Part shown: positions 1 to 64,000 of the stretch, piece after piece
Layout: each line of letters starts with the position of its first letter
How positions within the stretch are numbered: position 1 is the stretch's first letter
Assembly: GCA_023267275.1 (NCBI GenBank)
Contig: JAHFNO010000006.1
Location: forward strand, 9,519-73,518
Source of the DNA: Candidatus Nomurabacteria bacterium
GTDB lineage: Bacteria > Patescibacteriota > Minisyncoccia > Phycocordibacterales > UBA9973
Length of the DNA: 64,000 nt
Direction of reading: 5' to 3'
Made by a program: the position numbers and the translations under genes
Notes under the pieces: generated by a model
What the model was told of the DNA's origin: nothing
The model's database searches: none
Seen by the model: the letters and a program-made list of their open reading frames with translations, nothing else

Positions 1-1379
1 ATCAGAATGTACGAGGTGGAACTATCGTTGGTGGTAGTAGTTCATTTACAAGTACCTATACAGGTGGAACAGTGGCAACCCCGCAGATTCCAGATCTTTC
101 AACATCAAATAAAGCTCGTGCTGACATAATGCAAACTGGATATACAGCACTTCAAAATATGTCAGATGTTATTTCAACAGACAATGCTGAATTCCAAAAT
201 GCACAAAGTTACCGTGACAACATATCACAAAAAAAAGCAAATTTAGAAACGAGCCATGCGATTGAGCGACAACTTCTTTCCTTGCTTAAGCGTATTGATT
301 TACTACCAACACTTAGTGGGTATCCAGGACCTACAGGGTCGCTTGATCTTGTTCCAACAATCTCACTTAATGGGGATAAAGTTGTTACAGTAAACCAGGA
401 TGATACCTATACTGATGCTGGAGCAACAGCAAAAGATACAACTGATGGAGATATCACAAACAAAATTATCACGACAAATAACGTAGACACTGCAACCCCA
501 GGAATATACACCATAACCTATGACGTTATAAACAAAGCGGGGATTACGGCAAATCAAGTTACCCGCACTGTTCGCGTGCTTGATCCAAACAACTCGGTTT
601 TACCAGACATACAAAACTATGCGGTAAAAAATGAACCGTTCTCAAAAACAAACCTATTGCCTGACATAGGTACTTTGGATGGATCAGGTACCGGATCAAC
701 ACCTATACGTGATTACAACAAAGACTTGCTTGCAATCAAAAACATGAGAGATATTTCATCTTTTACTGACTACGAACTAGAACTCAGGGCGATCAATAAT
801 ATTTTCAGTCAAATCGCACCATATATTCATGGAGTAGACGATCTCAATAGTGAACAAGCTGTTCTCGATACGATGATGCTCTCTTCAAATAATATTGCGA
901 CCTTTGATAAAACAACAGGGGAACTCACTGGCGGTGTTCTGAATCAATGTATAAAAACAACCACAAAGCCTGGATATAAGGGTCCAACTGCCCGCAAATT
1001 GTTTGCATACCTCGCATCAAATGATGGCACAATTAAAAAATTACCTGAATGGCTCACCACAAAACTTCCTCCGAGTCAGTCATTCCTTCCAGACTGGCAC
1101 TTTGCACAAGGAAACGGACAACAATTGGATGGAAAAAATTGGTTTCCTGGCGATGGAGAACCAGCATATCCACCAGATATACAAGGTAAACAATTTACTT
1201 TCCATAATTATAATGGCAATACAATGAAATTGAATGGGGGCACAATGATTGTAGAAGTAAATGGACCTGTCTCACTTGATGATGATAAACTTATTCGAAA
1301 TGATGATGTCGTCAATATGACCTGGCAACCAGTAATCAATGCAATGAAGGGTATCGAAAATCTCACAGGAATGTATTAG
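1..1379 (+). CDS. Large secreted/surface protein with DUF5011 (Ig-like) domain, 5'-truncated by the window
   Basis: Frame is open from the window start. PTISLNGDKVVTVNQDDTYTDAGATAKDTTDGDIT...VDTATPGIYTITYDV..AG..ANQVTRTVRV is a typical DUF5011 repeat. Confidence 0.75.
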   Translation, partial: QNVRGGTIVGGSSSFTSTYTGGTVATPQIPDLSTSNKARADIMQTGYTALQNMSDVISTDNAEFQNAQSYRDNISQKKANLETSHAIERQLLSLLKRIDLLPTLSGYPGPTGSLDLVPTISLNGDKVVTVNQDDTYTDAGATAKDTTDGDITNKIITTNNVDTATPGIYTITYDVINKAGITANQVTRTVRVLDPNNSVLPDIQNYAVKNEPFSKTNLLPDIGTLDGSGTGSTPIRDYNKDLLAIKNMRDISSFTDYELELRAINNIFSQIAPYIHGVDDLNSEQAVLDTMMLSSNNIATFDKTTGELTGGVLNQCIKTTTKPGYKGPTARKLFAYLASNDGTIKKLPEWLTTKLPPSQSFLPDWHFAQGNGQQLDGKNWFPGDGEPAYPPDIQGKQFTFHNYNGNTMKLNGGTMIVEVNGPVSLDDDKLIRNDDVVNMTWQPVINAMKGIENLTGMY

Positions 1380-1424
1380 AATCAATAAACAATTGAACAC
1401 GGGAACAAGAAAGCAAAACACACA

Positions 1425-4022
1425 ATGAAACGATTCGCTCCACTTATTTTTACGATAGCCATCCTCGCTAGCACGTTGTTGCCTTTTTCTGCGACACTCA
1501 CTGCAAACCGGGCATATGCAGACAATACAACTTCCGTAAACACCACCTATACTCCGCCACAAGATGTTCAAGGATATCTTGAAGAATGCAGTATAAAAAC
1601 TTTTATTCCAGGATGTCTTGAACAACTAATATATTATATTCCGTACACATTCGGTTCATGGGCAATGTCTGTTGCGGCCGAGGCATTTGACGCAGCGGCA
1701 AATCTTACGCTTTCAAGCACGCTCTATACAACAGGAAGCAATTTCCTTGAAAAAGGATGGACGGTCACCCGCGACTTTGCGAATATTTTCTTTATTCTCA
1801 TTTTGCTTTTCATTGCCTTTTCTTTAGTACTCGACATCGAGATTGGTCACGCAAACCCAAAGAAAATGCTGACCTCTGTTATCTTAGTTGCCATACTTAT
1901 CAACTTCAGCTTTTTTGCTACCGAGGTTGTCATTGATATTTCCAACTCCATGGCGCTCGTCTTCTACAACCAGATCAGCGTGGTAAATGAAAGCGGGGGA
2001 GCAGTAAACAATGATGATGTTAACAAACAGCTAAAAGACACAAACAATCAATATATCAATGCAAGTGCTGTAAAACCACTGAGTGTTGCCTTAGTAAAAG
2101 CATTTACTCCGCAAGTTTTTTCAAACCCGGCGTTTTATGAAAAACTTAAAAAAGTTGGGTCAAGTGGTTTCTTTAATTCGAGTAGCAAAGTAGTAAATAC
2201 AAGCGACAAGATTGAAGCGATGGTCATCATTCCAATCATGCTCATGGTAGGAATGATGTTTCTCGTCGTTGCATATAGTTTTATTGTGGCACTCATCTCA
2301 CTCCTTGGTCGCCTTATTGGGCTTTGGATTGCAATTGTTTTTGCACCGCTCGCCTTTGTTTCCATGATTGTTCCATCCACAAAGGAAATTTCAGGATTTG
2401 GTTGGAATGACTGGAGTAGTTCGCTTCTCACCAATGCATTTGCAGCACCAATCTATTTCTTTTTCTTGCTTCTTATTTCGCTTCTCACACAAATTTCTAT
2501 TGTTCCCAAGACAATTCCTGATTCGCTTTCACCTGGAATACTCCTTGTGCTTGTCATCATCCAATTTGCAATTGTTATGACAATGCTTTTGAAAGCTACT
2601 TCATACGTAAAGAAGGCGGCTGGAGAAATTGGCAACATGGTAATGAAGGGAGCACAGGTACTCGTTGGCGGAGCAGCTGGACTTGCCGCAGGAACAGCAC
2701 TTGGCGCGGTGGCACTTGGCGGACAAGCTACAGTTGGGTTTGTGGGCAAGAGAATTTCTCAATCTGGAATGCTTAATAAATGGGCATCTGGTGAAGGTGG
2801 TGGTGGAAAATTTGGACGAGCCCTTAAGCAATTTACCGGAGAAAATGTTTTGAAGGGTAGCCAATTCCTTTCAAAATCAAGTTTTGATGCACGCCACACT
2901 GGTGTTGCCAACGCGCTCTCTTCTGCAACAGGTATTGGGCTCGGTAGTTTTGGAGCGCTCGCAGCAGCAAAAACCGCGGGTGGTCTTGAGGCCGCTGCAG
3001 CTCGCAAAGCAGAAAAAGATGAAAAGTTTGCAAATAGTCTGCGACAAAATTCCGCTCAAGAAGCAGAATTGAAGAAACTGAAAGGCGCTCGAGAAAAAGA
3101 ACTAGATGAAAAAGAAGCGGAACAAAAACTACAACAAAAATTAAAGGAGAATATTGATGCTGAGGTTCGCACACAAGAAACAATTCGTCGTGAAGCTAGT
3201 GAATTAATGAAAAATCTAAATGCTCAAGGCATTAAACCAGGAGACAAGAGATATGACGATGCACAAAAAGCCTTTGATGAAGCTCTTGTAAAATTAAATG
3301 ATGGACCCAGCGCACTCAAAAAACAAGCTGAGGATGCTCGAAAAGCTGCTCAAAAAATTAAAGAGGAAGCTGATGCAATTAAGCTTGGAAAAAGAAACGC
3401 TGATGGAACTCAAATTAAGGCAACTGAAGGGGAGACTAAAGCCGACGGAACAACAGTTACAAAAAAAGAAGCAGACAGTGGAAAAATTATCAGCAAAGAT
3501 TCTTTGTCCCTTTCAGACCTTGAAAAGCTTGTTGAAAATAGTAAAAAAGCTCCTGCACGCGCATATCTCGCATATCAAGCAGAAACATCTGGCTATCATA
3601 CAAATGTCACCCGAGACAAACTTGGTAACGTAACTGGTTTCCATGTAGACACCAGTCAACCGGGGGAAAGAAATTGGGCACGAGCTGGTATGCGCGTATT
3701 TGGTGCAGCAGCACTTGGCGGGCTTACTGGAAATATTGGACTGCTTACAACGGCTGTTAGTGGAATTGGTGGCGCAGTAACATTTGGTGTTGCAGCGGCA
3801 ATGCGAGATGTACTAGCTGAAATGGGTGGAGGAAAAACAGGTAGTAGTATTGTGGCTGGAGAGGCTGCCCATCACACAGCAGAGCCAGGTGGCAAACACG
3901 AACACGAACATGGTGTCTATCACTCACCAAACAAAGACTTCTTTGATCAGTTGAAATCAATCTTTACTGGCGGTGGAGGAGGTGGAGGTGGATCCAAACC
4001 TGCTGCAGCTGCACATCATTAA
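1425..4022 (+). CDS. VirB6/TrbL-like polytopic membrane protein with Gly-rich and coiled-coil C-terminus
   Basis: Signal peptide, GWTVTRDFANIFFI motif, several TM helices, GA-rich segment, K/E coiled coil; lies upstream of PrgI/VirB4. Confidence 0.65.
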   Translation: MKRFAPLIFTIAILASTLLPFSATLTANRAYADNTTSVNTTYTPPQDVQGYLEECSIKTFIPGCLEQLIYYIPYTFGSWAMSVAAEAFDAAANLTLSSTLYTTGSNFLEKGWTVTRDFANIFFILILLFIAFSLVLDIEIGHANPKKMLTSVILVAILINFSFFATEVVIDISNSMALVFYNQISVVNESGGAVNNDDVNKQLKDTNNQYINASAVKPLSVALVKAFTPQVFSNPAFYEKLKKVGSSGFFNSSSKVVNTSDKIEAMVIIPIMLMVGMMFLVVAYSFIVALISLLGRLIGLWIAIVFAPLAFVSMIVPSTKEISGFGWNDWSSSLLTNAFAAPIYFFFLLLISLLTQISIVPKTIPDSLSPGILLVLVIIQFAIVMTMLLKATSYVKKAAGEIGNMVMKGAQVLVGGAAGLAAGTALGAVALGGQATVGFVGKRISQSGMLNKWASGEGGGGKFGRALKQFTGENVLKGSQFLSKSSFDARHTGVANALSSATGIGLGSFGALAAAKTAGGLEAAAARKAEKDEKFANSLRQNSAQEAELKKLKGAREKELDEKEAEQKLQQKLKENIDAEVRTQETIRREASELMKNLNAQGIKPGDKRYDDAQKAFDEALVKLNDGPSALKKQAEDARKAAQKIKEEADAIKLGKRNADGTQIKATEGETKADGTTVTKKEADSGKIISKDSLSLSDLEKLVENSKKAPARAYLAYQAETSGYHTNVTRDKLGNVTGFHVDTSQPGERNWARAGMRVFGAAALGGLTGNIGLLTTAVSGIGGAVTFGVAAAMRDVLAEMGGGKTGSSIVAGEAAHHTAEPGGKHEHEHGVYHSPNKDFFDQLKSIFTGGGGGGGGSKPAAAAHH

Positions 4023-4034
4023 GTAAGCATCTGC

Positions 4035-4070
4035 TTCCCCTCCTTGTCGAGGAGGGGATTGAGGGGAGGT
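4035..4070. repeat. REP-like palindrome CCCCTCCTTGTCGAGGAGGGG followed by AGGGGAGG
   Basis: GC-rich hairpin directly after the stop codon in an AT-rich context; single copy in the window. Confidence 0.45.
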
Positions 4071-4105
4071 GATTAAAATTTTTTAAATGCTACAATAATA
4101 AATAT

Positions 4106-4933
4106 ATGGCTGACGAAGTAAAAAAAGTACCTGTTGTCTCTAGTACAACAAACACTCCATCGGTAAACGATCCTCAGTTTGACGAAATAAAAAGTGAGCT
4201 TTTTACTCGTTTCGAACTTCTTCCTGATGATATCAAAAAGGCAATTACTGATGACGGATACCAAACAAAACTCCTCACTATTGCAAAAGAACAAAAAATG
4301 ACCTATGAAGAACTTGGTATACTGGAGACAGAAACAACGATGGTACTTCTTGGAATGACAAAACCTGAAGATTATCGCGATGAACTGCAATTGCAATTGA
4401 AAAAGAACGATGCAGATATCGATACCTTGGTAAAAAAAGTAAATGAACAGGTATTCCTTCCTATCCGCGCATCACTTGAACGAGTATACGCAGCAAAAAA
4501 GGAACCAGCAGATTATATTCCGGAAAGTATTGTTACTGGGGTTGTAGAAAAAACACCTCCCACCACCCCGCCTGGAGTACCAGTCACCCCTCCTCAGGCA
4601 GGAAGGGAAATAATGAGCACACTGTCCACACAAGACAAATCAATTCTTGAAAAAACTGGTGTGGTGATCAATGAAACAAAACCTACTCCCAACCCTGTGC
4701 AAACTGCAGGAGTTGCAAATCGTAATGATTTGCTGAAGGGAATAGAAAACCCTCCAAAAGCACCGGTCATTGGAATGATGGCAAGCAAACTCAACACTAC
4801 CGGGCCAGCCATGCCAACAAAATCGACCGATTACTCAATATTGAAAAATGCGAGTACTCCACCTCCCACAAATATTCCTGTCGCACCAAAAACACAAGGA
4901 TCTGATCCGTATCGGGAACCAATCGGACACTAG
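4106..4933 (+). CDS. Hypothetical protein (helical N-terminus, Pro/Thr-rich C-terminus ending DPYREPI)
   Basis: 275-aa ORF within the secretion cluster; TGcTACAAT upstream. Confidence 0.8.
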   Translation: MADEVKKVPVVSSTTNTPSVNDPQFDEIKSELFTRFELLPDDIKKAITDDGYQTKLLTIAKEQKMTYEELGILETETTMVLLGMTKPEDYRDELQLQLKKNDADIDTLVKKVNEQVFLPIRASLERVYAAKKEPADYIPESIVTGVVEKTPPTTPPGVPVTPPQAGREIMSTLSTQDKSILEKTGVVINETKPTPNPVQTAGVANRNDLLKGIENPPKAPVIGMMASKLNTTGPAMPTKSTDYSILKNASTPPPTNIPVAPKTQGSDPYREPIGH

Positions 4934-5013
4934 AACAAGAAAACATAAAAACACGAGAACAAAAAATACAATTGTTCTCGTGTTTTGTTTTCATGATCTT
5001 GTGCTCTAGTGAT
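4927..5013. repeat. Inverted pair of 8-nt-period arrays (AACA-type then TGTT-type)
   Basis: acactaga acaagaa acataaaa acacgaga acaaaaaa ... ttgttctc gtgttttg ... ttgtgctc tagtgata. Confidence 0.7.
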
Positions 5014-5024
5014 ATAATGACTCT

Positions 5025-5429
5025 ATGCGATTTTCTGTTCCACAATTTATTGATGTTGAGGACAAAATTTTTGGACCGCTCACGTTCAAACAATTCGTCT
5101 ATCTTGTAGGTGGGGGAGGAATGGTTTTTCTTTGCTATAAATTCTTGCCTTGGTATCTTTGGATCCCTCTTGGTCTTGGATTCGGCGGTCTCGGATTTGC
5201 ACTCGCCTTTGTTAAGGTAAATGAAAAACCGCTCATCAATACGATAGAGGCAATGTTCAATTACGGTATCAATGACAAGCTCTACGTTTGGAAGAAAGAA
5301 CACCCAACCAAAAAATCACAAGAACAAAAGAACAAGGAACAAGAAGTGCCCGTTCAATTACTCCCCCGAATTTCAGAATCCAAGTTGCACGATATAGCTT
5401 GGGGACTTGATGTTCTTGATAAGAGCTAA
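5025..5429 (+). CDS. PrgI family membrane protein
   Basis: VPQFIDVEDKIFGPLTFKQF motif followed by two TM helices; precedes VirB4. Confidence 0.85.
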   Translation: MRFSVPQFIDVEDKIFGPLTFKQFVYLVGGGGMVFLCYKFLPWYLWIPLGLGFGGLGFALAFVKVNEKPLINTIEAMFNYGINDKLYVWKKEHPTKKSQEQKNKEQEVPVQLLPRISESKLHDIAWGLDVLDKS

Positions 5430-5472
5430 AAATAAAATAACACAAGAACACTAAAACAAAAGAACAAGATAT

Positions 5473-5838
5473 ATGCAGGGAAATACTTACAGAGAAACAC
5501 TTAAAAATAAAATGGATCAGTATGTTCATTTTATTTATGGGATAACGAAATCATTTCCAAAAGAAGAAATATTCGGTTCAGTTTCTCAAATACGTAGGGC
5601 GGGGCTTTCTGTTGTTTTGAATTATACGGAGGGTTATGCACGAAGAAAACCCTTGGTTCTACTAAACTTTTATGAGATTGCATATGGCTCTCTTCAAGAG
5701 TCAAAATATTTACTTTTGTTTGCAAAAGACGAAAAATATATACCTGAGGATATATACAAAAAAGGAGAAATTATGGCAAACGAAATAGGTGCAATGCTTT
5801 GGAAAGAAATTCAATCAATAGAAAAATCTATTAAATAA
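5473..5838 (+). CDS. Four helix bundle protein (23S rRNA-IVP/Avd-like)
   Basis: ITKSFPKEEIFGSVSQIRRAGLSVVLNYTEGYAR...IAYGSLQESKY matches the family pattern FPxEExxGxxSQxRRAxxSxxxNxxEG. Confidence 0.9.
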   Translation: MQGNTYRETLKNKMDQYVHFIYGITKSFPKEEIFGSVSQIRRAGLSVVLNYTEGYARRKPLVLLNFYEIAYGSLQESKYLLLFAKDEKYIPEDIYKKGEIMANEIGAMLWKEIQSIEKSIK

Positions 5839-5884
5839 CAATTTTTGATTTAATGTTCTCTTGTTCTGGTGATATACTGTTCTC

Positions 5885-6541
5885 GTGGCTATCAGCGCAA
5901 CAGCAACTCAAGAATTTGTTCCAATCAAAGAAGTCCGTGAAGGAACCATCGTTCTTAAAGATGGTGGTCTCCGGGCTATTATTGCCGTCTCATCAGTAAA
6001 CCTTGCCCTCAAATCAAGCGACGAGCAAATTGCAACAATCAATCAATTTCAGTCATTTCTCAATTCGATCGATTTTCCTATTCAAATAGTTATTCAATCT
6101 CGCCGTCTTGATATTCGACCATATCTCCTTATGCTCGAAGGCAAAATGAAAGACCAGCACGAACCTCTCCTTAAACTACAGACCGCTGGATATATTAGTT
6201 TCATTCGTGAATTTACCGAACAAGTCGCCATCATGCGCAAATACTTTTACGTAGTTATTCCCTATGAAGAAGCAGCGATTTCAACAAAAAAAGGTTTTTT
6301 GGGTGGAATTTTTGGGAACAAACAATCTGGACAGACAAAACAAATGGCTGAAAATGCAAGCTTTGAAGAAAAGCGAACACAACTTGATGAGCGCGTAAGT
6401 GTGATCGCAAATGGACTTGGCAGTGTTGGTGCTCGTACTGAGCGCCTGCAAACGGAGGAGGTGATCGAGCTCTTCTACAAGACATTCAATCCTGGAGATA
6501 TTCAACCTGCAGTAAAACTCGCCGAAGTAGTAAATCAATAA
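5885..6541 (+). CDS. VirB4-associated protein (TraC/TraE N-terminal-like)
   Basis: TQEFVPIKEVREG...VSSVNLALKSSDEQ...FLNSIDFPIQI; lies between PrgI and VirB4; GTG start 6 nt after TATACT. Confidence 0.7.
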   Translation: MAISATATQEFVPIKEVREGTIVLKDGGLRAIIAVSSVNLALKSSDEQIATINQFQSFLNSIDFPIQIVIQSRRLDIRPYLLMLEGKMKDQHEPLLKLQTAGYISFIREFTEQVAIMRKYFYVVIPYEEAAISTKKGFLGGIFGNKQSGQTKQMAENASFEEKRTQLDERVSVIANGLGSVGARTERLQTEEVIELFYKTFNPGDIQPAVKLAEVVNQ

Positions 6542-6644
6542 CCAATGAAACGCAAAAACACCAGAACAACTAAACAACAAATGCAAAAACAAGAATGTCT
6601 TTCTGGTTATTATTGTTTTAATGTTTTTATGATTTACTGATTTT

Positions 6645-8495
6645 ATGTTTTCACTATTTGGAAAAAAGAAAAACCCAGCTGGGGAATCAACCCACATTCA
6701 GGCAAACGCAATGCCTATTTTTCCTGAGCAAATTTACGAAGCAGCCTCACTTGAACTCAAAGACATCATCGCTCCTTCAGCACTCAAAATCGAACCAAAA
6801 TCAATCAACCTTGGAGACAAAATTGCACGTACCTATTTTGTTATTTCCTACCCATCAACACTCACCGACAATTGGCTCTCTCCAGTCATCAACCTCGACA
6901 AGGTATTTGATATTTCAATAACAATTCATCCTGTAGAAACTGCACAAATTCTTCGTCAATTTCAAAAGAAAGTAGCCGAGGTACAAAGCCAAATCATGGA
7001 ACGTGAAGCAAAGGGAATGGTGCGCGACCCAATGCTCGATATGGCGAACAAAAATCTTGAGGATTTGCGCGACCGTCTCACTCAAGCACAAGAAAAAATG
7101 TTTGATGTTGGACTCTATCTCACGATTTACGCCGATAACGAAACTGAATTGTATAAAATTGAAAATGAAATCAAATCAATTCTTGAATCAAAACTCATTT
7201 ACTTTAAGCCTGCACTCTTTCAGCAAGATGATGGATTTAAGAGCGTGCTTCCACTTGAAGACGATCGTTTACAGATATACCAAAAGCTCAATTCGGAGCC
7301 ACTCTCGAGTTTTTTCCCATTTGTTTCGTTTGACCTTACGAGTGACAAAGGAATTCTCTACGGTGTAAACCGCCACAATTCCTCACTCATTATTTTTGAC
7401 CGTTTCAGTCTCGACAACTACAACTCAATTATTTTTGCTACATCGGGTGCTGGAAAATCATACGCCACAAAACTCGAAGTGATTCGTTGTCTCATGTTCG
7501 ATACCGAAGTGATTGTTATCGACCCAGAACGTGAATACGAACGTCTCGCCGAAGCACTCGGTGGACGCTACTTCAATATTTCGCTCAACTCTGGAAGTCA
7601 CATCAATCCGTTTGACCTTCCGCTTCCTGGAGAGGGGGAGACGGGTAATGACGTGCTTCGCGGAAATGTCATCAATCTTGTTGGACTCTTTCGTATCATG
7701 CTTGGCGGACTTACTGCCGAAGAAGACGCGCTCGTTGATCGCGCCATAATGGAAACATATGCGGTTAAAGACATCACTCCGGATTCTGATTTTTCTCAAA
7801 TCGAACCGCCGCTTCTTTCCGATTTCGAAATGGTACTCTCGGGCATGGAAGGAACTGAATCAATCGTTTCTCGTCTTTCAAAATATACCCACGGTTCGTG
7901 GGCAGGGTTTATCAACCAGCCATCAAACGTAGACATCAACAAAAAATTTGTGGTTTTCTCTGTGCGCGACATGGAAGACGACCTCAAACCTGCAGCCATG
8001 TATATCGTGACCCACTTCATTTGGAACGAAGTTCGTAAAAATATCAAAAAACGACTGCTTGTAGTGGATGAGGCATGGTGGATGATGAAATCCGACGATA
8101 CTGCCTCGTTCTTGTACTCGATTGCAAAGCGCGGCCGCAAATATTTCTTAGGACTTGCCACAATCACTCAAGACGTCGGAGATTTTATGAAGAGCCCATA
8201 CGGTATTCCAATCGTTACGAACTCATCACTGCAACTTCTCTTGAAACAATCGCCATCAACGGTAGATGTATTGCAAAAAACATTCAACCTCACTGATGAA
8301 GAGAAATATCTGTTGCTTGAATGTAACAAGGGGGAGGGAATCTTCTTTGCTGGACTCAAACATGTGGCGATTAAAGTGATTGCCTCGTACACAGAAGACC
8401 AGCTCATCACAAGCGACCCGTCACAAATCCTAGCATTACAAAAATCAAGAACAGAACTCGCAGAAGCTGTATCTGGAACACCTCCGGTTCAATAA
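6645..8495 (+). CDS. virB4: VirB4-like type IV secretion ATPase
   Basis: Walker A ATSGAGKS, VIDPEREY, INPFD, Walker B LLVVDEAW, RGRKY, ITQD. Confidence 0.9.
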   Translation: MFSLFGKKKNPAGESTHIQANAMPIFPEQIYEAASLELKDIIAPSALKIEPKSINLGDKIARTYFVISYPSTLTDNWLSPVINLDKVFDISITIHPVETAQILRQFQKKVAEVQSQIMEREAKGMVRDPMLDMANKNLEDLRDRLTQAQEKMFDVGLYLTIYADNETELYKIENEIKSILESKLIYFKPALFQQDDGFKSVLPLEDDRLQIYQKLNSEPLSSFFPFVSFDLTSDKGILYGVNRHNSSLIIFDRFSLDNYNSIIFATSGAGKSYATKLEVIRCLMFDTEVIVIDPEREYERLAEALGGRYFNISLNSGSHINPFDLPLPGEGETGNDVLRGNVINLVGLFRIMLGGLTAEEDALVDRAIMETYAVKDITPDSDFSQIEPPLLSDFEMVLSGMEGTESIVSRLSKYTHGSWAGFINQPSNVDINKKFVVFSVRDMEDDLKPAAMYIVTHFIWNEVRKNIKKRLLVVDEAWWMMKSDDTASFLYSIAKRGRKYFLGLATITQDVGDFMKSPYGIPIVTNSSLQLLLKQSPSTVDVLQKTFNLTDEEKYLLLECNKGEGIFFAGLKHVAIKVIASYTEDQLITSDPSQILALQKSRTELAEAVSGTPPVQ

Positions 8496-8522
8496 AACAA
8501 AAAATCACGAGAACACTAGAGC

Positions 8523-8553
8523 AAAAAGCCCCGCGCTACGCGCGGGGCTTTTT
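8523..8553. terminator. Intrinsic terminator hairpin
   Basis: aaaaagccccgcgc-tac-gcgcggggcttttt, centred in an 8-nt repeat array pair. Confidence 0.8.
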
Positions 8554-8600
8554 GTTACTTTTTGTTTTTATGTTCATTGTTCTAGTGATATACTGTTTCT

Positions 8601-9581
8601 ATGATACGCAAAGCGTTGTTTACTCTCACTTTTATTGCAATCGTTGTACCAGCTATTTCATTTGCTCAGGTGAACGATCAAATTTCTGTTTCTACTGATC
8701 CAATAAATCCTGGTGCAAACCAATCCGTCACCGTAACACTCCAAAGTTATTCTCTCGATCTTCAATCGTCTGAAATCGATTGGTCTCTTGATGGAAAACG
8801 AATGAAAGGAGGTATTGGAAACAATACGTTTACTTTCACCACAAAAAGTATCGGTTCACCGTCAACAGTTTCTGTAACAGTTATTCCTATTGGAGTTCCG
8901 CAAATAACCAAAACAATCACCATCAATCCAATGTCGGTGGATATTCTCTGGCAGGCAACCGATTCAATCGTACCTCCGTTGTATAAGGGCAAAGCAATGC
9001 CAACATCAGAATCTCAAATAAAATTTGTGGCTATTCCTCAAGTACAAACTGCTGGAGGATCGCTTGTAGCAAGTAGTTCACTTATCTATGACTGGAAAGA
9101 AAATTACATAAGTGATCAGAGTAATTCCGGTTATGGAAAAGATTTCTTTATCACTGCGATGGACTATCTCAATCCAACAAAAGATGTGAGTGTATCGGTA
9201 GGAACCCGCGATGGAGGAACAGCTACTGATGGCACGGTGGAAATTAAACCGATCAATCCTGAAGTTCTTTGGTATGCATCGAGCCCTCTCTACGGTCCGC
9301 TCTTTTCTGCAGCGCTGGGTGACAGTTACACTGTGGCCGGTAACGAAACTTCTCTCGTTGCAATGCCATACTTCTTTTCACCCTCAAATCCTGCATCAAA
9401 TCTTTTGAGTTACGCATGGCAAATCAATGGAACGGCGGTAGACACACCAACAATCCCAAATTCTCTCTACCTGCACCGCGATTCAAGCTCGACCGGGAGC
9501 GCAACGATCGACCTTTCTATCTCAAACACCACAAAGCTTTTTCAAGAAGCCACTACTCATCTAAATTTGTTGTTGCAATAA
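8601..9581 (+). CDS. Secreted beta-rich (Ig/PKD-like) protein
   Basis: Signal peptide ending SFA-Q; repeated strands with IDW/YDW/YAW motifs. Confidence 0.75.
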   Translation: MIRKALFTLTFIAIVVPAISFAQVNDQISVSTDPINPGANQSVTVTLQSYSLDLQSSEIDWSLDGKRMKGGIGNNTFTFTTKSIGSPSTVSVTVIPIGVPQITKTITINPMSVDILWQATDSIVPPLYKGKAMPTSESQIKFVAIPQVQTAGGSLVASSSLIYDWKENYISDQSNSGYGKDFFITAMDYLNPTKDVSVSVGTRDGGTATDGTVEIKPINPEVLWYASSPLYGPLFSAALGDSYTVAGNETSLVAMPYFFSPSNPASNLLSYAWQINGTAVDTPTIPNSLYLHRDSSSTGSATIDLSISNTTKLFQEATTHLNLLLQ

Positions 9582-9585
9582 GTAT

Positions 9586-11328
9586 ATGAATAAAAAAATA
9601 TTTATTTTTCTTTTTGTTATACTTTCTTTTTTTGTAAAAATCCCATTTACATCTGCGGGTTTGCAACCATTCCCCAGCCCAACAATAAAAATTGTCTCTC
9701 TGGGTGGAGAAAACTATTCGATCGAGTTAACTTTTACAATGGATTCAGTAACATTAGAATCCATTAAAGACAGTCCGTTCCGTGTATCCCTAGCTCATAA
9801 AAATAGCAAGAAGGGTGCTACTGTATCAGATTCAGATACAATGGAAACATGTGCAAGAGAAGGCTCAACTTCTTTATATACATGCCCAATACAAAACTTA
9901 AAAAATGGGGATACTGAGGTTTTTCAGGTTGGAATAAATAAAAATACAGCTTTGGGTGTTTCCTGGTCTCCTTTATACCAACCAGCAACAACAACAATAA
10001 ATGAACCAGTCTCAACACCTTCATTCACCCTTCAAGGAAAACCTGTGGTAAGTGGAATGACTGCAACTGCTACAGTAAACGCCTCAAACCTTCCAGCTCA
10101 AGGCGGAATATATTACCTTGAATTAGGAGATGCGATGTCAAAATCAGGTGCAAGCAACTACACATGTACAATGAATTCAGGTTTACGTTCACCAGAAATA
10201 CCTGCTGGACATGGAAATCCAAATACCATCAGTTACACATTCACATTGCCACTTCCCGGTGGGTACTGTGTTGGATTGTTACAAAAAAATCTTAATGGGA
10301 GTGTGCGAACCCCCGATGGTGTTCCTGAATATTTTCCTGACTCATTATTTTTTACAGACGGGGTCACTCCACCTCCTGGAGCAACACTTAGTGGAACAGC
10401 AAATAAACTTGGTTGTGTAGCTGGAGACGGCAATAGTGGATACTGTTTACTCGCACCGCTTCCTGGAATTGGAGACCCGAATACTGGATATATCGATGTT
10501 ACCAAAGGCATGGGTAACTATATCAACATGATTATCCGTCTTGTACTTGGTCTCATTGGTGTGCTTGCAGTATTTATGATTATTGTTGGTGGTATCGAAT
10601 ACATGTCGACGGTTTCGCTCGGAGAAAAAGAGGGTGCAAGAACCCGTATTACCAACGCACTATTTGGACTTCTCCTTGCTCTTGCTTCATATATTCTCTT
10701 AAATACAATCAATCCTAACCTTGTAAGTCTGAAAGTGGCTATTCCAAATGCAACTATTGAATATGCCTCAGATGAAGGAAATGAAACAAGCGATATAACC
10801 CCTCCAACTCCAAACATTTCTGGTATTCAAGTTTTCCCAAGCGACACAGCGCAAAATCTGGCAAAACAAATACTGAAAACGCCGGCAATTACCTACCGCA
10901 CACTTCAAGATGAAGCTACAGCAACACCAAAACAAAATATTGAAGATACTGCAGCTGGCAATTCTGCTATGACAAGTAGTAGAGGAGATGTGGGAGCTCA
11001 AAAGGTTGCGTTGGCTGCTCCAATGCTTACTGGATTACTCACAGCTGCAAAATTCTCTTCAATAGAAATTACTGAGATCACTGGGGGAAAACATAGCCCT
11101 GGATCAGCACATTATTTTGGTAGAGCGTTTGATGTTACTGCATCAAAAAATGACACTTCGAGAAATATACAAGTGATGAATGCTTGTCTTGCCGCAAAAG
11201 CAAAAATGAGTCAAATATTTGGACCCTGTTCAGGCTCTTACCGAAGCGATGGAAAATTTACAATATGTGCCGATACAGGGTATCTCACAAACAAAGACCA
11301 TCAAACACATATTCACTGTGGCTGGTAG
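9586..11328 (+). CDS. Pilin-domain (VirB2/TrbC-like) protein with C-terminal M15-type Zn peptidase
   Basis: Central two-TM pilin motif (YINMIIRLVLGLIGVLAVFMIIVGGIEYM...ALFGLLLALASYILLNTINP); C-terminal SAHYFGRAFD (H-x6-D) and HIH. Confidence 0.7.
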   Translation: MNKKIFIFLFVILSFFVKIPFTSAGLQPFPSPTIKIVSLGGENYSIELTFTMDSVTLESIKDSPFRVSLAHKNSKKGATVSDSDTMETCAREGSTSLYTCPIQNLKNGDTEVFQVGINKNTALGVSWSPLYQPATTTINEPVSTPSFTLQGKPVVSGMTATATVNASNLPAQGGIYYLELGDAMSKSGASNYTCTMNSGLRSPEIPAGHGNPNTISYTFTLPLPGGYCVGLLQKNLNGSVRTPDGVPEYFPDSLFFTDGVTPPPGATLSGTANKLGCVAGDGNSGYCLLAPLPGIGDPNTGYIDVTKGMGNYINMIIRLVLGLIGVLAVFMIIVGGIEYMSTVSLGEKEGARTRITNALFGLLLALASYILLNTINPNLVSLKVAIPNATIEYASDEGNETSDITPPTPNISGIQVFPSDTAQNLAKQILKTPAITYRTLQDEATATPKQNIEDTAAGNSAMTSSRGDVGAQKVALAAPMLTGLLTAAKFSSIEITEITGGKHSPGSAHYFGRAFDVTASKNDTSRNIQVMNACLAAKAKMSQIFGPCSGSYRSDGKFTICADTGYLTNKDHQTHIHCGW

Positions 11329-11412
11329 CTCTCGGTTGAATTGAGTCACCCTTTATACTTTATACTTGAGCTTTGCATAAGTGTCCCCTTATACTTTATA
11401 CTTGATTTACCC

Positions 11413-12687
11413 ATGTCTCGAAAAACAATTCTTATTCTCATTGCAATTCTCCTCGTCGCACTCGGTGTGTGGTTCTATTTTTCGAGCGGAACTCCTTCAG
11501 GAACAAATTCTTCTGGAACACAAAAAAGTCTTTTGAGTTCTCTTTTTCCTTTTGGCGCGGGGACCAACAATCAACAGAACATAAAAACACAAGAACAAGG
11601 AACAACAAATCCAACTGAAGAGACTCAGAGCTCGAATACTCCAGATAAACTCATTCAAATATCAAATCGATTGGTTGCTGGTTTTATTCCACTTGTCACA
11701 GACACTACACCCATCATTAAACACGACATTGGTGGCGGACCAGAGTCACAGATTACTCAAAGTATTTTCCCAACAGTTCGTTTTGCCGAAAAAGGCACGG
11801 GGTACATTTACGATATTGATGTAAAAGGACAGAACGAAAAAAAGATTTCTGAAACAGTGATCGCTCGAACAGCAGAAGCTCTTTTTGCAAACGGTGGTGT
11901 CAACGTATTGCTCCGCTATATTAAAACCGACAATACAACTATTGCCTCATTCCTCGGCACTGTTACAGCACCAGCAAATACCAATGCGGTCGGCACACTT
12001 ACTGGAAATTTCCTTGAGGAAAATATTCCGACTGTCACAACATCACCTGACAAAAAGAATTTTCTCTTTTTAATACCAACAAACACGGGTATCGCTGGTA
12101 TCAGTATGAAAGGCGATGGAAGCGGTAAGAAGCAATTGTTTACGAGTTCTTTCTCTGAATGGCTCCTCGATTGGGGAACGAGCCCAATGCTTACCAGCAA
12201 GGCTTCTAGCACTGTTCCTGGCTATGCATACACTGTACTTGCCGGTGGATCACTGCAAAAAGTACTGGGCAATATAGATGGCCTTACTACAAAGATTAGT
12301 CCGGATGGAAAGACACTACTCTATAGCGTTTCTGGTGGAGGAAGTCTCAATTTACACATCCTAACGCTAAAAACCGGAGTTGATACAAATACCGGTCTTA
12401 CAACACTTCCGGAAAAATGTACTTGGAATACAACGAGTACTGTCGTTTATTGCGGAGTAGGTACGGCAATAGTATCAGCAGAATATCCTGACTCATGGTA
12501 CAAAGGTGTCACTCATTTCACAGATTCATTTTGGAAAATAGACACAACCACAAAAACCACGACGGAAATAAATACGGGGGAGGGAAACAATCTTGATGTA
12601 ATAAATCCAAGCATCGACCCAACTAGTCAATATCTTATTTTCATAAACAAAACAAACGGTAGTCTTTGGTCTTTACAACTCAATTAA
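11413..12687 (+). CDS. Membrane-anchored beta-propeller (TolB/WD40-like) protein
   Basis: N-terminal TM, SPDKK/SPDGK blade motifs; start moved to ATG 11413 (MSRKTILIL). Confidence 0.75.
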   Translation: MSRKTILILIAILLVALGVWFYFSSGTPSGTNSSGTQKSLLSSLFPFGAGTNNQQNIKTQEQGTTNPTEETQSSNTPDKLIQISNRLVAGFIPLVTDTTPIIKHDIGGGPESQITQSIFPTVRFAEKGTGYIYDIDVKGQNEKKISETVIARTAEALFANGGVNVLLRYIKTDNTTIASFLGTVTAPANTNAVGTLTGNFLEENIPTVTTSPDKKNFLFLIPTNTGIAGISMKGDGSGKKQLFTSSFSEWLLDWGTSPMLTSKASSTVPGYAYTVLAGGSLQKVLGNIDGLTTKISPDGKTLLYSVSGGGSLNLHILTLKTGVDTNTGLTTLPEKCTWNTTSTVVYCGVGTAIVSAEYPDSWYKGVTHFTDSFWKIDTTTKTTTEINTGEGNNLDVINPSIDPTSQYLIFINKTNGSLWSLQLN

Positions 12688-12703
12688 TCACAAGAGCAAG
12701 AGA

Positions 12704-12857
12704 ACAATGAATTACCCCGAGCTTACGCTCGGGGTATCTTATATAGAAATACAGCAAAGCTGTATTTCCTTGTGTCCAGAGAGCCCAGGACACAAGAACT
12801 CGCTGCATCACGCGACCTTACGGTCGCGGTATTGGGTGGAAGCCCAGCGTAATAAAA
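12704..12857. mobile_element. 154-bp multi-hairpin element, copy 1 (MITE/REP-like)
   Basis: Identical to 28866-29019; contains 4-5 palindromes. Confidence 0.75.
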
Positions 12858-12860
12858 CAA

Positions 12861-12893
12861 AAATCAAAACCGCGCCTGGCGCGGTTTTGATTT
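12861..12893. terminator. Bidirectional terminator hairpin
   Basis: aaatcaaaaccgcgc-ctg-gcgcggttttgattt between convergent genes. Confidence 0.8.
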
Positions 12894-12924
12894 AGTGTGT
12901 TTATGATTTCTTGTTCTGGTGTTT

Positions 12925-13398
12925 TTATGTTCTTGTGTCTCGATATCGAATAACAATGTGTCGTTTCATTCCATCACCCGCTGATTCGGTGTACACATCA
13001 GGGACTTCTCCGAGGAACTCGTGAATGATGCGGCGTTCGTGTGGAGGCATTGGGTCGAGATCAACACTTGATTTAAAATACCGTGCGCGTTCTGCCATCA
13101 TGTGTGCGATGGTTTTTAAATTGTCGATTTTCTTTTTCTCAACATTATTTGCATCAATCACCACACGTGGTCGAACTGTTTCTTCACGCATGATTTGTTC
13201 AACAACTTTTGTTGCCAAGTGATTGAGTGCAGTGAGTGCTTCACCATCACGATTTGAAAGAAGGCGAGTGTGCGGGGAAGTAATAGAAAACCAAATAGTA
13301 TTCATTTTCTCATCATACGAAACAGTAACATCAGCCTCAGTAAAACCGAGTTGAGCAAGCATGCCTTTTATATATGTATGTATTTGGTCGTGTTTCAT
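12925..13398 (-). CDS. jag: Jag/KhpB-type KH-R3H RNA-binding protein
   Basis: DGEALTALNHL (KH), PMPPHERRIIHEFL...TESAGDG (R3H); canonical position after yidC. Confidence 0.85.
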   Translation of the reverse strand: MKHDQIHTYIKGMLAQLGFTEADVTVSYDEKMNTIWFSITSPHTRLLSNRDGEALTALNHLATKVVEQIMREETVRPRVVIDANNVEKKKIDNLKTIAHMMAERARYFKSSVDLDPMPPHERRIIHEFLGEVPDVYTESAGDGMKRHIVIRYRDTRT

Positions 13399-13471
13399 AG
13401 CGTATATCTCAAATCCTATATTTTGTATCAATTAGAGGAAAGCCCGCCGATAGGCGGGCTTTTAAGAAAGA

Positions 13472-14200
13472 TTAAGCTTGTTTCTTCGCCTTCATCTTGC
13501 TTCGTGTGTAGAGCTCCTGACCTATAGTAAAGATATTACTCGTAATCCAATAAAGCGCAACTGCTGAAGGAAAAAGGAAGTAAGAGAGTCCGGCAGTCAT
13601 AATAGGGAGTCCATAAATCATTTGTACCTGCATATTCTTGGCAAATTCGGCTTGCATACCAGTACCTGTTGGCTTTGCCTGACGACTCTGCATAAGTTTT
13701 GCTTGTACAAACTGTGTTACTCCAACCAAAACAGCAAATACAATACTGTGCTTCACCGAAAGATCGATAAATCCCAAGAAGTGGAGATTGATGAGTGCTG
13801 GCTGGTGTACAAATGAATAGAGTGTCGCTGGTTGAACAATAGTAAGGATTCCAAGAAAGGCTCGATAGAGAGCAATGAGTACCACAGCCTGGATCAAGAG
13901 TGGCATACAACTTGAAAACGGACTGATATTCTTTTCTTTATACAGTGCGAAAATTTGTTTGTTCTGTTCGGTTTTATCAGTAACTTTTTCTTTGATAGCA
14001 GCAACTTCATCTTGCACACTAGTCATTTTGATCTGGCCTTCGATTGCATGCTGGTTGAGCGGGAAGAGGGCGAGTTTGATAATAATTGTAAGAATAATAA
14101 CCGCAAGACCAAGGTCTCCGTGTGGCAAAATACCAATACCAAAGATCAGTGCATTGTAAAAAGGCTGATAAAAAACAGCGGTCCAAAAAGTGTGTAACAT
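13472..14200 (-). CDS. yidC: YidC/Oxa1 membrane protein insertase
   Basis: GLAVIILTIIIKLALFPL, LYKEKNISPFSSCMPLLIQ, PSAVALYWITSNIF. Confidence 0.95.
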   Translation of the reverse strand: MLHTFWTAVFYQPFYNALIFGIGILPHGDLGLAVIILTIIIKLALFPLNQHAIEGQIKMTSVQDEVAAIKEKVTDKTEQNKQIFALYKEKNISPFSSCMPLLIQAVVLIALYRAFLGILTIVQPATLYSFVHQPALINLHFLGFIDLSVKHSIVFAVLVGVTQFVQAKLMQSRQAKPTGTGMQAEFAKNMQVQMIYGLPIMTAGLSYFLFPSAVALYWITSNIFTIGQELYTRSKMKAKKQA

Positions 14201-14310
14201 TGGGTCATTATATCACTAGAGCACGAGAACATGAAAACAAATAAAACCACGCCAGGCGCGGTTTTATTATATCGTGTTTTTATGATTTTTTGTTCTGGTG
14301 TTCTTGTGGT

Positions 14311-14592
14311 TCATGGAACCAGGTCTACACCTGGTGTATTGCGTGGATTACAACGAAGAAGTCGTTTTGATCCTAGATAAACACCTTTGATGGTGCCGTG
14401 TTTTTCAATAGCTTGCTTCATATATTCAGAGCATGTCGGGTAGTACATACACACCTTCCGATTAAGACCAAAAAATCGTGGAATACGTCCGGTGTCAAAA
14501 GACAAGAACTTTTGGTAAAAGATAATCAAAAATATAAAGGGTTTCTTAGAAATTGTGGTCACTGTTTTTATGATCTTTTGTTTATTGTTCAT
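14311..14592 (-). CDS. yidD: Membrane protein insertion efficiency factor
   Basis: CMYYPTCSEY...AIEKHG...RLLRCNP...GVDLVP. Confidence 0.93.
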   Translation of the reverse strand: MNNKQKIIKTVTTISKKPFIFLIIFYQKFLSFDTGRIPRFFGLNRKVCMYYPTCSEYMKQAIEKHGTIKGVYLGSKRLLRCNPRNTPGVDLVP

Positions 14593-14935
14593 TGACTCTA
14601 TATATTCGCGCTTGAATAAACGCTTTTTTGAGTTCTTCCCGCATTTCAGGAATGGTTGTCTTGATATCTGGGTTTGTATAAGAAACGAGGGCTACGGCAG
14701 TTGGGGAAAGAAAGGGGATAAGTGGTCGCACAGCATCATACCCTCGTCGGCGAAGCTTATTTCGAAGCACAGCTTTTGGTGCAATCTTCTTTGAGGCGCT
14801 GAAGGATACTTGGGGAGCTGTATGGGAAGGAATTTGTGTATACAAAACAAGAAAGCGCGAAGTTTTTAACCTTCGGCCCTTGAGAAGATGCTTTTCTATC
14901 GTTTGCTTCGTAATACGCGATCTCTTTGGAAGCAT
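14582..14935 (-). CDS. rnpA: Ribonuclease P protein component
   Basis: SKKIAPKAVLRNKLRR (RNR motif); between rpmH and yidD. Confidence 0.92.
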   Translation of the reverse strand: MLPKRSRITKQTIEKHLLKGRRLKTSRFLVLYTQIPSHTAPQVSFSASKKIAPKAVLRNKLRRRGYDAVRPLIPFLSPTAVALVSYTNPDIKTTIPEMREELKKAFIQARIYRVNEQ

Positions 14936-14994
14936 GTAATGAATTTCTAAATCCTAATGTCTAATTTCTAAAAAAGACCTAGGTATAAAGAAAA

Positions 14995-15129
14995 TTAGAG
15001 TGCGATTTTAGCGCGACCTTTCTGGCGTCTCTTTGCCAAGACTTTTCGTCCGGAAGTAGATTTTGAGCGAACGAGGAAACCGTGGGTTTTTGCTCGTTTT
15101 CTCTTTTTTGGCTGGTAGGTAAATGACAT
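14995..15129 (-). CDS. rpmH: 50S ribosomal protein L34
   Basis: [39 protein letters not shown]; true start ATG at 15129. Confidence 0.97.
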
Positions 15130-15326
15130 AGAGCCAATATAGCACAAGAACATAAAAACACAAGAACAATAAAACAAAAAATATGAAAACCTGACTTATA
15201 GCTATAGGGTGTGTGTTGGTGGTCTAATGTTCCTTTGTTCTTGTGATTATGGTTCTTGTGATCTTGTAATTTAGTGTTCTATTGAATTTTTTGTTTTCAT
15301 GTTCATTTGTTCTTGTGTTATATTGG

Positions 15327-15346
15327 TTACCCACAGGTTATCAACA
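15327..15346 (+). promoter_or_regulatory. Two DnaA boxes upstream of dnaA
   Basis: TTACCCACA (15327-15335) and TTATCAACA (15338-15346), each 1 mismatch from TTATCCACA. Confidence 0.7.
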
Positions 15347-15538
15347 GAGATATGCATCGATATTTCTACTCAAAAAAACCTCGGCCTATATAATCGAACT
15401 TATGGATCCCGTAGTAGAAAATGACATTAAAGAAGCGGGACTGTAAGAGTGTGGTAAACATAAAAAGAAAACCGTTACTAGTATTAATTTAGAAAATGGG
15501 TCGCTTCTTTAAGAAGCAATGTCATTTCTCACTACGGG

Positions 15539-16900
15539 ATGGATACAAAAGAACTCTGGGACCACTGTTTAGTCGAGATTGAAAGTGAAGTTTCAAAGGC
15601 TAATTTCAGTACTTGGTTTAAAAACACTTCATTAGTAAAAGAAGATGCCGGAACGGTGTTTGTTGGTGTGCCAAATGAATTCGTCAAAGACTGGCTTTCA
15701 AACAAATTCCACAAACTCATCATGCGCGTACTCCGAAACGCATGGGAACACACTCGCAATGTTGAATACATGGTAGTAAAAGGCGATCCAAAGTCGCACA
15801 AAATTGAAGTTTCAAGCCAATTGAAGCCAGATTTTGCTATCAGCCAAGAACTTCCTCTCAAAGACCTCTATGTAAACAAGGATGACAACCTCAATCCTCG
15901 TTATACGTTCGATACATTCATCGTTGGACCATTCAACGAGCTCGCATATGCTGCCACACAAGCTGCAGTGGCTCGTCCAGGTAAGCAATACAACCCGCTT
16001 TTCATCTATGGATCGTCTGGTCTTGGAAAAACCCACCTCATTCAAGCAGTAGGGAATGCTATCAAGGAAAAATATCCAGAAAAAAAGGTGTACTACATCA
16101 CGCAGGAAAAATTTACGGTTGATTACATCAACTCAGTACAATCAAACCGTGGTGCTGGAAATACTTTTAAGGAAAAATATCGTAAGTATGATGCGATTAT
16201 TATTGACGACGTACAACTTGTAGGAAAAGCGGAAAAAACCCAAGAAGAATTATTCCATTTATTCAACAGCTATCACGAAGCAGGGAAGCAGATTGTCTTT
16301 TCTTCTGATAAACACCCAAACTTTATTCCGGGATTGGAAGATCGTATGCGCACTCGTTTTGCGCAGGGTATGATAGTGGATATTACCGAGCCTGAATATG
16401 AGTCTCGTCTCGCAATTTTACGTTCAAAAGTACAAGAACTTGGACTCAACCTTCCAGATGAGCTTATGGAATACATTGCAAGCGCTATTGCCGGTAATGT
16501 GCGTGAGCTCGAGGGTAGTTTGAATGCAATCGTGCTTCAATCTCAACTCAAAGGACGTTTTCCAACACTCCTTGAAACAAAAAACCTTCTAAAAAATAGT
16601 ATCAAACAAAAGAAAACCGCTTCCGTAAAAGAAGTAGTGAAGACGATTGCTGACTTTTATAATGTAGAAGAGGCTTCTATTTACGAAAAGACTCGCCGAA
16701 AGGAGATTGTGAAGGTTCGCCAAATCGTGATGTTTATTCTCCGTGAAGATTTTAGTGTGTCATATCCACTTATTGGACAAAAACTCGGGGGAAAAGATCA
16801 CACCACTGTTATCCATTCATGCTTAAAAATAAAGAACGATATGAAAAACGACATGCTTATTGCTCAAGAATTAGATCAAATACGGGCATTGTTCAAATAA
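15539..16900 (+). CDS. dnaA: Chromosomal replication initiator DnaA
   Basis: LNPRYTFDTF, YNPLFIYGSSGLGKTHL, QEELFHLFN, NVRELEG, GGKDHTTVIH. Confidence 0.99.
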   Translation: MDTKELWDHCLVEIESEVSKANFSTWFKNTSLVKEDAGTVFVGVPNEFVKDWLSNKFHKLIMRVLRNAWEHTRNVEYMVVKGDPKSHKIEVSSQLKPDFAISQELPLKDLYVNKDDNLNPRYTFDTFIVGPFNELAYAATQAAVARPGKQYNPLFIYGSSGLGKTHLIQAVGNAIKEKYPEKKVYYITQEKFTVDYINSVQSNRGAGNTFKEKYRKYDAIIIDDVQLVGKAEKTQEELFHLFNSYHEAGKQIVFSSDKHPNFIPGLEDRMRTRFAQGMIVDITEPEYESRLAILRSKVQELGLNLPDELMEYIASAIAGNVRELEGSLNAIVLQSQLKGRFPTLLETKNLLKNSIKQKKTASVKEVVKTIADFYNVEEASIYEKTRRKEIVKVRQIVMFILREDFSVSYPLIGQKLGGKDHTTVIHSCLKIKNDMKNDMLIAQELDQIRALFK

Positions 16901-17124
16901 TTGAAGGTTTTGGGTAAAGGTCTGTGGAAAAAGGGTGTGAATATGTGGAATGAATGTGAATAAAAAGAGTGATTTAAAACAAGAAAAAATAGGTGTGTGT
17001 ATAAGATTCTCATTATCAACAGTTGTATAAAAGAAAAAATACAGATTATAGGTTTACAATATAAAGGTATTTCAATCTTATACACATTTCCACAGGGTTA
17101 ATAGTAATAGTAATTTATATATAT
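16901..17124. other. Replication origin oriC (dnaA-dnaN intergenic)
   Basis: Cluster of DnaA-box-like 9-mers (TGTGGAAAA, TGTGAATAA, TGTGTATAA, TTATCAACA, TTATACACA, TTTCCACA), then TTA ATA GTA ATA GTA trinucleotide repeats and an AT run. Confidence 0.85.
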
Positions 17125-18222
17125 ATGATATTCGAAACTACTGTTGAAAAACTCATAACTATAATTGAAAATGCAGATCGTGTGACAGCACGAAATGCAT
17201 CACTCCCAGCACTAAGTACAATTCTTATGATTGTTTCCGGGAGTTCTCTAAAAGTACGAGCAACAAATCTTTCTCTTGGAGTTGAATTTGAAATACCAGT
17301 AAAAAAAGAAAAGGATGGTGTGATTGCACTCGACGGAAAAACACTCTATTCATTTTTAAGTACTCTTCCAAAAAACGAGAAAATAAAAATAGCACACAAT
17401 GAATCAACCCTCACTCTCACCACAGATCACAATCGCACTACAATCAAAACTCACCCATACGAAGATTTTCCTACACTCCCTTCTGTTTCAGGTACTCAAA
17501 TTCAAATACCACAGAAAGAATTTATTCGCGGTATAAAAAACACTTACTTTGCATCCGCTGTTTCTGATATCAAACCCGAGATTGCAAGTGTATTTATGTG
17601 TGCTGAAAAAAACACACTATTTTTTGTGGCTACAGACTCATTCCGTCTTGCTGAAAAGAAAGAAACAATCAAAAAAGCCGTAGAATTTTCTCCGATTCTC
17701 ATTCCATATAAAAACATTATTGAAATTGCTCGTATTCTTGAAAATAAAACAGAAGAAATAACACTTTCTATTAATGAAAATCAAATCGCAATAACGATTC
17801 CAGGAATATATATCACCTCACGACTTACTTCTGGAAGTTTTCCAGATTATAAGCAGATTATCCCCAAGGAATTTCTTACTGAAGTCGTAGTGTTGAAACA
17901 AGATTTACTTACTACACTCAAAACCGCAAACATTTTCTCAGATAAATTTAATCAAATTACGTTTTCTATTACGCCTTCCAAGAAAAAGTTTGAATGTGTA
18001 TCAAAAAATTCTGATGTTGGTGAATATTCTGGAGTAATCGACGCAACCCTCTCCGGAGATGATGTCTCAATCGCTCTCAATCAACGCTATTTGATTGAAT
18101 GTCTCTCATTCATCCCTCAAGACAGTATTACAATTGGACTCAATGGTGGCAGCAAGGCGGTCGTTATACGCGGTGTAGGAGATTCTTCATTCACATACCT
18201 CCTTATGCCGATGAATAGGTAA
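17125..18222 (+). CDS. dnaN: DNA polymerase III beta clamp
   Basis: ATNLSLG, EDFPTLP, VATDSFRLA, SRLTSGSFPDYKQIIP, YLLMPM. Confidence 0.98.
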   Translation: MIFETTVEKLITIIENADRVTARNASLPALSTILMIVSGSSLKVRATNLSLGVEFEIPVKKEKDGVIALDGKTLYSFLSTLPKNEKIKIAHNESTLTLTTDHNRTTIKTHPYEDFPTLPSVSGTQIQIPQKEFIRGIKNTYFASAVSDIKPEIASVFMCAEKNTLFFVATDSFRLAEKKETIKKAVEFSPILIPYKNIIEIARILENKTEEITLSINENQIAITIPGIYITSRLTSGSFPDYKQIIPKEFLTEVVVLKQDLLTTLKTANIFSDKFNQITFSITPSKKKFECVSKNSDVGEYSGVIDATLSGDDVSIALNQRYLIECLSFIPQDSITIGLNGGSKAVVIRGVGDSSFTYLLMPMNR

Positions 18223-18319
18223 ACCCAGGTGTTGGGTGTTTGGTTTTAGGTGTTAGAAAAATACAAATCAATTTTAAGATGATTTACTATTCCCTTAATC
18301 CTAATCCCTTTTCCCTACA

Positions 18320-18580
18320 ATGAAACAACTTAGCGAATTTTTAGAGCGATTTATAAAACTCGCACAATCAAGCGATGATGCAAAACAAGCAATCATTGAT
18401 GCCTTACAACAATCAGGTGTTCGGGTAAATGGGGGATTAGAAAGTGTTGTGATTCGCGGGACGATAGCCACACTTAAACTAAGTCCAATTCAAAAAAGCG
18501 AAGTGTCACTCCGACAAGCAAAAATTATTGCGCTCCTAAAAGAAAATCCCTTAACCAAACACCTCACAGTAGTGAGGTGA
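18320..18580 (+). CDS. Small protein, possibly DciA/DUF721-like
   Basis: 86 aa after dnaN; VVIRGTIATLKLSPIQKSEVSLRQAKIIALLKE resembles the DUF721 strand-strand-helix pattern. Confidence 0.5.
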   Translation: MKQLSEFLERFIKLAQSSDDAKQAIIDALQQSGVRVNGGLESVVIRGTIATLKLSPIQKSEVSLRQAKIIALLKENPLTKHLTVVR

Positions 18581-18600
18581 ACAAAAGAACAATAATTAAA

Positions 18601-18631
18601 AAAGCACCGCGGGCGAAGCCCGCGGTGCTTT
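18601..18631. terminator. Bidirectional terminator hairpin
   Basis: aaagcaccgcgggc-gaa-gcccgcggtgcttt between convergent genes. Confidence 0.8.
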
Positions 18632-18678
18632 TGTTCTTGTGTTCATTGTTTTTATGTTCTTCTGAAGATATAAATATT

Positions 18679-21195
18679 TTACTGAATATTTATCTCTTCA
18701 GAAGTGGTCCCTGTGGATTCAACTGTGTCAGTTCCTACCACCATCAATGTATTTGTTCCTGTTTGGAGGTTTGAAATCTGTTCAAGAGGAATCGAGAGGG
18801 TGGGGGTTGATCCATTTGTAGTACCAACATAATTATTGTTCAAGAACACATCCATTTTTTTAAGTGCATATGCTCCAGTAGAAGATATTGAAACAGTGAT
18901 CGTATCTTTTGTTGAAACAGTGCTTCCTTCCATCGGATTTGTTATTTTTATATGTGGTGCATTTGCAAGTGTGTGTACATCGTCATATCCAGCAGGTTTT
19001 TGAGCGAGTGTCACAATAGGGTATTTAGAACTATTTACCTTCCACCAATCCTGCACGGCCGTTTCCCAGTTGTTGTAGAGAGATTCACCTTGAGAGTTTC
19101 CCAAAAATCGATTGCGTGGATCAGTACGATTTACCCAATGAAGAATGTCGTGTACCTCAGTAACCACATATTCTTTTTGAGTTGCCTTTGGAGTCTGTGC
19201 CGTCGCAAGTTTTCCAGAGATAGTATCGACAACAAAACTCGTGTTTCCTTGCCAATATCCACGAAGCACCGGAGGAAGGGTGGCATAATCCGGATCAACC
19301 TCGGGTTTTTCAAATGTTTCAACCGGATAATTTTTTAGTGCCTCTTCCATAAATTGGTGCCAGATCGGTGCAGCAGTAATTCCTTTTCTCATAGCAGTGT
19401 TGTCATTTTTTCCAGCCCATACACCAGCAACGAGCGATGGTGTATATCCAATGGTCCACAAGTCTTTATAATCGTTTGTGGTACCTGTTTTCACTGCAAT
19501 CTGATGGTCGGGGAAGAAGAGTGGAGAAGTCGGGCTGTAGGTCAATCTACGCGCATTGTTGTCGGTGAGCACATCACTAATTTCCAAGGCAGCATTTTTA
19601 GGGAGTACTTGCATTGGATTGTCTTGCCAAGTTTCAAGCGTCGCTCCAGTATTGTCAGTAACCGAAAGAATTCCGTTGTATGGATGACGAACGCCGTTGT
19701 TGGCAAAAACCCCGTATGCACTTACTGCTTCGAGTAGCTTTACTTCACCACCTCCAAGTACAAGCGTTAGACCATAGCGTGACGAATCGGCAAGAGTGGT
19801 AATTCCCATGTCTTGTGCGGTTTTAATTGTATTTTGCACACCCACCATATAGAGCATTTTTACCGCAGGTACGTTCATAGAACTTCCGAGTGATGTGCGA
19901 ATATCGAGCGGGCCATGATAGGTTCCGTCGTAGTTTACTGGCATATAACATTCATCTTGTTTTGTGTTTGCATCTTTTGGATGGCCATATGGATTACAAC
20001 TTGCGTTGAATTCTGTTGGTACATCAAAAAGCACAGTGTCTGGCGTGTAACCATCTTCAAATGCCGTTGCATACATGTATGGTTTGAACGAGGATCCTGG
20101 CTGACGACGAGCTGTCGTCACATTGAAGTTTCCATCGATCTGCGTGTCGAAATAATTTCGGGAACCAACCATGACCAATAGTTGTCCTGTCTTTGGATCA
20201 ATCGCCACAAATCCAGCGTTCAAATCCTCGAGCTGTTTTTTGTCGCCGGTGGTATATTCTGCCACCGCGTTCTCGGCGATTTGCTGGAGATTGTAATCGA
20301 GTGTAGTAATCACTTTGAGTCCGCCAGATTCTACAGTATCGACTCCATATTTTTGTTCAAGATAATCTTTGATGAAAAAAACAAAGTGTGGAGCTTTAAT
20401 GCCTTGTGATTGTTGTGGCTTAAATACAACTTGTTCCGCTTTTGCTTGTGCATATTCTGTATCAGAAATAAATTTCAATTCATGTTCGCGAGCAAGCACG
20501 AGATTTTTGCGTGTTACCAAATCATCTTTATGTGTTCCGTAGGGAGAATAGTGTGTTGGTGCATTGGGAATAGCTGCAAGATAGGCAGCTTCGGCAACAG
20601 TCAAATCTTTTGGATCTTTGCCGAAAAATGTTTGTGATGCTTCTTGAATACCAAAAATATTTCCGCCATACGGAATTTCGTTGAGGTAAATTCCTAAAAT
20701 TTGATCTTTTGAATATGAGCGTTCAAGCTTGAGCGCCAAAATAATTTCCTTGAGTTTGCGTACAATCGTCTTGTCACTCGTGAGAAGACTTTGTTTGATT
20801 ACTTGTTGAGTGATAGTTGATCCACCTTGCACTGCACCCGCATGGGTAATGTTGGCAACAAGTGCGCGAAGCATTGCTTTTGGCTGAACACCAATGTGTT
20901 GATAGAAATTTGAATCTTCAATGGCAACAGTGGCATTTTTTATATTCGCTCCCATATCAGTATAGGGAATAGAGGTGCGGTGTGCGTCACTTCCCAAATC
21001 GTACAACACGATTTGCCCAGTACGGTCATATATTTTTGTGGAATTTACTTGTTTGCGGGAGTCGAACGAAGTGAAGTCGGGAAGCTTCATAAAGCTGATC
21101 CAAATGATGAGCACGCCAAAAATAAACGCCCCGATTCCGAGCACTGCGAATAATGTGTTACGAACATGATGCGTTTTTATGTTTGCTAATGCCAT
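18679..21195 (-). CDS. Class A penicillin-binding protein (PBP1A family) with C-terminal Ig-like domain
   Basis: Transglycosylase motifs AIEDSNFY, GGSTITQQ, RKLKE; transpeptidase motifs QPGSSFK, SMN, KTGT. Confidence 0.95.
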   Translation of the reverse strand: MALANIKTHHVRNTLFAVLGIGAFIFGVLIIWISFMKLPDFTSFDSRKQVNSTKIYDRTGQIVLYDLGSDAHRTSIPYTDMGANIKNATVAIEDSNFYQHIGVQPKAMLRALVANITHAGAVQGGSTITQQVIKQSLLTSDKTIVRKLKEIILALKLERSYSKDQILGIYLNEIPYGGNIFGIQEASQTFFGKDPKDLTVAEAAYLAAIPNAPTHYSPYGTHKDDLVTRKNLVLAREHELKFISDTEYAQAKAEQVVFKPQQSQGIKAPHFVFFIKDYLEQKYGVDTVESGGLKVITTLDYNLQQIAENAVAEYTTGDKKQLEDLNAGFVAIDPKTGQLLVMVGSRNYFDTQIDGNFNVTTARRQPGSSFKPYMYATAFEDGYTPDTVLFDVPTEFNASCNPYGHPKDANTKQDECYMPVNYDGTYHGPLDIRTSLGSSMNVPAVKMLYMVGVQNTIKTAQDMGITTLADSSRYGLTLVLGGGEVKLLEAVSAYGVFANNGVRHPYNGILSVTDNTGATLETWQDNPMQVLPKNAALEISDVLTDNNARRLTYSPTSPLFFPDHQIAVKTGTTNDYKDLWTIGYTPSLVAGVWAGKNDNTAMRKGITAAPIWHQFMEEALKNYPVETFEKPEVDPDYATLPPVLRGYWQGNTSFVVDTISGKLATAQTPKATQKEYVVTEVHDILHWVNRTDPRNRFLGNSQGESLYNNWETAVQDWWKVNSSKYPIVTLAQKPAGYDDVHTLANAPHIKITNPMEGSTVSTKDTITVSISSTGAYALKKMDVFLNNNYVGTTNGSTPTLSIPLEQISNLQTGTNTLMVVGTDTVESTGTTSEEINIQ

Positions 21196-21252
21196 TCCAG
21201 TATCATATCACGACCCAAGGACAAAAAAGGGCATTTATGGTACAGTGCTTTT

Positions 21253-22623
21253 ATGAAATCTGTAGATATTGAAGAATTATTTTCTCGCGGAGCTGCGAGT
21301 TTTATAGACCCCGACAATGCATTCCGTAAAAAAGTGGAGGCAAAAATTGCGGGCAACTATCCAGGCGATATTGTTATCAAAATCGGTATGGATCCAACAC
21401 GACCAGACATTCATATCGGCCACGCCGTGATTCTTCGCAAACTTCGTTCATTCCAAGATATCGGCTGTAAGATCATTTTCCTTATCGGCGACTTTACTTC
21501 TCTCATTGGTGATCCGACCGGCAAAAGTAAAACTCGCCCCGAGATTAGTCAGCAAGAAATCGAGAACAATATGAAGACCTACCTCGACCAGGCAGGAAAA
21601 ATTCTTTCACTTGATCCAAAGGTATTTTCTTGGATTCGCAATTCTGATTGGTTTGTTTCTATCAACGACATTCTCGCTCCCGACAATCGAAAAGATCTTT
21701 CTTTTGGAGATATTTCCGTTTCTGTCGACAAACCACTTCCTGGTACACATATTTTGAACAAGGCGAGTTATTGGGTGGAGACACGCATGCAAAAAAATGC
21801 GATTCACAGTTTTTCATTCCTCAACGTTCTTTCTGTGCTTCGTCATGTTACCCACGCACGTCTCATTGAACGTGACATGTTTCAAGATCGTATAGAGAAA
21901 GGGGGAGAACTCTACATGCACGAAATGATGTATCCAGTATTGCAAGGAATCGATTCCACTGTCCTCGCAAACATTTACGGATCATGTGATCTTGAAATCG
22001 GAGGTACCGACCAGACATTCAACATGCTCATGGGACGCGATGTTATGCGTATGAACAAACAAGAAGAGCAATCAGTGCTCTCTATGGATATTCTCGAAGG
22101 ACTTGATGGAAAGGAAAAAATGAGTAAATCACTCGACAACTACATTGGTATCACTGATGAACCAAACAACATGTACGGCAAGGTGCTCTCTATTCCTGAC
22201 GCACTCATTCCACGCTATTTCGCACTTGCCACATACACACCGCTTGCCGAAACAAAAGAAATTGAAAAAACACTCGCGAGTGGAAACACAAATCCGCGTG
22301 ACTTAAAGATGCGCTTGGCACGAGAAATCGTTGCAATATACCACGGTGAATCTGCCGCAGAAGGCGCAGAAAAAAATTTTGTTGAAACGTTTTCACAAAA
22401 AAAGATTCCAGAAAATGTTTTGGAAATCTCTGGAGAATTTACTTCGATTGTTGACGCTATGATGAAAGCCGAAGTTGCTGAATCAAAAACAGATGCACGT
22501 CGTCTGATTGAAGCAGGTGCAGTGACATATCTCGAATCTGATACAAAAATTACTGACGCAACGACTGTACCAGAAAAAGGTACGTATCGTGTTGGAAAGA
22601 TTCGTTTTTTCCGAATCGGGTAG
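21253..22623 (+). CDS. tyrS: Tyrosine--tRNA ligase
   Basis: GMDPTRPDIHIGH, IGDPTGK, YPVLQGID, GGTDQTFN, KMSKS, C-terminal S4-like domain. Confidence 0.97.
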   Translation: MKSVDIEELFSRGAASFIDPDNAFRKKVEAKIAGNYPGDIVIKIGMDPTRPDIHIGHAVILRKLRSFQDIGCKIIFLIGDFTSLIGDPTGKSKTRPEISQQEIENNMKTYLDQAGKILSLDPKVFSWIRNSDWFVSINDILAPDNRKDLSFGDISVSVDKPLPGTHILNKASYWVETRMQKNAIHSFSFLNVLSVLRHVTHARLIERDMFQDRIEKGGELYMHEMMYPVLQGIDSTVLANIYGSCDLEIGGTDQTFNMLMGRDVMRMNKQEEQSVLSMDILEGLDGKEKMSKSLDNYIGITDEPNNMYGKVLSIPDALIPRYFALATYTPLAETKEIEKTLASGNTNPRDLKMRLAREIVAIYHGESAAEGAEKNFVETFSQKKIPENVLEISGEFTSIVDAMMKAEVAESKTDARRLIEAGAVTYLESDTKITDATTVPEKGTYRVGKIRFFRIG

Positions 22624-22687
22624 AGTCACAAGAACAAAAGATCATCAGAGTATAAAAACACGAGAGCAGATAATATAAAAACAAAAA

Positions 22688-22720
22688 ATACAAACCCCGC
22701 GCCTGGCGCGGGGTTTGTAT
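22688..22720. terminator. Bidirectional terminator hairpin
   Basis: atacaaaccccgcgc-ctg-gcgcggggtttgtat. Confidence 0.8.
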
Positions 22721-22759
22721 TAATGTTCTAGTGATTATTGTTCTCGTGTTCTAGTGATT

Positions 22760-22939
22760 TTACAAGTCTGCTGTAGGCAAATCACTCTCGTCATCGTCTT
22801 CTGTGTCGACATCATCATCGGTGAGGGGAATATCATCTGCTAAAAATTCATCATCGATGTCCGTATCATCTGTCAAAGCAGTTCCGGTAAATTCTGGATC
22901 TTCATCGGATGGGCGAATTGTATCTTCTTCAAATTGCAT
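22760..22939 (-). CDS. 59-aa extremely acidic protein (not in the ORF track)
   Basis: Manual translation MQFEEDTIRPSDEDPEFTGTALTDDTDIDDEFLADDIPLTDDDVDTEDDDESDLPTADL; followed by a terminator. Confidence 0.7.
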   Translation of the reverse strand: MQFEEDTIRPSDEDPEFTGTALTDDTDIDDEFLADDIPLTDDDVDTEDDDESDLPTADL

Positions 22940-23101
22940 ACTAAGAAAAAATTATAAGTAAGTAAAATAGTTTTCGAGCGACCTAATAACGACCTAATAA
23001 TGTACAGTTGTAACAGATGCAGTTTTTATTAGCAACACCTGTTTTACAAAAAAGTGTGGATATCTAAAAGAGTATGCGTACACAAAATGAATTGGCTCTT
23101 T

Positions 23102-23578
23102 TTATCGAATTTTTGCAATTGCAAAACAAGTGAGCGCTACAGCGATTGCATCCACTTCATCGTCAATCATTTTGCGTTCCGGAAGTTTGATGAGACGTGG
23201 CACCATGTCCATCACTCCGCGCTTGTCACTTTTTCCATAACCAGTAACCGCTACTTTTATTTCAAGTGGTGTGTATTCAAAAATAGGGATGTGCGCTCGA
23301 GCACCTTCATACAAAAGTACACCACGGGCCTCCGCTACCACCATCGCTGTTTTCGTGTTTGTTTCAAAAAACAATTTTTCGATTGCCATACCATCCGGAT
23401 TCCATTCGGTGATCACACGAGCGACTTCTTCTCCCAAGAGAAGAAGTCGCTCGCTGTGCGAAATTTTTGCCGATGTTTTAAAACACTCAGAAAATAAAAA
23501 TGTTTCCTTGTTGCCGATTTTTTCGATTACCGCAATACCGATTCGTTCAATTCCTGGATCAATTCCTAGGATTCTCAT
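23102..23578 (-). CDS. ruvC: Holliday junction resolvase RuvC
   Basis: MRILGIDPG, AIEKLFF, EYTPLEIK.AVTGYGKSDK, DDEVDAIAVA. Confidence 0.97.
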   Translation of the reverse strand: MRILGIDPGIERIGIAVIEKIGNKETFLFSECFKTSAKISHSERLLLLGEEVARVITEWNPDGMAIEKLFFETNTKTAMVVAEARGVLLYEGARAHIPIFEYTPLEIKVAVTGYGKSDKRGVMDMVPRLIKLPERKMIDDEVDAIAVALTCFAIAKIR

Positions 23579-23590
23579 AATGTCTAATAA

Positions 23591-23971
23591 CTAATTTCTA
23601 ATTTCTAAAGAATTCGCCTTTGACTTGAGCGAAATGGTAACAAAGATTTTTCGAAGTTCTTCAGCTTCTTTGTATAGTTTTTCTAATTCAGTTCTATGAA
23701 CTTCTGTTTCAATAAGTAGTCGCAACCAGTACTCTGTTTCCTGAGCTTCTTTTTTGCAAATACCAATTTTATGTTCAAAATCCTTTCTTGACTCAGCTCC
23801 ATCAGCCTCATGATAGTTTGCACCAATGCTTGTTCCGGAGCGAATACATTGCAAAATTAAATTTTGGTTTGTCATATTCCTTTGTATTTTTTTGAGAGAA
23901 AAGATTAGATTCTTGCTAAACAAAAAAGTTCTTTCTTTCAAATCATATTTTTTTGTATTGCCATTAGACAT
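23591..23971 (-). CDS. Four helix bundle protein (23S rRNA-IVP/Avd-like)
   Basis: YDLKERTF.F...QCIRSGTSIGANYHEA..AESRKDF.HK..I..KEA.ETEYWLRLL. Confidence 0.92.
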   Translation of the reverse strand: MSNGNTKKYDLKERTFLFSKNLIFSLKKIQRNMTNQNLILQCIRSGTSIGANYHEADGAESRKDFEHKIGICKKEAQETEYWLRLLIETEVHRTELEKLYKEAEELRKIFVTISLKSKANSLEIRN

Positions 23972-23996
23972 TAGAAATTAGAAGTTAGATATTGGG

Positions 23997-24521
23997 TTAC
24001 TCGGCGTTTGTTAGTACTTCTTGCACCTCATTATTGTTTTCTAGTTCATCAATGAGTTTTTCGAGTGCAACACCATCTTCTTCGGAGAGGGGAACAGTCA
24101 TTGTTGGAGTAAGTTCACCATCTACTTTTTGAAATGCCCACATAACACTACCGATGGATCCAAGCGAGGAACCATTTTTATCAAGTATATGACGAATCTC
24201 TTGTGCGGCGCGATTGCGTGAATCGGTAAGTGCTTCAATAATGATTCCGACTCCGCCCGGACCGTAGGCTTCGTAGACGATTGTTTCCAAATCTTTGGCT
24301 TCAGTAGCTTTGCTAATTGCTCGTTCAATAGTATCGACTGGCATATCTGCAGCACGAGCTTTATCGATAGCACTGCGTACTGCTACGGCATTGCGATCGC
24401 CACCAGCCACTTTTACCTGCGCGGAAATCATACGGGAAAGCTTTCCAAAGAGTTGGCTTCGCTTACTATCGCTCGCACCTTTTTGACGTTGTATTTGTGA
24501 CCATTTGTTATGACCTGACAT
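23997..24521 (-). CDS. yebC: YebC/PmpR family protein (short form)
   Basis: MSGHNKWSQI, YEAYGPGGVGIIIEALTDSRNR; canonical position before ruvC; 174 aa. Confidence 0.93.
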   Translation of the reverse strand: MSGHNKWSQIQRQKGASDSKRSQLFGKLSRMISAQVKVAGGDRNAVAVRSAIDKARAADMPVDTIERAISKATEAKDLETIVYEAYGPGGVGIIIEALTDSRNRAAQEIRHILDKNGSSLGSIGSVMWAFQKVDGELTPTMTVPLSEEDGVALEKLIDELENNNEVQEVLTNAE

Positions 24522-24607
24522 ATTGCCCAGTATAAATTATCTTTTTCTAAGTAGAAAGGGTTTGACAAATATATAAAAAGGAGGATAATCGAAAAAAACT
24601 AACGCTT

Positions 24608-24862
24608 ATGTATCGCAAACATTTACAGTTTATAACAGAGTTTGGTCCAGCAAACTTTATAATTAGAAAGCAAATAGATCTCGGACACATAGAAGACCAG
24701 GATGTCTTAGATTTTATAAAAATAAGAACCGGAAAAAACTCCTTGGACGAAAACATAAAATATGAGCTGAGGCGCTTACGGAAAAAAGATATTCGATACA
24801 TTCCTTTCGGTGTGATTAATATCACAAAACCCGAATTATGTGTCGAATCTATTGAATGTTAA
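24608..24862 (+). CDS. Hypothetical protein
   Basis: 84-aa ORF with TTGACA..GATAAT upstream and a hairpin (24882-24907) downstream. Confidence 0.55.
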   Translation: MYRKHLQFITEFGPANFIIRKQIDLGHIEDQDVLDFIKIRTGKNSLDENIKYELRRLRKKDIRYIPFGVINITKPELCVESIEC

Positions 24863-25242
24863 AACGATATTGTATTTATTTATACAGCCCTGCATGCAGG
24901 GCTGTATTTTTTTAAAACCAAATATCCGGGTATTGTATAAACACAGCAACATGCTAGTATTTGTTTCAAATCCACCGCCCATGTTCTCAATACCAATCGC
25001 CCTCCTTATTTACAAATGCCGGCATTTCGTGATGCTTTATTCTGTAAAAGCAATCATTGTCGTCGCCAACTGTATCGATGAATTACACAGATCAAAAACA
25101 GGTATGTTTTTTATCAAAACAGCAGAAGCATTTGCAAAATTATCAATGTAACAGCCTGTCACTCATGATAGGCTGTTTTTCATTTCCAGATTTAGATTGC
25201 TTGTATTCCTTAAAAAGAGTGCTATTGTGAAGAAAAACTATT

Positions 25243-25767
25243 ATGAAACTTATTGATTTTAGAAAAGATCTCGATACATTCAAAAATGAATTACAGGAGA
25301 TTTTTGGAGAAAACTTCTCTCAGATAACAGAATTTCCACTTCCATTGTTTCCCGCGCTCTTCTATTTCAAACAACGGTTTAAATATGGTGAAGAAAAGGA
25401 GTATACAGTGACCCATACCCATCGTATTACGAATATTGATCCATCGAGATACCCATTTCGTGGAGCAATAGGACTCGAGAAGGATTCTTTCTCTTCATGC
25501 AGTTTCGTACTCTACGGCGGAAAATTTGAAAAGAGCGAAGAAGACCAGCTTATGTGGGTGAAAGAGGTGTTCCGATTGCGCGGAGGGATTTTTGATAAAA
25601 ATATGCCAGCTTTGAATGGCGAAGAAAAGCTCAATATCAATGCACAATTTGATTTTTCCTTGTTGCTTGATACAAAAAAAGAATTGCAGTTTATTGCAAA
25701 CATGTTCTCTGAAATAGCAGATTTATATGATTTGATGAATTCAAAAATTGAAAGCGTAAAACTATAA
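25243..25767 (+). CDS. Hypothetical protein
   Basis: 174-aa ORF with own promoter-like sequence and a terminator at about 25771-25800. Confidence 0.7.
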   Translation: MKLIDFRKDLDTFKNELQEIFGENFSQITEFPLPLFPALFYFKQRFKYGEEKEYTVTHTHRITNIDPSRYPFRGAIGLEKDSFSSCSFVLYGGKFEKSEEDQLMWVKEVFRLRGGIFDKNMPALNGEEKLNINAQFDFSLLLDTKKELQFIANMFSEIADLYDLMNSKIESVKL

Positions 25768-25837
25768 AGTAAAAATCCCCATATTACGGGGATTTTTTTG
25801 TTACTCAAACAAGTTTTTTGGAATACCCTAAAGCAAA

Positions 25838-26830
25838 TTATTGCTCGGGCGCGTCGAACCCTAAATGTTCGTAAGCCTTTTTTGTCACCGTGCGTCCGCG
25901 AGTGGTTCGCTCAAGGAGTCCGCGTTGAATGAGATACGGTTCAATCACTTCTTCGATCGTTGCTTCTTCTTCACTCGTCGCTGCCGCAATCGTGTTGAGT
26001 CCCACTGGTCCACCATTGAATTTCTCAATGATTACTTGGAGTACTTGGCGGTCGGATTCTGAAAGACCGAGTTCGTCGATACCCAAGAGGGAAAGTGCAA
26101 GAAATACAGTTTTTTTATCTAAATCTTTTTTATGCACCTGTGCGTAGTCACGGCAACGTTTCAAAAAATAGTTTGCGGTGCGGGGAGTAAAGCGCGCACG
26201 TTTTGCGATTTCTGCTACGGCATCATCGTCAATGGTTACGCCAAGCACTTTTGCTGAGCGATGAATGATCTTCGCAATTTGTTCTTCGGTATAAAATTCC
26301 AAACGAAATGTTCCACCAGAAAAACGTGAGCGGAGTGGGGCAGAAAGAAGCGCGATGCGTGTGGTTGCTGCGATAAGAGTGAATGCAGGAAGGTCGAGTT
26401 GGATTGTACGAGCGCTTGGACCTTTGCCGATAATAATATCGAGTACGCCACTTTCCATGGCAGGGTAGAGGACTTCTTCAATAGTCTTATTCAAGCGATG
26501 AATCTCGTCGACAAACAAAATATCTCCCGGTTGCAGGTTTGTAAGTATGGAAGCAAGGTCGCCAACTTTTTCAATTGCCGGCCCACTCGTCGATTTGAGC
26601 GAGCGTCCAGTTTCTTTTGCAATCAAATGGGCGAGCGTTGTCTTTCCCAATCCTGGTGGACCATAAAAAAGAATATGTTCGGCAGGATGATTGCGTTCCG
26701 AAGCAGCTTGCAAAAGAATTTTTAAATTTTCTTTGATGGATTCCTGACCAATATACTCATCAAATGAGCTTGGGCGGAGTGTCTGGTCAAGATATGAGTC
26801 GTTTTCTTTTTTTTCTTCGTTATTTTCCAT
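25838..26830 (-). CDS. ruvB: Holliday junction branch migration helicase RuvB
   Basis: LRPSSFDEYIGQ, GPPGLGKTTLA, LFVDEIHRL, EEVLYPAME, GGPVGL, EPYLIQ. Confidence 0.98.
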   Translation of the reverse strand: MENNEEKKENDSYLDQTLRPSSFDEYIGQESIKENLKILLQAASERNHPAEHILFYGPPGLGKTTLAHLIAKETGRSLKSTSGPAIEKVGDLASILTNLQPGDILFVDEIHRLNKTIEEVLYPAMESGVLDIIIGKGPSARTIQLDLPAFTLIAATTRIALLSAPLRSRFSGGTFRLEFYTEEQIAKIIHRSAKVLGVTIDDDAVAEIAKRARFTPRTANYFLKRCRDYAQVHKKDLDKKTVFLALSLLGIDELGLSESDRQVLQVIIEKFNGGPVGLNTIAAATSEEEATIEEVIEPYLIQRGLLERTTRGRTVTKKAYEHLGFDAPEQ

Positions 26831-27220
26831 TGTTTTTTAGAATTATTTAGCTTCGTTTTGGTGTTCCTTTAGACATTAGTCATTAGACCTTAGGATTTGG
26901 GTTATAAATGACCACTCTTGACATTTGCAACCTGCTATGCTAGACTAGCAGTAATTAAATCAATACCCACTTTATACACAGGGTATACACACAGTATACC
27001 ACCTGGCCCCATAAATTTCTTTCGGGACTCAGGGTACTATAATTGGGAGGCGATTTTTTATTTTTTAGGATATACATAAATGGCGCATTTCTGAATCAGC
27101 AGATTCACTCTTGGAGGAAGTTGCTTCGCTCGTTTGTTCCCGCAATGTACCCCGTGTACATTTTGGTCACAAGCCTCGCTCGCGCCTCGAACTGCATCCA
27201 TTTCTGTTAAATCCTATTTA

Positions 27221-27387
27221 AGAAGGCATAAATCTCTAAGTGATCAAGTTTTCGGACTGTATAGGATCTCGTAAAGGACGTTTTGGCTCCCAGGCTCGTT
27301 TCTGGAAGTGCTGCAGCTATCCTCCGCGGTCTCCTTACTTTTAACACCTAGTTGTTGAAAGGATTATTTAGAGATTTATGCTTTTTT
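27221..27387 (+). ncRNA. Candidate rod-shaped structured RNA (6S RNA-like)
   Basis: 22-bp terminal stem 27224-27245/27362-27383 (3 G-U pairs, valid only on +), asymmetric internal bubble, apical stems, 3' U-run. Confidence 0.55.
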
Positions 27388-27617
27388 TGTTGTCAAAATA
27401 GTAAAAAAATATGTCGTTTTGAAAGACACGAAAATTTTTTGCTAAAAATTTTCTCTGTCCGTCGCCGGTCGCTCCTCCCAAGGTCTTTCAAAACGACATA
27501 CTATTTTTACAACAAAAAAACAAAACTCTCTGGGTGGGGAGATGGGGGAAAATGTGAACCCAATACATTGCTAATGTTGATACTAGTTTTTTATTTATGA
27601 AAAAACCACCCAAATAA

Positions 27618-28223
27618 TTAGGTGGCTTCATTTTTTGCTACAAGCGCTGCAATTGAAAAAATTGCAGATTTACTTTTTTGAGGAAGGATATCTGGAAGAA
27701 GGATATTGCCATAGAGTTCTATTAGTTTTATTGGCATTTTTTCCCACCAGAAACTAAAGCGTTCTTTGTTGCTCATGTGTATAGAGGGTGCTTTTCTTTC
27801 AGATAAAATGACTGCATCTCGCAAAAGACAGATTTTTTCATAGGAATCTCCTTTGTATTTTTCACTCAACCACAGCACATACGGAAGTTTGCGGATCAGG
27901 CATCCTTTGATAAAAACAAGTTTTAATAACTCGGCATACCAGGCAAGAATTTCTTTTTCTTGTTTATTTGGTCCGCGACTTGTTTCCGGATCGATGATAA
28001 GACCAATACAACAATTACTCTCATCTACAATGTTTAGCAAGCTTACATTGAGTTTTTTTATTCCACCTTCAGCTCGCGGGTTTGGTACGAGCCCAAATTG
28101 AGTAATGAGAGCAAGGTTTAATACAAATTGAGCAATCGCTATGTCTAGTATTGGATGTTTTGATTCAACACAGACAATTCCTTTTTTAAGGTCATTTTTA
28201 AGAATCAAAGAAGATGTATTCAT
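27618..28223 (-). CDS. Hypothetical protein
   Basis: 201-aa ORF with TTGACA-17-TAAGTA upstream on the minus strand. Confidence 0.65.
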   Translation of the reverse strand: MNTSSLILKNDLKKGIVCVESKHPILDIAIAQFVLNLALITQFGLVPNPRAEGGIKKLNVSLLNIVDESNCCIGLIIDPETSRGPNKQEKEILAWYAELLKLVFIKGCLIRKLPYVLWLSEKYKGDSYEKICLLRDAVILSERKAPSIHMSNKERFSFWWEKMPIKLIELYGNILLPDILPQKSKSAIFSIAALVAKNEAT

Positions 28224-28329
28224 AAGAGTTGTTTTGCTTACTTATACTCAATCCTGCTCCGTATGTCAAAAATTCATGCATTGCTTTATTTTAGGGAAAG
28301 GTGTTTACTGAAGAAAAATTGACAACAGT

Positions 28330-28872
28330 ATGGAAAATCAAAATGTTCCACCATTGACGCTTGTTCCTCGTGTTATTGATGAGGAGACAGAAAAATGGCT
28401 TAAAAAATGGATAGAGTATATTAAAAATGTTTCTCCACGGATTCTCATTTCATCAATATTAGATGAGGATTTTAAGGAAAGAAGAAGATTGTTGATGGAA
28501 AGTATCCATCTGTATTTATGTGATGGCGACCCTAACGACACTTCAACAATTACAAATCTTAACGAGAATGACATATTATTTTTTCTCGCCATCAATCTTG
28601 CTCTTGGTGCAGAACCCCAAAAATATGCATTTAAGGATATTTGCATTTTTTGTTCAAAAGATAGGGCATTTTTTACTAAATACGAAGGATTCGATTTTGA
28701 AAACGAAAAATTTTTTCTAGGACACCGTCCAGAGGATGAGGACGAACATTGGTCTTCCTCATATTGCCACGATGTTATTTTTAATAAGTGGGAAGTTATA
28801 CTTCCTATGTTTATCAACAGATTCGCTGAGGAGTGGAAAGAAAAAGTACCACCATTTCCCGGTACACAATGA
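28330..28872 (+). CDS. Hypothetical protein
   Basis: 180-aa ORF; its TGA stop lies inside the 154-bp repeat copy 2. Confidence 0.7.
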   Translation: MENQNVPPLTLVPRVIDEETEKWLKKWIEYIKNVSPRILISSILDEDFKERRRLLMESIHLYLCDGDPNDTSTITNLNENDILFFLAINLALGAEPQKYAFKDICIFCSKDRAFFTKYEGFDFENEKFFLGHRPEDEDEHWSSSYCHDVIFNKWEVILPMFINRFAEEWKEKVPPFPGTQ

Positions 28873-29019
28873 ATTACCCCGAGCTTACGCTCGGGGTATC
28901 TTATATAGAAATACAGCAAAGCTGTATTTCCTTGTGTCCAGAGAGCCCAGGACACAAGAACTCGCTGCATCACGCGACCTTACGGTCGCGGTATTGGGTG
29001 GAAGCCCAGCGTAATAAAA
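28866..29019. mobile_element. 154-bp multi-hairpin element, copy 2
   Basis: Identical to 12704-12857; followed by terminator aaaaacggtttgcgc-taa-gcgcaaaccgttttt. Confidence 0.75.
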
Positions 29020-29093
29020 AACGGTTTGCGCTAAGCGCAAACCGTTTTTCTTTTTGTATTTTTCTAGAAACTAGACCCTAGAACCTGCCATCA

Positions 29094-30788
29094 CTATTCT
29101 TCCGTGAGGTCGACCACTGACTGCACTTCTTCGATTGAAGTAATTCCTGAGAGAATTTTTACTACACCGTCTTCTTGCATATTAAATATTCCTTGTGTGT
29201 TGGCGACGCGCTTGATTTCGCGTTCACTCGGATTTGTCGGAATAATTTTCTCGATTGCCTCATCTGTTTTGATTGCTTCAAAAATTCCGATACGTCCTTT
29301 AAATCCTGTGCCACTACACTGATCACAACCAGGAGCAGTGTAGAGTTTGATCGGCATATCTGCGGTGAGTTTGTAAGCAGCAAGATCTTTTCCTGCGTCG
29401 CTCGCACCTTTCAAAATTTTCCGAAGCAATGTTTCTTCTTCTGGTTTTATTGGTCGCTCAACTTTACAGTTTGGGCACAATTTTCGCACAAGGCGTTGTG
29501 CCATTGAGAGCGAGAGAGCAGAGACAAGAATTTTTGGATTGACGTCGAGGTCGATGAGGCGGGGGATAACACCAGCAGCATTGTTGGTATGCAATGTTGA
29601 GAACACAATGTGTCCGGTGAGCGCCGATTCCACCGCGATTTTTGCTGTTTCTCCATCACGAATTTCTCCCACCATGATTACATCAGGATCTTGACGCAGT
29701 GCACCACGCAGTCCTTCCAAAAAAGAATAGCCTGGTTCTACTTGTGTTTGAATGATACCCGGCAAATGGTATTCCACTGGATCTTCAATGGTGATGATTT
29801 TTATTTCCGGAGAATAAATTTTGCGCAAGAATGCGTAGAGTGTTGTTGTCTTTCCACTTCCTGTCGGACCGGTAATGAGAATAAGTCCATTTGGTTTTCG
29901 GATTTCTGCATCGATGACGGAAAAGAGGCGTGGTTCAATACCGATATTTGCGAGATCTACCTGAATCGATTTTGGATCAAGAATACGCATCACGATGGAT
30001 TCGCCGTATTCTCCTGGCACAGTAGAAGTACGCATAGAAATTTCCACGCCGTCGAGAATAACACTGAAGCGACCATCCTGCGCGCGAGTGACAATGGTGA
30101 GTTTGAGTCCGGCAACGAGTTTGATGCGCGAGTTCAAAAGGTGATAGAACTTGGGATCAAGAAAAAGAATATCTTGCAGCACACCATCGAGACGATAGCG
30201 CACACGCATGCGTTTTTCTTCTGGCTCGATGTGCACGTCGGAACACTGAAGCGAGATTGCGCCGGCAAGAATCACTTCAAGCAAGTGTGAGGTCGTATGT
30301 ATTTCGTGTGCGGCGGTGATTTGGTCGACGAGTGTTTTGACATCGGCCATTGTTTTGATTTTTTTCTGCAGATCAAGCAATGTATCGCTTGAAACTTCAA
30401 GACCTCCACGACGTGATTCTTCGGCAAAAGAAATTTCTTTGTAGCGCGCCCATGCTCGCTCGAGCGAGGCATGACTTGCCATGTAGGGAATAGCTTTGAA
30501 TCCTTTGCGTCCCAAATCTTCGAGATATGCTTTTGTTGCGTCATCTTCTGGTGAGAGTACGGCAACATGTGCTTCTTTTCCAAAAATTTTAAATGGAGCC
30601 ACCATTATTTTGCGTGCCTCGGCCTCGTCGATGAGGCGAAGTGCCTCATTTTGCACTGCAGTTGTAGACAAATCGACGTACGGAATGCCATATCTGTTGC
30701 TTGCAAGCACGGAAGCGAGCGCTTCCTCTTCTTGGGCTCGATATTCTTCTACTTTTTTATCAATTTTGTCGTCGTAATCCTGGGGCAT
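29094..30788 (-). CDS. pilB: Type IV pilus assembly ATPase, PilB/GspE family
   Basis: SDVHIEP, RYRLDGVL, QDGRF, GPTGSGKTTT, TIEDPVEY, LRQDPDVIMVGEIRD, STLHTN, CPNC..CDQC Zn motif. Confidence 0.92.
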   Translation of the reverse strand: MPQDYDDKIDKKVEEYRAQEEEALASVLASNRYGIPYVDLSTTAVQNEALRLIDEAEARKIMVAPFKIFGKEAHVAVLSPEDDATKAYLEDLGRKGFKAIPYMASHASLERAWARYKEISFAEESRRGGLEVSSDTLLDLQKKIKTMADVKTLVDQITAAHEIHTTSHLLEVILAGAISLQCSDVHIEPEEKRMRVRYRLDGVLQDILFLDPKFYHLLNSRIKLVAGLKLTIVTRAQDGRFSVILDGVEISMRTSTVPGEYGESIVMRILDPKSIQVDLANIGIEPRLFSVIDAEIRKPNGLILITGPTGSGKTTTLYAFLRKIYSPEIKIITIEDPVEYHLPGIIQTQVEPGYSFLEGLRGALRQDPDVIMVGEIRDGETAKIAVESALTGHIVFSTLHTNNAAGVIPRLIDLDVNPKILVSALSLSMAQRLVRKLCPNCKVERPIKPEEETLLRKILKGASDAGKDLAAYKLTADMPIKLYTAPGCDQCSGTGFKGRIGIFEAIKTDEAIEKIIPTNPSEREIKRVANTQGIFNMQEDGVVKILSGITSIEEVQSVVDLTEE

Positions 30789-30991
30789 ATAATTTTTTAT
30801 TGGTTTGGAATTTCACCCTTTAAATACAAGGTGAAAATGAGTTTGTAAGAAGTACTTGTATAGTATAGCGCATAACGAAGCGAGAGGCGATAGACCCCTT
30901 GACTTTTTTCTCAATCTGGTGTAAAATATATTCGAAAATTATATTTATTCTTTAATAAAAAAACAAACAAAAACCATAAAAAACGTAGCTT

Positions 30992-32452
30992 ATGAAGCAG
31001 ATTTTGTTATTCGCCATCTGTGTGATGGTAAGTTTTTTTGCAAATGCAAAAAAAAGGCCGTATGCTGGCCATGTTTACAAACATACGAAACAAGAAATTG
31101 TATCGTGTGCAGATCTGGATTCAGGTCTGACAGATAAAAAATTTTTTACACACCATGCAAGAGGCTGGAACAAGAATCTTGATTCAGTGGCTCTGGTTAC
31201 AAACGGGGAAATAACATCGGAAGGTGTCTATATTCCCGTAGTTGGTGGTGAAAAAAAATTTCTTCATTATGTCGATGTAAACGACATGAAAGAAATATTC
31301 AGTCTTTCCCGAGTGGTTTCCAGCAAAAATATTACGACTGTTATGACCTCTGCTTGGATTTTTGAAGAGCCAGGTTATATCTTTTTTGAAAGGCGATTGC
31401 GTAAGATCAAAATTCCCGAAAAAAAAGATTCTGTTAGTGAAAGTTTTTTAGCAGAAAGTATTGGCGAGTTCTATAAAATACCGGAACTTAACACAATATT
31501 GTTTCTTTTTTGCGGTGATATTTGCTTGAACCCGAATGTTTTGCCAATTTTTCTTCAACCAGAAAAAGTAGAAAAAATGGAGGAAAACCGGCCGTCAAAA
31601 GAGGTAGTACGCGAGAACGTTGAAGATGTGGAAAATATTGAGGATGACAATCAAACCGTGATTGTTAAAAAAGAAACAATTGTCATCGAGTCACAAAACC
31701 CAGCGTATTCAGGAGTGTCTTATGGAGCGTCATCCTATTTGTCGTTTGGTTTGGGTGTGGGTTTGTATTGTGGAGTGTCGAGCACGTACGGTATTTCGTA
31801 TCCGTTTAACTATGGATATCAATATCCACCGTGTTATTACTCAGCATGTTCAAACGGTAGTTATTCTCCGTCTTCAACTACGGTAAATAACAATTTTTAC
31901 AACACGTATGTGGCTAGCACCACAACTCGTGACCATGGTGTTACGCAAAACAGCCCCGGTGTAAATGGGGGAATTCATGGTGTGACACCCAATGGTCATA
32001 GTAATGGCGGAGGTCACAACATTACTCCTGGTGGAAATAATAACAGTGGAAGCCATTCCGGTTTACCCAATGGCTCCGCCGATGGTGGAAACCATGGGAT
32101 CTCACCAAAACCAGGACGTACGAATCGCTCGCTTGCTTCAAATTCGAATCAGAGGCATTATGCGAGTAATGAAAGGCATGGACTGGGACGAGCTCTGTTT
32201 GGCCCATCTCGCTCGCATGGTGACTATGTTCATAGTAACCAGCGCTCTCAAGGAAGAAATTATGGTGGCGGACAGCCGCAAAATTATTCCAATAATGGAA
32301 GAAGTTTTGCAGGTGGAGGCAATGGCGGTCAACGCCAACAGCCAGTAATGATGCAACCACAAAATCGTGGCGGAGGCGGTGGTGTACAACGTATGTCTGC
32401 TCCAGCGCCACAAAGCCGTGGCGGAAATTATGGTGGCGGAGGACGTCGCTAA
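30992..32452 (+). CDS. Secreted hypothetical protein with Tyr/Gly-rich linker and Gly/Asn/Arg-rich disordered tail
   Basis: Signal peptide, 486 aa, own TTGACT..TAAAAT promoter. Confidence 0.7.
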   Translation: MKQILLFAICVMVSFFANAKKRPYAGHVYKHTKQEIVSCADLDSGLTDKKFFTHHARGWNKNLDSVALVTNGEITSEGVYIPVVGGEKKFLHYVDVNDMKEIFSLSRVVSSKNITTVMTSAWIFEEPGYIFFERRLRKIKIPEKKDSVSESFLAESIGEFYKIPELNTILFLFCGDICLNPNVLPIFLQPEKVEKMEENRPSKEVVRENVEDVENIEDDNQTVIVKKETIVIESQNPAYSGVSYGASSYLSFGLGVGLYCGVSSTYGISYPFNYGYQYPPCYYSACSNGSYSPSSTTVNNNFYNTYVASTTTRDHGVTQNSPGVNGGIHGVTPNGHSNGGGHNITPGGNNNSGSHSGLPNGSADGGNHGISPKPGRTNRSLASNSNQRHYASNERHGLGRALFGPSRSHGDYVHSNQRSQGRNYGGGQPQNYSNNGRSFAGGGNGGQRQQPVMMQPQNRGGGGGVQRMSAPAPQSRGGNYGGGGRR

Positions 32453-32588
32453 GTTTAGTTTTTTAAAAAAAGTATCAACCCGAAGTTTTTTGCAAAACAA
32501 AAAACTTCGGGCACTATTTAAATCTTTAATGAGAGTTGAGGATTTAACGGTGCGTTCGAAACACCTACATTATAAAAATATTATTAGT

Positions 32589-35216
32589 ATGAAAAATAAT
32601 TATATGAAAAAAATATATTCATTCGCCTTCGGCTTGCTTATGCTTGCCGGCTTTGTTGTATCTGCACCAGTTGCACATGCTGCATTCAATGACGGTTCGC
32701 TCGGTTCAGATTGTCCAACACTCACTGTTGGCCATGCTCTTTCTGATGGTTGTGCAGGTCTTAGTACCACAGCAACTCCAGGATCTACTGTAAACGTAGT
32801 TTTTTACATTCATAACACCAATGTAAATTCTGCTGACAATGTTGTGCTCCGTCTTTCACCACAGTCTGCAAGTTCTACAACTTCACAGACTTTTTCTGGA
32901 AGTATTACATCAAGTAATGCAGGCAGTACTTCAGGTTCTGCTTCAGTAACTATCAGTTCACCAGCATCGCTTTCATTCAATTCTGCACAGTGGTATACAG
33001 ACAAGAACAGCTACACCACTCCACTTCCGAATGGACAGACTGGTTCTGAAATTTTTGGTAGTGGTCTCAATCTCGGATCAATTCCAGGATATGGAACTTG
33101 TGCCTATGTTGGTGGCGTACGCGACGTATTTTGTCACCAGGGATGGTTGCTCGTTTCGTTCAACGTTTCTGGTACAACCTCAGCTCTCTGTAAAATAAAC
33201 TCATTCACTTCAAGTGCAGGTACAGGCACGATTCCATCTGGATCAAGTGCAACACTTTCTTGGGATGCACCAAACTGTAATCAGTTCTTGCTCTCGGGCG
33301 GAATATTTAACACCACTCCAGCTGGTTCTGGTGTAAGTACTGGTGCGTTGTTTCAAACAACCCCATACACACTCACTGCAATCGGCTCAAATGGTATGCG
33401 CGATACTGCGGTTACCACTGTAAATGTTGGAACAGTTTCTACTGCGTGTTATATCAACAATTTTTCTACAAGTACTCCAACAGTAACTACTGGCGGATAT
33501 GCCACACTCAATTGGAATTCAAATTGTGCGACGGTTACAATTACTGGTCCAAACGCACCAGCAACCTCAAATCCAAATGGTCCAATTACCGTTGGTCCAC
33601 TCTACAGTGCAACAAACACATATAGTATTGTTGGTTACAGCACTTCTGGTCTTTCAACTACAGCTACGCCAGTCACCGTGTATGTAAATACAATCGCAAA
33701 CAACTGTACTGCAAACCTTTCTGCAAATCAGACTTGGGTTTCAAGTGGAATGTCAACAGCACTTACTTGGACAAGTTCAGGTTGTACGTATGTAACAGTT
33801 TCTGGTCCAAACGGAACACTTTCTTCTGGAGCAATGTATGGAACTGTCCAGACTCCTGCAATCTATGGACCAACAGTATTCAATCTTGTTGCGGGTGGTA
33901 CAAACACCGTCAATCAATCAGTTACTGTTTCTGTAAACAATAATCAGACAGGAACAACTCCTGTAGTTTCAACCTATGCAGCAACAGGTGCTGTAGGTAC
34001 TACTGCAACACTCAATGGGTACATTAGTACAAATAATAGTTGTGGATGGCCATACTACTTGTGTGGTTCTTCATACACAAATTATTATTTCCAGTACGGA
34101 ACAAGTCAGTACGCACTCACCATGCAGACTCCTACACAGTCATTCACTCAAAATTCAGGATCTGTATCTGCGTATGTAACAAACTTGCAGCCAAATACAA
34201 CATATTATTTCCAACTTATCGGTTCAAATAGTAATGGTCTTGGATACGGTGGAATTCTTTCATTTAATACATATGGAAATGCATACGTACCAATCACTGC
34301 CATTACATCTGTTGCAACCAATGTTGTTTCAAGCTCAGCTCGTCTCAATGGTGTAGTTACAGCTCCACAAGGAGCAACAAACGTGACTGCTCACTTTGAG
34401 TATGGAATCAGTACAATGCTCGCTCTTCGTACAAACGATCAGATTGTTTCTGGTAATGGTGCGACAAACTACTTCGATACAGTGAATACATTGCCAAATA
34501 CAACCTACTACTACCGCATCGTTGGAATTTCAGGAGGACAAGCATATTACGGAGCAACTGTTTCGTTTACGACACCAGCAGCTGACACCGGTACTGTTGT
34601 TGTTACTCATGTAACTTCTGGAACAGGAAATGGTTCAGCATATGTTTCGCTTTCAATCACTGACCAATCACAAAACGTGTACCCTGGCGATACAATCAAT
34701 TACCTTGTTTCGTACCAAAACATTTCAAAAGTTACACTTAGCAACGCCGTGCTCAATGTTATCTTGCCAACAGGTGTGACATTCCGTCAGTCATCACAAG
34801 GTGTGCTTACAACAAACAACACTGTTGCGGTAACGCTTGGAACACTCATCCCAGCACAACAGGGAACAGTTTCAATCACCGCTGTTGCTGATCAGGGTAT
34901 TGCCGCTGGAAACAATTTTGTAACCACTGCAACACTCGCATTTACAACACCTTCAACCGCACAAGATAGTGCAATCGCATATGTATTGAACAACACAGGA
35001 TCACAAAATAGTCTTGCTGGTCTTGCGCTCTTTGGAACAGGATTCTTCCCAAATTCATTCTTTGGTTGGATTATCCTTCTCCTTCTTGTTCTCATCCTTG
35101 CTCTCATCGCACGATACTTCTATCATCGCGCAAATGAATCAAAGGCCGCTGTACAGCAACCAACGTACAACAACGGAGGACATGGTTCATACCCAAACAA
35201 CAATTTGCCTCACTAA
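32589..35216 (+). CDS. Large surface protein with Ig/PKD-like repeats, FN3-like domains, DUF11 and C-terminal TM anchor
   Basis: Signal peptide (..VAHA-A), ATLxW repeats, LQPNTTYYFQL and LPNTTYYYRI, PGDTINYLVSYQN..LPTGVTF, C-terminal TM; start 32589 or 32604. Confidence 0.85.
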   Translation: MKNNYMKKIYSFAFGLLMLAGFVVSAPVAHAAFNDGSLGSDCPTLTVGHALSDGCAGLSTTATPGSTVNVVFYIHNTNVNSADNVVLRLSPQSASSTTSQTFSGSITSSNAGSTSGSASVTISSPASLSFNSAQWYTDKNSYTTPLPNGQTGSEIFGSGLNLGSIPGYGTCAYVGGVRDVFCHQGWLLVSFNVSGTTSALCKINSFTSSAGTGTIPSGSSATLSWDAPNCNQFLLSGGIFNTTPAGSGVSTGALFQTTPYTLTAIGSNGMRDTAVTTVNVGTVSTACYINNFSTSTPTVTTGGYATLNWNSNCATVTITGPNAPATSNPNGPITVGPLYSATNTYSIVGYSTSGLSTTATPVTVYVNTIANNCTANLSANQTWVSSGMSTALTWTSSGCTYVTVSGPNGTLSSGAMYGTVQTPAIYGPTVFNLVAGGTNTVNQSVTVSVNNNQTGTTPVVSTYAATGAVGTTATLNGYISTNNSCGWPYYLCGSSYTNYYFQYGTSQYALTMQTPTQSFTQNSGSVSAYVTNLQPNTTYYFQLIGSNSNGLGYGGILSFNTYGNAYVPITAITSVATNVVSSSARLNGVVTAPQGATNVTAHFEYGISTMLALRTNDQIVSGNGATNYFDTVNTLPNTTYYYRIVGISGGQAYYGATVSFTTPAADTGTVVVTHVTSGTGNGSAYVSLSITDQSQNVYPGDTINYLVSYQNISKVTLSNAVLNVILPTGVTFRQSSQGVLTTNNTVAVTLGTLIPAQQGTVSITAVADQGIAAGNNFVTTATLAFTTPSTAQDSAIAYVLNNTGSQNSLAGLALFGTGFFPNSFFGWIILLLLVLILALIARYFYHRANESKAAVQQPTYNNGGHGSYPNNNLPH

Positions 35217-35289
35217 GGAACCCAGGCGTTAGGAAATACAACACACGGGGCGCTTTCCAGAGGAAAGCGCCCCGTGCTAGTATTCGGAT

Positions 35290-35315
35290 GTCATCCTGAA
35301 CTTGATTCAGGATCC
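35290..35315 (+). repeat. 26-bp REP-like palindrome GTCATCCTGAACTTGATTCAGGATCC, copy 1
   Basis: Exact reverse-complement copy at 62271-62296. Confidence 0.8.
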
Positions 35316-35331
35316 TGGTCTTGAATTTATT

Positions 35332-35778
35332 ATGCAAAAAACATTTTCAAAAACCGAAATCCCAAAAATCGCCAAGGCGATTTTGGCCTCCCTAAAACCT
35401 AAAACTAAACACCAAACAGCTGGTGGTGCAACTGTAATCACACTCTCCGGCGAGCTCGGAGCAGGGAAGACCACACTCACGCAAACAATCGCTCGTGACC
35501 TTGGCGTGAAAGAGAACGTGATTTCTCCTACCTTTGTGATTATGAAAAGCTACAAGATTGTTGATTCGAGATTTAAAACACTCGTTCATATCGACGCATA
35601 TCGTCTCGATTCTGCAAAAGAACTTGAGCGACTTGGATGGGCTGCATTAATCGCCGACCCAGAAAATTTAATTCTCATTGAATGGCCGGAGCGAGTACCC
35701 GAAGCTATCCCAGCAACCGCACACAAGGTTTTTCTCTCTCATAAAAACGAGGACGAACGCGAAATTCGATTCGTGTAA
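35332..35778 (+). CDS. tsaE: tRNA threonylcarbamoyladenosine biosynthesis ATPase TsaE
   Basis: LSGELGAGKTT, SPTFVI, HIDAYRL, LIEWPE. Confidence 0.96.
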   Translation: MQKTFSKTEIPKIAKAILASLKPKTKHQTAGGATVITLSGELGAGKTTLTQTIARDLGVKENVISPTFVIMKSYKIVDSRFKTLVHIDAYRLDSAKELERLGWAALIADPENLILIEWPERVPEAIPATAHKVFLSHKNEDEREIRFV

Positions 35779-35856
35779 TGTGCTTGTAACATTCTGTATT
35801 TGTGCTATTTTGAAGGGGATAATTGGATTTTCAACTTCTTTTAAATATATATAGTT

Positions 35857-36357
35857 ATGAAAGATGCATCAGGAATTTTTTTCGAACCAGGCAAGTGGTC
35901 TGAGTTTAAAAAATATAATTCATCGGTTGTGTATAAGATAAACAACATATATGAACTTGTTTTTGCCGTTGATCAATTTGTCTTTTTTAAGGACGATACT
36001 AAAGATAGTAAAACAGGAATAATAGATATTCCTCACCTCGGAGAAATAAAAAAATCACTTCTTATCGCTTTTCTTGAAAAGAATCCGGACATCGCAGAGA
36101 AGGAAGGAATTATTTTTCAAAAAAGAGAAATTAAAGAGAAGCTCGATCTCTTTGGCTATAAAGATTCAACCAACAGTAATCTTTTAAGTCGGAGTGTTGT
36201 TGTGAAAGGAGTTGGTATGCCAGTGTTTGGTTTTACCTCTTTCATAAAGTTTCATTTATTAAATGAAGAGCAATTTCAAATACTCACCGACCTTGCTCGA
36301 AAAAATGAAATACAATACATCTATAATTTTCTAATCAAATTACTCTATCTTCAATAA
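35857..36357 (+). CDS. Hypothetical protein
   Basis: 166-aa AT-rich ORF followed by hairpin aaaaccaggc-ata-gcctggtttt. Confidence 0.65.
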   Translation: MKDASGIFFEPGKWSEFKKYNSSVVYKINNIYELVFAVDQFVFFKDDTKDSKTGIIDIPHLGEIKKSLLIAFLEKNPDIAEKEGIIFQKREIKEKLDLFGYKDSTNSNLLSRSVVVKGVGMPVFGFTSFIKFHLLNEEQFQILTDLARKNEIQYIYNFLIKLLYLQ

Positions 36358-36436
36358 AACCAGGCATAGCCTGGTTTTTGTTTTGACTTTCCTAAAAAAT
36401 ATTGTAGTATAACCTCAAACAAATTTTTTAAAAAAA

Positions 36437-37564
36437 ATGAAAAAGATATTAGGTATTAAATTTACGGTAACGACAATTATATCCGTAGGATGTTTTCTCG
36501 CGGCCGTAATTATCGGCCTAACGTGTCTTGCAGGAAAAATTTTTTTCAAGACAGAAGATTCAGTATATATAACCCAGTATGTCTGGTTGGGGTATATGGC
36601 TTTTATTTTTTTATTTATAGCCATTATTGTTCCTTTGTTTAGAAGGCTTTGGGTATATTTGAGAATAAAACACAATCCATTGCTCAGAAAGCTGTGGATG
36701 TACTCAAAAATTACACCCTTATTTAGGAGGTTGTTGATGTATTTGAGAATCAAACATAATCCGATTGATGGTCTTGCAACAATATTGCTTGCAGTATTTT
36801 CTTCCATACCACTTGTTTTTTTGTGGTGGATAACTTTTTTTCTTTTAAAAAGGTATCCAATAGGTAAATACAAAATAGTAAGATTTACTTGCAGGGTTAC
36901 AACTATTCTTATCGGAGCGTTTGTATTTATTCATGGTAAACGTGATAAAAATGCACCCTTTGTGATTGCTCCGCACACAGCGTGGCTTGATTACTTGCTC
37001 GGCATACTTATTATGGATGAAGATGAACTATTTAATATTGTATCTGGGATCAATCTAAGCGATCTAAAACTGCAAAAAACAAAACCAACATTTTGGGATA
37101 AATGTATTGCAATTACAATCGGGAGATTGGTGAGGGATTATTCAATACCGATTGATAGAGATGATGAAGAGTCTCGCAAAAGGGTGGCATTGCGAATTAT
37201 TCGTGATGTAAAAGATGGAAGAAGTATTATGCTGTATCCCGAGGGTACACGAATGCTTAAATCTAAAATTAAACAAGGTGTTCTATTGCAAGATTTTCAG
37301 GACGGAATATTTCGAATTGCATTCGAGATAAAAAAACCTATCCAACCCGTTGTGTTTATTTGGCCAGTTATGTGGCGAGGAAAAGGAGATGATTGGTGGG
37401 GTGTTCATCCTGGTCGCACAGACTTGTATTACTTACCTCCAATAAATCCTTGCGAATATGAAAATTACGAAGAATTTCGTGATGCCTGCTGGAATGCAAT
37501 GTATGAAAAACTAAAATCTTCAAAAAAAGTGCAACGTTTTGTAAAAGAATTACAAGTAAATTAG
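36437..37564 (+). CDS. Lysophospholipid acyltransferase (PlsC family) with extended membrane N-terminus
   Basis: Catalytic HxxxxD (PHTAWLD), IPIDR, YPEGTR, FQDGIF, PIQPV. Confidence 0.85.
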   Translation: MKKILGIKFTVTTIISVGCFLAAVIIGLTCLAGKIFFKTEDSVYITQYVWLGYMAFIFLFIAIIVPLFRRLWVYLRIKHNPLLRKLWMYSKITPLFRRLLMYLRIKHNPIDGLATILLAVFSSIPLVFLWWITFFLLKRYPIGKYKIVRFTCRVTTILIGAFVFIHGKRDKNAPFVIAPHTAWLDYLLGILIMDEDELFNIVSGINLSDLKLQKTKPTFWDKCIAITIGRLVRDYSIPIDRDDEESRKRVALRIIRDVKDGRSIMLYPEGTRMLKSKIKQGVLLQDFQDGIFRIAFEIKKPIQPVVFIWPVMWRGKGDDWWGVHPGRTDLYYLPPINPCEYENYEEFRDACWNAMYEKLKSSKKVQRFVKELQVN

Positions 37565-37631
37565 TAAAAAGTCCGTACCGAGATAATCGGCCGGACTTTT
37601 TTATTTATCTCAATCCGCGTATACTTTCACC

Positions 37632-40040
37632 ATGCCTGAGAAATCTAAAAAAACTACTAAATCTGCCAAGCCTGCCAAGGCAAAACGACTTGTTTTGCTT
37701 GATGCCCATGCCATCATTCACCGCGCCTATCATGCCATGCCTGAGTTTGCGAGTAGTAATGGTGAGCCCACGGGTGCCCTCTACGGCATTTGCTCTATGC
37801 TCATGAAGATAGTGACCGATCTCAAGCCCGACTATATTGTGGCGTGTTATGACCTTCCACAAAAGACCTTCCGTCATGAAGCCTATGAGGCATACAAAGG
37901 TACTCGTTCAAAAGCTGACGATGGGCTCGTTTCGCAAATAAAGCGTTCACGCAGTATTTTCGAAGCATTTAATATTCCCATGTATGACGTGCCTGGTTTT
38001 GAGGCCGATGATATTTTGGGTACGATTGTTGCGCAAACAAAAGCCGACAAGAACATCAACATTGTGATCGCTTCCGGCGATATGGACACACTGCAACTTG
38101 TGGACGACAAAAAAGTGCAGGTGTTTACTTTGAAAAAAGGATTGAACGATACCGTTATGTATGACGAAGATGCAGTCGTGGCACGCTTCGGTTTTTTACC
38201 GAAACTACTTCCTGACTACAAAGGACTTCGCGGTGATCCTTCCGACAACATTGTTGGTATTGCTGGCATTGGAGAAAAGACAGCTACCGATTTGATTGTG
38301 CAGTTTGGTTCAATCGAAGATTTATATAAAAAATTGAAAAAAGATGAGGCTGCAGTTTTGGCAGTGGTGAAGCCACGCATTGTCGAACTTTTGAAAAATG
38401 GGGAAGAGGAGGCACTCTTTTCAAAAACACTCGCCACGATTCGTCGCGATGCGCCAATCACATTTGAACTTCCAAAAAAAGAATTTATGGAAGGCGTGGA
38501 AGTAGAAAAAATCGAAGCCCTATTTCGTGAGCTCGAATTTCGTGGACTTACTCCACGCGTGCACACTATTTTTGGCAAATCAGAAGCTACCGAAGCAAAG
38601 GAACAAGAAGCGAATGAGATTATTGATCCTGAAGAATTGCGCAAACTCGCTATTGGACTTTGGTTGCTCAATTCTGACCTGACCAATATTGGCTACGGTG
38701 ATATTTCAAGTTATAAGGGTTCGAAAAATTTTGCCGAAGGGAAAGCAAAAATCCTCGCCGATATTAAAGAGCGAAATCTTACTTATGTGTATGAAGACAT
38801 TGAGCTTCCCATCTTGCCTGTCGTTGAATCGATGGAAAAGTACGGTATTAGCGTCGATGTGAAAAAGATGGAGAAACTATCGGTGGAAGGTCACAAAGAA
38901 CTTTCTGTTATTGAGAAAAAAATTTGGGGATATGCTGGACGTGAATTTAATATCAATTCTCCAAAACAGCTCGGTGAAATTTTGTTTGATGAACTCAAAG
39001 TAGGCGAAGGGTCAGGAGTCAAAATGAAGAAGACTGAAGGGGGAGCGCGCTCGACTCGTGAAAGCGAGCTCATGAAATTGCAGGGTATTCATCCGATCAT
39101 TGATGAGATTTTGCAGTATCGCGAACTTTCAAAATTGCTCTCTACCTATATTGATACATTGCCATCACTCGTTGCTCCCGATGGACGGCTCCATGCCACA
39201 TTCAACCAGGCGGGCACTACAACAGGACGATTCAATTCTTCAAATCCGAATTTACAGAATATTCCCGTGGGTGACGGTTTCGCCAAAGAAATCCGCGGAG
39301 CATTTATTGCTGCACCAGGACATACTTTTATTGCATTCGATTATTCGCAAATCGAATTGCGTGTTGCCGCGCTCATGTCTGGCGATGATTATTTGATTGA
39401 TACATTTGAGGCAGGCAAAGATATTCACTCCGCTGTGGCGTCGCGTGTGTTTGGAGTACCGGAAGACAAGGTGACACATGACATGCGTCGTAAGGCAAAG
39501 GTGATTAACTTCGGCATTTTGTATGGAATGGGTGTGACTGCACTGCAACAAAATCTCGGTACCGACAGAAAGGAAGCACAATCATTCCACGACAATTACT
39601 TTGCTAGTTTTCCTGCGATTGCTGGCTACATGGAGAGCACGACTGAATTTGCTAAAAAGAATGGGTATACTGAAACACTCTTTGGTCGTCGCCGTTATTT
39701 TCCATTACTGAAATCACCACTGCCATTTTTGCGTGCTGGTGCTGAGCGTCAGGCAGGGAACGCACCACTGCAGGGTACGGCAGCCGATTGTATCAAGATT
39801 GCCATCCGCGATGCCGACCAGGCACTTCGCAATGAAAACCTTATCGACAAAGCTCACCTTGTACTTCAGGTGCACGACGAGCTCGTGTTTGAGGTGGAAG
39901 AATCAGTCGTAGACAAAGTTTCTGTGCTTGTGGAGAATGCTATGAAAAATGTACTCCCACGAGAATTTTTGAAAGGCAAACGACCTGTGCCACTAGAAGT
40001 CCATGTCTCAGTGGGTAAAAACTGGGGTGAATTAAAGTAA
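37632..40040 (+). CDS. polA: DNA polymerase I (5'-3' exonuclease plus polymerase; 3'-5' exonuclease region largely deleted)
   Basis: LLDAHAIIHRAYHA, FEADD, GDPSDN, TTGRFNSSNPNLQNIP, DYSQIELR, KVINFGILYG, LQVHDEL. Confidence 0.98.
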   Translation: MPEKSKKTTKSAKPAKAKRLVLLDAHAIIHRAYHAMPEFASSNGEPTGALYGICSMLMKIVTDLKPDYIVACYDLPQKTFRHEAYEAYKGTRSKADDGLVSQIKRSRSIFEAFNIPMYDVPGFEADDILGTIVAQTKADKNINIVIASGDMDTLQLVDDKKVQVFTLKKGLNDTVMYDEDAVVARFGFLPKLLPDYKGLRGDPSDNIVGIAGIGEKTATDLIVQFGSIEDLYKKLKKDEAAVLAVVKPRIVELLKNGEEEALFSKTLATIRRDAPITFELPKKEFMEGVEVEKIEALFRELEFRGLTPRVHTIFGKSEATEAKEQEANEIIDPEELRKLAIGLWLLNSDLTNIGYGDISSYKGSKNFAEGKAKILADIKERNLTYVYEDIELPILPVVESMEKYGISVDVKKMEKLSVEGHKELSVIEKKIWGYAGREFNINSPKQLGEILFDELKVGEGSGVKMKKTEGGARSTRESELMKLQGIHPIIDEILQYRELSKLLSTYIDTLPSLVAPDGRLHATFNQAGTTTGRFNSSNPNLQNIPVGDGFAKEIRGAFIAAPGHTFIAFDYSQIELRVAALMSGDDYLIDTFEAGKDIHSAVASRVFGVPEDKVTHDMRRKAKVINFGILYGMGVTALQQNLGTDRKEAQSFHDNYFASFPAIAGYMESTTEFAKKNGYTETLFGRRRYFPLLKSPLPFLRAGAERQAGNAPLQGTAADCIKIAIRDADQALRNENLIDKAHLVLQVHDELVFEVEESVVDKVSVLVENAMKNVLPREFLKGKRPVPLEVHVSVGKNWGELK

Positions 40041-40047
40041 ATTCCTA

Positions 40048-40091
40048 AAAGCCCTTATTCGGTTGTCACTTGACAACCGAATAAGGGCTTT
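40048..40091. promoter_or_regulatory. Perfect 21-bp-arm palindrome overlapping the hsdM promoter
   Basis: aaagcccttattcggttgtca-ct-tgacaaccgaataagggcttt; TTGACA 40070-40075, TATTAT 40094-40099. Confidence 0.75.
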
Positions 40092-40105
40092 GATATTATT
40101 AGCTG

Positions 40106-41893
40106 ATGAATAATAATGACTATATTTCAACAACCGATCTTGCTCGCATACTAGGGGTTACCAGACAAGCCATTCAAAAAAAATTAAAGGGAGAAGATGA
40201 GCTAAAAACCAAAGAAGTTGGTACTGGTTTTTTATATCAAATTGGGAGTTTACCTCAATCTATTAGAGATAGAATAAAAACAGAACAAGAAACAGCCAAG
40301 GAAAAAGCAATTTCGAAAAAAATCGGTGATAACCATCATGATCTTAATTTTGAGAAAGAGCTTTGGGCAGCCGCAGACAAACTCCGTGGAAATATCGATG
40401 TTTCCGAATATAAAAATATTGTTCTCGGACTTCTTTTTTTAAAATATATTTCTGATTCATTTTACAAGCGTCGTGAAGAACTTGAAGTGATGACTCGTGA
40501 TACCAAAAATGAGGATTTTTATGTTCCAAATGATGAATCACGCAAGCAGATTCTTGAGACAAAAGATTTTTACACGAGCGTTGGAGTTTTTTATGTTCCT
40601 GAAAAATCCCGTTGGGAATATCTTCAAACAAAAATATTGAACCCAGAATTGGCAAAAATTCTTGATGGCGCGATGGATTTGATTGAACAAGATAATCGAG
40701 CCCAACTCGAGGGAGTTCTTCCGAAAGTGTATACAAAAACGACTCTTGATCACGCGGTGCTTGGCGAACTAGTTAATATTTTTTCTCGGATTTCTTTTGA
40801 TCACAATTTCGACAGAGAAAAAGATATCCTTGGTCGCATCTATGAATATTTCCTTGGGCAGTTTGCTTCATCCGAGGGAAAACGTGGAGGTGAGTTTTTT
40901 ACTCCACGATCAATCGTTAAACTACTCGTAGAAATTCTTGAACCATATGAAAACGCGCGTGTCTTAGATCCTGCTTGTGGTAGCGGAGGTATGTTTGTAT
41001 CTATGGGTGAATATTTACATACTCATAAAATGGATCCATCAAAACTTTCTATAAGCGGACAGGAAAGCAATCAAACTACGCTTCGTCTTGCGAAAATGAA
41101 TCTTGCAATTCGGGGGCTTTCGGGGAAAATTGAGCTGGGAAACACTTACTATCAGGATAAGTTTCCAAACCTTCAAGCTGATTTTGTGATTGCCAATCCT
41201 CCGTTTAATGGCGAATGGGAACCGTCAAAACTTTCAGATAATGACCCTCGTATTATTCTTGGCACTCCGCCGTCTGGTAATGCAAATTTTATGTGGGTGC
41301 AACATTTTGCTCATCACCTTGCTCCGAATGGTCAGGCAGGGTTTGTTATGCCGAATGGCGCGCTTGCAGTGTCAGGTAAAGAAGGAGATTTGCGAAAAAA
41401 ATTAATCGAGGCAGATTTGGTCGACGTAATCATTTCTTGTCCCGGAAAACTTTTTTATAACGTTTCGCTTCCAGTTTCTTTATGGTTTTTGGCAAAAAAT
41501 AAATCCGGCGACCGCTTTCGTAAACGAAAAGGGGAAACACTCTTTATTGATGCGCGCGACACCTTTGAACAAATTTCACGCAAGCAAGTTGTTTTTAATC
41601 CTAAAAATATTGAGAAAATTACAAATACTGTTCGCGCATGGCGAGGAGAAAAAGGTGCCGATAAGTATGAAAATATTGCCGGTTTTTGTAAATCTGCAGC
41701 TCTGAAGGAAATTGAAAAAAATGGGTATGTACTTACTCCCGGCCGATATGTTGGGCTTGCGGATGTCGAAGATGATGGAATTTCATTTGAAGAAAAAATG
41801 CAAAAGCTTTCCAGCGAACTTCGTGCCGCTTTTCTGAAGGGTCGAGATTTGGAAAAACAGATTGAAAATAATTTGAAAGAATTGGGATTTTAA
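40106..41893 (+). CDS. hsdM: Type I R-M methyltransferase with N-terminal HTH
   Basis: LWAAADKLRG, GEFFTPRSIV, DPACGSGG, ANPPF; N-terminal ISTTDLARILGVTRQAIQKK. Confidence 0.96.
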   Translation: MNNNDYISTTDLARILGVTRQAIQKKLKGEDELKTKEVGTGFLYQIGSLPQSIRDRIKTEQETAKEKAISKKIGDNHHDLNFEKELWAAADKLRGNIDVSEYKNIVLGLLFLKYISDSFYKRREELEVMTRDTKNEDFYVPNDESRKQILETKDFYTSVGVFYVPEKSRWEYLQTKILNPELAKILDGAMDLIEQDNRAQLEGVLPKVYTKTTLDHAVLGELVNIFSRISFDHNFDREKDILGRIYEYFLGQFASSEGKRGGEFFTPRSIVKLLVEILEPYENARVLDPACGSGGMFVSMGEYLHTHKMDPSKLSISGQESNQTTLRLAKMNLAIRGLSGKIELGNTYYQDKFPNLQADFVIANPPFNGEWEPSKLSDNDPRIILGTPPSGNANFMWVQHFAHHLAPNGQAGFVMPNGALAVSGKEGDLRKKLIEADLVDVIISCPGKLFYNVSLPVSLWFLAKNKSGDRFRKRKGETLFIDARDTFEQISRKQVVFNPKNIEKITNTVRAWRGEKGADKYENIAGFCKSAALKEIEKNGYVLTPGRYVGLADVEDDGISFEEKMQKLSSELRAAFLKGRDLEKQIENNLKELGF

Positions 41894-41897
41894 ATTT

Positions 41898-42563
41898 ATG
41901 GATTTGCAAGACTTAAAAAAGAAGTTTATCAAAGATGAGCTACAGATCACCGAAGATTACGGGAAGATTTTCGCTTTCATCGATTTCTCAAATGTAAATA
42001 AGTGGTTTCAAAACGACAACCAGGATTGGGAGAACAAACTACTTGCTCTCGATGAAAAGTTATCAATAGACTTAGAAAAACTAAAATTATTCGTGGATAT
42101 TTTTAGTGAGAGAGCTAGAATCTACTATGGAGAAAATCCTAAAAACCAAAAGTCTCTCAGTTTTACCTATGTTATGCGGAAAGTTTTTGGCAAGAGAGAT
42201 GTAATGACCAAAGACATTCAAAAAATTAGGCATTATTTTGAGACGGGCGAACATATTCCTGATAAATATGTTGAAACAGACGCAGATGGTAAAAAATTTA
42301 TAGAAATCAGAAAATCAAATTTTGATGTAGAGATTTCTGTAGATGCACTAAGGATGCTTGAACACTATGATACCTTCTGTATTTTTTCCGGAGATGCTGA
42401 TTTTGTGTATTTAAATAATTACTTAAAACGAAAAGGTAAGAAAGTGATTATAGTGAAGGGTGGATATATTTTGACAAAATTCAGAGAGTCGGCTGATTTA
42501 GTCGTAAATGCGCAGAATATTAAGAAGCATATTGCCAAGGTAGAAAAACAAAAACCTGACTAG
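41898..42563 (+). CDS. NYN domain (PIN-like, LabA/DUF88) predicted RNase
   Basis: FIDFSNV, KSNFDVEISVDA, FSGDADF acidic motifs. Confidence 0.88.
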   Translation: MDLQDLKKKFIKDELQITEDYGKIFAFIDFSNVNKWFQNDNQDWENKLLALDEKLSIDLEKLKLFVDIFSERARIYYGENPKNQKSLSFTYVMRKVFGKRDVMTKDIQKIRHYFETGEHIPDKYVETDADGKKFIEIRKSNFDVEISVDALRMLEHYDTFCIFSGDADFVYLNNYLKRKGKKVIIVKGGYILTKFRESADLVVNAQNIKKHIAKVEKQKPD

Positions 42564-42610
42564 GTCAGGTTTTTGTGGAAAGTCATCCCGAATTGACCTC
42601 GGGCAGGTAT
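42549..42610 (-). ncRNA. Candidate 60-nt small RNA convergent on the NYN gene
   Basis: Minus-strand TTGATT-17-TATACT (42645-42617) with extended TG, hairpin CCCGA/TCGGG, then terminator AAAAACCTGAC-CTA-GTCAGGTTTTT. Confidence 0.45.
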
Positions 42611-42667
42611 GGAAGGAGTATAACATTCACCACCCTCAAAATCAAGAGTTATCAACAGAACAAAAAT

Positions 42668-43912
42668 ATGAGCAAATTATTGGAACAAATAAAAAAAAAT
42701 AAAGAAACCAAGCGATTGGGGGATTTAGTTGTGATCAATCAATCGTCAATCACAAAGGATTTTCCGCATAAAGTCATTGAGTATATTGATACTTCTTCTG
42801 TGACACGAAATTCTTTTGATAAACCAGAAATTCTGAATATAAACGAAGCCCCGAGTCGAGCAAAACGATTGGTTAAAGACGGAGACACGATACTTTCTAC
42901 AGTAAGGCCCAGCCAGCATCATTATGGTTTTATCCGAGCTCCTAAACCAAACACAATTGTTTCAACAGGATTTGCTGTCCTGACTCCCCAAAACGATATT
43001 GATCCATTTTATTTATATTCATATTTAACTCAGGATTCAGTGACAAGTATTCTGAATGCGATAGCCGAAGCAACTACCACGACCTTCCCAGCATTTAGAC
43101 CTGAAGTTCTTTCAGATATGGAAATAGAAATTCCGGATCTACCAACTCAAAAGAAAATTGCAGAAATTTTGGGCGCTTATGACGCAAAGATTGAGAATAA
43201 CAATCAAATAATAAAAAATCTTGAATTGACGGCACAAACTATTTTCGATGAATGGTTTGTAAAATTTCGATTTCCTGGGCATGGGAAAGTGAAAATGGTT
43301 GAGAGTGAAATGGGGGAGATTCCTGAAGGGTGGGAAGTAAAGAAGGTTTCTGATGTTGCTCATCTTAACAAGGGTGTTTCTTATACATCAGCCGAAATAA
43401 ACACTGAGCATAAAGGTGCAGCGTTAATTAATCTAGGAAACTTTCTGAGAGGAGGAGGTTTTAATTCTGATGGAATAAAATATTACACAGGCGAATATAA
43501 ATCAACCCATATTGTAAAACCCGGACAAATTTTAATTGCTATGACTGATTTAACTTCCAACAGAGAAGTCATTGGTCATCCAGCTAGACTGCCTGAAAAT
43601 TTTAAGGAAGCTGTAATTTCTCTTGATGTCTGTTCTCTTAGCCCCGGAAAAGATATATATCTTGAATTTATCTACAATTCTATGCTGAAGAGAAGTTTTT
43701 CTAAATTGATGGCTAGTTGTGCGTCCGGAACAAATGTTTCTCATCTCAAGAAAGAAAACATTGAAGGATATGATCTAATATTTCCCGAGGAATCATTATT
43801 GGTTCAATTTAACAATTTTACGCAACCCGTTTTTACCAAACAAGCTATCTTAGAAGAAGAAAATCAAAGATTAAAACAGTCGAGAGATCAATTACTGGCA
43901 AAACTAATTTAA
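42668..43912 (+). CDS. hsdS: Type I R-M specificity subunit
   Basis: Two TRDs joined by PDLPTQKKIAEIL..YDAKIENN..LE..AQTIF..WFV and GEIPEGW; ends RDQLLAKLI. Confidence 0.95.
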   Translation: MSKLLEQIKKNKETKRLGDLVVINQSSITKDFPHKVIEYIDTSSVTRNSFDKPEILNINEAPSRAKRLVKDGDTILSTVRPSQHHYGFIRAPKPNTIVSTGFAVLTPQNDIDPFYLYSYLTQDSVTSILNAIAEATTTTFPAFRPEVLSDMEIEIPDLPTQKKIAEILGAYDAKIENNNQIIKNLELTAQTIFDEWFVKFRFPGHGKVKMVESEMGEIPEGWEVKKVSDVAHLNKGVSYTSAEINTEHKGAALINLGNFLRGGGFNSDGIKYYTGEYKSTHIVKPGQILIAMTDLTSNREVIGHPARLPENFKEAVISLDVCSLSPGKDIYLEFIYNSMLKRSFSKLMASCASGTNVSHLKKENIEGYDLIFPEESLLVQFNNFTQPVFTKQAILEEENQRLKQSRDQLLAKLI

Positions 43913-43917
43913 ATTTT

Positions 43918-44598
43918 ATGGATAAAACTAATTTAACTGAATTCCAACAATACTTATATGATCAACACAAGGAAACATCTGAAATGAGGTCAAAATTCGG
44001 GCGTGAATTCCTGACTATTTTTAGCAATGCCAATAAATCAAGGATTGAACTTTCTAAACATATCACCATGCTCACTGTTGGATTGCTTGCTGTGGGTGTT
44101 TTTTGGCAAACTGGAAGTTTATATGCGAAGGTTGGATTTGGTTTTGCGCTGATAACTATTGTTTTTACCGTATTCTTTCTACGCGAAAGAATTGATCAAG
44201 AGGGAAGAGAAGCTGTAACGATGATAAAGGTTTACAATGCGATGTTTGATAAATACCTTAGCATAATTCTCGCAGCAGTTAAAAAAGATAACCCCAAAGA
44301 ATATTTCCAAAACCTAAATAATTTTCTCGAGAAAGATCCTGATTTTTTGAACATTCAGAATAATTACGAAAGTAGTTTAATTAGAAACGAGATTCTTGAT
44401 TACGGTGGAGAAGTCGTGAATTTTCTATTTCTTTCTACACTAACATTCTATGTATTAGCTTTTTTATCAATCCAGTTTAATTTTATTTTGGTAGTATTAG
44501 TTATCACCCTTACTTTTTCATTTTCAGTATTTGAAACAGCAAGTTTTATTCTCCGACCTTTAAATAGATGGTTAAATAAAAATATATCTAGGAAATAA
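43918..44598 (+). CDS. Hypothetical membrane protein (about 4 TM)
   Basis: 226 aa, two hydrophobic hairpins; cargo in the R-M locus. Confidence 0.7.
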   Translation: MDKTNLTEFQQYLYDQHKETSEMRSKFGREFLTIFSNANKSRIELSKHITMLTVGLLAVGVFWQTGSLYAKVGFGFALITIVFTVFFLRERIDQEGREAVTMIKVYNAMFDKYLSIILAAVKKDNPKEYFQNLNNFLEKDPDFLNIQNNYESSLIRNEILDYGGEVVNFLFLSTLTFYVLAFLSIQFNFILVVLVITLTFSFSVFETASFILRPLNRWLNKNISRK

Positions 44599-44664
44599 TA
44601 TGAACCCCTCAACGAAAAAAACATAGCGGAAGAATCCCTCATCGACTGGCTGAAAGGTGAGGGG
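44599..44664 (+). pseudogene. Frameshifted duplicate of the first ~66 nt of hsdR
   Basis: Matches 45889-45955 except one missing C and one C/T change. Confidence 0.85.
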
Positions 44665-44754
44665 GGTGAATACTCAAAAACCAACTTTTAATATACCTTT
44701 ACTTATTAAAAGTTAAATGCTAAACTTTTAATATAAATAATCATATTATAACTT

Positions 44755-45885
44755 ATGCAACAAATATTTAAAGCAGGTATATATAGACAACAACTGGAAT
44801 ACAAGAGTTTCAGCCCTTTTCCTATCAATAAACAATTTGAGTGGACTGATAAGAAAATAAATATGCTTTCAGATGAGGCTATGCGTCTTTTGGGTGAACT
44901 TAATGCTTATTCCACACTCGTTCCTGATGTGAATTATTTTATAAAAATGCACATCGCAAAAGAAGCGACGAAATCAAGCCGAATTGAAGGTACAAAAACA
45001 AATATCGATGAAGTGCTTCTTTCTAAAGAAGATGTTGATCCTGAACGACGAGATGATTGGAAGGAGGTGCATAATTATATTGTAGCGATGAATCAGGCAA
45101 TAAAAGAACTCTCAACCCTACCACTTTCAATGCGTCTTTTGAAAAACGCTCATAAAATACTTTTAACACACGTGCGCGGAGAGCACAAAACCCCAGGGGA
45201 GATTCGCATCAGTCAAAATTGGATAGGTGGTTCAAGTCTAAAAGACGCGTTCTTTATACCACCTCATCCAAGTGAAGTTGGAGAACTTATTTCTGATCTT
45301 GAAAAATTTTGGCACAACAGAAATCTTGAAATTCCATTCCTAATAAAAATGGCAATAAGTCATTATCAGTTTGAGACAATTCACCCGTTCCTAGATGGCA
45401 ACGGAAGAATAGGACGACTGCTCATTACTTTGCAGTTAGTTGATAAAAAGATACTCCAGAGACCGACCTTGTATCTTTCCGATTTTTTTGAAAGAAACAA
45501 AGGTTCGTATTATGATTCGCTGACCCTTGTTCGTTCTTCTAACAATATAGAGCAATGGATTAAATTTTTTCTTTCAGGTGTAATTGAAACAGCCCATAAG
45601 GGTAAGGAAACATTTGAAAAAATAATCGTATTGCGCCAAAAATATGAGCAAAAAATCATGAAATTGGGTCGTCGAGCCGAACTCGGACAGCGGTTGCTAA
45701 TTAAACTCTTTTCTCAACCGATATTAAATGTAAATCAGATTGCAAAGGAATTGGATATTACATTTCCTACAGCATCGTCGCTTGTGGACGAGTTTGAGCA
45801 AAAAGGCATTCTAAAGGAAGTTACCGGTTTTTCAAGAAACCGTTCTTTTGAGTTGTTTGAGTATGTTGAATTGTTTAGGAATTAA
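44755..45885 (+). CDS. Fic family protein (Fic_N + Fic + C-terminal HTH)
   Basis: [29 protein letters not shown]. Confidence 0.95.
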
Positions 45886-45889
45886 TTAT

Positions 45890-48800
45890 ATGAACCCCCT
45901 CAACGAAAAAAACATAGCGGAAGAATCCCTCATCGACTGGCTGAAAGGCGAGGGGTATGAGTATGTAAAAGGTACAGATATCGCCCCGGGGCAGCCTCGT
46001 GCGGAGCGCGAGGATTTCCGGGGTGTGGTTTTAAAAGACCGCCTGCTTGGAGCTATTCGTAGGATCAATCCACAACTGCCTGCTGAACAGGCGGAACAAG
46101 TTGTTGTCGATATTGCCTCGTATCACAATGCTGATTTAATGCTCGGAAACAAGGAGATGTTTTCTTTTATTACAGAAGGAGTAAAAAGGACTTGGCAAGA
46201 ACAAGGAAATGAAAAAACAGAAATAGTAAAGTTGATTGATTTCGAGAATAAAGATGCGAATGAGTTCCTTGTAGTCAATCAATTTACGGTGCAGGGGGTT
46301 GACTCACTCGGTCGTCCCGATGTCGTTATTTTCATAAATGGATTGCCACTTGCGGTGTTCGAGCTGAAGAGCCCGGTACGACAAACCGCTGATATCCGTG
46401 AGGCATACAGAGATATTGAGGATTACAAAAAAGAAATACCGAAACTTTTTTTCTACAACCAGATTGTAGCGATTTCGGATTTATTCCACGCGCATCATGG
46501 AACGATCTCATCTTCGTGGGAACGTTATGGCACATGGAAGGGAATAAAAAATGAAACTGATGTTCCGAAAGATACAGAGGAACTCGAAGTGTTATTGAAA
46601 GGGCTTTTCAATAAGGAGCGGCTTTTGGATGTGATCGAAAACTTTATTGTTTTTGAAGCAAGTGGTGATGGTGATGCCGTAACATATACAAAAAAGATGT
46701 GTTTGTATCATCAGTATTATGGTGTCAATAAAACAATTGAGAGTACGATTCGCTCAGTTCTCGGCAAGCAAGATAGAAAAATCGGCGTATTTTGGCACAC
46801 ACAAGGATCAGGCAAATCGCTCTCAATGGTTTTTTATGTGAACAAAACAAAAAATATACCTGAGCTCAAAAGTCCGGCGTATGTGTTTTTGACTGATCGT
46901 GAAGATTTAGACGACCAGTTGTTTAAGACATTCAATCACACCGGATATGGAACTCTAGCCAAGAAGGCCTCAAGCATCAAAGATTTGCGCAGTCGACTTA
47001 CGTATATTGGCGGGGAACTTATTTTCACGACAATTCAAAAGTTTCAAGAAGATCCTGACGCGCATGAGGCCTTGAGTTTGCGCGAGAACATTATTGTTTT
47101 GGCCGACGAAGCGCACCGCACGCAGTATAGCAATCTGGCAGGCAATGTTCGTCTTGCACTGCCGAATGCGAGTTTTTTGGGAGTCACAGGTACGCCGATT
47201 GCTCGGAATGACAAAGATACAGTACGGGTGTTTGGCCCAGTTGTGAGTTCGTATAAGATCAGTCAATCAGTCAAAGACAAATCAACCGTGCCAATTTATT
47301 ACGAGGGGCGGCTTGTGCCACTCCATCTCGCTGATCAATTAATCGACAGCAAATTCGACGCGGTTCTCGGTGAAGTTGTGCCGGATGATAACGCACGAAT
47401 GCGTAAGGAGTATGCAGTGCTTGAGGAAGTCGTGGGCGCACCGAGCCGAATAGAGAAAATCGCACAGGATGTCATACATCATTTTAATAATCATCCAATT
47501 GAAGGTAAGGCCATGATTGTGACGATGAGCCGCCGAATCGCGGTGCTTATGTATGAGGCCATCCAAAAGATACCTAGTGTTCCAGAAGTGGCAGTCGTGA
47601 TTTCAAACAACGATGAATATAGTTCAAGAATTCAAAAGGAACATAATATAAAAACTTTAGAGCGAAGGTTTAAAGATGACAAAGATCCGCTCAAAATCGC
47701 CATTCTTTGTGATATGTGGCTCACCGGTTTTGACGTTCCGTGTATGCATACACTGTATCTCGATAAGCCTCTCAAAAATCATGGCTTGATGCAGGCGATA
47801 GCTCGCGTGAATCGAGTGTATAAAGACAAGCCAGGAGGTTTGGTTGTGGACTATATTGGTATTGCAGAGAATTTGAAAAAAGCACTTGCGTGGTATGACT
47901 CCGACATACAAAATGATGCGCTTGTTCCTATTTCCGAAGTTGTAGAGCAAATGAATATTCTCCGTGATCAAGTCACCAAATTTTTCGGGAAACTCGACTA
48001 TACTGCATGGAAGAAACTAAAAGGTATTGAGCTTGTCACAATTATGCAGGCAGGAATGAATGAGGTCATCACTCAAGGTGGCATATTAAATGACGAACAG
48101 AAGATGAAATACATGGGTACAGTTTCTAAGCTTTCAAAATTACACGCACTTGTAATGCCGGGGGATGAAGCTATGAAAATAATATCGGATCTCCAATTTT
48201 TTCAGGCTATACGAGAGGCAATTCGCAAACAAACTGTTTTGCCGCATGCGATATTCCCTGAAGAAACGGAAAGCGCGATTCGTAGCCTGATGCATAATTC
48301 AATTCAGGCTGAGGGCATCGTTGATCTTTTTAGCGTCCCAGGAGAAGAGAAGAAAAGTATTTCGATATTTGATGAGAAGTTTATTGAAGGTATCCGAAAA
48401 TCACACTACCAGAATTTTGCAGTCGATTCTGTGCGAAAATTGCTCGATCAGGAAATACGATCACGAATGCGATTGAATAATGCTCGATACGAAACAATGC
48501 TCTCGCTTCTTGAGGGTTTGATTGAAAAATATGAGAACAATGTAATTAGTTCTGCTGAAATTATAAAGCAGTTGCTTGAAATTGCAGATGGTATTAAAAA
48601 GCTAGATCAAGAAAGTAAGGAAACAGGACTCTCGAATGAAGAAATTGTTTTTTATGATTCTTTAGCCACCGACCCTGATCTAAAAAAAGCCGGAATTGAT
48701 ATTAAAGAATTTGTAAAGGAATTAACAAGGCGTATTCGACGTGATTTGGCAATCGATTGGACAAACAATGAAACAATCAAAGCTCGTATTCGTCAGAATG

Positions 48801-48919
48801 TGAGATTACTTTTATTACAAAAAGGGATTGTTGAGGAGATGCAGACGAAGCGACTAATTGAGTCGATATATCAAGAGACAGTAAGAGTATATAGAGGATT
48901 TTTACCTACAGTCTTATAA
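45890..48919 (+). CDS. hsdR: Type I R-M restriction subunit
   Basis: RPDVVIFINGLPLAVFELK, WHTQGSGKS, DEAHRTQY, TGTP, MWLTGFD, QAIARVNR. Confidence 0.97.
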   Translation: MNPLNEKNIAEESLIDWLKGEGYEYVKGTDIAPGQPRAEREDFRGVVLKDRLLGAIRRINPQLPAEQAEQVVVDIASYHNADLMLGNKEMFSFITEGVKRTWQEQGNEKTEIVKLIDFENKDANEFLVVNQFTVQGVDSLGRPDVVIFINGLPLAVFELKSPVRQTADIREAYRDIEDYKKEIPKLFFYNQIVAISDLFHAHHGTISSSWERYGTWKGIKNETDVPKDTEELEVLLKGLFNKERLLDVIENFIVFEASGDGDAVTYTKKMCLYHQYYGVNKTIESTIRSVLGKQDRKIGVFWHTQGSGKSLSMVFYVNKTKNIPELKSPAYVFLTDREDLDDQLFKTFNHTGYGTLAKKASSIKDLRSRLTYIGGELIFTTIQKFQEDPDAHEALSLRENIIVLADEAHRTQYSNLAGNVRLALPNASFLGVTGTPIARNDKDTVRVFGPVVSSYKISQSVKDKSTVPIYYEGRLVPLHLADQLIDSKFDAVLGEVVPDDNARMRKEYAVLEEVVGAPSRIEKIAQDVIHHFNNHPIEGKAMIVTMSRRIAVLMYEAIQKIPSVPEVAVVISNNDEYSSRIQKEHNIKTLERRFKDDKDPLKIAILCDMWLTGFDVPCMHTLYLDKPLKNHGLMQAIARVNRVYKDKPGGLVVDYIGIAENLKKALAWYDSDIQNDALVPISEVVEQMNILRDQVTKFFGKLDYTAWKKLKGIELVTIMQAGMNEVITQGGILNDEQKMKYMGTVSKLSKLHALVMPGDEAMKIISDLQFFQAIREAIRKQTVLPHAIFPEETESAIRSLMHNSIQAEGIVDLFSVPGEEKKSISIFDEKFIEGIRKSHYQNFAVDSVRKLLDQEIRSRMRLNNARYETMLSLLEGLIEKYENNVISSAEIIKQLLEIADGIKKLDQESKETGLSNEEIVFYDSLATDPDLKKAGIDIKEFVKELTRRIRRDLAIDWTNNETIKARIRQNVRLLLLQKGIVEEMQTKRLIESIYQETVRVYRGFLPTVL

Positions 48920-48931
48920 AATGAGGGAAGG

Positions 48932-48988
48932 GTATACCCGCACACTTCCTTTTTTGACCCTTTCCAAAAAGGAAGTGTGCGGGTATAC
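48932..48988. repeat. Perfect 23-bp-arm palindrome, empty sibling of the GIY-YIG element ends
   Basis: gtatacccgcacacttccttttt (48932-48954) / aaaaaggaagtgtgcgggtatac (48966-48988). Confidence 0.8.
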
Positions 48989-48995
48989 TTCGCGT

Positions 48996-49481
48996 ATGGA
49001 TCCTATCGAAACACAAAAAAACCCAGGACTTTCTGTGCACCAGATACTGGCTCAAGGGTACTTGATCTACCTCGCTGCTATCGTGGTTGGGTTTGGTGCA
49101 AGCTATCTTTGGCCAGAAACACTCTCATTTCCGTTCGAATCTCCATTTGGTTTTGTGTTGATTGTGCTTGGCACACTCGTAATCTACTGGGCGCAGTATG
49201 CGACAGGTTCTACTTCGGCAAAGCGAAATATACAGGAAGCAGTCATTACCAAGGAACATTTTTTTGTTGGACCGTACAAATATTCTCGTTCACCAACACA
49301 GTACGGACTATTCTTGATGGCGTTTGGACTCGCACTTTTGTACGGGTCACTCTATATGACAATCACTACTGCAATCGCGCTTCTTGTTGGAAAATTCTTT
49401 ATCATCCCGCATGAAGAAAAAAATTTGGCACGCCGATACGGACAGCCCTATTTGGAATATAAAAAAGAAGTTAGACTCTAA
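48996..49481 (+). CDS. Isoprenylcysteine carboxyl methyltransferase/PEMT family membrane protein
   Basis: GPYKYSRSPTQYG, IPHEEKNLARRYGQPYLEYKKEVR; TM helices. Confidence 0.85.
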   Translation: MDPIETQKNPGLSVHQILAQGYLIYLAAIVVGFGASYLWPETLSFPFESPFGFVLIVLGTLVIYWAQYATGSTSAKRNIQEAVITKEHFFVGPYKYSRSPTQYGLFLMAFGLALLYGSLYMTITTAIALLVGKFFIIPHEEKNLARRYGQPYLEYKKEVRL

Positions 49482-49487
49482 TTTGTT

Positions 49488-50210
49488 ATGCTCACTGTTC
49501 TTGTAGGAAATGACACTGGAAAACGAGCCAAGCGACTCGATGTACTTCTCGCGCCAGCACAAAAAAGTGGCGGGGATATTCAAGTATTCAGCGACGTAAA
49601 TTTTGATGCAACTATTTTTCGTACGATAGCAGAAAGTATGTCGCTCTTTGGCGGAACAAGTACGGTAATCCTTTCTGGTGTTGGTGATGTTGCAGAGCTT
49701 CGCGACTCGCTCGAAAAAATATTGCCGATACTTTCTGAATCACCACACACATTTATTGTTTCCGAAACAAGTTTGCTCGCTCCTTTTTTGAAGAAGGTTC
49801 AATCAAGTGGGGGAGCGATAGAAAAATTTGAACTTGCAGAAAAAATAAAAAAAGGAGAAGCGTTCAATTCATTTCTTTTGACCGATGCATTTTCCGAACG
49901 GAAGCGTTCTGTTGCGTGGCCACTCTATCGTAAAGCGATTGATCTTGGTGTTGAACCGCGTGAACTCGCCGGCAAAATTTTTTGGGCAACAAAAAATATG
50001 CTTCTCGCAAAAAAAACTACTGGAGCAAGTGAGTCTGGTTTAAATCCATTTGTGTATTCAAAAGCAAAACTTGGGAGTAAAAATTTTTCTGATGCAGAGC
50101 TCGAAAAAATTGCGACCGAGCTCACCATTCTTTTTCATGAATCAATGTTTTCTTCCGTAGAATTTGAACCAGCACTCGAAGCATTTATTTTGCGCGTGCT
50201 CGCAAAATAA
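49488..50210 (+). CDS. holA: DNA polymerase III delta subunit (short form)
   Basis: SMSLFGG, FLLTDAF..RK...AW.LY, GLNPFVYSKA...KNFS..EL. Confidence 0.75.
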   Translation: MLTVLVGNDTGKRAKRLDVLLAPAQKSGGDIQVFSDVNFDATIFRTIAESMSLFGGTSTVILSGVGDVAELRDSLEKILPILSESPHTFIVSETSLLAPFLKKVQSSGGAIEKFELAEKIKKGEAFNSFLLTDAFSERKRSVAWPLYRKAIDLGVEPRELAGKIFWATKNMLLAKKTTGASESGLNPFVYSKAKLGSKNFSDAELEKIATELTILFHESMFSSVEFEPALEAFILRVLAK

Positions 50211-50512
50211 ACCCGCACACTTACTTTTTTATTACTCTCATGTTTTATGTATATGTTTTGAAAAGTAAAAAAGATGAAGAATTGTACATTGGTTCAACCA
50301 ATGATCTTAAGCGTAGAATAAAAGAACATGAGAGTGGAGAGAGTTTTTCAACAAAGCTGAGGAGACCTTTTGATTTAATTTATTACGAAGCATATAAAGA
50401 TGAGAAGGACGCAAGAAAGAGAGAGTCATCATTGAAACTTCGTGGAAGGTCTCGTTTTCATTTAATGCAAAGATTAAAAAACTCTCTCCTATAAAAAAGT
50501 AAGTGTGCGGGT
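50211..50512. mobile_element. 302-bp unit: GIY-YIG gene between perfect 22-bp inverted repeats
   Basis: acccgcacacttacttttttat (50211-50232) / ataaaaaagtaagtgtgcgggt (50491-50512). Confidence 0.65.
50240..50494 (+). CDS. GIY-YIG nuclease family protein
   Basis: YVYVLKS...LYIGSTNDLKRRIKEH...YYEAY...ARKRE. Confidence 0.95.
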   Translation: MFYVYVLKSKKDEELYIGSTNDLKRRIKEHESGESFSTKLRRPFDLIYYEAYKDEKDARKRESSLKLRGRSRFHLMQRLKNSLL

Positions 50513-50803
50513 AAAAAAAGAGCCTGCGATATATTTCCGAAACTCAGAAACATGTCGCAGGCTCTTTGATATTCGCACTAGCCTTTAGCTGGAGAATGTT
50601 ATTCTCCTTTTTGTTTTGTAAAGAATAGAACAAAGAGTGAGTAGTAATTTTTCAACTGATCAATTTTTTATAATAGCCACTTACTTCTATTATTGAAATC
50701 GTATCTATGAAGTTGAAAGCTCTTTGCGAAATGTGGTTGTAGTATTTGATGTATGTCCCGAAGTGGGTAACTTGAATGCTACAGTACTCCGCTATTTCTG
50801 CTT
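50513..50803 (-). ncRNA. Candidate ~290-nt structured non-coding RNA
   Basis: Minus-strand TATAAT (50815-50810), no ATG-initiated ORF, several nested stems, ends in a long hairpin plus U-run at about 50568-50513. Confidence 0.45.
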
Positions 50804-50899
50804 GCGTCTATTATATCGCATCAAAGAAGAACAAAAGGTGGATAAATAAAATTCTTGTGGATAACTTATTCGTTCGCCACAGCGAGTGCTATTAAACCC

Positions 50900-51436
50900 T
50901 TATTTTGAGCCACGCTTTGCCACAATGAGCAGGAAGAGCAATACAGTGAATCCAATGAGTCCCATTACGGGAATGGTGATAAAACCATATTCATTCACAT
51001 ATTTAATAAGACATGATGGACCGGATGCTTCGCAAGAGAAAGCTGAGTATCCGATGTTTTCTGAAATCACGTGATAGAGACTGACAAGTGTGCCTGCAAT
51101 CGTGAGTACAAGTGTGTAGTCAATAATTCGAAAATCTTTTTTCCAGATAGCCATTCCAAATAGAAAAACTTGCGGATAGAAAAAAATTCGCGCGTACCAA
51201 CACAAGAGGCATGGTGGAAACCCAATGATGTTTGAATAGGTGAGACTAGAGACGAGTGCTACGAGTGAAGTGAAAAATCCAAGAATCAAAATATTTTTTT
51301 GTACAAATAGTTGAATTTGTTTTGCAAAAAAATATTCAGGGACAAAAAGTGTAAATAATAAAACACAGCTTACAATAATGCCGAAGAATACACCCAGGCT
51401 CATTATTTGATTCCAAACGAGAATAAAATGTTCCAT
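50900..51436 (-). CDS. dsbB: Disulfide bond formation protein B
   Basis: GFPPCLLCWYARIFFYP, C..SC second pair, FITIPVM; TM helices. Confidence 0.9.
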   Translation of the reverse strand: MEHFILVWNQIMSLGVFFGIIVSCVLLFTLFVPEYFFAKQIQLFVQKNILILGFFTSLVALVSSLTYSNIIGFPPCLLCWYARIFFYPQVFLFGMAIWKKDFRIIDYTLVLTIAGTLVSLYHVISENIGYSAFSCEASGPSCLIKYVNEYGFITIPVMGLIGFTVLLFLLIVAKRGSK

Positions 51437-51439
51437 AGA

Positions 51440-52039
51440 TTATTTTTGTGTATCTTCAACAAGTGGAACACCAGAAATTTCTGAGAGACGTTGCAATGTA
51501 GCCTCACCGCGCAACTGAGCACTTGGAAGAAATGTCCATACATCGCCAGTGTGTGTTGGTGGAACATCACTCGCTACTATTTCACCGGAAGGAAATACCC
51601 AGCGTCTAAAATATTCAGATGCCCAGTTTGTAGTACAACGAGGATCTTCACCGGGAACATTTGGAGCGATAGAACAAATTTCTGGAGCTTTTGCACTTGT
51701 TATAGAAATGCCTTTTGGAAAAGTCCATGTCGGATAACTTTCAATTTTATTTTCATCACAAATAGGGAAGCGGCTTCGATCAGCATGTTCGCATTCTTTA
51801 TACAAACCCTCTGCTGTAAGTTTTTGTCGAGATGCCTCGAACCATTTTTCTTGTTCTTGGCAGTGTGGACACCAAAATGCTCCGTAGAAAGCCACGCCTT
51901 CTTTTACCAATGCTTTTGCAAAAGTATCGTATTTACCCGAAGTTGATGAGCCACGTATAACAATCGTCATCATGACGATGATTGCAACCATGACAAGAAC
52001 GAAAATAATAAGACGCGAATTTTTTGTTTCTGTTTTCAT
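51440..52039 (-). CDS. Membrane-anchored thioredoxin-like protein
   Basis: FYGAFWCPHCQEQ, IESYPTW; adjacent to dsbB. Confidence 0.85.
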   Translation of the reverse strand: MKTETKNSRLIIFVLVMVAIIVMMTIVIRGSSTSGKYDTFAKALVKEGVAFYGAFWCPHCQEQEKWFEASRQKLTAEGLYKECEHADRSRFPICDENKIESYPTWTFPKGISITSAKAPEICSIAPNVPGEDPRCTTNWASEYFRRWVFPSGEIVASDVPPTHTGDVWTFLPSAQLRGEATLQRLSEISGVPLVEDTQK

Positions 52040-52193
52040 TTGTTGATTATAACCCACTTTGATTTTGAGCGACAGACAAGTTGTTTCTTGATTTAAAGGT
52101 TGTTTTATGGTATTTTCGAGAGGTTAACAAATATCCCTAAATCCGCGGTAGCGGATCGGGCGAACAAATTCGCTCGAAGAGAATTTGTTTTAG

Positions 52194-52266
52194 CCGCCCG
52201 TAGCTCAGCTGGTAGAGCAGCTCCCTTTTAAGGAGAGGGTCGCAGGTTCGATTCCTGCCGGGCGGA
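52194..52266 (+). tRNA. tRNA-Lys (anticodon TTT)
   Basis: Acceptor CCGCCCG/CGGGCGG, TAGCTCAGCTGGTAGAGC, loop CT-TTT-AA, GGTTCGATTCC. Confidence 0.95.
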
Positions 52267-52310
52267 CACTTACAAAAATGAGCTCGACTTTTAGGTCGAG
52301 CCATTTTTGT

Positions 52311-52463
52311 GTGTCCGCCCGGAGAAAGCCAACTTCTCATTCAGCAGAATGACTCTTGGAGTAAGGCTTTCGTCAGGAATCGAAAGACTTTTCGTTACCG
52401 AAGTTTACTTCGGTCGAAAAGTATCTGGCGACGTGGTCGCCGATCCGTGTACTCACTTCCTGC
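52311..52463. repeat. tRNA-associated structured repeat (Lys locus)
   Basis: Contains split reverse complement of the tRNA 3' end; shares CAGGAATCGAAAGACTTTTC and CGATCCGTGTACTCACTTCCTGC with 58303-58433. Confidence 0.75.
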
Positions 52464-52505
52464 TGCATTCAATAACTTTCGATAAGAGTACTCGCGATCC
52501 TGCTT

Positions 52506-53255
52506 TTATTTATATTGTATCTGTATTCCACCCGGCACAATTTTCATACCTTTGATCTCTTTCCCAGACTGCATTTTTTTACGGAGCACGTATTTCTTAA
52601 AAATTTCATCGAGTAGAGGGTTTACCTTATCTTTTGCTTTCCAGGTTAAAAGGAGCCCCGCGTCGATCTTTCTTGTTTCTTTTGGTATTGTAAGAAAATC
52701 TCCATTCTGAACAATAGTCCCAGAAACTTTTACATCTACGGTCGAAACAATAGTTGCTTTAAAAGTAAGATGATCACCTTCCTTGTTTATTTCGATATTG
52801 TAGAGTTCCGATTTGTCACCCTTTTCTTTCATACTTGTTACAATCATATCTTCAAAACTTTTTCGAAATTCTGTCAGATTTATCACTACCGGTGGATTTT
52901 CCACTTTTTTCATTTCAGCTTTTTTATCCAGACCCGCAATTATTTTTTCCGGAATCGGTTTTGGCGAGTAGGGAATACTTTCTGTGATGAGCAATTTTGC
53001 TGGTGCGGGTTCTAGTTTGTCGATATAGGTTGCTTCAATTTCTTTTTTCAACGTGTCGTGCGATACAAGCGTGCTTGTAGTATCACTCACTGTTTTTGCA
53101 GATTGCTCGGTTTTAGGTTTTTCAGTTTTGTGATGATTTTGTTGTTCGGAACTTTCGCCAGGGTGCATTAACATAGCTCCTGCGAGCACTGCCGTTTTAA
53201 AAATAGTGCCTCGTTTATTTTCAGCTTCTTTGTGTATTTTTTTGAATCCTTCCAT
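52506..53255 (-). CDS. Hypothetical protein
   Basis: 249-aa ORF; TATAAT 6 nt before ATG. Confidence 0.7.
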   Translation of the reverse strand: MEGFKKIHKEAENKRGTIFKTAVLAGAMLMHPGESSEQQNHHKTEKPKTEQSAKTVSDTTSTLVSHDTLKKEIEATYIDKLEPAPAKLLITESIPYSPKPIPEKIIAGLDKKAEMKKVENPPVVINLTEFRKSFEDMIVTSMKEKGDKSELYNIEINKEGDHLTFKATIVSTVDVKVSGTIVQNGDFLTIPKETRKIDAGLLLTWKAKDKVNPLLDEIFKKYVLRKKMQSGKEIKGMKIVPGGIQIQYK

Positions 53256-53330
53256 TCGGCTATTATATGCCTATTTCAAAACTGAATCAAAAGCTTTTTG
53301 TTTTGACAGACTTTGTGTATGATGCGAGCG

Positions 53331-53810
53331 ATGACAAAAACACACGAAGCAGTCCTTATTCTTCCCGACATTCGCAGCACACACAATGTGGGTGCTATTT
53401 TCCGTACGGCAGATGCGCTCGGAATTGCAAAGATATATCTTGTTGGAACCACGCCAGCACCGCTCGACCGATTTGGACGAGTGCGGAGCGATATCGCAAA
53501 AACAGCACTTGGTGCTGAAAATACTGTGCCCTGGGAATCAAAGGCCACACTTGCACCGCTACTCACAAAACTAAAAAAAGAAGGATTCACCATCGTCGCA
53601 ATCGAGCAATCAGAAAAATCGGTTGATTACAAAAAAGTAAAATCGAGCGAGAAAACGGTATTTATTGTAGGAACAGAAGTCACTGGTCTGCCAAAATCGG
53701 TTTTGCAAAAATGTGACATTATTGCTGAGATTCCAATGGCGGGAATGAAAGAATCACTCAATGTGTCGGTGGCAACAGGTGTGGCACTGTTTCGTATATT
53801 GGGTAAATAG
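53331..53810 (+). CDS. SpoU/TrmH family RNA methyltransferase
   Basis: IRSTHNVGAIFRTADA, VGTEVTGL, IPMAGMKESLNVSVA. Confidence 0.93.
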   Translation: MTKTHEAVLILPDIRSTHNVGAIFRTADALGIAKIYLVGTTPAPLDRFGRVRSDIAKTALGAENTVPWESKATLAPLLTKLKKEGFTIVAIEQSEKSVDYKKVKSSEKTVFIVGTEVTGLPKSVLQKCDIIAEIPMAGMKESLNVSVATGVALFRILGK

Positions 53811-53890
53811 GTACAATTTTTAATTTTGTAAACAATGTTTTAATATCCAAATATTTTAAAAATTAAAAATGGAAAAATTATAAAATTCAT

Positions 53891-54913
53891 TTAGTATTCT
53901 TTTTGATGTACTGGGCAAAAGTGCGCACTGCGTCCGCCAACAACGATGCGGTGAATTGTTCCACTGCATCCGCGTTTTTTACACGGTGTTTTTGCGAGGC
54001 GATAGGCATTGTGCTCGTGACTGAAATCGCCACGCGTGCCATCGATTTGTCGATAGTCACTCGTAGAATCACCACGAAAATCGATGCCTTTTTTAAGTAC
54101 ACTTTGCACCGCATGAAAAAGCGCGAGCGCTTTTTCATGCGGAATTTTTGCCACCACAGAAAGCGGATGAACACCAGCGAGCCAAAGTGCTTCGTCGGAA
54201 TAAATATTGCCAACACCAGAAAGTATCGATTGATCCATGAGTACTGATTTTATTTTTCCTTTTGGTTTGCGATTGATACATTCGCTAAATTGTTTGAAAT
54301 CGAAATGCTTTTCGAGTGGCTCTGGTCCAAGATTGTCGAGATGCCTGCCCGAACGGCTGAAGCCATTCAGTCGGGCGGGTTTTGTAGCGTGTGCATCTAC
54401 TGTGGAGAGGAGAGTGACTTTCGCAAATTTGCGCACATCGGAGAGTACCAAACTTTTTCCATTGGTAAACGTAATTACAAAATGGAGAAATCTATTGAAT
54501 GGATCACGTAATGCACCATTCTTTTCTTTTGGGCTCGGTTCCCAGTATTCAACTTTTGACTTTACGCTTTCAGCTTTAGACCTCTTGATGTACGTTCCGT
54601 ACATCAAGTGCCCAGTCATTTTCATATGAATGAGAATAGTCTTACCCGAGCACGAGCCGTCGTGCTTTAGGGTCTTTTCATTTGAAAGATTGATAAGAAT
54701 ATTTTTTGCTCGGCGTTCAGCAGAAACAATCTTTGCTCCATGCACAGATTTTTTGAACTGCTCGAAAAAGGGGAGATACTTGATTGAATCTTTGTAATCT
54801 GGACGATTGATATTTTTGCGTGCTAAATCAGTCCACACCGCTGAGATGGTGAGTCCAACAACAGTCTTCTTGAGACCGTTCACTGTAGTTTGTACTTCGG
54901 GGAGTTCGGGCAT
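53891..54913 (-). CDS. mutM: Formamidopyrimidine-DNA glycosylase
   Basis: MPELPEV, HMKMTG, DVRKFA, LGPEPL, LMDQ..SGVGNIYSDEAL, C-terminal Zn finger; carries short in-frame insertions. Confidence 0.97.
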   Translation of the reverse strand: MPELPEVQTTVNGLKKTVVGLTISAVWTDLARKNINRPDYKDSIKYLPFFEQFKKSVHGAKIVSAERRAKNILINLSNEKTLKHDGSCSGKTILIHMKMTGHLMYGTYIKRSKAESVKSKVEYWEPSPKEKNGALRDPFNRFLHFVITFTNGKSLVLSDVRKFAKVTLLSTVDAHATKPARLNGFSRSGRHLDNLGPEPLEKHFDFKQFSECINRKPKGKIKSVLMDQSILSGVGNIYSDEALWLAGVHPLSVVAKIPHEKALALFHAVQSVLKKGIDFRGDSTSDYRQIDGTRGDFSHEHNAYRLAKTPCKKRGCSGTIHRIVVGGRSAHFCPVHQKEY

Positions 54914-54919
54914 AAAAGG

Positions 54920-55162
54920 TTAATAATCCTGATATGTATTGTCGTCTCGATATCCGACGTCAAGAATTGCAGATTCGTGTCCATCTCTTTGGAAAATGAT
55001 CCGTACCCTCCCTATGCGAACTCGAAACTTATTTTTTGAATCTTTTAATTTCTTGCAATGAAGCCCGGAAAGATCATCCCGTAGGATGCGGGCGACAGTT
55101 TCTTCAATGAGAAGACGCATTCCAGGGTCTATCTTTTTTAAGAACTTATCGATTTTGTTCAT
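54920..55162 (-). CDS. RelE/ParE family toxin
   Basis: KKLKDSKNKFRVRIGRVRIIF...DVGYR; overlaps the upstream antitoxin. Confidence 0.85.
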   Translation of the reverse strand: MNKIDKFLKKIDPGMRLLIEETVARILRDDLSGLHCKKLKDSKNKFRVRIGRVRIIFQRDGHESAILDVGYRDDNTYQDY

Positions 55163-55412
55163 GCTTTCTCAGGCGTTTCAAACTCGCCAAAACCTCTTCT
55201 GCGGGGACTCCGCCTTTTCTGATCTTTGTAAAATCAACAAGCGTTTTCCATGCACCTTCGTCACCCCATTCGTCGACAGGAGCGGAGATTTTGAGGATCG
55301 GTTTTGATCTGCGGACAATGGTAAATGACTTGCCGAGAGCCACGGCGTTGATATATTTATCTGAGTTTTCCCGGAATTCTTTAAAACCAATGATATGTGA
55401 TTTGATAGCCAT
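55146..55412 (-). CDS. Phd/YefM family antitoxin
   Basis: IIGFKEFRENSDKYINAV..GKSFTIVRRSKP. Confidence 0.82.
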   Translation of the reverse strand: MAIKSHIIGFKEFRENSDKYINAVALGKSFTIVRRSKPILKISAPVDEWGDEGAWKTLVDFTKIRKGGVPAEEVLASLKRLRKHEQNR

Positions 55413-55444
55413 ACACAAAGATTATCTTAAGATAATCTTTGTGT
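55413..55444. promoter_or_regulatory. Perfect 32-bp palindrome, probable TA operator
   Basis: acacaaagattatctt|aagataatctttgtgt, between the minus-strand TTGACA (55447-55442) and the antitoxin ATG. Confidence 0.8.
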
Positions 55445-55523
55445 CAACCGTTGGTATATTACGCTCTTACTTATTATTATTGACAAAAAGTTTTTATGCA
55501 GTAGTGTGAAGAAAAACCATTTC

Positions 55524-56057
55524 ATGAACGAACAAATACTAGCATTTTGGCAATTGTACGATCAATACGTGCAAACAGAAAATAAGGATATAAGACCGAG
55601 ACTCTCAAGTCTTCTTAGTGAGATTGAAGAAAAAGATCGGAGAAAACAGCTTTTACGACCTGAAAAAGGCTGGAATACAATTCTTGCATGGCAGGTATTA
55701 CGTACACAAGAATTTATTTTTTCTGATAACGTAATTTTCAGACTATACACAGGAGATGTTCTTGTTTGGGAACCGCATTGGGATCGTGATATTTTACTCA
55801 CACGATTTCCGATGGAAACCAATATTATTTCAGGAAGAATTTTAAAACCAGGATTTGAGATGACTCACGAAGATAAAGGAGAGCTCTCTGATTACGAATG
55901 GAATCAACAAATACGCAGTCTTGGCATCACAAATGAAAAAGGTCTGTATCTTCCTGTTTATGAATCCGATACGCTCAAAAAGTTTTGCTTGTCACAAATT
56001 GCGGAGATGCAAAAAGGAATATTTTCTTACCTAGGAAAAGAATTAAATATTTTTTAA
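55524..56057 (+). CDS. Hypothetical protein
   Basis: ~177-aa ORF with TTGACA upstream. Confidence 0.65.
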   Translation: MNEQILAFWQLYDQYVQTENKDIRPRLSSLLSEIEEKDRRKQLLRPEKGWNTILAWQVLRTQEFIFSDNVIFRLYTGDVLVWEPHWDRDILLTRFPMETNIISGRILKPGFEMTHEDKGELSDYEWNQQIRSLGITNEKGLYLPVYESDTLKKFCLSQIAEMQKGIFSYLGKELNIF

Positions 56058-56086
56058 TTAAAAACCATCCAGAATATCGGGTGGTT

Positions 56087-56665
56087 TTATTTTTTTCCTA
56101 AAATTTTAAGGGCCTCTTTAATACGCGCGTTTGTTCCGATGATTTCGGCAGGCACTTCTTTGAGTGCATCGCGAGCTTCGTTTTGAGAATAGCCGAGTGC
56201 TTTGAGTGCTTCAACAACATCAGACTCGGCGCGGAGTTCATGTGGATTTTCTTTTGTATCGGCATGCGCTTTGAGCTTGTCGCGCAATTCGAGCACTACT
56301 TTTTCTGCAGTCTTGCGGCCGATGCCAGAAACTTTTGTGAGATAACTCGTGTCGCCAGTAGCGATTGCTTTCTTGAGTGTGTTGGTCGATGTTGCACTCA
56401 AAATTGCGAGTGCACCTTTTGGTCCGATACCAGAAACAGAAATAAGGAGCTGAAAAAAATCTTCTTCCTCGCGAGAAACAAATCCGTACAAATCGAGTGC
56501 ATCTTCACGTACGACAAGATAGGTAAAAAGCGATGCCGGTGTATCTTCGCGAAGTTGGGCAAGGGTATCGGTTGAACAATATACTTTGTAGCCAACGCCA
56601 CGAACGTCGATGACTGCAAATTTTTCACTGAGTTCGATGATGGTGCCTGTTAAATGCGATATCAT
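56087..56665 (-). CDS. ruvA: Holliday junction branch migration protein RuvA
   Basis: DVRGVGY, VREDALDLYGF, VSGIGPK, GIGRKTAEKVVLELRDK, ALKALGY. Confidence 0.97.
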   Translation of the reverse strand: MISHLTGTIIELSEKFAVIDVRGVGYKVYCSTDTLAQLREDTPASLFTYLVVREDALDLYGFVSREEEDFFQLLISVSGIGPKGALAILSATSTNTLKKAIATGDTSYLTKVSGIGRKTAEKVVLELRDKLKAHADTKENPHELRAESDVVEALKALGYSQNEARDALKEVPAEIIGTNARIKEALKILGKK

Positions 56666-56670
56666 GAACA

Positions 56671-56830
56671 TAGTATACAGTATTCAGTATACGGTATACA
56701 GTATAGGTATCAGACCCTTGAATATCTAAAGTATTTCTGGTATAGTGTTTTTGCCTAAGTATGGTGTCTCGTATTTGGGTCGTTTTATTTCATACTGTAT
56801 ACGAAATACCGTATACTTAATACTAATTCA
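56671..56830. repeat. Inverted pair of 7-nt-period GTATAC-type arrays in the divergent ruvA/rpsT promoter region
   Basis: gtataca gtattca gtatacg gtataca gtatagg ... catactg tatacga aataccg tatactt aatacta. Confidence 0.75.
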
Positions 56831-56834
56831 ATCT

Positions 56835-57089
56835 ATGCCAATCACCAGTTCAGCAAAAAAGGCCATTCGCGTTTCAAAGCGCAAGAAGCTCATCAACGAT
56901 CGTCGCACAAAAAACATGAAAGAGGCGATCAAGAAGCTTGAAAAAACACTTAAAGCAGGAACAAAAGAAGAGGCAGCAAAGATGCTCCCAGCTGCGTTCC
57001 AAGCTGTAGACAAGGCTGCAAAGCGCGGTGTTATCAAGAAAAACACAGCATCTCGCAAAAAAGCTCGCCTTGCCCGTCTTACAAAGTAG
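56835..57089 (+). CDS. rpsT: 30S ribosomal protein S20
   Basis: MPITSSAKKAIR...DKAAKRGVIKKNTASRKKARL. Confidence 0.97.
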   Translation: MPITSSAKKAIRVSKRKKLINDRRTKNMKEAIKKLEKTLKAGTKEEAAKMLPAAFQAVDKAAKRGVIKKNTASRKKARLARLTK

Positions 57090-57241
57090 GAATAGGGTCT
57101 CGCCCGTATCATAAAATAATCACGTAAACCACAAGAGTACTAAAACAAGAGAACATAAAAACAACAACAAATGCCCCTAACGGGGCATTTGTTGTATACT
57201 GTTTTTGTATTTATTAGCTAATATCTAGAGCCTAATTATCT

Positions 57242-57499
57242 ATGAGCCTAATAAACTTTTATGGAACCGAATGTCCTCATTGTAAAACAATGGAGCCAAT
57301 CATTGCAGTGTTTGAAAAAGAAACAGGATTGACCGTGGAGCGCAAAGAAGTCTGGCACGATCAAGACAATATGAAAGTCATGGACGGATACGACAAGGGC
57401 GTGTGTGGGGGAGTGCCGTACTTCTTCAATACCGAAACAGGTAAATCGATTTGCGGAGAAGCGACTGTGGAAGAGCTCAAGGAATGGGCTGGAAAATAG
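57242..57499 (+). CDS. Thioredoxin/glutaredoxin-like protein
   Basis: FYGTECPHC, CGGVPYF. Confidence 0.88.
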   Translation: MSLINFYGTECPHCKTMEPIIAVFEKETGLTVERKEVWHDQDNMKVMDGYDKGVCGGVPYFFNTETGKSICGEATVEELKEWAGK

Positions 57500-57599
57500 T
57501 TGTAAAATAAGGATAAAATGATAAAAGCCATATGTATTGACATACGGCTTTTATTGTGCTATCATACGGCTAAACTTTAAAAAACAAAAAAACGCAACG

Positions 57600-58043
57600 A
57601 TGGCAAAAAATTTGAATGTTGACCCAAAAAAGGTTCAATCTATTAAGAGCTTGATTGCAAGCTCACCACTCGCATCAGAGTTCACAAGGAAAATTTGTTT
57701 CCAATTGTTGGAGCAATATCAAAAAACAGGAAATACTGTTTCGATCACACTTTTTGAATCAGAAGAAATTTCCCGTTTTGATATGATTAAGGCAACGGGG
57801 GAGTTTGAAGATTTGAGCAGTAGTGCTCGTTGTACAAAATTAAATACTGTGGTTGCAAAACTCGGTATCTCAATGGAATTTATGGCTGGACTTGGCTACT
57901 ACAACGAAGATCAGCAATTTTTCAACAAGTTTATTCCCACTGAAAATGGGGACAAAGCCGCAACCACTTTTTGGTTCTGCATTCATGGTCAGCATCATAA
58001 AAGTGAGCATCTTATATTTAAAGAAAGGTTTGAAATGGTATAG
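57600..58043 (+). CDS. Hypothetical protein
   Basis: ORF from ATG 57600, with TTGACA-17-TATCAT promoter at 57537. Confidence 0.65.
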   Translation: MAKNLNVDPKKVQSIKSLIASSPLASEFTRKICFQLLEQYQKTGNTVSITLFESEEISRFDMIKATGEFEDLSSSARCTKLNTVVAKLGISMEFMAGLGYYNEDQQFFNKFIPTENGDKAATTFWFCIHGQHHKSEHLIFKERFEMV

Positions 58044-58191
58044 ATAATCATTTTAATCAATTACACAAAACATCCGTATACAACGCGGGTGTTTTTTATT
58101 CTCTATTTACTAATTTAGCAAAATAACGTATAGTCTAACTCTGTATAAGTGTTCCCTTAGCGTGTTAATTCGTTTTTTGGCTAATAAATAT

Positions 58192-58263
58192 GATCCTGTC
58201 GTTCAACGGATAGGACACTCCCCTGCGAAGGGAGAAATGCAGGTTCGATTCCTGCCAGGATCA
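58192..58263 (+). tRNA. tRNA-Arg (anticodon GCG)
   Basis: Acceptor GATCCTG/CAGGATC, anticodon arm CTCCC-CTGCGAA-GGGAG, GCAGGTTCGATTCCTGC. Confidence 0.93.
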
Positions 58264-58302
58264 CAAAAAGAAAAAGCACCCATTAGGGTGTTTTTTCTTT
58301 TT

Positions 58303-58475
58303 GTGTCCTGAGCGAGCCAACTGTTTGGCTCGCGGCAGGAATCGAAAGACTTTTCTATGTTTTGTTTACAAAACAAGAAAAGTACCTGCCTATGTAATAG
58401 GCGATCCGTGTACTCACTTCCTGCCAGGATCACCAAGTCGTGACTACTCACGAGGAGCTTAAAATGCTCTAAATA
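58303..58475. repeat. tRNA-associated structured repeat (Arg locus, copy 1)
   Basis: Split antisense tRNA 3' end, internal hairpins, then sense TTCCTGCCAGGATCAC. Confidence 0.75.
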
Positions 58476-58578
58476 TAGCCAAATCAAAAAACTACCCGAT
58501 TGGGTAGTTTTTTGATTTGGCTATTACTGTTTATTTGCGAGAGAAGTAAATTCAAACCCCTGAGGGCTATGACATCCT

Positions 58579-58848
58579 ATGTTTAATGAAACTAAGTACA
58601 CTATCGCCATAAGTATGGGCGAGGCTTTGGAAGAGCATCAAAAACGTCTTGAAGAAGAGATTAGAAAAACATATTATAACGGGCAAAGAGAAAAAGGTGA
58701 TGAGTTGACCCGTGAAAAAGTGAATACGCTTTATGCTTACTTTCCTGTAAAAATAGACCACGAAAATGATTCTAATAATATGTCACTCGTTAAAAGATTT
58801 AATGTGTTAAGACAAGGTATTGAGAAGTTGTTTCGACGGAAAAAATAA
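58579..58848 (+). CDS. Hypothetical protein
   Basis: 89-aa ORF between the tRNA-Arg-like repeats. Confidence 0.5.
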   Translation: MFNETKYTIAISMGEALEEHQKRLEEEIRKTYYNGQREKGDELTREKVNTLYAYFPVKIDHENDSNNMSLVKRFNVLRQGIEKLFRRKK

Positions 58849-59024
58849 TTTTCACTTTTAATAAAAATACTCAAACATATCAAAATTTCGAGTTTTAAAT
58901 CGGTATCGTTCCAGAAAACATAAGACTACCAAACATGTTGATTTGTTAGGAAATAATTTTACATAATAAAACCCCCTGACAATTTTGCCAGAGGGTTTGA
59001 ATATTTTATTCCCGCTTTACTTAA

Positions 59025-59570
59025 TTACTGCACCGTTTTTTTCCTAAAAACAAGAAAATCCGGTATCAACAATTTTAACGAAACTTCCTTGTTGCCAGCT
59101 TCCTTCATTCTCTCTAATGTTCCGAGTGGGTCAATCAGAAAACTAACACCAACAAGGACAATTAGAAACCCTACTAAAGTGAGGAGAACAAATCTGAAAA
59201 CCTCGTCACCAGCAGTGCTTAAGAAATGATCTTGTCCGGGTGTTATCCCGTGAGAATCATGGTGACACTCAACTTTAATCCCGTTAGGAGTCGATTTTAC
59301 ATAATAAAACCGATGGTCTTCATTAACATTGGGGAAAACCGTAACCCAGCTTTTTTCAACATTTGGATAAAAGTAAGATTTTACTATATCAAATGATGTT
59401 AAATTTAAACCAGCCACCGGAATACCCCGCCCGTTTTCAAAGCTGTATTTTTGAGGCTCAAATCTTTGATTCTCAATGTATGCTTTGATTGGGAAAAGTG
59501 GTAGTACGATTAGAGCTATGCTCATAATACGTAGCAGTGCTGCGCGATGCGCAAGAACAAACTTTTTCAT
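59025..59570 (-). CDS. Hypothetical membrane protein
   Basis: 181 aa, N- and C-terminal hydrophobic segments. Confidence 0.6.
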   Translation of the reverse strand: MKKFVLAHRAALLRIMSIALIVLPLFPIKAYIENQRFEPQKYSFENGRGIPVAGLNLTSFDIVKSYFYPNVEKSWVTVFPNVNEDHRFYYVKSTPNGIKVECHHDSHGITPGQDHFLSTAGDEVFRFVLLTLVGFLIVLVGVSFLIDPLGTLERMKEAGNKEVSLKLLIPDFLVFRKKTVQ

Positions 59571-59643
59571 TTAATACGTTTTTGAGTTGAACATTGTTTT
59601 GGTGCCTTAGACCCGTGTCTAAGACTATCCGGTAGTTATTTCT

Positions 59644-60135
59644 TTAGGATTTTGGCTTCATTAACGTGTCTTCGTTTATACTCCTCAAGCATTCCAAGTC
59701 GTGTTCCTTTTCAGCAATTTTCTGAAAAGCATTCCTTGTTGCTTGTGGTGTTCGGCCGTTAGATAAATACCAATCATACCCATCTCCGCTAAACCTTTTG
59801 CGGAGAAACCTCGCAGTACTATCCGGCCCCAAAGTCCGCTCAAGTACCAAAATGGCGTCATGCGTAAGCTTGAGGTAGTTTGTGTGGTCTATCCAAGCTA
59901 TACGTGTAAACGCTATTTTAATTGCGCTTGCTTTCAGGGTGTCATTTGGACGCACTAGGTACGTCTTCATGGTGTCCAGGGATAATCGTTCAACTAGCGA
60001 CACTCTTACACCAGGGTAAACCGTAGTGTCGTCAGTGATTATAATTCCAGCGTTACTATTTTTCGCGCTGTTTTTTTGATCGCAATAAGCGATTGTGCCT
60101 ATAACAAGCAAAGCGGCGATGATAAAGCTTCTCAT
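59644..60135 (-). CDS. Hypothetical exported protein
   Basis: MRSFIIAALLVIGTIAYC signal-like start. Confidence 0.6.
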   Translation of the reverse strand: MRSFIIAALLVIGTIAYCDQKNSAKNSNAGIIITDDTTVYPGVRVSLVERLSLDTMKTYLVRPNDTLKASAIKIAFTRIAWIDHTNYLKLTHDAILVLERTLGPDSTARFLRKRFSGDGYDWYLSNGRTPQATRNAFQKIAEKEHDLECLRSINEDTLMKPKS

Positions 60136-60432
60136 ATGTCTATTGTGTTGTTTTTGTGGCGTAAAGCCGTTTTTTGAATTGGTTGCCCCAAGGGCTATCA
60201 AGCCATTCAGGCAACCAATTCAAGTTAAAGCAACCTTATTTTCAAAGGATATACTTATGTTTAGTATAACATATACATCATAAAAAGTCAAGCAAAATAA
60301 CCTTGTAAAATAAGGGTAGAAAAGCTAAGAAGAGTATAAAAATGGGGAATTTTGACCCAAAATCTGCCATAGATTATATTAACTAATCGTTATTTCCTTA
60401 GCGAACTTTTTCAGCAGAAAAAGATTTGTGAC

Positions 60433-60506
60433 CGATACGTGTACTCATTTCCTGTCAGGATCACATCCTCGTGATGGCTCATGAGGAGTTTAAGAAGCTC
60501 TACATA
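60433..60506. repeat. tRNA-associated repeat (Arg locus, partial copy 2)
   Basis: 74-nt ungapped match to 58402-58475 (about 59/74 by manual count), including TTCCTGTCAGGATCACA. Confidence 0.75.
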
Positions 60507-60534
60507 AAGTACCCCCCCAATTGGTTTAAATGTA

Positions 60535-61449
60535 TTACTTTTTTCCTATACTTTCCTTATATATTTTGCTTTGCCTTAAGATAAAATCCCAATATCCTGG
60601 TATGAACTGATGTGCAGCACGCACTGCTACTTCTCCAAGAAATTTGTCAGCTTCATCATTATTAGGATGACGAAAACCCTCAGTTAATTTTTTGACTATT
60701 TCACTATCCAAAGATTCTTGAAATCTAACACCAATGGAAATATAGGAATTACCACGATTGTCAGTCATGTAATTATTGCGAGGTTCCATAGGATCTCCCT
60801 CGAAGCAGCGGACGCGAAATTGCACCAATGCATAAATCCATGGGTCAGATCTAGAGAATTTAGTGTACCCTGTAAAAAGTTCTTTGTCTCCACTAGGTCT
60901 GTCGTCTAAAAATTCTAAACTTCTCGTACTCACCATTTTTTGTTTTTGTTGATCAAAAATACCTCCGCTAGCTCCAGTACCCGAGCCACGTTCTTCGTCC
61001 GTTACATTTCCTATGCCATATGAGACAAAATTGATACGCGGATCATGTTTTATGAGCTCAAGAGTTTTGTTCACTAATTTTTCTTGAAGCGCTCTTTCTA
61101 AAGCTTTAGGATCCTCGGTTGGATCTTCTTTTTTTGGTTCAACAGCGTCAACTGAAGATTTATTGCTTGAGCTCATTTTTAGAATTTCACCACGAATTGC
61201 TTCGGTGGCATACTCATCTGCAGTTTTTCTTGCTTCGTCAGCAATAATATTAAGAGATTCTTTCGATGTCGTTGTAGGAGCCAAGTTTATTTCTTTATCA
61301 TTTGGAATTCTGTCGATATTATTTTTTGCAGCAAGTGCTCCAATCTCCGCCAAGTCTTTATTATCAAGACTAGCTTTGTTTATATCTTCTAGGGTAAATT
61401 TCGCCGGTTCCACGTTTATTATATTACAATGAATTGTAGATTTCGACAA
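60535..61449 (-). CDS. Hypothetical protein
   Basis: ~300-aa ORF; start uncertain. Confidence 0.65.
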   Translation of the reverse strand: MSKSTIHCNIINVEPAKFTLEDINKASLDNKDLAEIGALAAKNNIDRIPNDKEINLAPTTTSKESLNIIADEARKTADEYATEAIRGEILKMSSSNKSSVDAVEPKKEDPTEDPKALERALQEKLVNKTLELIKHDPRINFVSYGIGNVTDEERGSGTGASGGIFDQQKQKMVSTRSLEFLDDRPSGDKELFTGYTKFSRSDPWIYALVQFRVRCFEGDPMEPRNNYMTDNRGNSYISIGVRFQESLDSEIVKKLTEGFRHPNNDEADKFLGEVAVRAAHQFIPGYWDFILRQSKIYKESIGKK

Positions 61450-61476
61450 CGATATTTTCGCACCCCATTTTCTGTC

Positions 61477-61522
61477 TAGGTCTTGCCTAGGCTATGCAAT
61501 AGGTCTTGCCTAGGCTATGCAA
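61477..61522. repeat. Perfect 23-bp tandem duplication
   Basis: taggtcttgcctaggctatgcaa x2 at the 3' end of ORF 61487-62239. Confidence 0.85.
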
Positions 61523-62239
61523 ATACTCATACGCCTTAGGAATCCACGTATCAATATCCGGATTGTATAACCAAAGCTTTCTTAAATATTCATAATATTT
61601 TTGATGGCCTGGATATCCAAAGTATTCTATTTCTCCTTGCATCTCTTTGAATTCAGGAAGGGTTTGTATTACATCATTAAACAATTCTGCCAACATCCAG
61701 AAGATTCCAGTATTTTTGTCGAGTGTTCCAAAAATCTCTGGAAATTTTTTAACTGCATAATCATAAAAAAAGAAATGCAGTATTTCATGAATTGCAATTT
61801 CATTTGAACCATTTTTGTGTTTGTAAAAAACCTGAAATGTTTTGGTGTCGAGGAATCGGGGATTGCAATTGATTGTCGATATATATCCAACCCATTTACC
61901 ATCAGGTTTGAGGGGATTTTTAAAAACAGTATTCAATTGTTTCGTAAATACATTTTCAATTTTTACCCAGTCGGTTTGAAACTGAGATACATATTGTTCC
62001 AACTCCGTTTTGTGCTCGTCATAATATGTATCAAAATATTCTCCAATAATTCTTTTTTGTTCATCCTCGTGTAAATCTTTTATGCTTGCAAGCGTTGGAT
62101 GAAAATCGGTAACGTTCTTCGAAAAATCAACACCAGCAATTTTGCTGGATTTGTTGAGAAAAACAAAAGCCATTTCTTTGTCGAGTTCTTTATTCAATTC
62201 GAATGTAATGCCTAGATTCATATGCGGAGATTGTACCAT
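61487..62239 (-). CDS. Hypothetical protein with HExxH motif (zincin-like)
   Basis: IAIHEILHFFF and downstream LAE. Confidence 0.7.
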   Translation of the reverse strand: MVQSPHMNLGITFELNKELDKEMAFVFLNKSSKIAGVDFSKNVTDFHPTLASIKDLHEDEQKRIIGEYFDTYYDEHKTELEQYVSQFQTDWVKIENVFTKQLNTVFKNPLKPDGKWVGYISTINCNPRFLDTKTFQVFYKHKNGSNEIAIHEILHFFFYDYAVKKFPEIFGTLDKNTGIFWMLAELFNDVIQTLPEFKEMQGEIEYFGYPGHQKYYEYLRKLWLYNPDIDTWIPKAYEYLHSLGKTYCIA

Positions 62240-62270
62240 GACCCCAATAGTATTTTCTTATTTATTACCT

Positions 62271-62296
62271 GGATCCTGAATCAAGTTCAGGATGAC
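62271..62296 (-). repeat. 26-bp REP-like palindrome, copy 2
   Basis: Reverse complement of 35290-35315. Confidence 0.8.
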
Positions 62297-62392
62297 CCAG
62301 AAACCCATGAATCAAAGCAGGGGAATTTGCCAAATCCGCCCGAATACGTTATATTAGTTTAGCTAATTATTAGATAAACTAACTATTTACCC

Positions 62393-62818
62393 ATGGCCAC
62401 ACATGAACATACAACGGTCACTTTGGAGGATCTCATTCTGACATTTCGCCGAAAAATTATCGACGTGTGTCGCAGAGAGGGTTTGCCATACGACCTCACA
62501 CTTTCTCAAGCAGAAATTGTTCGCTACATCGGTATGACAGGGCATGTTCCTATGAAGGACATTGCCGAGCATTTGAAAATTACTCCACCATCGGCCACTG
62601 TTGCCATTGCCGAACTAGAGAAGAAAGGAGTTGTCATGCGAGTATCTGACAAAAATGATCGCCGAATCGTTTCCATATCACTCACAAAGAAAGCTGAAAA
62701 AATATATCACTCAATGCAAAAGCATAAAGAGACCGTGCTCAAAGAAATGCTTTCACGATTGAATGAAGCCGACAAAAAAACACTTGAACGAATTATTACT
62801 ATTCTTATAAAAGACTAA
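62393..62818 (+). CDS. MarR family transcriptional regulator
   Basis: LTLSQAEIV, MKDIAEHLKITPPSAT..IAELEKKG, DKNDRRIVSISLT. Confidence 0.93.
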   Translation: MATHEHTTVTLEDLILTFRRKIIDVCRREGLPYDLTLSQAEIVRYIGMTGHVPMKDIAEHLKITPPSATVAIAELEKKGVVMRVSDKNDRRIVSISLTKKAEKIYHSMQKHKETVLKEMLSRLNEADKKTLERIITILIKD

Positions 62819-62823
62819 TCAGT

Positions 62824-64000
62824 ATGAAACAAAAATTGCACACATTTATCAATACACCAAACCATGTAGCTATGACCTCAATCGCGATTGCGCTTTTGAT
62901 TGGTATTTTTGGCTACATGCAAATTCACCGCGCGCCAACATATACATTTGCAACTGCGGGAGCGGGAACAATTGCACAACTCTCTGGAAATCAATCAACA
63001 CGTAGTCTGACACTCGGATTTGTTTCTGGTGGACGCATTGCAACTGTTTCGGTAAAAGTAGGCGACAGTGTAAGGAAGGGAGCAGTACTCGCTTCGCTTG
63101 ATGCAGGCAATGCTGCCGGCGTTCTCGCGCAAGCAAAAGCGAATTATCAAAAAGTAGTGAATGGCGCTACGAGTCCAGCTATTGATGTGGCGAAGGCAAC
63201 AGTAAATAGTGCGCAAGTAGCACTCACTGAGGCAACAAAACAACAGACAACGCTTGTTGGAAATGCACTCCGCACATTGCTCAATTCATCACTCGTTGCA
63301 GAAAATACAACGAACGCAACACTGACTCCACCAACAATTTCTGGAACATACACTGGCACAGAACAGGGAACAATTTCATTTACGATTCATCAGACTGGAA
63401 GTGCAGCGTACGCAACACTTTCAGGAATGGTTTCCGGAACAGAAAACCTGGTTTCAGGGGGAGCTACACCGATTGCTGACACAGGGCTCTTTCTTACCGT
63501 ATCAAACCTGAGTGCATATGCCGATACACAATGGAATATTCAGATTCCAAACGTAAAAGCGGTTAGTTATGTTGCAAATTACAACGCATATCAATCTGCA
63601 CTTCAGACAAAAAGTCAGGTGCTCGCAAGTGCGCAGGCAAATCTTGATCAGGCAAATGCAGCACTCACTGCGCTTGTAAGTGCGGCGCGACCAGAAGATA
63701 TTGCGGGAGCTCAAGCACAAGTAGAAATTGCGCAGGCTGCGTATGAAAATACCGTCATTGTTGCTCCAGCAGATGGCACGGTCACTGCAGTACTTGTTGC
63801 ACCAGGACAGATTGCCACAGCAAACGCAGGAGCTATTGAATTGCAGGCACTTTCTACTGAAAAAAATGTTGCCATTGCTGTGCCAGTAAGTGCAATCTTT
63901 TCTCGTAATGGAATCTCTTATGTGCTTTTGCAGAAAGGCAACAGTGTTGTGGAGCAGGCAGTAACGCTCGGTGATAAAGATGCAGTGCTTGTTGAAATCA
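62824..64000 (+). CDS. Efflux RND/HlyD periplasmic adaptor subunit, 3'-truncated by the window (not in the ORF track)
   Basis: Manual translation from ATG 62824: TM, LGFVSGGRIATVSVKVGDSVRKGAVLASLD (lipoyl half), coiled coils, IVAPADGTVTAV. Confidence 0.88.
   Translation, partial: MKQKLHTFINTPNHVAMTSIAIALLIGIFGYMQIHRAPTYTFATAGAGTIAQLSGNQSTRSLTLGFVSGGRIATVSVKVGDSVRKGAVLASLDAGNAAGVLAQAKANYQKVVNGATSPAIDVAKATVNSAQVALTEATKQQTTLVGNALRTLLNSSLVAENTTNATLTPPTISGTYTGTEQGTISFTIHQTGSAAYATLSGMVSGTENLVSGGATPIADTGLFLTVSNLSAYADTQWNIQIPNVKAVSYVANYNAYQSALQTKSQVLASAQANLDQANAALTALVSAARPEDIAGAQAQVEIAQAAYENTVIVAPADGTVTAVLVAPGQIATANAGAIELQALSTEKNVAIAVPVSAIFSRNGISYVLLQKGNSVVEQAVTLGDKDAVLVEI

Follow-up and report, generated by a model that had tools for sequence, protein, structure and literature searches.

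Between prgI and the gene for a TrsD-like partner of VirB4, the window (the entire stretch of 64,000 nt analyzed here) encodes a four-helix-bundle protein whose gene is bracketed by inverted arrays of an 8-nt unit. The gene is an insertion-like cassette that is patchily present and occupies differing sites, and further arrays of its unit are dispersed over the source genome (G000), which has a size of 1.02 Mb. We give an even chance to the explanation that protein and repeats together form a selfish system working like RAYT/REP, in which a putative pentamer recognizes its own units on DNA and seeds arrays. As for the arrays themselves, putative cognate binding sites are the reading that best fits the data.

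The initial annotation of this DNA had described inverted 8-nt arrays with a four-helix-bundle gene between them, and both arrays are indeed present where it had placed them. The left arm (5430..5469, plus strand) comprises five 8-nt units with an approximate consensus of RAHCANNR and runs from the stop codon of prgI to 3-4 nt before the ATG of the four-helix-bundle gene (5473..5838, plus strand, 121 aa), which is defined by its open reading frame, a profile match, and a structure model. The right arm (5843..5887) also has five units, which belong to the left-arm family on the minus strand, and ends in the GTG with which the trsD-like gene begins. Profile searches identify the neighbors of the cassette as PrgI (PF12666; upstream host gene at 5025..5429, plus strand), the TrsD-like protein (a match below cut-off; downstream host gene at 5885..6541, plus strand), and VirB4. 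The best inverted match between the arms joins 5441-5469 with 5859-5887 over 29 nt at 79% complementarity, and its score was attained in 1 of 5000 base shuffles. In both arms the strongest period is 8, which was attained by 24 and 8 of 5000 shuffles.

One stretch that had been written as a repeat unit, 'ggtgatat', does lie within the right arm, but it also holds an extended −10-like element, TG-N-TATACT (5870..5878, plus strand), located 6 nt 5′ of the trsD-like start codon. This element is conserved in congeners: of 15 genomes of the genus, 12, among them the source genome, have TATA[AC]T at a distance of 5-9 nt upstream of the trsD-like start codon. Part of the right arm is therefore host sequence. 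The element is likely a leaderless promoter of the trsD-like gene that was absorbed by the arm, or onto which the arm was fitted; it was not among the matches listed by a consensus promoter scan. No promoter of its own was found for the four-helix-bundle gene. A joint skipping the cassette was found in none of 15/24 joints examined in contigs of three DNA runs from one study, a type of data that cannot show absence.

The encoded protein matches PF05635 (E 5e-25, 88.2 bits versus a cut-off of 33.8) and TIGR02436 (E 1e-24, 86.4 bits versus a cut-off of 24). A single-sequence model of the protein reached a pLDDT of 49, and an alignment-based model (pLDDT 95.8), which displays four helices, was used in its place. 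The structures closest to this model are those of Xcc0516 (2GSC; Z 19.5, rmsd 1.9) and BT_0352 (2RLD; Z 18.5, rmsd 1.4), which places the protein in the four-helix fold; they are followed by Avd (PDB 4DWL and 8UB7; Z 15.1-15.9, rmsd 1.5-1.6), whose profiles score the protein under their cut-offs (PF22296, 32.9 versus 40; NF033474, 27.4 versus 80). Both 2GSC and 2RLD contain five chains, and 2GSC has been termed a homopentamer (PMC4990558); by analogy, the protein is likely a five-subunit ring. Its closest named homologs are mostly from Patescibacteria, and together with the genome size of 1.02 Mb this makes it likely that the host belongs there too. A phage collection yielded no match, and plasmid matches comprised 21 records, mostly cyanobacterial; of two that were inspected, one has both arms and the other a downstream array only.

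That the gene sits between PrgI and the VirB4 partner like an insertion, as had been suggested, is borne out by related genomes. The trsD-like gene is found in 14 congeners, and in 13 of these prgI lies within the fetched locus, making 13 scorable. The cassette gene is missing from the prgI/trsD-like junction in 12 of them: ten have a spacer of 15-99 nt with no four-helix-bundle gene, and two (L013/L014, from G006 and G013) have a different small-gene cassette, which we take to be GIY-YIG-like, bounded by palindromic inverted repeats. In G004, an ortholog (62%) follows prgI within an inverted segment, in which both prgI and the orthologous cassette are flipped relative to the flanking 275-aa gene and trsD (G004:C49:2149-3055, L042). 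One breakpoint of this inversion is at an arm, and a misassembly or recombination between arms is a possible cause. The order of genes near prgI is labile, prgI being found downstream of the trsD-like gene at locus L033 (G021). None of 15 more distant loci has the gene at the junction, and two of them display, by eye, gene-less inverted pairs of other units. In G013, other cassettes of the family occupy both adjacent junctions, where the source genome has gene-less 8-mer pairs.

The inverted flanks are a property of the family. The ten PF05635 matches in the source genome represent eight genes, with one frameshifted gene and one gene split over two contig ends each counted once; all eight have inverted arms of 7-9-nt units, and the unit is different for each. 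The window contains a second such cassette (23579..23993, minus strand) with its own 7-nt unit, AATNNCT. Another, between rnc and the next gene (G000:C21:38365-38674), has 9-mer arms around a frameshifted four-helix gene, and its unit has 23 genomic arrays. The enrichment of periodic inverted flanks around family members that the initial annotation had predicted was found in the source genome, at one threshold, for 4 of 6 testable family ORFs versus 6 of 1027 other ORFs, several of the latter bordering gene-less arrays on inspection. It was found again in a wider set of 104 family loci, 4 of which were skipped for short flanks: at 82 of the remaining 100, the inverted flanks outscore all 30 shuffles, and at 90 the inverted score exceeds the direct one. 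Requiring at least 3 units per arm left 77 cassettes and removed 5; their period is 7 in 64 cases and 8 in the other 13, and the median arm has five units.

The predicted co-variation of protein clade and repeat unit also held. The more identical two proteins are, the more alike are their arms (Spearman 0.37 across 2891 non-syntenic pairs, with a filter that let through some same-site pairs; 0 of 2000 permutations). Since co-inheritance alone predicts such co-variation, the correlation is no demonstration of binding. In a quick protein tree with many unresolved forks, the window's protein clusters with three others whose arms are of its own unit family (SH-aLRT 85); two members of this clade, L067 and L068, adjoin unrelated genes. 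The four closest proteins, at sites that are unrelated, have one and the same unit family. The arm design may reach beyond four-helix genes, as a GxxExxY gene (TIGR04256) with a duplicated stretch upstream also lies inside periodic inverted arms (G000:C11:9160-9561, L183).

Arrays of the eight units are found genome-wide in numbers of 14-69 per unit, compared with 0-2 in shuffles; these counts include the cassettes' own arms, related families overlap, and one training unit was shortened. For the seven units other than the 8-mer, the range is 14-44 arrays each (again 0-2 in shuffles), and for the 8-mer one profile gave 78 arrays (2-4 in shuffles), a profile built from the cassette arms alone 69, and a strict consensus 58. 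Most arrays are solo, and they are concentrated at stops and starts. Fourteen of the 8-mer occurrences are short gene-less pairs, in all of which the A-rich arm comes first, and the 8-mer arms of the source genome often bracket a terminator-like hairpin. Identical array pairs number 0-1 per family, so the arrays are not the near-identical copies that characterize an IS or MITE. Adjacent units are less alike than shuffled ones in three of five families tested and more alike in two; adjacent units that differ beyond chance would not be produced by plain slippage.

Many of these arrays surround the cassette. Gene-less inverted pairs of its 8-nt unit are located between the 275-aa gene and prgI (4925..5014), between the trsD-like gene and virB4 (6548..6650), around a terminator-like hairpin after virB4 (8495..8575), and around a short palindrome (14211..14311). 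Further along the window are a gene-less pair with a third array upstream of dnaA (15140..15328), a short gene-less pair that encloses a hairpin and lies between convergent genes (18579..18644), and a gene-less pair around a hairpin (22632..22759). Two arrays on the plus strand lie in coding linkers, one in that of prgI, where the length is unchanged versus congeners (5298..5337), and one detected by the 8-mer unit scan (11569..11600). Solo arrays fill a junction that in three congeners measures just a few bases (1387..1418, plus strand), lie between convergent genes (12885..12940, minus strand), or were again detected by the unit scan (57127..57166, plus strand).

Several features of individual arrays deserve description. 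A near-perfect 8-mer expansion of 20 units spans the distance from a stop to a start codon (G000:C22:64638-64797). Near-identical gene-less pairs of a 9-nt unit (~95 nt) flank rplO (G000:C17:17478-18073), with a third similar pair at 16356; these pairs are the only MITE-like copies seen. When the 8-mer units are written in the register AACA-NNNN, bases 5 and 8 co-vary as C..G or T..A (79 and 57 of 231 units), and the same co-variation is found in L067 and L068. Adenine-specific mutagenesis was considered as a source of unit variation; in the unit tables, variable positions occur on both strands. A family of GC-rich palindromes between or beside arms (window positions 8495-8575, 12840-12890, 14240-14270, and 22690-22720) may represent a separate REP-like repeat or terminators.

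Comparison across genomes revealed that the dialect of dispersed arrays is that of the cassette residing in the same genome. The 8-mer pattern has 125 matches in the source genome and at most 9 in 80 family genomes. G004 has 34 matches to its own dialect, compared with 2-3 in four congeners. Two genomes with close homologs have 27 and 19 matches; for two genomes of the sister clade, where the arms have 7-nt units, the counts are 1 and 0. The count of 8 in G111 is at control level (7 control matches). We had considered G052, with 8 pattern matches and a 47% homolog, as support for the association; that homolog has 7-nt arms, and the genome therefore counts against it, as do G013 and G006.

At orthologous junctions in congeners, 8-mer arms are mostly missing. 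Twenty-eight arrays of four families lie inside called ORFs, some of which are doubtful. Three array-bearing genes, uvrB, leuS, and ligA, were compared with those of congeners. In uvrB, a 27-nt in-frame insertion is present in 2 of 6 genomes, and the order of units differs between the two. In leuS, a stretch longer by 54 nt, in frame, corresponds to a whole inverted pair that is missing in four congeners, and the empty form of the site resembles, by eye, both units. In ligA, the array is a same-length replacement. No target-site duplication was apparent at uvrB or leuS, where the empty alleles compared come from other species. Judging from these alignments, arrays look as if they arise by homology-assisted insertion or overwriting, not by cut-and-paste.

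In the selfish system that we propose, the four-helix-bundle gene would depend on read-through transcription from the host operon for its expression, and each subunit of the putative pentamer would bind one of the protein's own units on DNA. A single strand around a five-membered ring would, as a rough estimate, have 7-8 nt per subunit. Reading of one unit per subunit is made plausible by Avd, all five protomers of which take part in binding a stem-loop, with flipped-out bases being read between protomers (bioRxiv 2023.10.23.563531). The cassette's protein would keep the two arms or ends together or anneal them; because it has no evident catalytic motif, we assign the chemistry to the host, whose recombination, repair, or reverse-transcriptase activity would mobilize the cassette or seed arrays. 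Targets with a prior resemblance to a unit would receive the new arrays, and in this way the cassette and gene-less arrays of its unit would be spread by the protein's action. A bolder extension, which we put forward tentatively and consider somewhat improbable, is that a new class of selfish elements is driven by four-helix-bundle proteins, which would also be the source of bacterial heptamer repeats and, in this role, ancestral to both DGR Avd and the proteins of 23S intervening sequences. In such a class, a five-subunit ring would read a private 7-9-nt unit and write arrays of 4-5 units at microhomologous sites, by insertion or overwriting and with no transposase of its own.

The initial annotation had also raised the possibility that the arms pair to loop out the ORF, and an intervening sequence acting at the level of mRNA is an explanation that we regard as unlikely. 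Its arms would pair in the transcript, and either excision by RNase III or a stem keeping the upstream stop beside the downstream start may render the insertion harmless; the protein would bind an RNA arm and repress its own translation. Such pairing is energetically possible: as RNA, the arms pair in both the MFE and the centroid folds (z −3.9) and can thus form a stem, as the complementary termini of 23S intervening sequences do, and 19 of 19 bases pair between the arms of the G004 cassette. The genome has two RNase III matches, and the 23S intervening sequence of Coxiella has an RNase III-cut 28-bp stem and heptamers before its ORF (PMC4990558). Left arms of family cassettes often terminate at an ATG, 55 of 77 cassettes share their orientation with both neighbors, and the in-order arm match of filled cassettes is slightly above that of permuted units (mean z 0.49, 50 of 77 positive), a weak order-specific signal.

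However, the signatures of a selected RNA stem are missing. The arm mismatches of family cassettes show no G·U excess of the kind expected of an RNA stem (G·T 75 versus A·C 102 in the 100-locus set; 83 versus 117 in the 77-cassette set), and there is no wobble asymmetry, the unit composition being equal whichever strand is transcribed. In the 14 gene-less pairs, cognate arms match no better than non-cognate ones (scores of 14.1 versus 16.1 for permuted partners). The predominance of solo arrays also argues against an intervening sequence, as does the occurrence of three 7-mer families on mRNA in both orientations (8:10, 8:9, and 9:7). The likely leaderless promoter within the right arm would, moreover, make coupling of the trsD-like gene to the upstream stop needless. 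Each arm appears to be held to the unit consensus independently, as binding sites would be, and from these sequence patterns we infer that selection probably acts on the DNA and not on the RNA. In the 8-mer family, the A-rich strand is favored on mRNA by 22:6, which selection for A-rich leaders could explain; together with the 55 of 77 co-oriented cassettes, this bias points to a role for transcription.

It likewise seems improbable to us that the gene is a mere passenger between simple repeats driven by the host or by mutation, through slippage and recombination, with a unit that is common by descent only. The 20-unit near-perfect array demonstrates that slippage occurs, and the near-identical 9-mer pair on both sides of rplO, the GxxExxY gene with similar arms, and arrays present where the cognate gene was not found (8-9 pattern matches in G013, which is 100% complete, G006, and G052) all agree with such a passenger. 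On the other hand, one genome holds eight separate units, each mapping to one family gene, and its arrays are fixed in length (four units in 19 of 26, 29 of 40, and 17 of 20 arrays of three 7-mer families; a mode of five units, 22 of 58, in the 8-mer family) and adhere strictly to a degenerate consensus. The dissimilarity of adjacent units in three of five families and the polar residues that are invariant over 60 aligned proteins of the family also speak against it.

A domesticated regulator or chromosome organizer, which would adjust transcription, translation, or chromosome structure by binding arrays gained through ordinary selection on host sequence and with no selfish process, is very improbable: a conserved −10-like element does coincide with part of the right arm, arrays gather at stops and starts, same-length replacements occur in ligA and prgI, and such a network has been proposed for TAACTGA repeats (MacGregor 2015, PMC4679880), but the arrays are lineage-specific at orthologous junctions, whole inverted pairs are inserted in frame in leuS, and the family is patchy, the query protein being matched in 8 of 16 genomes of the genus.

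The selfish protein-plus-repeat reading brings together a protein family without known function and the unexplained excess of tandem 7-8-nt arrays in bacteria. If the protein recognizes and spreads its own repeat, it would help to explain these long-puzzling 7-8-base repeats; if its ring reads one unit per subunit, it would be a compact, retargetable sequence reader. A single 1-Mb genome provides eight protein-unit pairs, a ready cross-specificity matrix. The arrays also alter promoters, and essential enzymes such as UvrB and LeuRS gain loops from them.

Elements of this picture have precedents. Avd of diversity-generating retroelements (DGRs) has the same fold and is a nucleic-acid-binding pentamer (bioRxiv 2023.10.23.563531, PMC6182149), whereas the cassette protein lies below the Avd cut-offs and the reverse transcriptase matches are on other contigs, none adjacent to it. 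We also considered, and dropped, a connection with the DGR reverse transcriptases of the genome: these have Avd genes of their own, nothing was found in support, and no periodic arms occur around the two true Avd genes. The two loci of DGR-type reverse transcriptases, at which the Avd genes are reversed, are at G000:C22:67385-68770 and C31:46260-47597. The account of the TAACTGA repeats of Beggiatoaceae differs in naming no four-helix protein (MacGregor 2015, PMC4679880). In Xanthomonas, GGGAATC heptamers form 186 arrays, mostly of four units, with 70 cases in convergent pairs (Rehm 2015, PMC4692102). The supplement of that paper lists a four-unit array, with no partner arm, that overlaps the start of xcc0516 next to bccP; xcc0516 is the gene of PDB 2GSC, the structure closest to the cassette protein. 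The heptamers are read there as G-quadruplex motifs, and the main text contains neither 'S23' nor 'four helix'. Parts of the present picture, namely the heptamers of the Coxiella 23S intervening sequence and the gene-less pairs of Xanthomonas, are thus already in print; their connection was not found published, no paper linking the four-helix family to heptamer arrays being found in the literature searched, with subscription papers and bioRxiv supplements outside reach.

Two known systems resemble the cassette most directly. The 23S intervening sequence with its S23p ORF in Coxiella burnetii shares with it the protein family, complementary termini, and heptamers just before the start codon (Warrier 2016, PMC4990558); it differs in being inside a 23S rRNA gene, whereas the cassette lies between the protein-coding genes prgI and trsD-like, has an imperfect stem, and has repeats that are dispersed genome-wide. 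RAYT/REPIN systems differ in their protein, an HUH/Y1 transposase, compared with a four-helix bundle like 2GSC and Avd here; indeed, the PF01797 matches of the genome lie elsewhere. REP sequences are palindromes, in contrast to the tandem 7-9-nt units of the present families (8-nt at the cassette), and the arrays of a cassette are not mutual copies and its gene often changes site. In its overall organization, the cassette nonetheless follows RAYT/REPIN, with a short gene flanked by its repeats, dispersed gene-less inverted doublets and singlets, and several repeat groups per genome (Bertels and Rainey 2011, PMC3337134).

Follow-up and report, generated by a model that had tools for sequence, protein, structure and literature searches.

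An apparently mobile 300-bp element encoding a single GIY-YIG nuclease, and its gene-less copies, in Patescibacteria

SsnA is a 94-aa GIY-YIG protein (cd10448) that binds its hairpin repeat as single-stranded DNA and cuts a few nucleotides upstream of it (PMC11893778). Its gene shows an IS-like NTS-ssnA-NTS layout, and a domesticated element has been hypothesised (Chenal et al., 2025; PMC11893778). The REP/RAYT and IS200/IS605 (HUH) systems also tie a small nuclease to structured DNA ends, and probably act on single strands (PMC11893778), while GIY-YIG ORFs have been reported in non-intron insertions of CPR rRNA genes (PMC11270868). The locus described here lies in a 64,000-nt stretch of a Candidatus Nomurabacteria contig (the window), from a genome (G000) of 1.02 Mb and 40.6% G+C. 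It combines a GIY-YIG gene with terminal inverted repeats and a short target duplication, and our search, which left subscription journals, ISfinder and the supplements of PMC11893778 and PMC11270868 outside its reach, found no published description of it. It is a real, widespread and apparently undescribed mobile element.

An inverted-repeat search of the window recovers a perfect 22-nt pair (50211-50232/50491-50512), from which the initial annotation had delimited a unit of 302 bp. The pair stands, but the extent has to be corrected, because the outermost A/T of the pair is part of a TAAA target duplication: the element is 300 bp long, has 21-bp inverted repeats and is flanked by the duplicated 4 bp on both sides (Table 1). 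The element has ends of the CCCGCACAC type. As had been read from the letters alone, an 84-aa GIY-YIG gene follows the holA stop; the ORF matches PF01541 (E 8e-19) and GIY-YIG families only, and the upstream gene is holA-like (TIGR01128, E 4.6e-14, short of the curated cut-off). A contig obtained from a second sample of the study agrees with the window at every position from 48794 to 50805, hence neither the element nor the hairpin located upstream of it is an assembly artefact.

Table 1. Positions of the element, the gene-less hairpin and the adjacent host features in the window (a dot stands where no strand is given).
Feature	Position	Strand	Basis or remark
Left target duplication TATA of the hairpin	48933-48936	.	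Single copy in empty alleles, e.g. G005
47-bp gene-less hairpin (non-autonomous), within the -10 box of the methyltransferase gene	48937-48983	.	Empty, full and remnant alleles in relatives
Candidate -35 TTTCCA from the hairpin, 17 nt from the -10	48961-48966	+	Consensus scan only, 9/12 matches
Host -10 box TATACT, of which the first four bases form the right target duplication	48984-48989	+	-10-like hexamer in 9/11 readable relatives without the element
Host PEMT-family methyltransferase gene, outside the element	48996-49481	+	Pfam PF04191, orthologue comparison
holA-like host gene; stop codon falls in the left target duplication	49488-50210	+	
Left target duplication TAAA	50208-50211	.	Sequence and family-wide 4-bp duplication
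Left terminal inverted repeat, 21 bp; arm alone without fold	50212-50232	.	Repeat search, folding
Helix A, 5' strand (leader and start codon); predicted partner 50325-50335	50234-50244	+	Folding
Nuclease gene: 84 aa, single-domain GIY-YIG; stop codon within the right repeat	50240-50494	+	
Predicted junction segment in the coding sequence: 50325-50335 closes helix A, 50336-50348 opens helix B, zero unpaired between	50325-50348	+	
Helix B, 3' strand (last codons); predicted partner 50336-50348	50477-50489	+	Folding
Right terminal inverted repeat, 21 bp	50491-50511	.	Inverted-repeat search
Right target duplication TAAA, continuing into the A-tract ahead of the host hairpin	50512-50515	.	Sequence
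Terminator-like host hairpin, outside the element; also in relatives without it	50517-50567	.	

The same search places a second, gene-less inverted repeat 1.3 kb upstream of the nuclease element (arms 48932-48957/48963-48988), which shares the element's end with an A>C change mirrored in both arms, exactly as annotated, and whose 47-bp core is flanked by TATA on either side. Two functions assigned to this hairpin did not survive comparison with relatives. It had been thought to supply the -10 of the next gene, yet 9 of the 11 readable relatives carry a single native -10 at the methyltransferase promoter and no element, so that the hairpin must have been inserted into the box, duplicating TATA. 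By consensus scanning, which found two sites (fewer than the shuffle mean of 4.4), the hairpin could at most supply a new -35. Nor is it a border feature of the restriction-modification (R-M) island: at the same site G008 has a full Y-shaped copy with duplicated TATA, and G015 has a right-arm remnant, polA directly upstream of the methyltransferase gene and no R-M island, which makes the hairpin site independent of the island. PolA adjoins the methyltransferase gene in six relatives, indicating that the island was inserted there. An 'island attachment site' was rejected given these same-site copies and the left border of the island, which has no end motif.

Relatives provide empty alleles at four loci in all. 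HolA orthologues are present in 14 of the 15 same-genus genomes, and the search for empty holA alleles called for by the initial annotation showed the nuclease gene in none of the 13 orthologues that are readable (downstream sequence present), so this site is not vertically conserved. No holA relative matches the rebuilt empty site exactly, the HolA identity to these relatives being 42-76%. Inspection by eye of the gap 3' of holA revealed a left arm in G006, a right arm in G004 and a possible remnant in G005, as well as other hairpins in four further relatives (that of G014 resembles the ends described here), and we therefore regard the gap before the terminator as an insertion hotspot. At the dnaE promoter, G000 has a 67-bp copy within the -10 box and G015 a remnant, while 14 of 15 relatives have just one TATACT or TATAAT box, in most cases preceded by TTGTCA at -35 distance; at the promoter of a C30 ATPase gene, all 14 relatives are empty. 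No excision, empty allele or circle junction was seen in the contig sets of three DNA sequencing runs. The joints listed in those contig sets contain inner letters of other gene-less copies.

A genome-wide search for the element ends, also suggested by the initial annotation, showed that the same end recurs in pairs across the genome, with at least eight further gene-less copies; among the paired ends are six copies measuring 67-71 nt, along with shorter hairpins (35, 39 and 47 nt). One copy (C17) has CAAG on both flanks; since CAAG is non-palindromic, these flanks represent a direct repeat, and CCCG is where the element begins. With this anchor fixed, since a free element boundary inflates direct repeats, an exact 4-bp direct repeat flanks 48 of the 73 distinct gene-less copies collected in this genome and its relatives (some orthologous, hence not all independent), where permutation gives a mean of 11.7 and a maximum of 22, and none of the 73 has a direct repeat of 5-8 bp. 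For full elements, we dropped 35 of 85 loci that lack the anchor, collapsed duplicates to 46 and set 14 tRNA-type loci apart; exact 4-bp duplications were found in 13 of the 32 remaining (including L125, which has no left flank), for a permutation mean of 2.3 and maximum of 8.

Rebuilding the targets reveals a palindromic preference, G-TWWA-C, with T opening the duplication in 88 of 102 symmetrised sites and G immediately before it in 47/102. Where the TATA duplication is exact, 16 of 17 copies show TATA(A/C)T on one side. TATA targets are therefore host -10 boxes: the elements land in these boxes and do not make them. An identical 299-bp unit was moreover found at unrelated sites (L008 and L305). 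A reuse of the donor's four bases as a sticky end is disfavoured, as copies sharing their inner sequence have differing duplications (TTGA, CTTG, TTTA, TTTT). These elements have thus been inserted into formerly empty sites, with a 4-bp duplication and a target preference, and no other gene lies between their ends: across 80 end pairs, sought up to 1.2 kb, the sole enclosed gene identified is the GIY-YIG nuclease.

DDE transposition typically leaves inverted ends flanked by a 4-bp duplication of a Y-N-N-R target. GIY-YIG domains are hydrolases and are not known as strand-transfer enzymes. One may ask whether the copies are ordinary MITEs that a DDE transposase (IS5-, IS701- or IS1380-like) moves in trans, with the nuclease as a long-standing passenger or helper. 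The terminal inverted repeats, fixed 4-bp duplication and palindromic target would fit such chemistry, and multicopy IS are often dropped from assemblies. We nonetheless hold this to be rather unlikely, as no transposase-sized gene was identified within the 80 end pairs of up to 1.2 kb. Searches for PF01609, PF13701 and PF13358 in G000, and for PF13586, PF13546, PF13751 and PF12762 in five copy-rich genomes including G000, found nothing, which in fragmented assemblies counts as weak evidence. A listing of 251 genomes, inspected by eye, showed no pair of facing ends 0.3-5 kb apart within a contig. A 655-bp pair in L314 is a tandem array of end-derived repeats, and pairs of 787, 982 and 984 bp look like arms of separate copies or chance matches.

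The association of the nuclease with such ends extends well beyond this genome. Whether homologues are bracketed by inverted repeats had been raised by the initial annotation, and we found this at 85 of 111 homologous loci (80 from metagenomes, 30 from the order, plus L020) versus 12 of 330 shifted controls, using an unbiased inverted-repeat search around each gene (score 10 or more); without the window and L020, the count is 83/109. The bracketed units mostly measure about 275-330 bp. Bracketing repeats are absent at the 26 other loci, which include those of the closest metagenome matches, where the gene lies beside an element and not inside it; by eye, approximately 20 of the 26 have kept an arm or adjoin a gene-less copy, including six of the seven closest no-repeat homologues, several of which share one orthologous site. 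Homologues occur in 96 of 401 genomes of the order, and tiny GIY-YIG genes in 56 of 61 genomes, with up to 10 per genome. The sources named for homologues, like the records sharing the end motif, indicate Patescibacteria. A search in the 46-147 aa range gave 1044 protein relatives; viral contigs yielded three weak matches, and plasmids three matches of 38-41% identity.

A phylogeny of 212 proteins has subclades that the end types (CCCGCAC, CCCCCAC, CCCCTCAC, CCCTGCAC, CCCCCACC) largely track, with modest support for the deep nodes. Among 250 genomes of the family, a homologue is present in 19 of the 35 with the end motif and in 18 of the 215 without it; removal of two genomes whose sole motif is gene-linked leaves 17/33, and within two genera the figures are 10/16 versus 6/33 and 4/7 versus 3/41. 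The genomes are related and their assemblies fragmented, and kinship inflates such tests; as gene and ends are inherited together, neither the tree congruence nor the co-occurrence proves recognition. At E 1e-22, no homologue was detected in 16 of the 35 motif-bearing genomes, including all five carriers among the 15 same-genus genomes, none of which has a homologue at this threshold. G008 has several gene-less copies and no nuclease homologue even by profile search; such copies in genomes without a detected nuclease speak for a DDE transposase acting in trans.

The structure model of the nuclease (pLDDT 91) has three strands plus helices, and the top fold matches are all GIY-YIG; the closest are UPF0213 1zg2 (sequence E 1.6e-7; Foldseek E 1.2e-4), 7wme (At-HIGLE) and 6sei/6seh (Slx1). 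The catalytic residues Y5, Y16, R26, H30 and E62 are invariant in 34 of 34 proteins, and among repeat-bounded proteins R26, H30 and E62 are found in 105/105, and Y5 and Y16 in 104/105. The median dN/dS is 0.10 over 25 pairs, which are non-independent and have dS near saturation. By these comparisons, the catalytic site is intact and evolves under purifying selection. One would hardly expect a passenger of DDE-driven MITEs to retain its active site over so many end types.

Both copies in the window are predicted to fold far better than expected (z-scores of -10.0 for the element and -11.8 for the hairpin). The predicted fold of the element (-58.6 kcal/mol) is a terminal stem capped by a three-way junction, both helices of which use coding sequence (helices A and B, Table 1). 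Under fixed criteria, 25 of the 102 distinct full elements are predicted to form such a junction within their coding sequence, against 18/1224 with foreign arms and 2/1020 with shuffled arms; own arms outscore foreign arms within each class, and 22 of the 25 junctions fall at one of two places in the ORF, near nt 73 or nt 95. These strict criteria gave no junction in the other 77/102. Shuffling synonymous codons had offered only a twofold contrast (16 junctions versus a mean of 8.2 and a maximum of 12), since much of the pairing partner is kept, and the arm-swap control took its place. In gene-less copies of 65-78 nt, two inner hairpins are predicted in 32 of 34, compared with 322/1020 shuffles, and the shortest copies, including the 47-bp hairpin of the window, have no junction. 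The predicted junction is therefore common among full elements, but not universal. The codons of a mere passenger would not be expected to pair with the inner ends of the element, which again argues against transposition by a DDE enzyme in trans.

If the fold worked as RNA, as an intervening-sequence-like element or an RNA intermediate, the nuclease would only open the target. The GIY-YIG ORFs in non-intron CPR rRNA insertions (PMC11270868) and a sister lineage located at tRNA 5' ends could be seen in this light. On the sense strand of the gene, though, mismatches show no excess of G-T over A-C (19 versus 30 in the terminal stems, 4 versus 6 in the junction helices), arguing for a structure at the DNA level, many copies lie in -10 boxes and hence upstream of the transcript start, and only a tRNA reached the Rfam gathering score over 47000-53000. 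We thus give this RNA-based scenario hardly any credence. A homing endonuclease within a self-splicing intron was likewise rejected, as no Rfam intron family was found over the region and the insertion sites are unrelated.

We consider it likely that the 300-bp unit is an insertion element whose own GIY-YIG nuclease mobilises both the unit and the gene-less copies, host repair completing the insertion. An autonomous/non-autonomous pair of a nuclease-tied mobile element, as initially proposed, agrees with the bracketing of homologues and with the holA orthologues devoid of the gene, while the movement driven by the nuclease is what we infer. As DNA, whether in single-stranded or cruciform form, the element would adopt a terminal stem topped by a three-way junction; coding sequence would provide this junction in the full element, and two small hairpins would do so in the 65-78-nt copies. 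If it acts like SsnA, whose cut lies a few nucleotides 5' of the hairpin, the nuclease may bind the branched end and nick about 4 nt outside the stem; it could then make a 4-nt staggered cut in easily melted targets resembling the end junction, where host polymerase and ligase would join and fill. We lean towards a broader proposal, in which transposable elements gain a new class: the 300-bp unit would be autonomous, and the nuclease, its only product, would serve as the transposase by recognising a three-way DNA junction formed in part by the nuclease's own codons, while the gene-less derivatives would rewrite host promoters at -10 boxes across Patescibacteria.

If the nuclease is the mover, the catalysts of prokaryotic transposition would include GIY-YIG next to the DDE, HUH and serine/tyrosine enzymes, and the autonomous element would be less than half as long as IS200. 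This would also explain the many tiny GIY-YIG genes in the streamlined genomes of Patescibacteria. Insertion into -10 boxes, as at dnaE, parts the box from the native -35 and may offer a route of promoter turnover in regulator-poor genomes, and the many pairs of ends and proteins offer a collection of very small nucleases whose specificities may differ. What the present work adds is the set of empty alleles at conserved -10 boxes, the co-occurrence across genomes, the test of strand symmetry and, within one genome, the comparison with an Ssn-type system.

The IS5, IS701 and IS1380 families and the Correia elements combine terminal inverted repeats, a short fixed target duplication and promoter effects. 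The present family resembles such DDE insertion sequences and MITEs in these traits, including its effects on neighbouring promoters, and in having autonomous and non-autonomous copies, but its sole gene encodes a GIY-YIG nuclease in a unit of 300 bp, and no DDE partner was found for it in the 80 end pairs or among the seven Pfam families searched; the genome also encodes an IS30-like transposase. With REP/RAYT and IS200/IS605 it shares a gene placed beside or between its repeats, and differs by its GIY-YIG fold and its 4-bp duplication, HUH elements not being known to make a target duplication; five Y1 transposase genes are present in the genome, all outside the element. Slx1, At-HIGLE and UPF0213 are the best matches in sequence and fold, and Slx1 processes branched DNA according to the titles of its structure entries, yet these are host repair enzymes or uncharacterised proteins without cognate repeats, and 33 of 38 members of the UPF0213-like group in these genomes lack an inverted repeat. 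The insertions in CPR rRNA genes occur in the same host group and at sporadic sites, and their spread is judged by the authors not to be by homing; the words 'inverted' and 'duplication' are absent from the main text of that paper, and its passages on these ORFs propose no mechanism (PMC11270868).

The Ssn/NTS system is similar in its single-domain GIY-YIG protein of approximately 90 aa, its gene between inverted cognate repeats, its gene-less repeats genome-wide and its catalytic residues, Y6, Y17 and E64 of SsnA corresponding to Y5, Y16 and E62 here (PMC11893778). The shared superfamily, size and layout, together with a gene often beside its cognate element and not inside, would suit a host-tolerated, site-specific single-strand nuclease of the Ssn kind, for instance one trimming incoming DNA, whose repeats multiply as a by-product of repair at the cuts. 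This seems quite improbable to us, since the precise 4-bp duplication and the discrete size classes suit a defined insertion reaction, a duplication being found at none of the eight loci of the SRM-like clade, and since the gene is patchy and at unrelated sites (0/15 same-genus genomes), unlike a domesticated host gene. Neither a mobility test nor a target duplication figures in the sections on Ssn/NTS considered here (PMC11893778), and the predicted three-way junction in coding sequence is a feature of the present family. Each SRM is moreover a hairpin by itself, whereas the arms of the window's element pair only with each other (arm folding of 0 kcal/mol, versus -6.1 for an SRM-like arm of the same genome); the SRM search string was found at 0 of 110 loci, but as it caught only one of eight SRM-like loci, it is the folding test that carries weight. 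The eight proteins flanked by SRM-like repeats form a separate clade (FastTree 0.998; a proxy for cd10448) with the window's protein outside. The same genome indeed has a separate Ssn-type system, with an SRM-flanked paralogue on C10 (42% identity over 72 aa to the window's protein) and 42 self-folding hairpins. If the nuclease described here is the mover, the hypothesis that Ssn/NTS originated as a mobile element can be tested directly in a sister lineage where target duplications are still seen.

Among the 73 distinct gene-less copies, the non-autonomous relatives of the GIY-YIG element collected from this genome and its relatives, position 5 of the terminal stem carries a recurrent one-sided mismatch, C opposite T, in 12 copies, and this gives the element a polarity. 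In eight of its 14 copies, versus 74 of 560 shuffles, the gene-less class of 134-141 nt has a pair of inner helices that cross each other (order A, B, A', B'). These helices look mutually exclusive, and may be a switch or a pseudoknot.

The CCCCTCAC-ended sister lineage sits at apparent tRNA 5' ends, as read from sequence, with direct repeats of 7-9 bp, and the tRNA start is rebuilt by the element's right end. In the ATCCCG/ATCACG-ended lineage ATG is present in both flanks, which suggests that start codons serve as insertion sites. GTGGATAAC, a sequence similar to a DnaA box, has received many insertions, most of them from the CCCCCACAC lineage. Elements or end-derived repeats also occur in tandem stacks, and since the stacked units have duplicated bases in common, the arrangement suggests new insertion beside existing ends.

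In six relatives polA and the PEMT-family gene lie side by side, and in the window the type I restriction-modification (R-M) island has been inserted between them. At the start of dnaE, the window's genome (G000) and a related one (G006) have in common a different insertion of ~95 nt, which has apparently duplicated the first codons of the gene. The stretch from the holA stop to the terminator, where the GIY-YIG element lies in the window, is occupied by other hairpins in four relatives. One gene-less copy in G000 follows an rplB-like gene at the point where a ribosomal protein cluster breaks off, and in another genome a copy lies between rplB and rpsS (gene names at both copies by reading of translations).

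Loci of the insertions and associated features (G, genome; C, contig; L, locus)
Feature	Position or loci	Content
134-141-nt gene-less class	L341, L359, L339, L361, L352, L344, L310, L338	
CCCCTCAC-ended lineage at apparent tRNA 5' ends	L084, L098, L107, L111, L114, L121, L129 and others	
ATCCCG/ATCACG-ended lineage	L220, L227, L231, L240, L247, L273, L288	
Insertions in GTGGATAAC	L117, L378, L408, L409, L412, L413, L366	
Tandem stacks	L314, L147, L151, L158, L066	
Type I R-M island	window 40106-48919	hsdM, NYN, hsdS, unknown membrane protein, Fic, hsdR
Insertion at dnaE start	L421:627-721 (G000:C21); L459 (G006)	~95 nt
Hairpins after holA	L170, L173, L176, L181	
Copies at ribosomal protein genes	G000:C17:4227-4297; L012	
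Transposase genes in G000	L184 (G000:C21); L185-L187	IS30-like; Y1
Ssn-type system	G000:C10:5828-6174 (L002)	

Small GIY-YIG genes number 8-10 in each of three genomes of 0.6-0.7 Mb (G021, G032, G461). G000 carries an IS30-like transposase gene and five Y1 transposase genes. This genome also has a second GIY-YIG system, in which a 103-aa GIY-YIG gene is flanked on both sides by inverted, self-folding 27-bp hairpins, present in 42 copies across the genome; it is of the Ssn type, with the nuclease gene between self-folding hairpin repeats as in SsnA/NTS.

Follow-up and report, generated by a model that had tools for sequence, protein, structure and literature searches.

We identified a family of gene-less elements of about 170-200 nt that lie behind tRNA and other conserved genes in a Candidatus Nomurabacteria genome (G000) and in related CPR bacteria. 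The elements have a constant layout with a fixed right junction, their antisense segments track the adjacent gene, their hairpins covary, they are polymorphic among genomes, and at a protein-coding target the displaced gene ends downstream differ by synonymous codons. In the reading that we put first and hold at about even confidence, this is a non-autonomous mini-element that would integrate as a folded single-stranded circle by means of an enzyme supplied from elsewhere. The window analysed here is the whole 64,000-nt stretch of the source genome (G000:C23:9519-73518).

The window contains two copies, in which the tRNA 3' end is followed by a terminator hairpin, a split antisense segment with a bulged hairpin (hp1), a two-hairpin core and a direct repeat, all on the plus strand. 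The first copy follows tRNA-Lys(UUU) (52194..52266; RF00005 by cmscan, 68.8 bits; labelled "Stop" by ARAGORN), whose sequence from the T loop to the 3' end is here called segment S. It comprises a terminator-like hairpin (52268..52310; by fold) capping the S:antisense stem, the antisense of the acceptor 3' strand (52311..52322; by sequence and fold), hp1 (52323..52373), the antisense of tRNA positions 54-64 (52374..52384), a type 1 core of hairpins 2 and 3 (52385..52443; by alignment and covariation, with a match to model R1), a small linker hairpin between core and repeat that is present in some copies only (52444..52456), and a truncated, 7-nt direct repeat of the tRNA-Lys end (52457..52463). 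The hp1 loop of this copy holds an unrelated, inserted REP-like hairpin (52337-52361) with a 23-mer found in four exact genomic copies, and hairpins related to its terminator occur at the Glu and Ser loci of G000. A contig from one sequencing run is identical to window positions 52235-53070, and this run may stem from the source sample. A small stand-alone GIY-YIG nuclease gene of a family near-universal in relatives lies 1.7 kb upstream of tRNA-Lys (50240-50494).

The second copy follows tRNA-Arg(GCG) (58192..58264; ARAGORN and cmscan) and consists of a terminator-like hairpin (58265..58301; by fold), the split antisense (58302..58346, with the acceptor part at 58302-58310 and the T-arm part at 58335-58346), hp1 between the antisense halves (58311-58334), a type 1 core (58347-58404; by alignment and covariation), the linker (58405-58417) and an 18-nt direct repeat of the tRNA-Arg 3' end (58418..58435). 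The flank 3' of this repeat resembles the flank directly behind the element-free Arg(GCG) gene of a relative (L025), and the repeat is likely to be the displaced native tRNA end. About 2 kb further on, beyond three ORFs without a Pfam match, lies a remnant made up of a type 2 core, a linker and a second Arg repeat (60395..60465, the repeat at 60449-60465). A remnant of a serine-recombinase junction motif lies behind the Arg repeats. When the tRNA end and the element are folded together as DNA, the z-scores are -13.6 (Lys) and -14.3 (Arg); the Arg element without the gene also folds (z = -8), its antisense pairing with the downstream repeat. Over window positions 51900-58800, only the two tRNAs reached the threshold in an Rfam cmscan, and no family was found for the element.

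Every motif that the first-pass annotation quoted at the two loci is present at its position, but it overlooked the direct repeat at the end of each copy. It also took the antisense of each copy to match its own tRNA. Within the window, matching specific to the locus is visible in the acceptor parts only, because the Lys and Arg tRNAs are identical at positions 54-64; for the T-arm part it is visible at other loci.

Elsewhere in G000, the element also stands behind the Trp, Val(GAC), Thr(TGT), Leu(CAG) and Asp genes, at a Gly locus and at the end of what we take, from its 3' motif, to be tmRNA, and the second core type lies behind other tRNAs. Antisense of positions 54-64 with at least 10 of 11 matches within 130 nt was found at nine of the 45 parsable tRNAs, compared with 4 of 2250 shuffled flanks, and in eight of these nine no non-cognate tRNA matches equally well. 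The tRNA-Asp gene (G000:C4:5831-5903, minus strand) and the tmRNA-like end (G000:C8:~26550, minus strand) have non-canonical T loops, which their antisense arms copy exactly; an Asp-like odd T loop also occurs in L189. Two distinct tRNA genes of G000 have an anticodon loop of the Lys(UUU) type (G000:C27:14438-14512, minus strand, and window 52194-52266), and ARAGORN with default settings listed no tRNA-Asn in this genome, the contamination of which is 4%. An OLD-type ATPase/TOPRIM gene (L006:547-2325, on G000:C29), likely to be defence cargo, has tRNA-Gly(TCC) on one side and stacked Gly-matched elements on the other.

A pattern scan of other genomes detected at least 124 loci, and 126 distinct matches were analysed. 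Among the matches listed, 82 of 126 lay within 130 nt of a tRNA whose T loop could be parsed and were kept, and 44 were dropped (stacked copies, tmRNA, contig ends or no tRNA found). The 82 copies kept among the matches listed span 30 anticodon labels; their antisense agrees with their own tRNA at positions 59, 60 and 62-64 in 95.6% of comparisons, against 51.9% after shuffling (maximum 59.5% in 5000 shuffles), and the acceptor antisense scores 5.9/7 against 4.2. In the same 82 among the matches listed, the direct repeat agrees with the tRNA end at a mean of 10.8/14 positions (shuffled, 7.6) and is perfect in 22. The idea of a tRNA-targeting repeat family with host-adapted ends, formed from the window alone, is thus right in that the ends of these listed copies track the adjacent tRNA far above the shuffled level, but it is too narrow, because the sister core also targets tmRNA, 5S rRNA, ftsZ, topA and truB.

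A covariance model built from the copies, the scan that the first-pass annotation had in mind, matched in 44 of 61 related genomes, with 0-16 copies each, and the core-2 pattern matched in 36 of 61, with zero control matches. The related records found by the pattern scan are labelled as Patescibacteria groups or as unnamed bacteria, apart from one Bacteroides bin. In near-complete genomes, the element is carried by 22 of 39 tRNAs (G041), 9 of 31 (G019) and 14 of 45 (G000), and by 0 of 39 and 0 of 35 in G046 and G010, respectively. Arg(GCG) alleles occur both filled and empty among genomes, and at some loci copies are stacked in tandem. Such a patchy, filled-or-empty distribution is the pattern of mobile insertion, not of a conserved host RNA. 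Cores within one genome are more similar across different tRNAs than shuffled pairs (0.587 versus 0.447; 22 pairs, kin not independent), and the effect is weaker between genomes at the same tRNA (0.503 versus 0.448; 103 pairs, kin again not independent); retargeting or module exchange and target-bound lineages seem both to occur. In viral contigs, two core-1 patterns gave no matches and no carrier of the element was found; two matches to the core-2 pattern, one in a coding frame and the other in GC-rich DNA, lack the element layout and were rejected.

The geometry of insertion is best seen in the 118 core-2 copies. Of these, 86 have a tRNA or tmRNA on the same strand no more than 170 nt away, and for 25 there is none in the neighbourhood. 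Wherever a tRNA or tmRNA is present within 500 nt upstream, the copy is on its strand (91/91), and none of the 118 has a tRNA neighbour on the opposite strand only. In a T-loop class, 43 of the 85 tRNA-linked copies, the antisense ends at tRNA position 54, and in 35 of these 43 the downstream repeat starts at position 57, which defines a fixed right junction. In a second class (about 25 of 85), the antisense ends near positions 70-72 and the repeat begins, by eye, at 73; here the repeat is short for the junction test, and five copies were resolved. In the modal tRNA case, hp1 is located between positions 65 and 66. At tRNAs it follows the crossover by 8-9 nt, and in 47 of 70 parsable copies it lies 9 nt before the T-loop motif. 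Beyond the junction the antisense extends by about 3 nt, and it directly adjoins the first helix of the core. At positions where S and the downstream repeat differ, the antisense agrees with the upstream S in all cases (16/16).

Core-2 copies were also found at the ends of ftsZ (L184, L222, L233 and L252) and topA (L256, and a decayed case in G000), in a duplicated half of 5S, within 5' fragments of tRNAs and, in frame, within truB; the gene labels of L222, L233, the G000 topA and truB were checked, and L184, L252 and L256 were labelled by peptide likeness. All four ftsZ loci have one common junction, which stays sharp even if the native end departs from the antisense at its very first base. 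At L222, L233 and L252, the residues encoded by the downstream ftsZ copy are unchanged but are specified by other synonymous codons; both ends have therefore been under coding selection. At L252 the downstream copy reaches the stop codon, and its changes include Ser TCA/AGC and stop TAA/TAG; the upstream copy at this locus coincides with the end of a contig, so it could itself be one repeat of a stack. The L184 copy is decayed. Judging from these sequences, it is likely that the element brings its own ftsZ end and displaces the native one downstream. At topA of L256, the two copies of the gene end are nearly identical, and the split antisense is kept together with the hp1 spacing seen at tRNAs (8 nt by inspection), so the spacing is a property of the element.

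Some cores are inserted with a stock hairpin and without antisense, as at 5S, the tRNA 5' fragments and truB. The truB gene of G041 (L398:10287-11177, minus strand) carries, besides the in-frame core-2 insertion, an apparent second palindromic in-frame insertion that strikes us as reminiscent of Rickettsia palindromic elements. In the same genome, at L397:9085-9450 and L410:1830-2080, partial copies of tRNA 5' halves lie upstream, and hairpin-plus-core cassettes replace about 2 nt of the D arm; going by their sequence, these cassettes represent a putative 5'-side version of the system.

The hairpins covary: in an alignment of 45 sequences, 94% of cells pair, against 73% after shuffling, with compensatory changes on both sides at 9 of 9 pairs of hp1 and 5 of 6 pairs of hp3. 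The invariance of the hairpin 2 stem is circular, as the search pattern fixed this stem. These data bear out the earlier description of a shared core with differing loops but preserved pairing, and some loop sequences are themselves conserved (CTGC in 56 of the listed hp1 loops, and mostly GTA in hp3). GTA triloops are stable loops of the DNA type, and that of hairpin 3 leans towards single-stranded DNA, with RNA also compatible. As to the strand, G:T outnumbers A:C in hairpin 2 (38 versus 10, counts that are not independent events), which favours the tRNA-sense strand, and the folding energy is lower for this strand in 69 of the 82 copies among the matches listed (likewise not independent events). 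No strand bias in G:T versus A:C was found for hp1, hp3, the terminators or the antisense stem, and local GC skew, a noisy measure, gave no replication-strand bias (22/44 versus 42/70). Taken together, the sequences point to the tRNA-sense strand as the probable folding strand.

The co-occurring recombinase or nuclease that had been predicted was found neither beside 78 loci nor by genome co-occurrence. The 419 ORFs around these loci are housekeeping genes, with one match to a reverse transcriptase (RT) and no recombinase or integrase. Y1 HUH genes are present in 27 of 61 genomes and missing from G002, G005, G008, G019, G030, G036 and G041, which have 7-14 copies of the element each; the RAYT-like genes of G000 are flanked by other palindromes. 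Large serine recombinases (38/61), GIY-YIG (60/61) and RNase H (59/61) do not track the element. Among five element-rich genomes, IS110 (PF02371) was detected in one, with no element match near it, and RT in three, with no RT match in G036 and G041, both rich in copies. The element-rich G019 and G041 lack matches to Y1, large serine recombinases and IS110 and have in common only a XerC/D-like gene, which element-free genomes also possess. A contrast in gene content between G000, G019 and G041 on one side and G046 and G010 on the other left 6 of 1210 ORFs, none of them a recombinase and none a usable candidate; RNase HI, which had emerged from it, was rejected as an artefact of a missing G010 contig. 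No circle junction or excision joint was found in the contigs of two sequencing runs, and contigs drop rare forms. The insertion may be the work of a housekeeping enzyme or of a transient visitor, or it may require no dedicated enzyme. As a separate observation, the 1-Mb G000 genome has eight large serine recombinase matches (for example, C6:30145-33725, C8:10327-11646, C1:4933-6279 and C3:23972-25522), several of which converge on tRNA-Leu, -Thr or -Gln ends and have in common a conserved motif upstream and a distinct junction motif.

A folded recombination site, one of the possibilities raised by the first-pass annotation, is our leading reading, with a probability near one half. Against it stand the failure to find the predicted enzyme partner, a circle or excision joint, a replication-strand bias or a viral carrier in the data searched, the cores inserted without antisense, the contig-end position of the upstream ftsZ copy at L252 and the near-identity of the two topA ends at L256. 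In the proposed mechanism, the gene-end copy carried by the circular element would pair with the antisense to form a stem that has the terminator as one cap and the core as its other cap. Pairing to the antisense, about 3 nt ahead of the crossover and 16 nt past it, would serve to read the target strand; an enzyme acting in trans would perform one strand exchange, which replication would resolve. The predicted outcome is that the gene end of the element is in place, the gene is intact and has a new terminator, and the native end is pushed downstream. The weakest step is the origin of new targets: fold-back copying or repair may rewrite the antisense, which is a guess, and stock hairpins may be exchanged among copies within a genome.

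The absence of a co-occurring enzyme is also what would be expected if replication template switching among palindromes produced the elements as small inverted triplications, with homologous recombination or natural transformation accounting for their spread. By sequestering the upstream copy, the antisense would make the element loop out and thereby be retained. The sense-antisense-sense layout, the patchwork-like stacks of modules and the greater similarity of cores across tRNAs within a genome (0.587 versus 0.447 in the 22 pairs) agree with such an origin, to which we assign a minor but appreciable chance. However, it does not account well for a junction that is sharp to one position even where the native ftsZ end is mismatched from the first base, nor for the fixed hp1 spacing and the conserved CTGC (hp1) and GTA (hp3) loops. 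An RNA function has a small chance in our view: as a read-through transcript, the element could act on tRNA maturation through its antisense arm or duplicated end, or it could serve a protein as guide RNA. It agrees with such a role that all 91 core-2 copies with a tRNA or tmRNA within 500 nt upstream are on its strand, and the rrA, rrB and rrF TLRs of E. coli are reported (PMC8144298) to be transcribed and processed and to bind Hfq and CsrA. Yet the element is absent from complete relatives, its copies are stacked and decayed, the terminator lies ahead of the antisense and no Rfam match was obtained over the window region searched, while the displaced coding ends and the in-frame truB copy are left unexplained.

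The T-loop crossover, the replacement end borne by the element, the cargo between repeats at some loci (window 58436-60390; the OLD-type nuclease at the Gly locus) and the somewhat greater likeness of same-tRNA cores across genomes (0.503 versus 0.448) could instead be scars of ordinary integrase-driven islands, namely attL/attR arms left by internal deletion, with each lineage bound to one target. We regard this as quite improbable, given near-identical cores at many different targets in one genome, no integrase beside any of the 78 loci, and serine-recombinase islands in G000 that have different junctions and no antisense. It is very improbable that the antisense represents the primer-binding site of a tRNA-primed or tRNA-templated retro-element, or cDNA of a mature tRNA: the 18-nt Arg repeat does end in a CCA that the tRNA-Arg gene lacks, and G000 has three RT genes, but the repeats show no enrichment for CCA (4 of 34 near-perfect ones, compared with 8 of 82 genes, among the matches listed), protein genes (ftsZ, topA) are targeted, and RT matches are missing from G036 and G041 despite their many copies. 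Reverse transcription of mature tRNA is thus largely ruled out by the CCA counts and the ftsZ and topA targets.

The mobile mini-element that we favour can be compared with several known systems. TLRs of E. coli (RtT, lysT-lysQ, rrA/rrB/rrF) are gene-less, lie behind tRNA or 5S genes and end in an 18-19-bp copy of the host 3' end; they have been known since 1978, and no function is known for most of them, CsrA binding being described for rrA/B/F (PMC8144298, in the part drawn on). That part of the source mentions neither an antisense arm nor mobility for TLRs. In the E. coli tyrT and lysT regions we found the same order of parts as in the CPR element, and in six of seven flanks of tyr and lys tRNAs an imperfect T-arm antisense precedes the hairpin core (raw scores of 9-10/12). 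The layout is shared, with a weaker antisense arm in the TLRs; a short motif is common, by eye, to TLRs and hairpin 3 of the CPR element. The CPR element differs in its near-perfect antisense split by a bulged hairpin, its polymorphism and its protein-gene targets, and there is no extended sequence similarity. A TLR-type copy of the 3' end is present at Arg (18 nt) and in one 5S case, whereas that at Lys has only 7 nt, and the Rfam RtT model had no match at E<=5 over window positions 51900-58800. The feature, which the first-pass annotation did not recognise as any type, has no Rfam family, but its layout is shared with the TLR/RtT repeats. Matches of E. coli TLR queries to phages and plasmids look like chromosomal pieces and were set aside.

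By analogy, the CPR element appears to work most like the ends of IS200/IS605 or attC sites, yet it lacks defining features of either class. IS200/IS605 use a folded single-stranded substrate and read the target by DNA-DNA pairing to a guide at the hairpin foot (PMC6006769); in engineered IS608, a hairpin divides the guide and targets of 12-17 nt can be read (PMC5934647). A folded single strand with guide pairing at the hairpin foot is likewise common to IS200/IS605, their gene-less derivatives and REP/RAYT. In the CPR element, however, most of the long pairing on the folding strand falls 3' of the junction, whereas in engineered IS608 it is 5'; furthermore, the CPR element carries a copy of the gene end, shows no fixed GT[AG]G foot in the alignments and does not co-occur with Y1.

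The attC sites, like attP(+) of CTX phage, form long imperfect hairpins with unpaired features, and a single exchange is resolved by replication. The CPR element resembles attC in having a hairpin as the likely recombination substrate and in forming tandem arrays, sometimes with cargo, but it has no integron integrase or dif context, and its stem is tailored to each target gene. No attC R-box consensus was seen on inspection of alignments A1 and A2, and no tyrosine recombinase was found among the neighbour genes of the 78 loci, the XerC/D-like gene being the only one in G019 and G041. In tRNA-targeting integrative islands, attP carries the gene 3' end, crossover takes place in the T loop, the gene is restored and the native end is displaced. 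The element-borne replacement end is shared with the CPR element (ftsZ at three of four loci; antisense 16/16), but the latter is about 170 nt long, has no integrase inside, places one core family at more than 30 targets and contains an internal antisense. Both antisense halves pair with one strand, unlike the guides of IS110 bridge-RNA elements, which pair with both, and unlike tRNA-primed retroelements there is no consistent CCA copy and no linked RT. Literature searches, with poor coverage of subscription papers, returned no description of this element family in CPR bacteria. The new results are a junction and an hp1 spacing that stay fixed at non-tRNA targets, displaced ftsZ ends that differ by synonymous codons, and an enzyme screen with a negative outcome.

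In the CPR copies, which are young, polymorphic and sufficiently numerous, the rules of the system become visible: where the junction falls, that the antisense resembles a guide, and that the gene end is replaced. These rules give a concrete and testable origin for the TLRs of E. coli K-12. A broader proposal, which we put forward tentatively and consider rather doubtful, is that the CPR elements and the E. coli TLRs belong to a pan-bacterial class of gene-less, retargetable elements in which one folded DNA strand would be both cargo and guide: the split 16-19-nt antisense would programme insertion at almost any conserved gene end, the carried copy would repair the gene, and a host or visiting enzyme would do the strand exchange. 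Should insertion depend on an enzyme, this would be a DNA-guided recombinase occurring in nature and recognising 16-19 nt through base pairing, which has so far been attained by engineering of IS608. In these very small genomes, the elements also change the ends of tRNA genes and of ftsZ and delimit segments that carry cargo.
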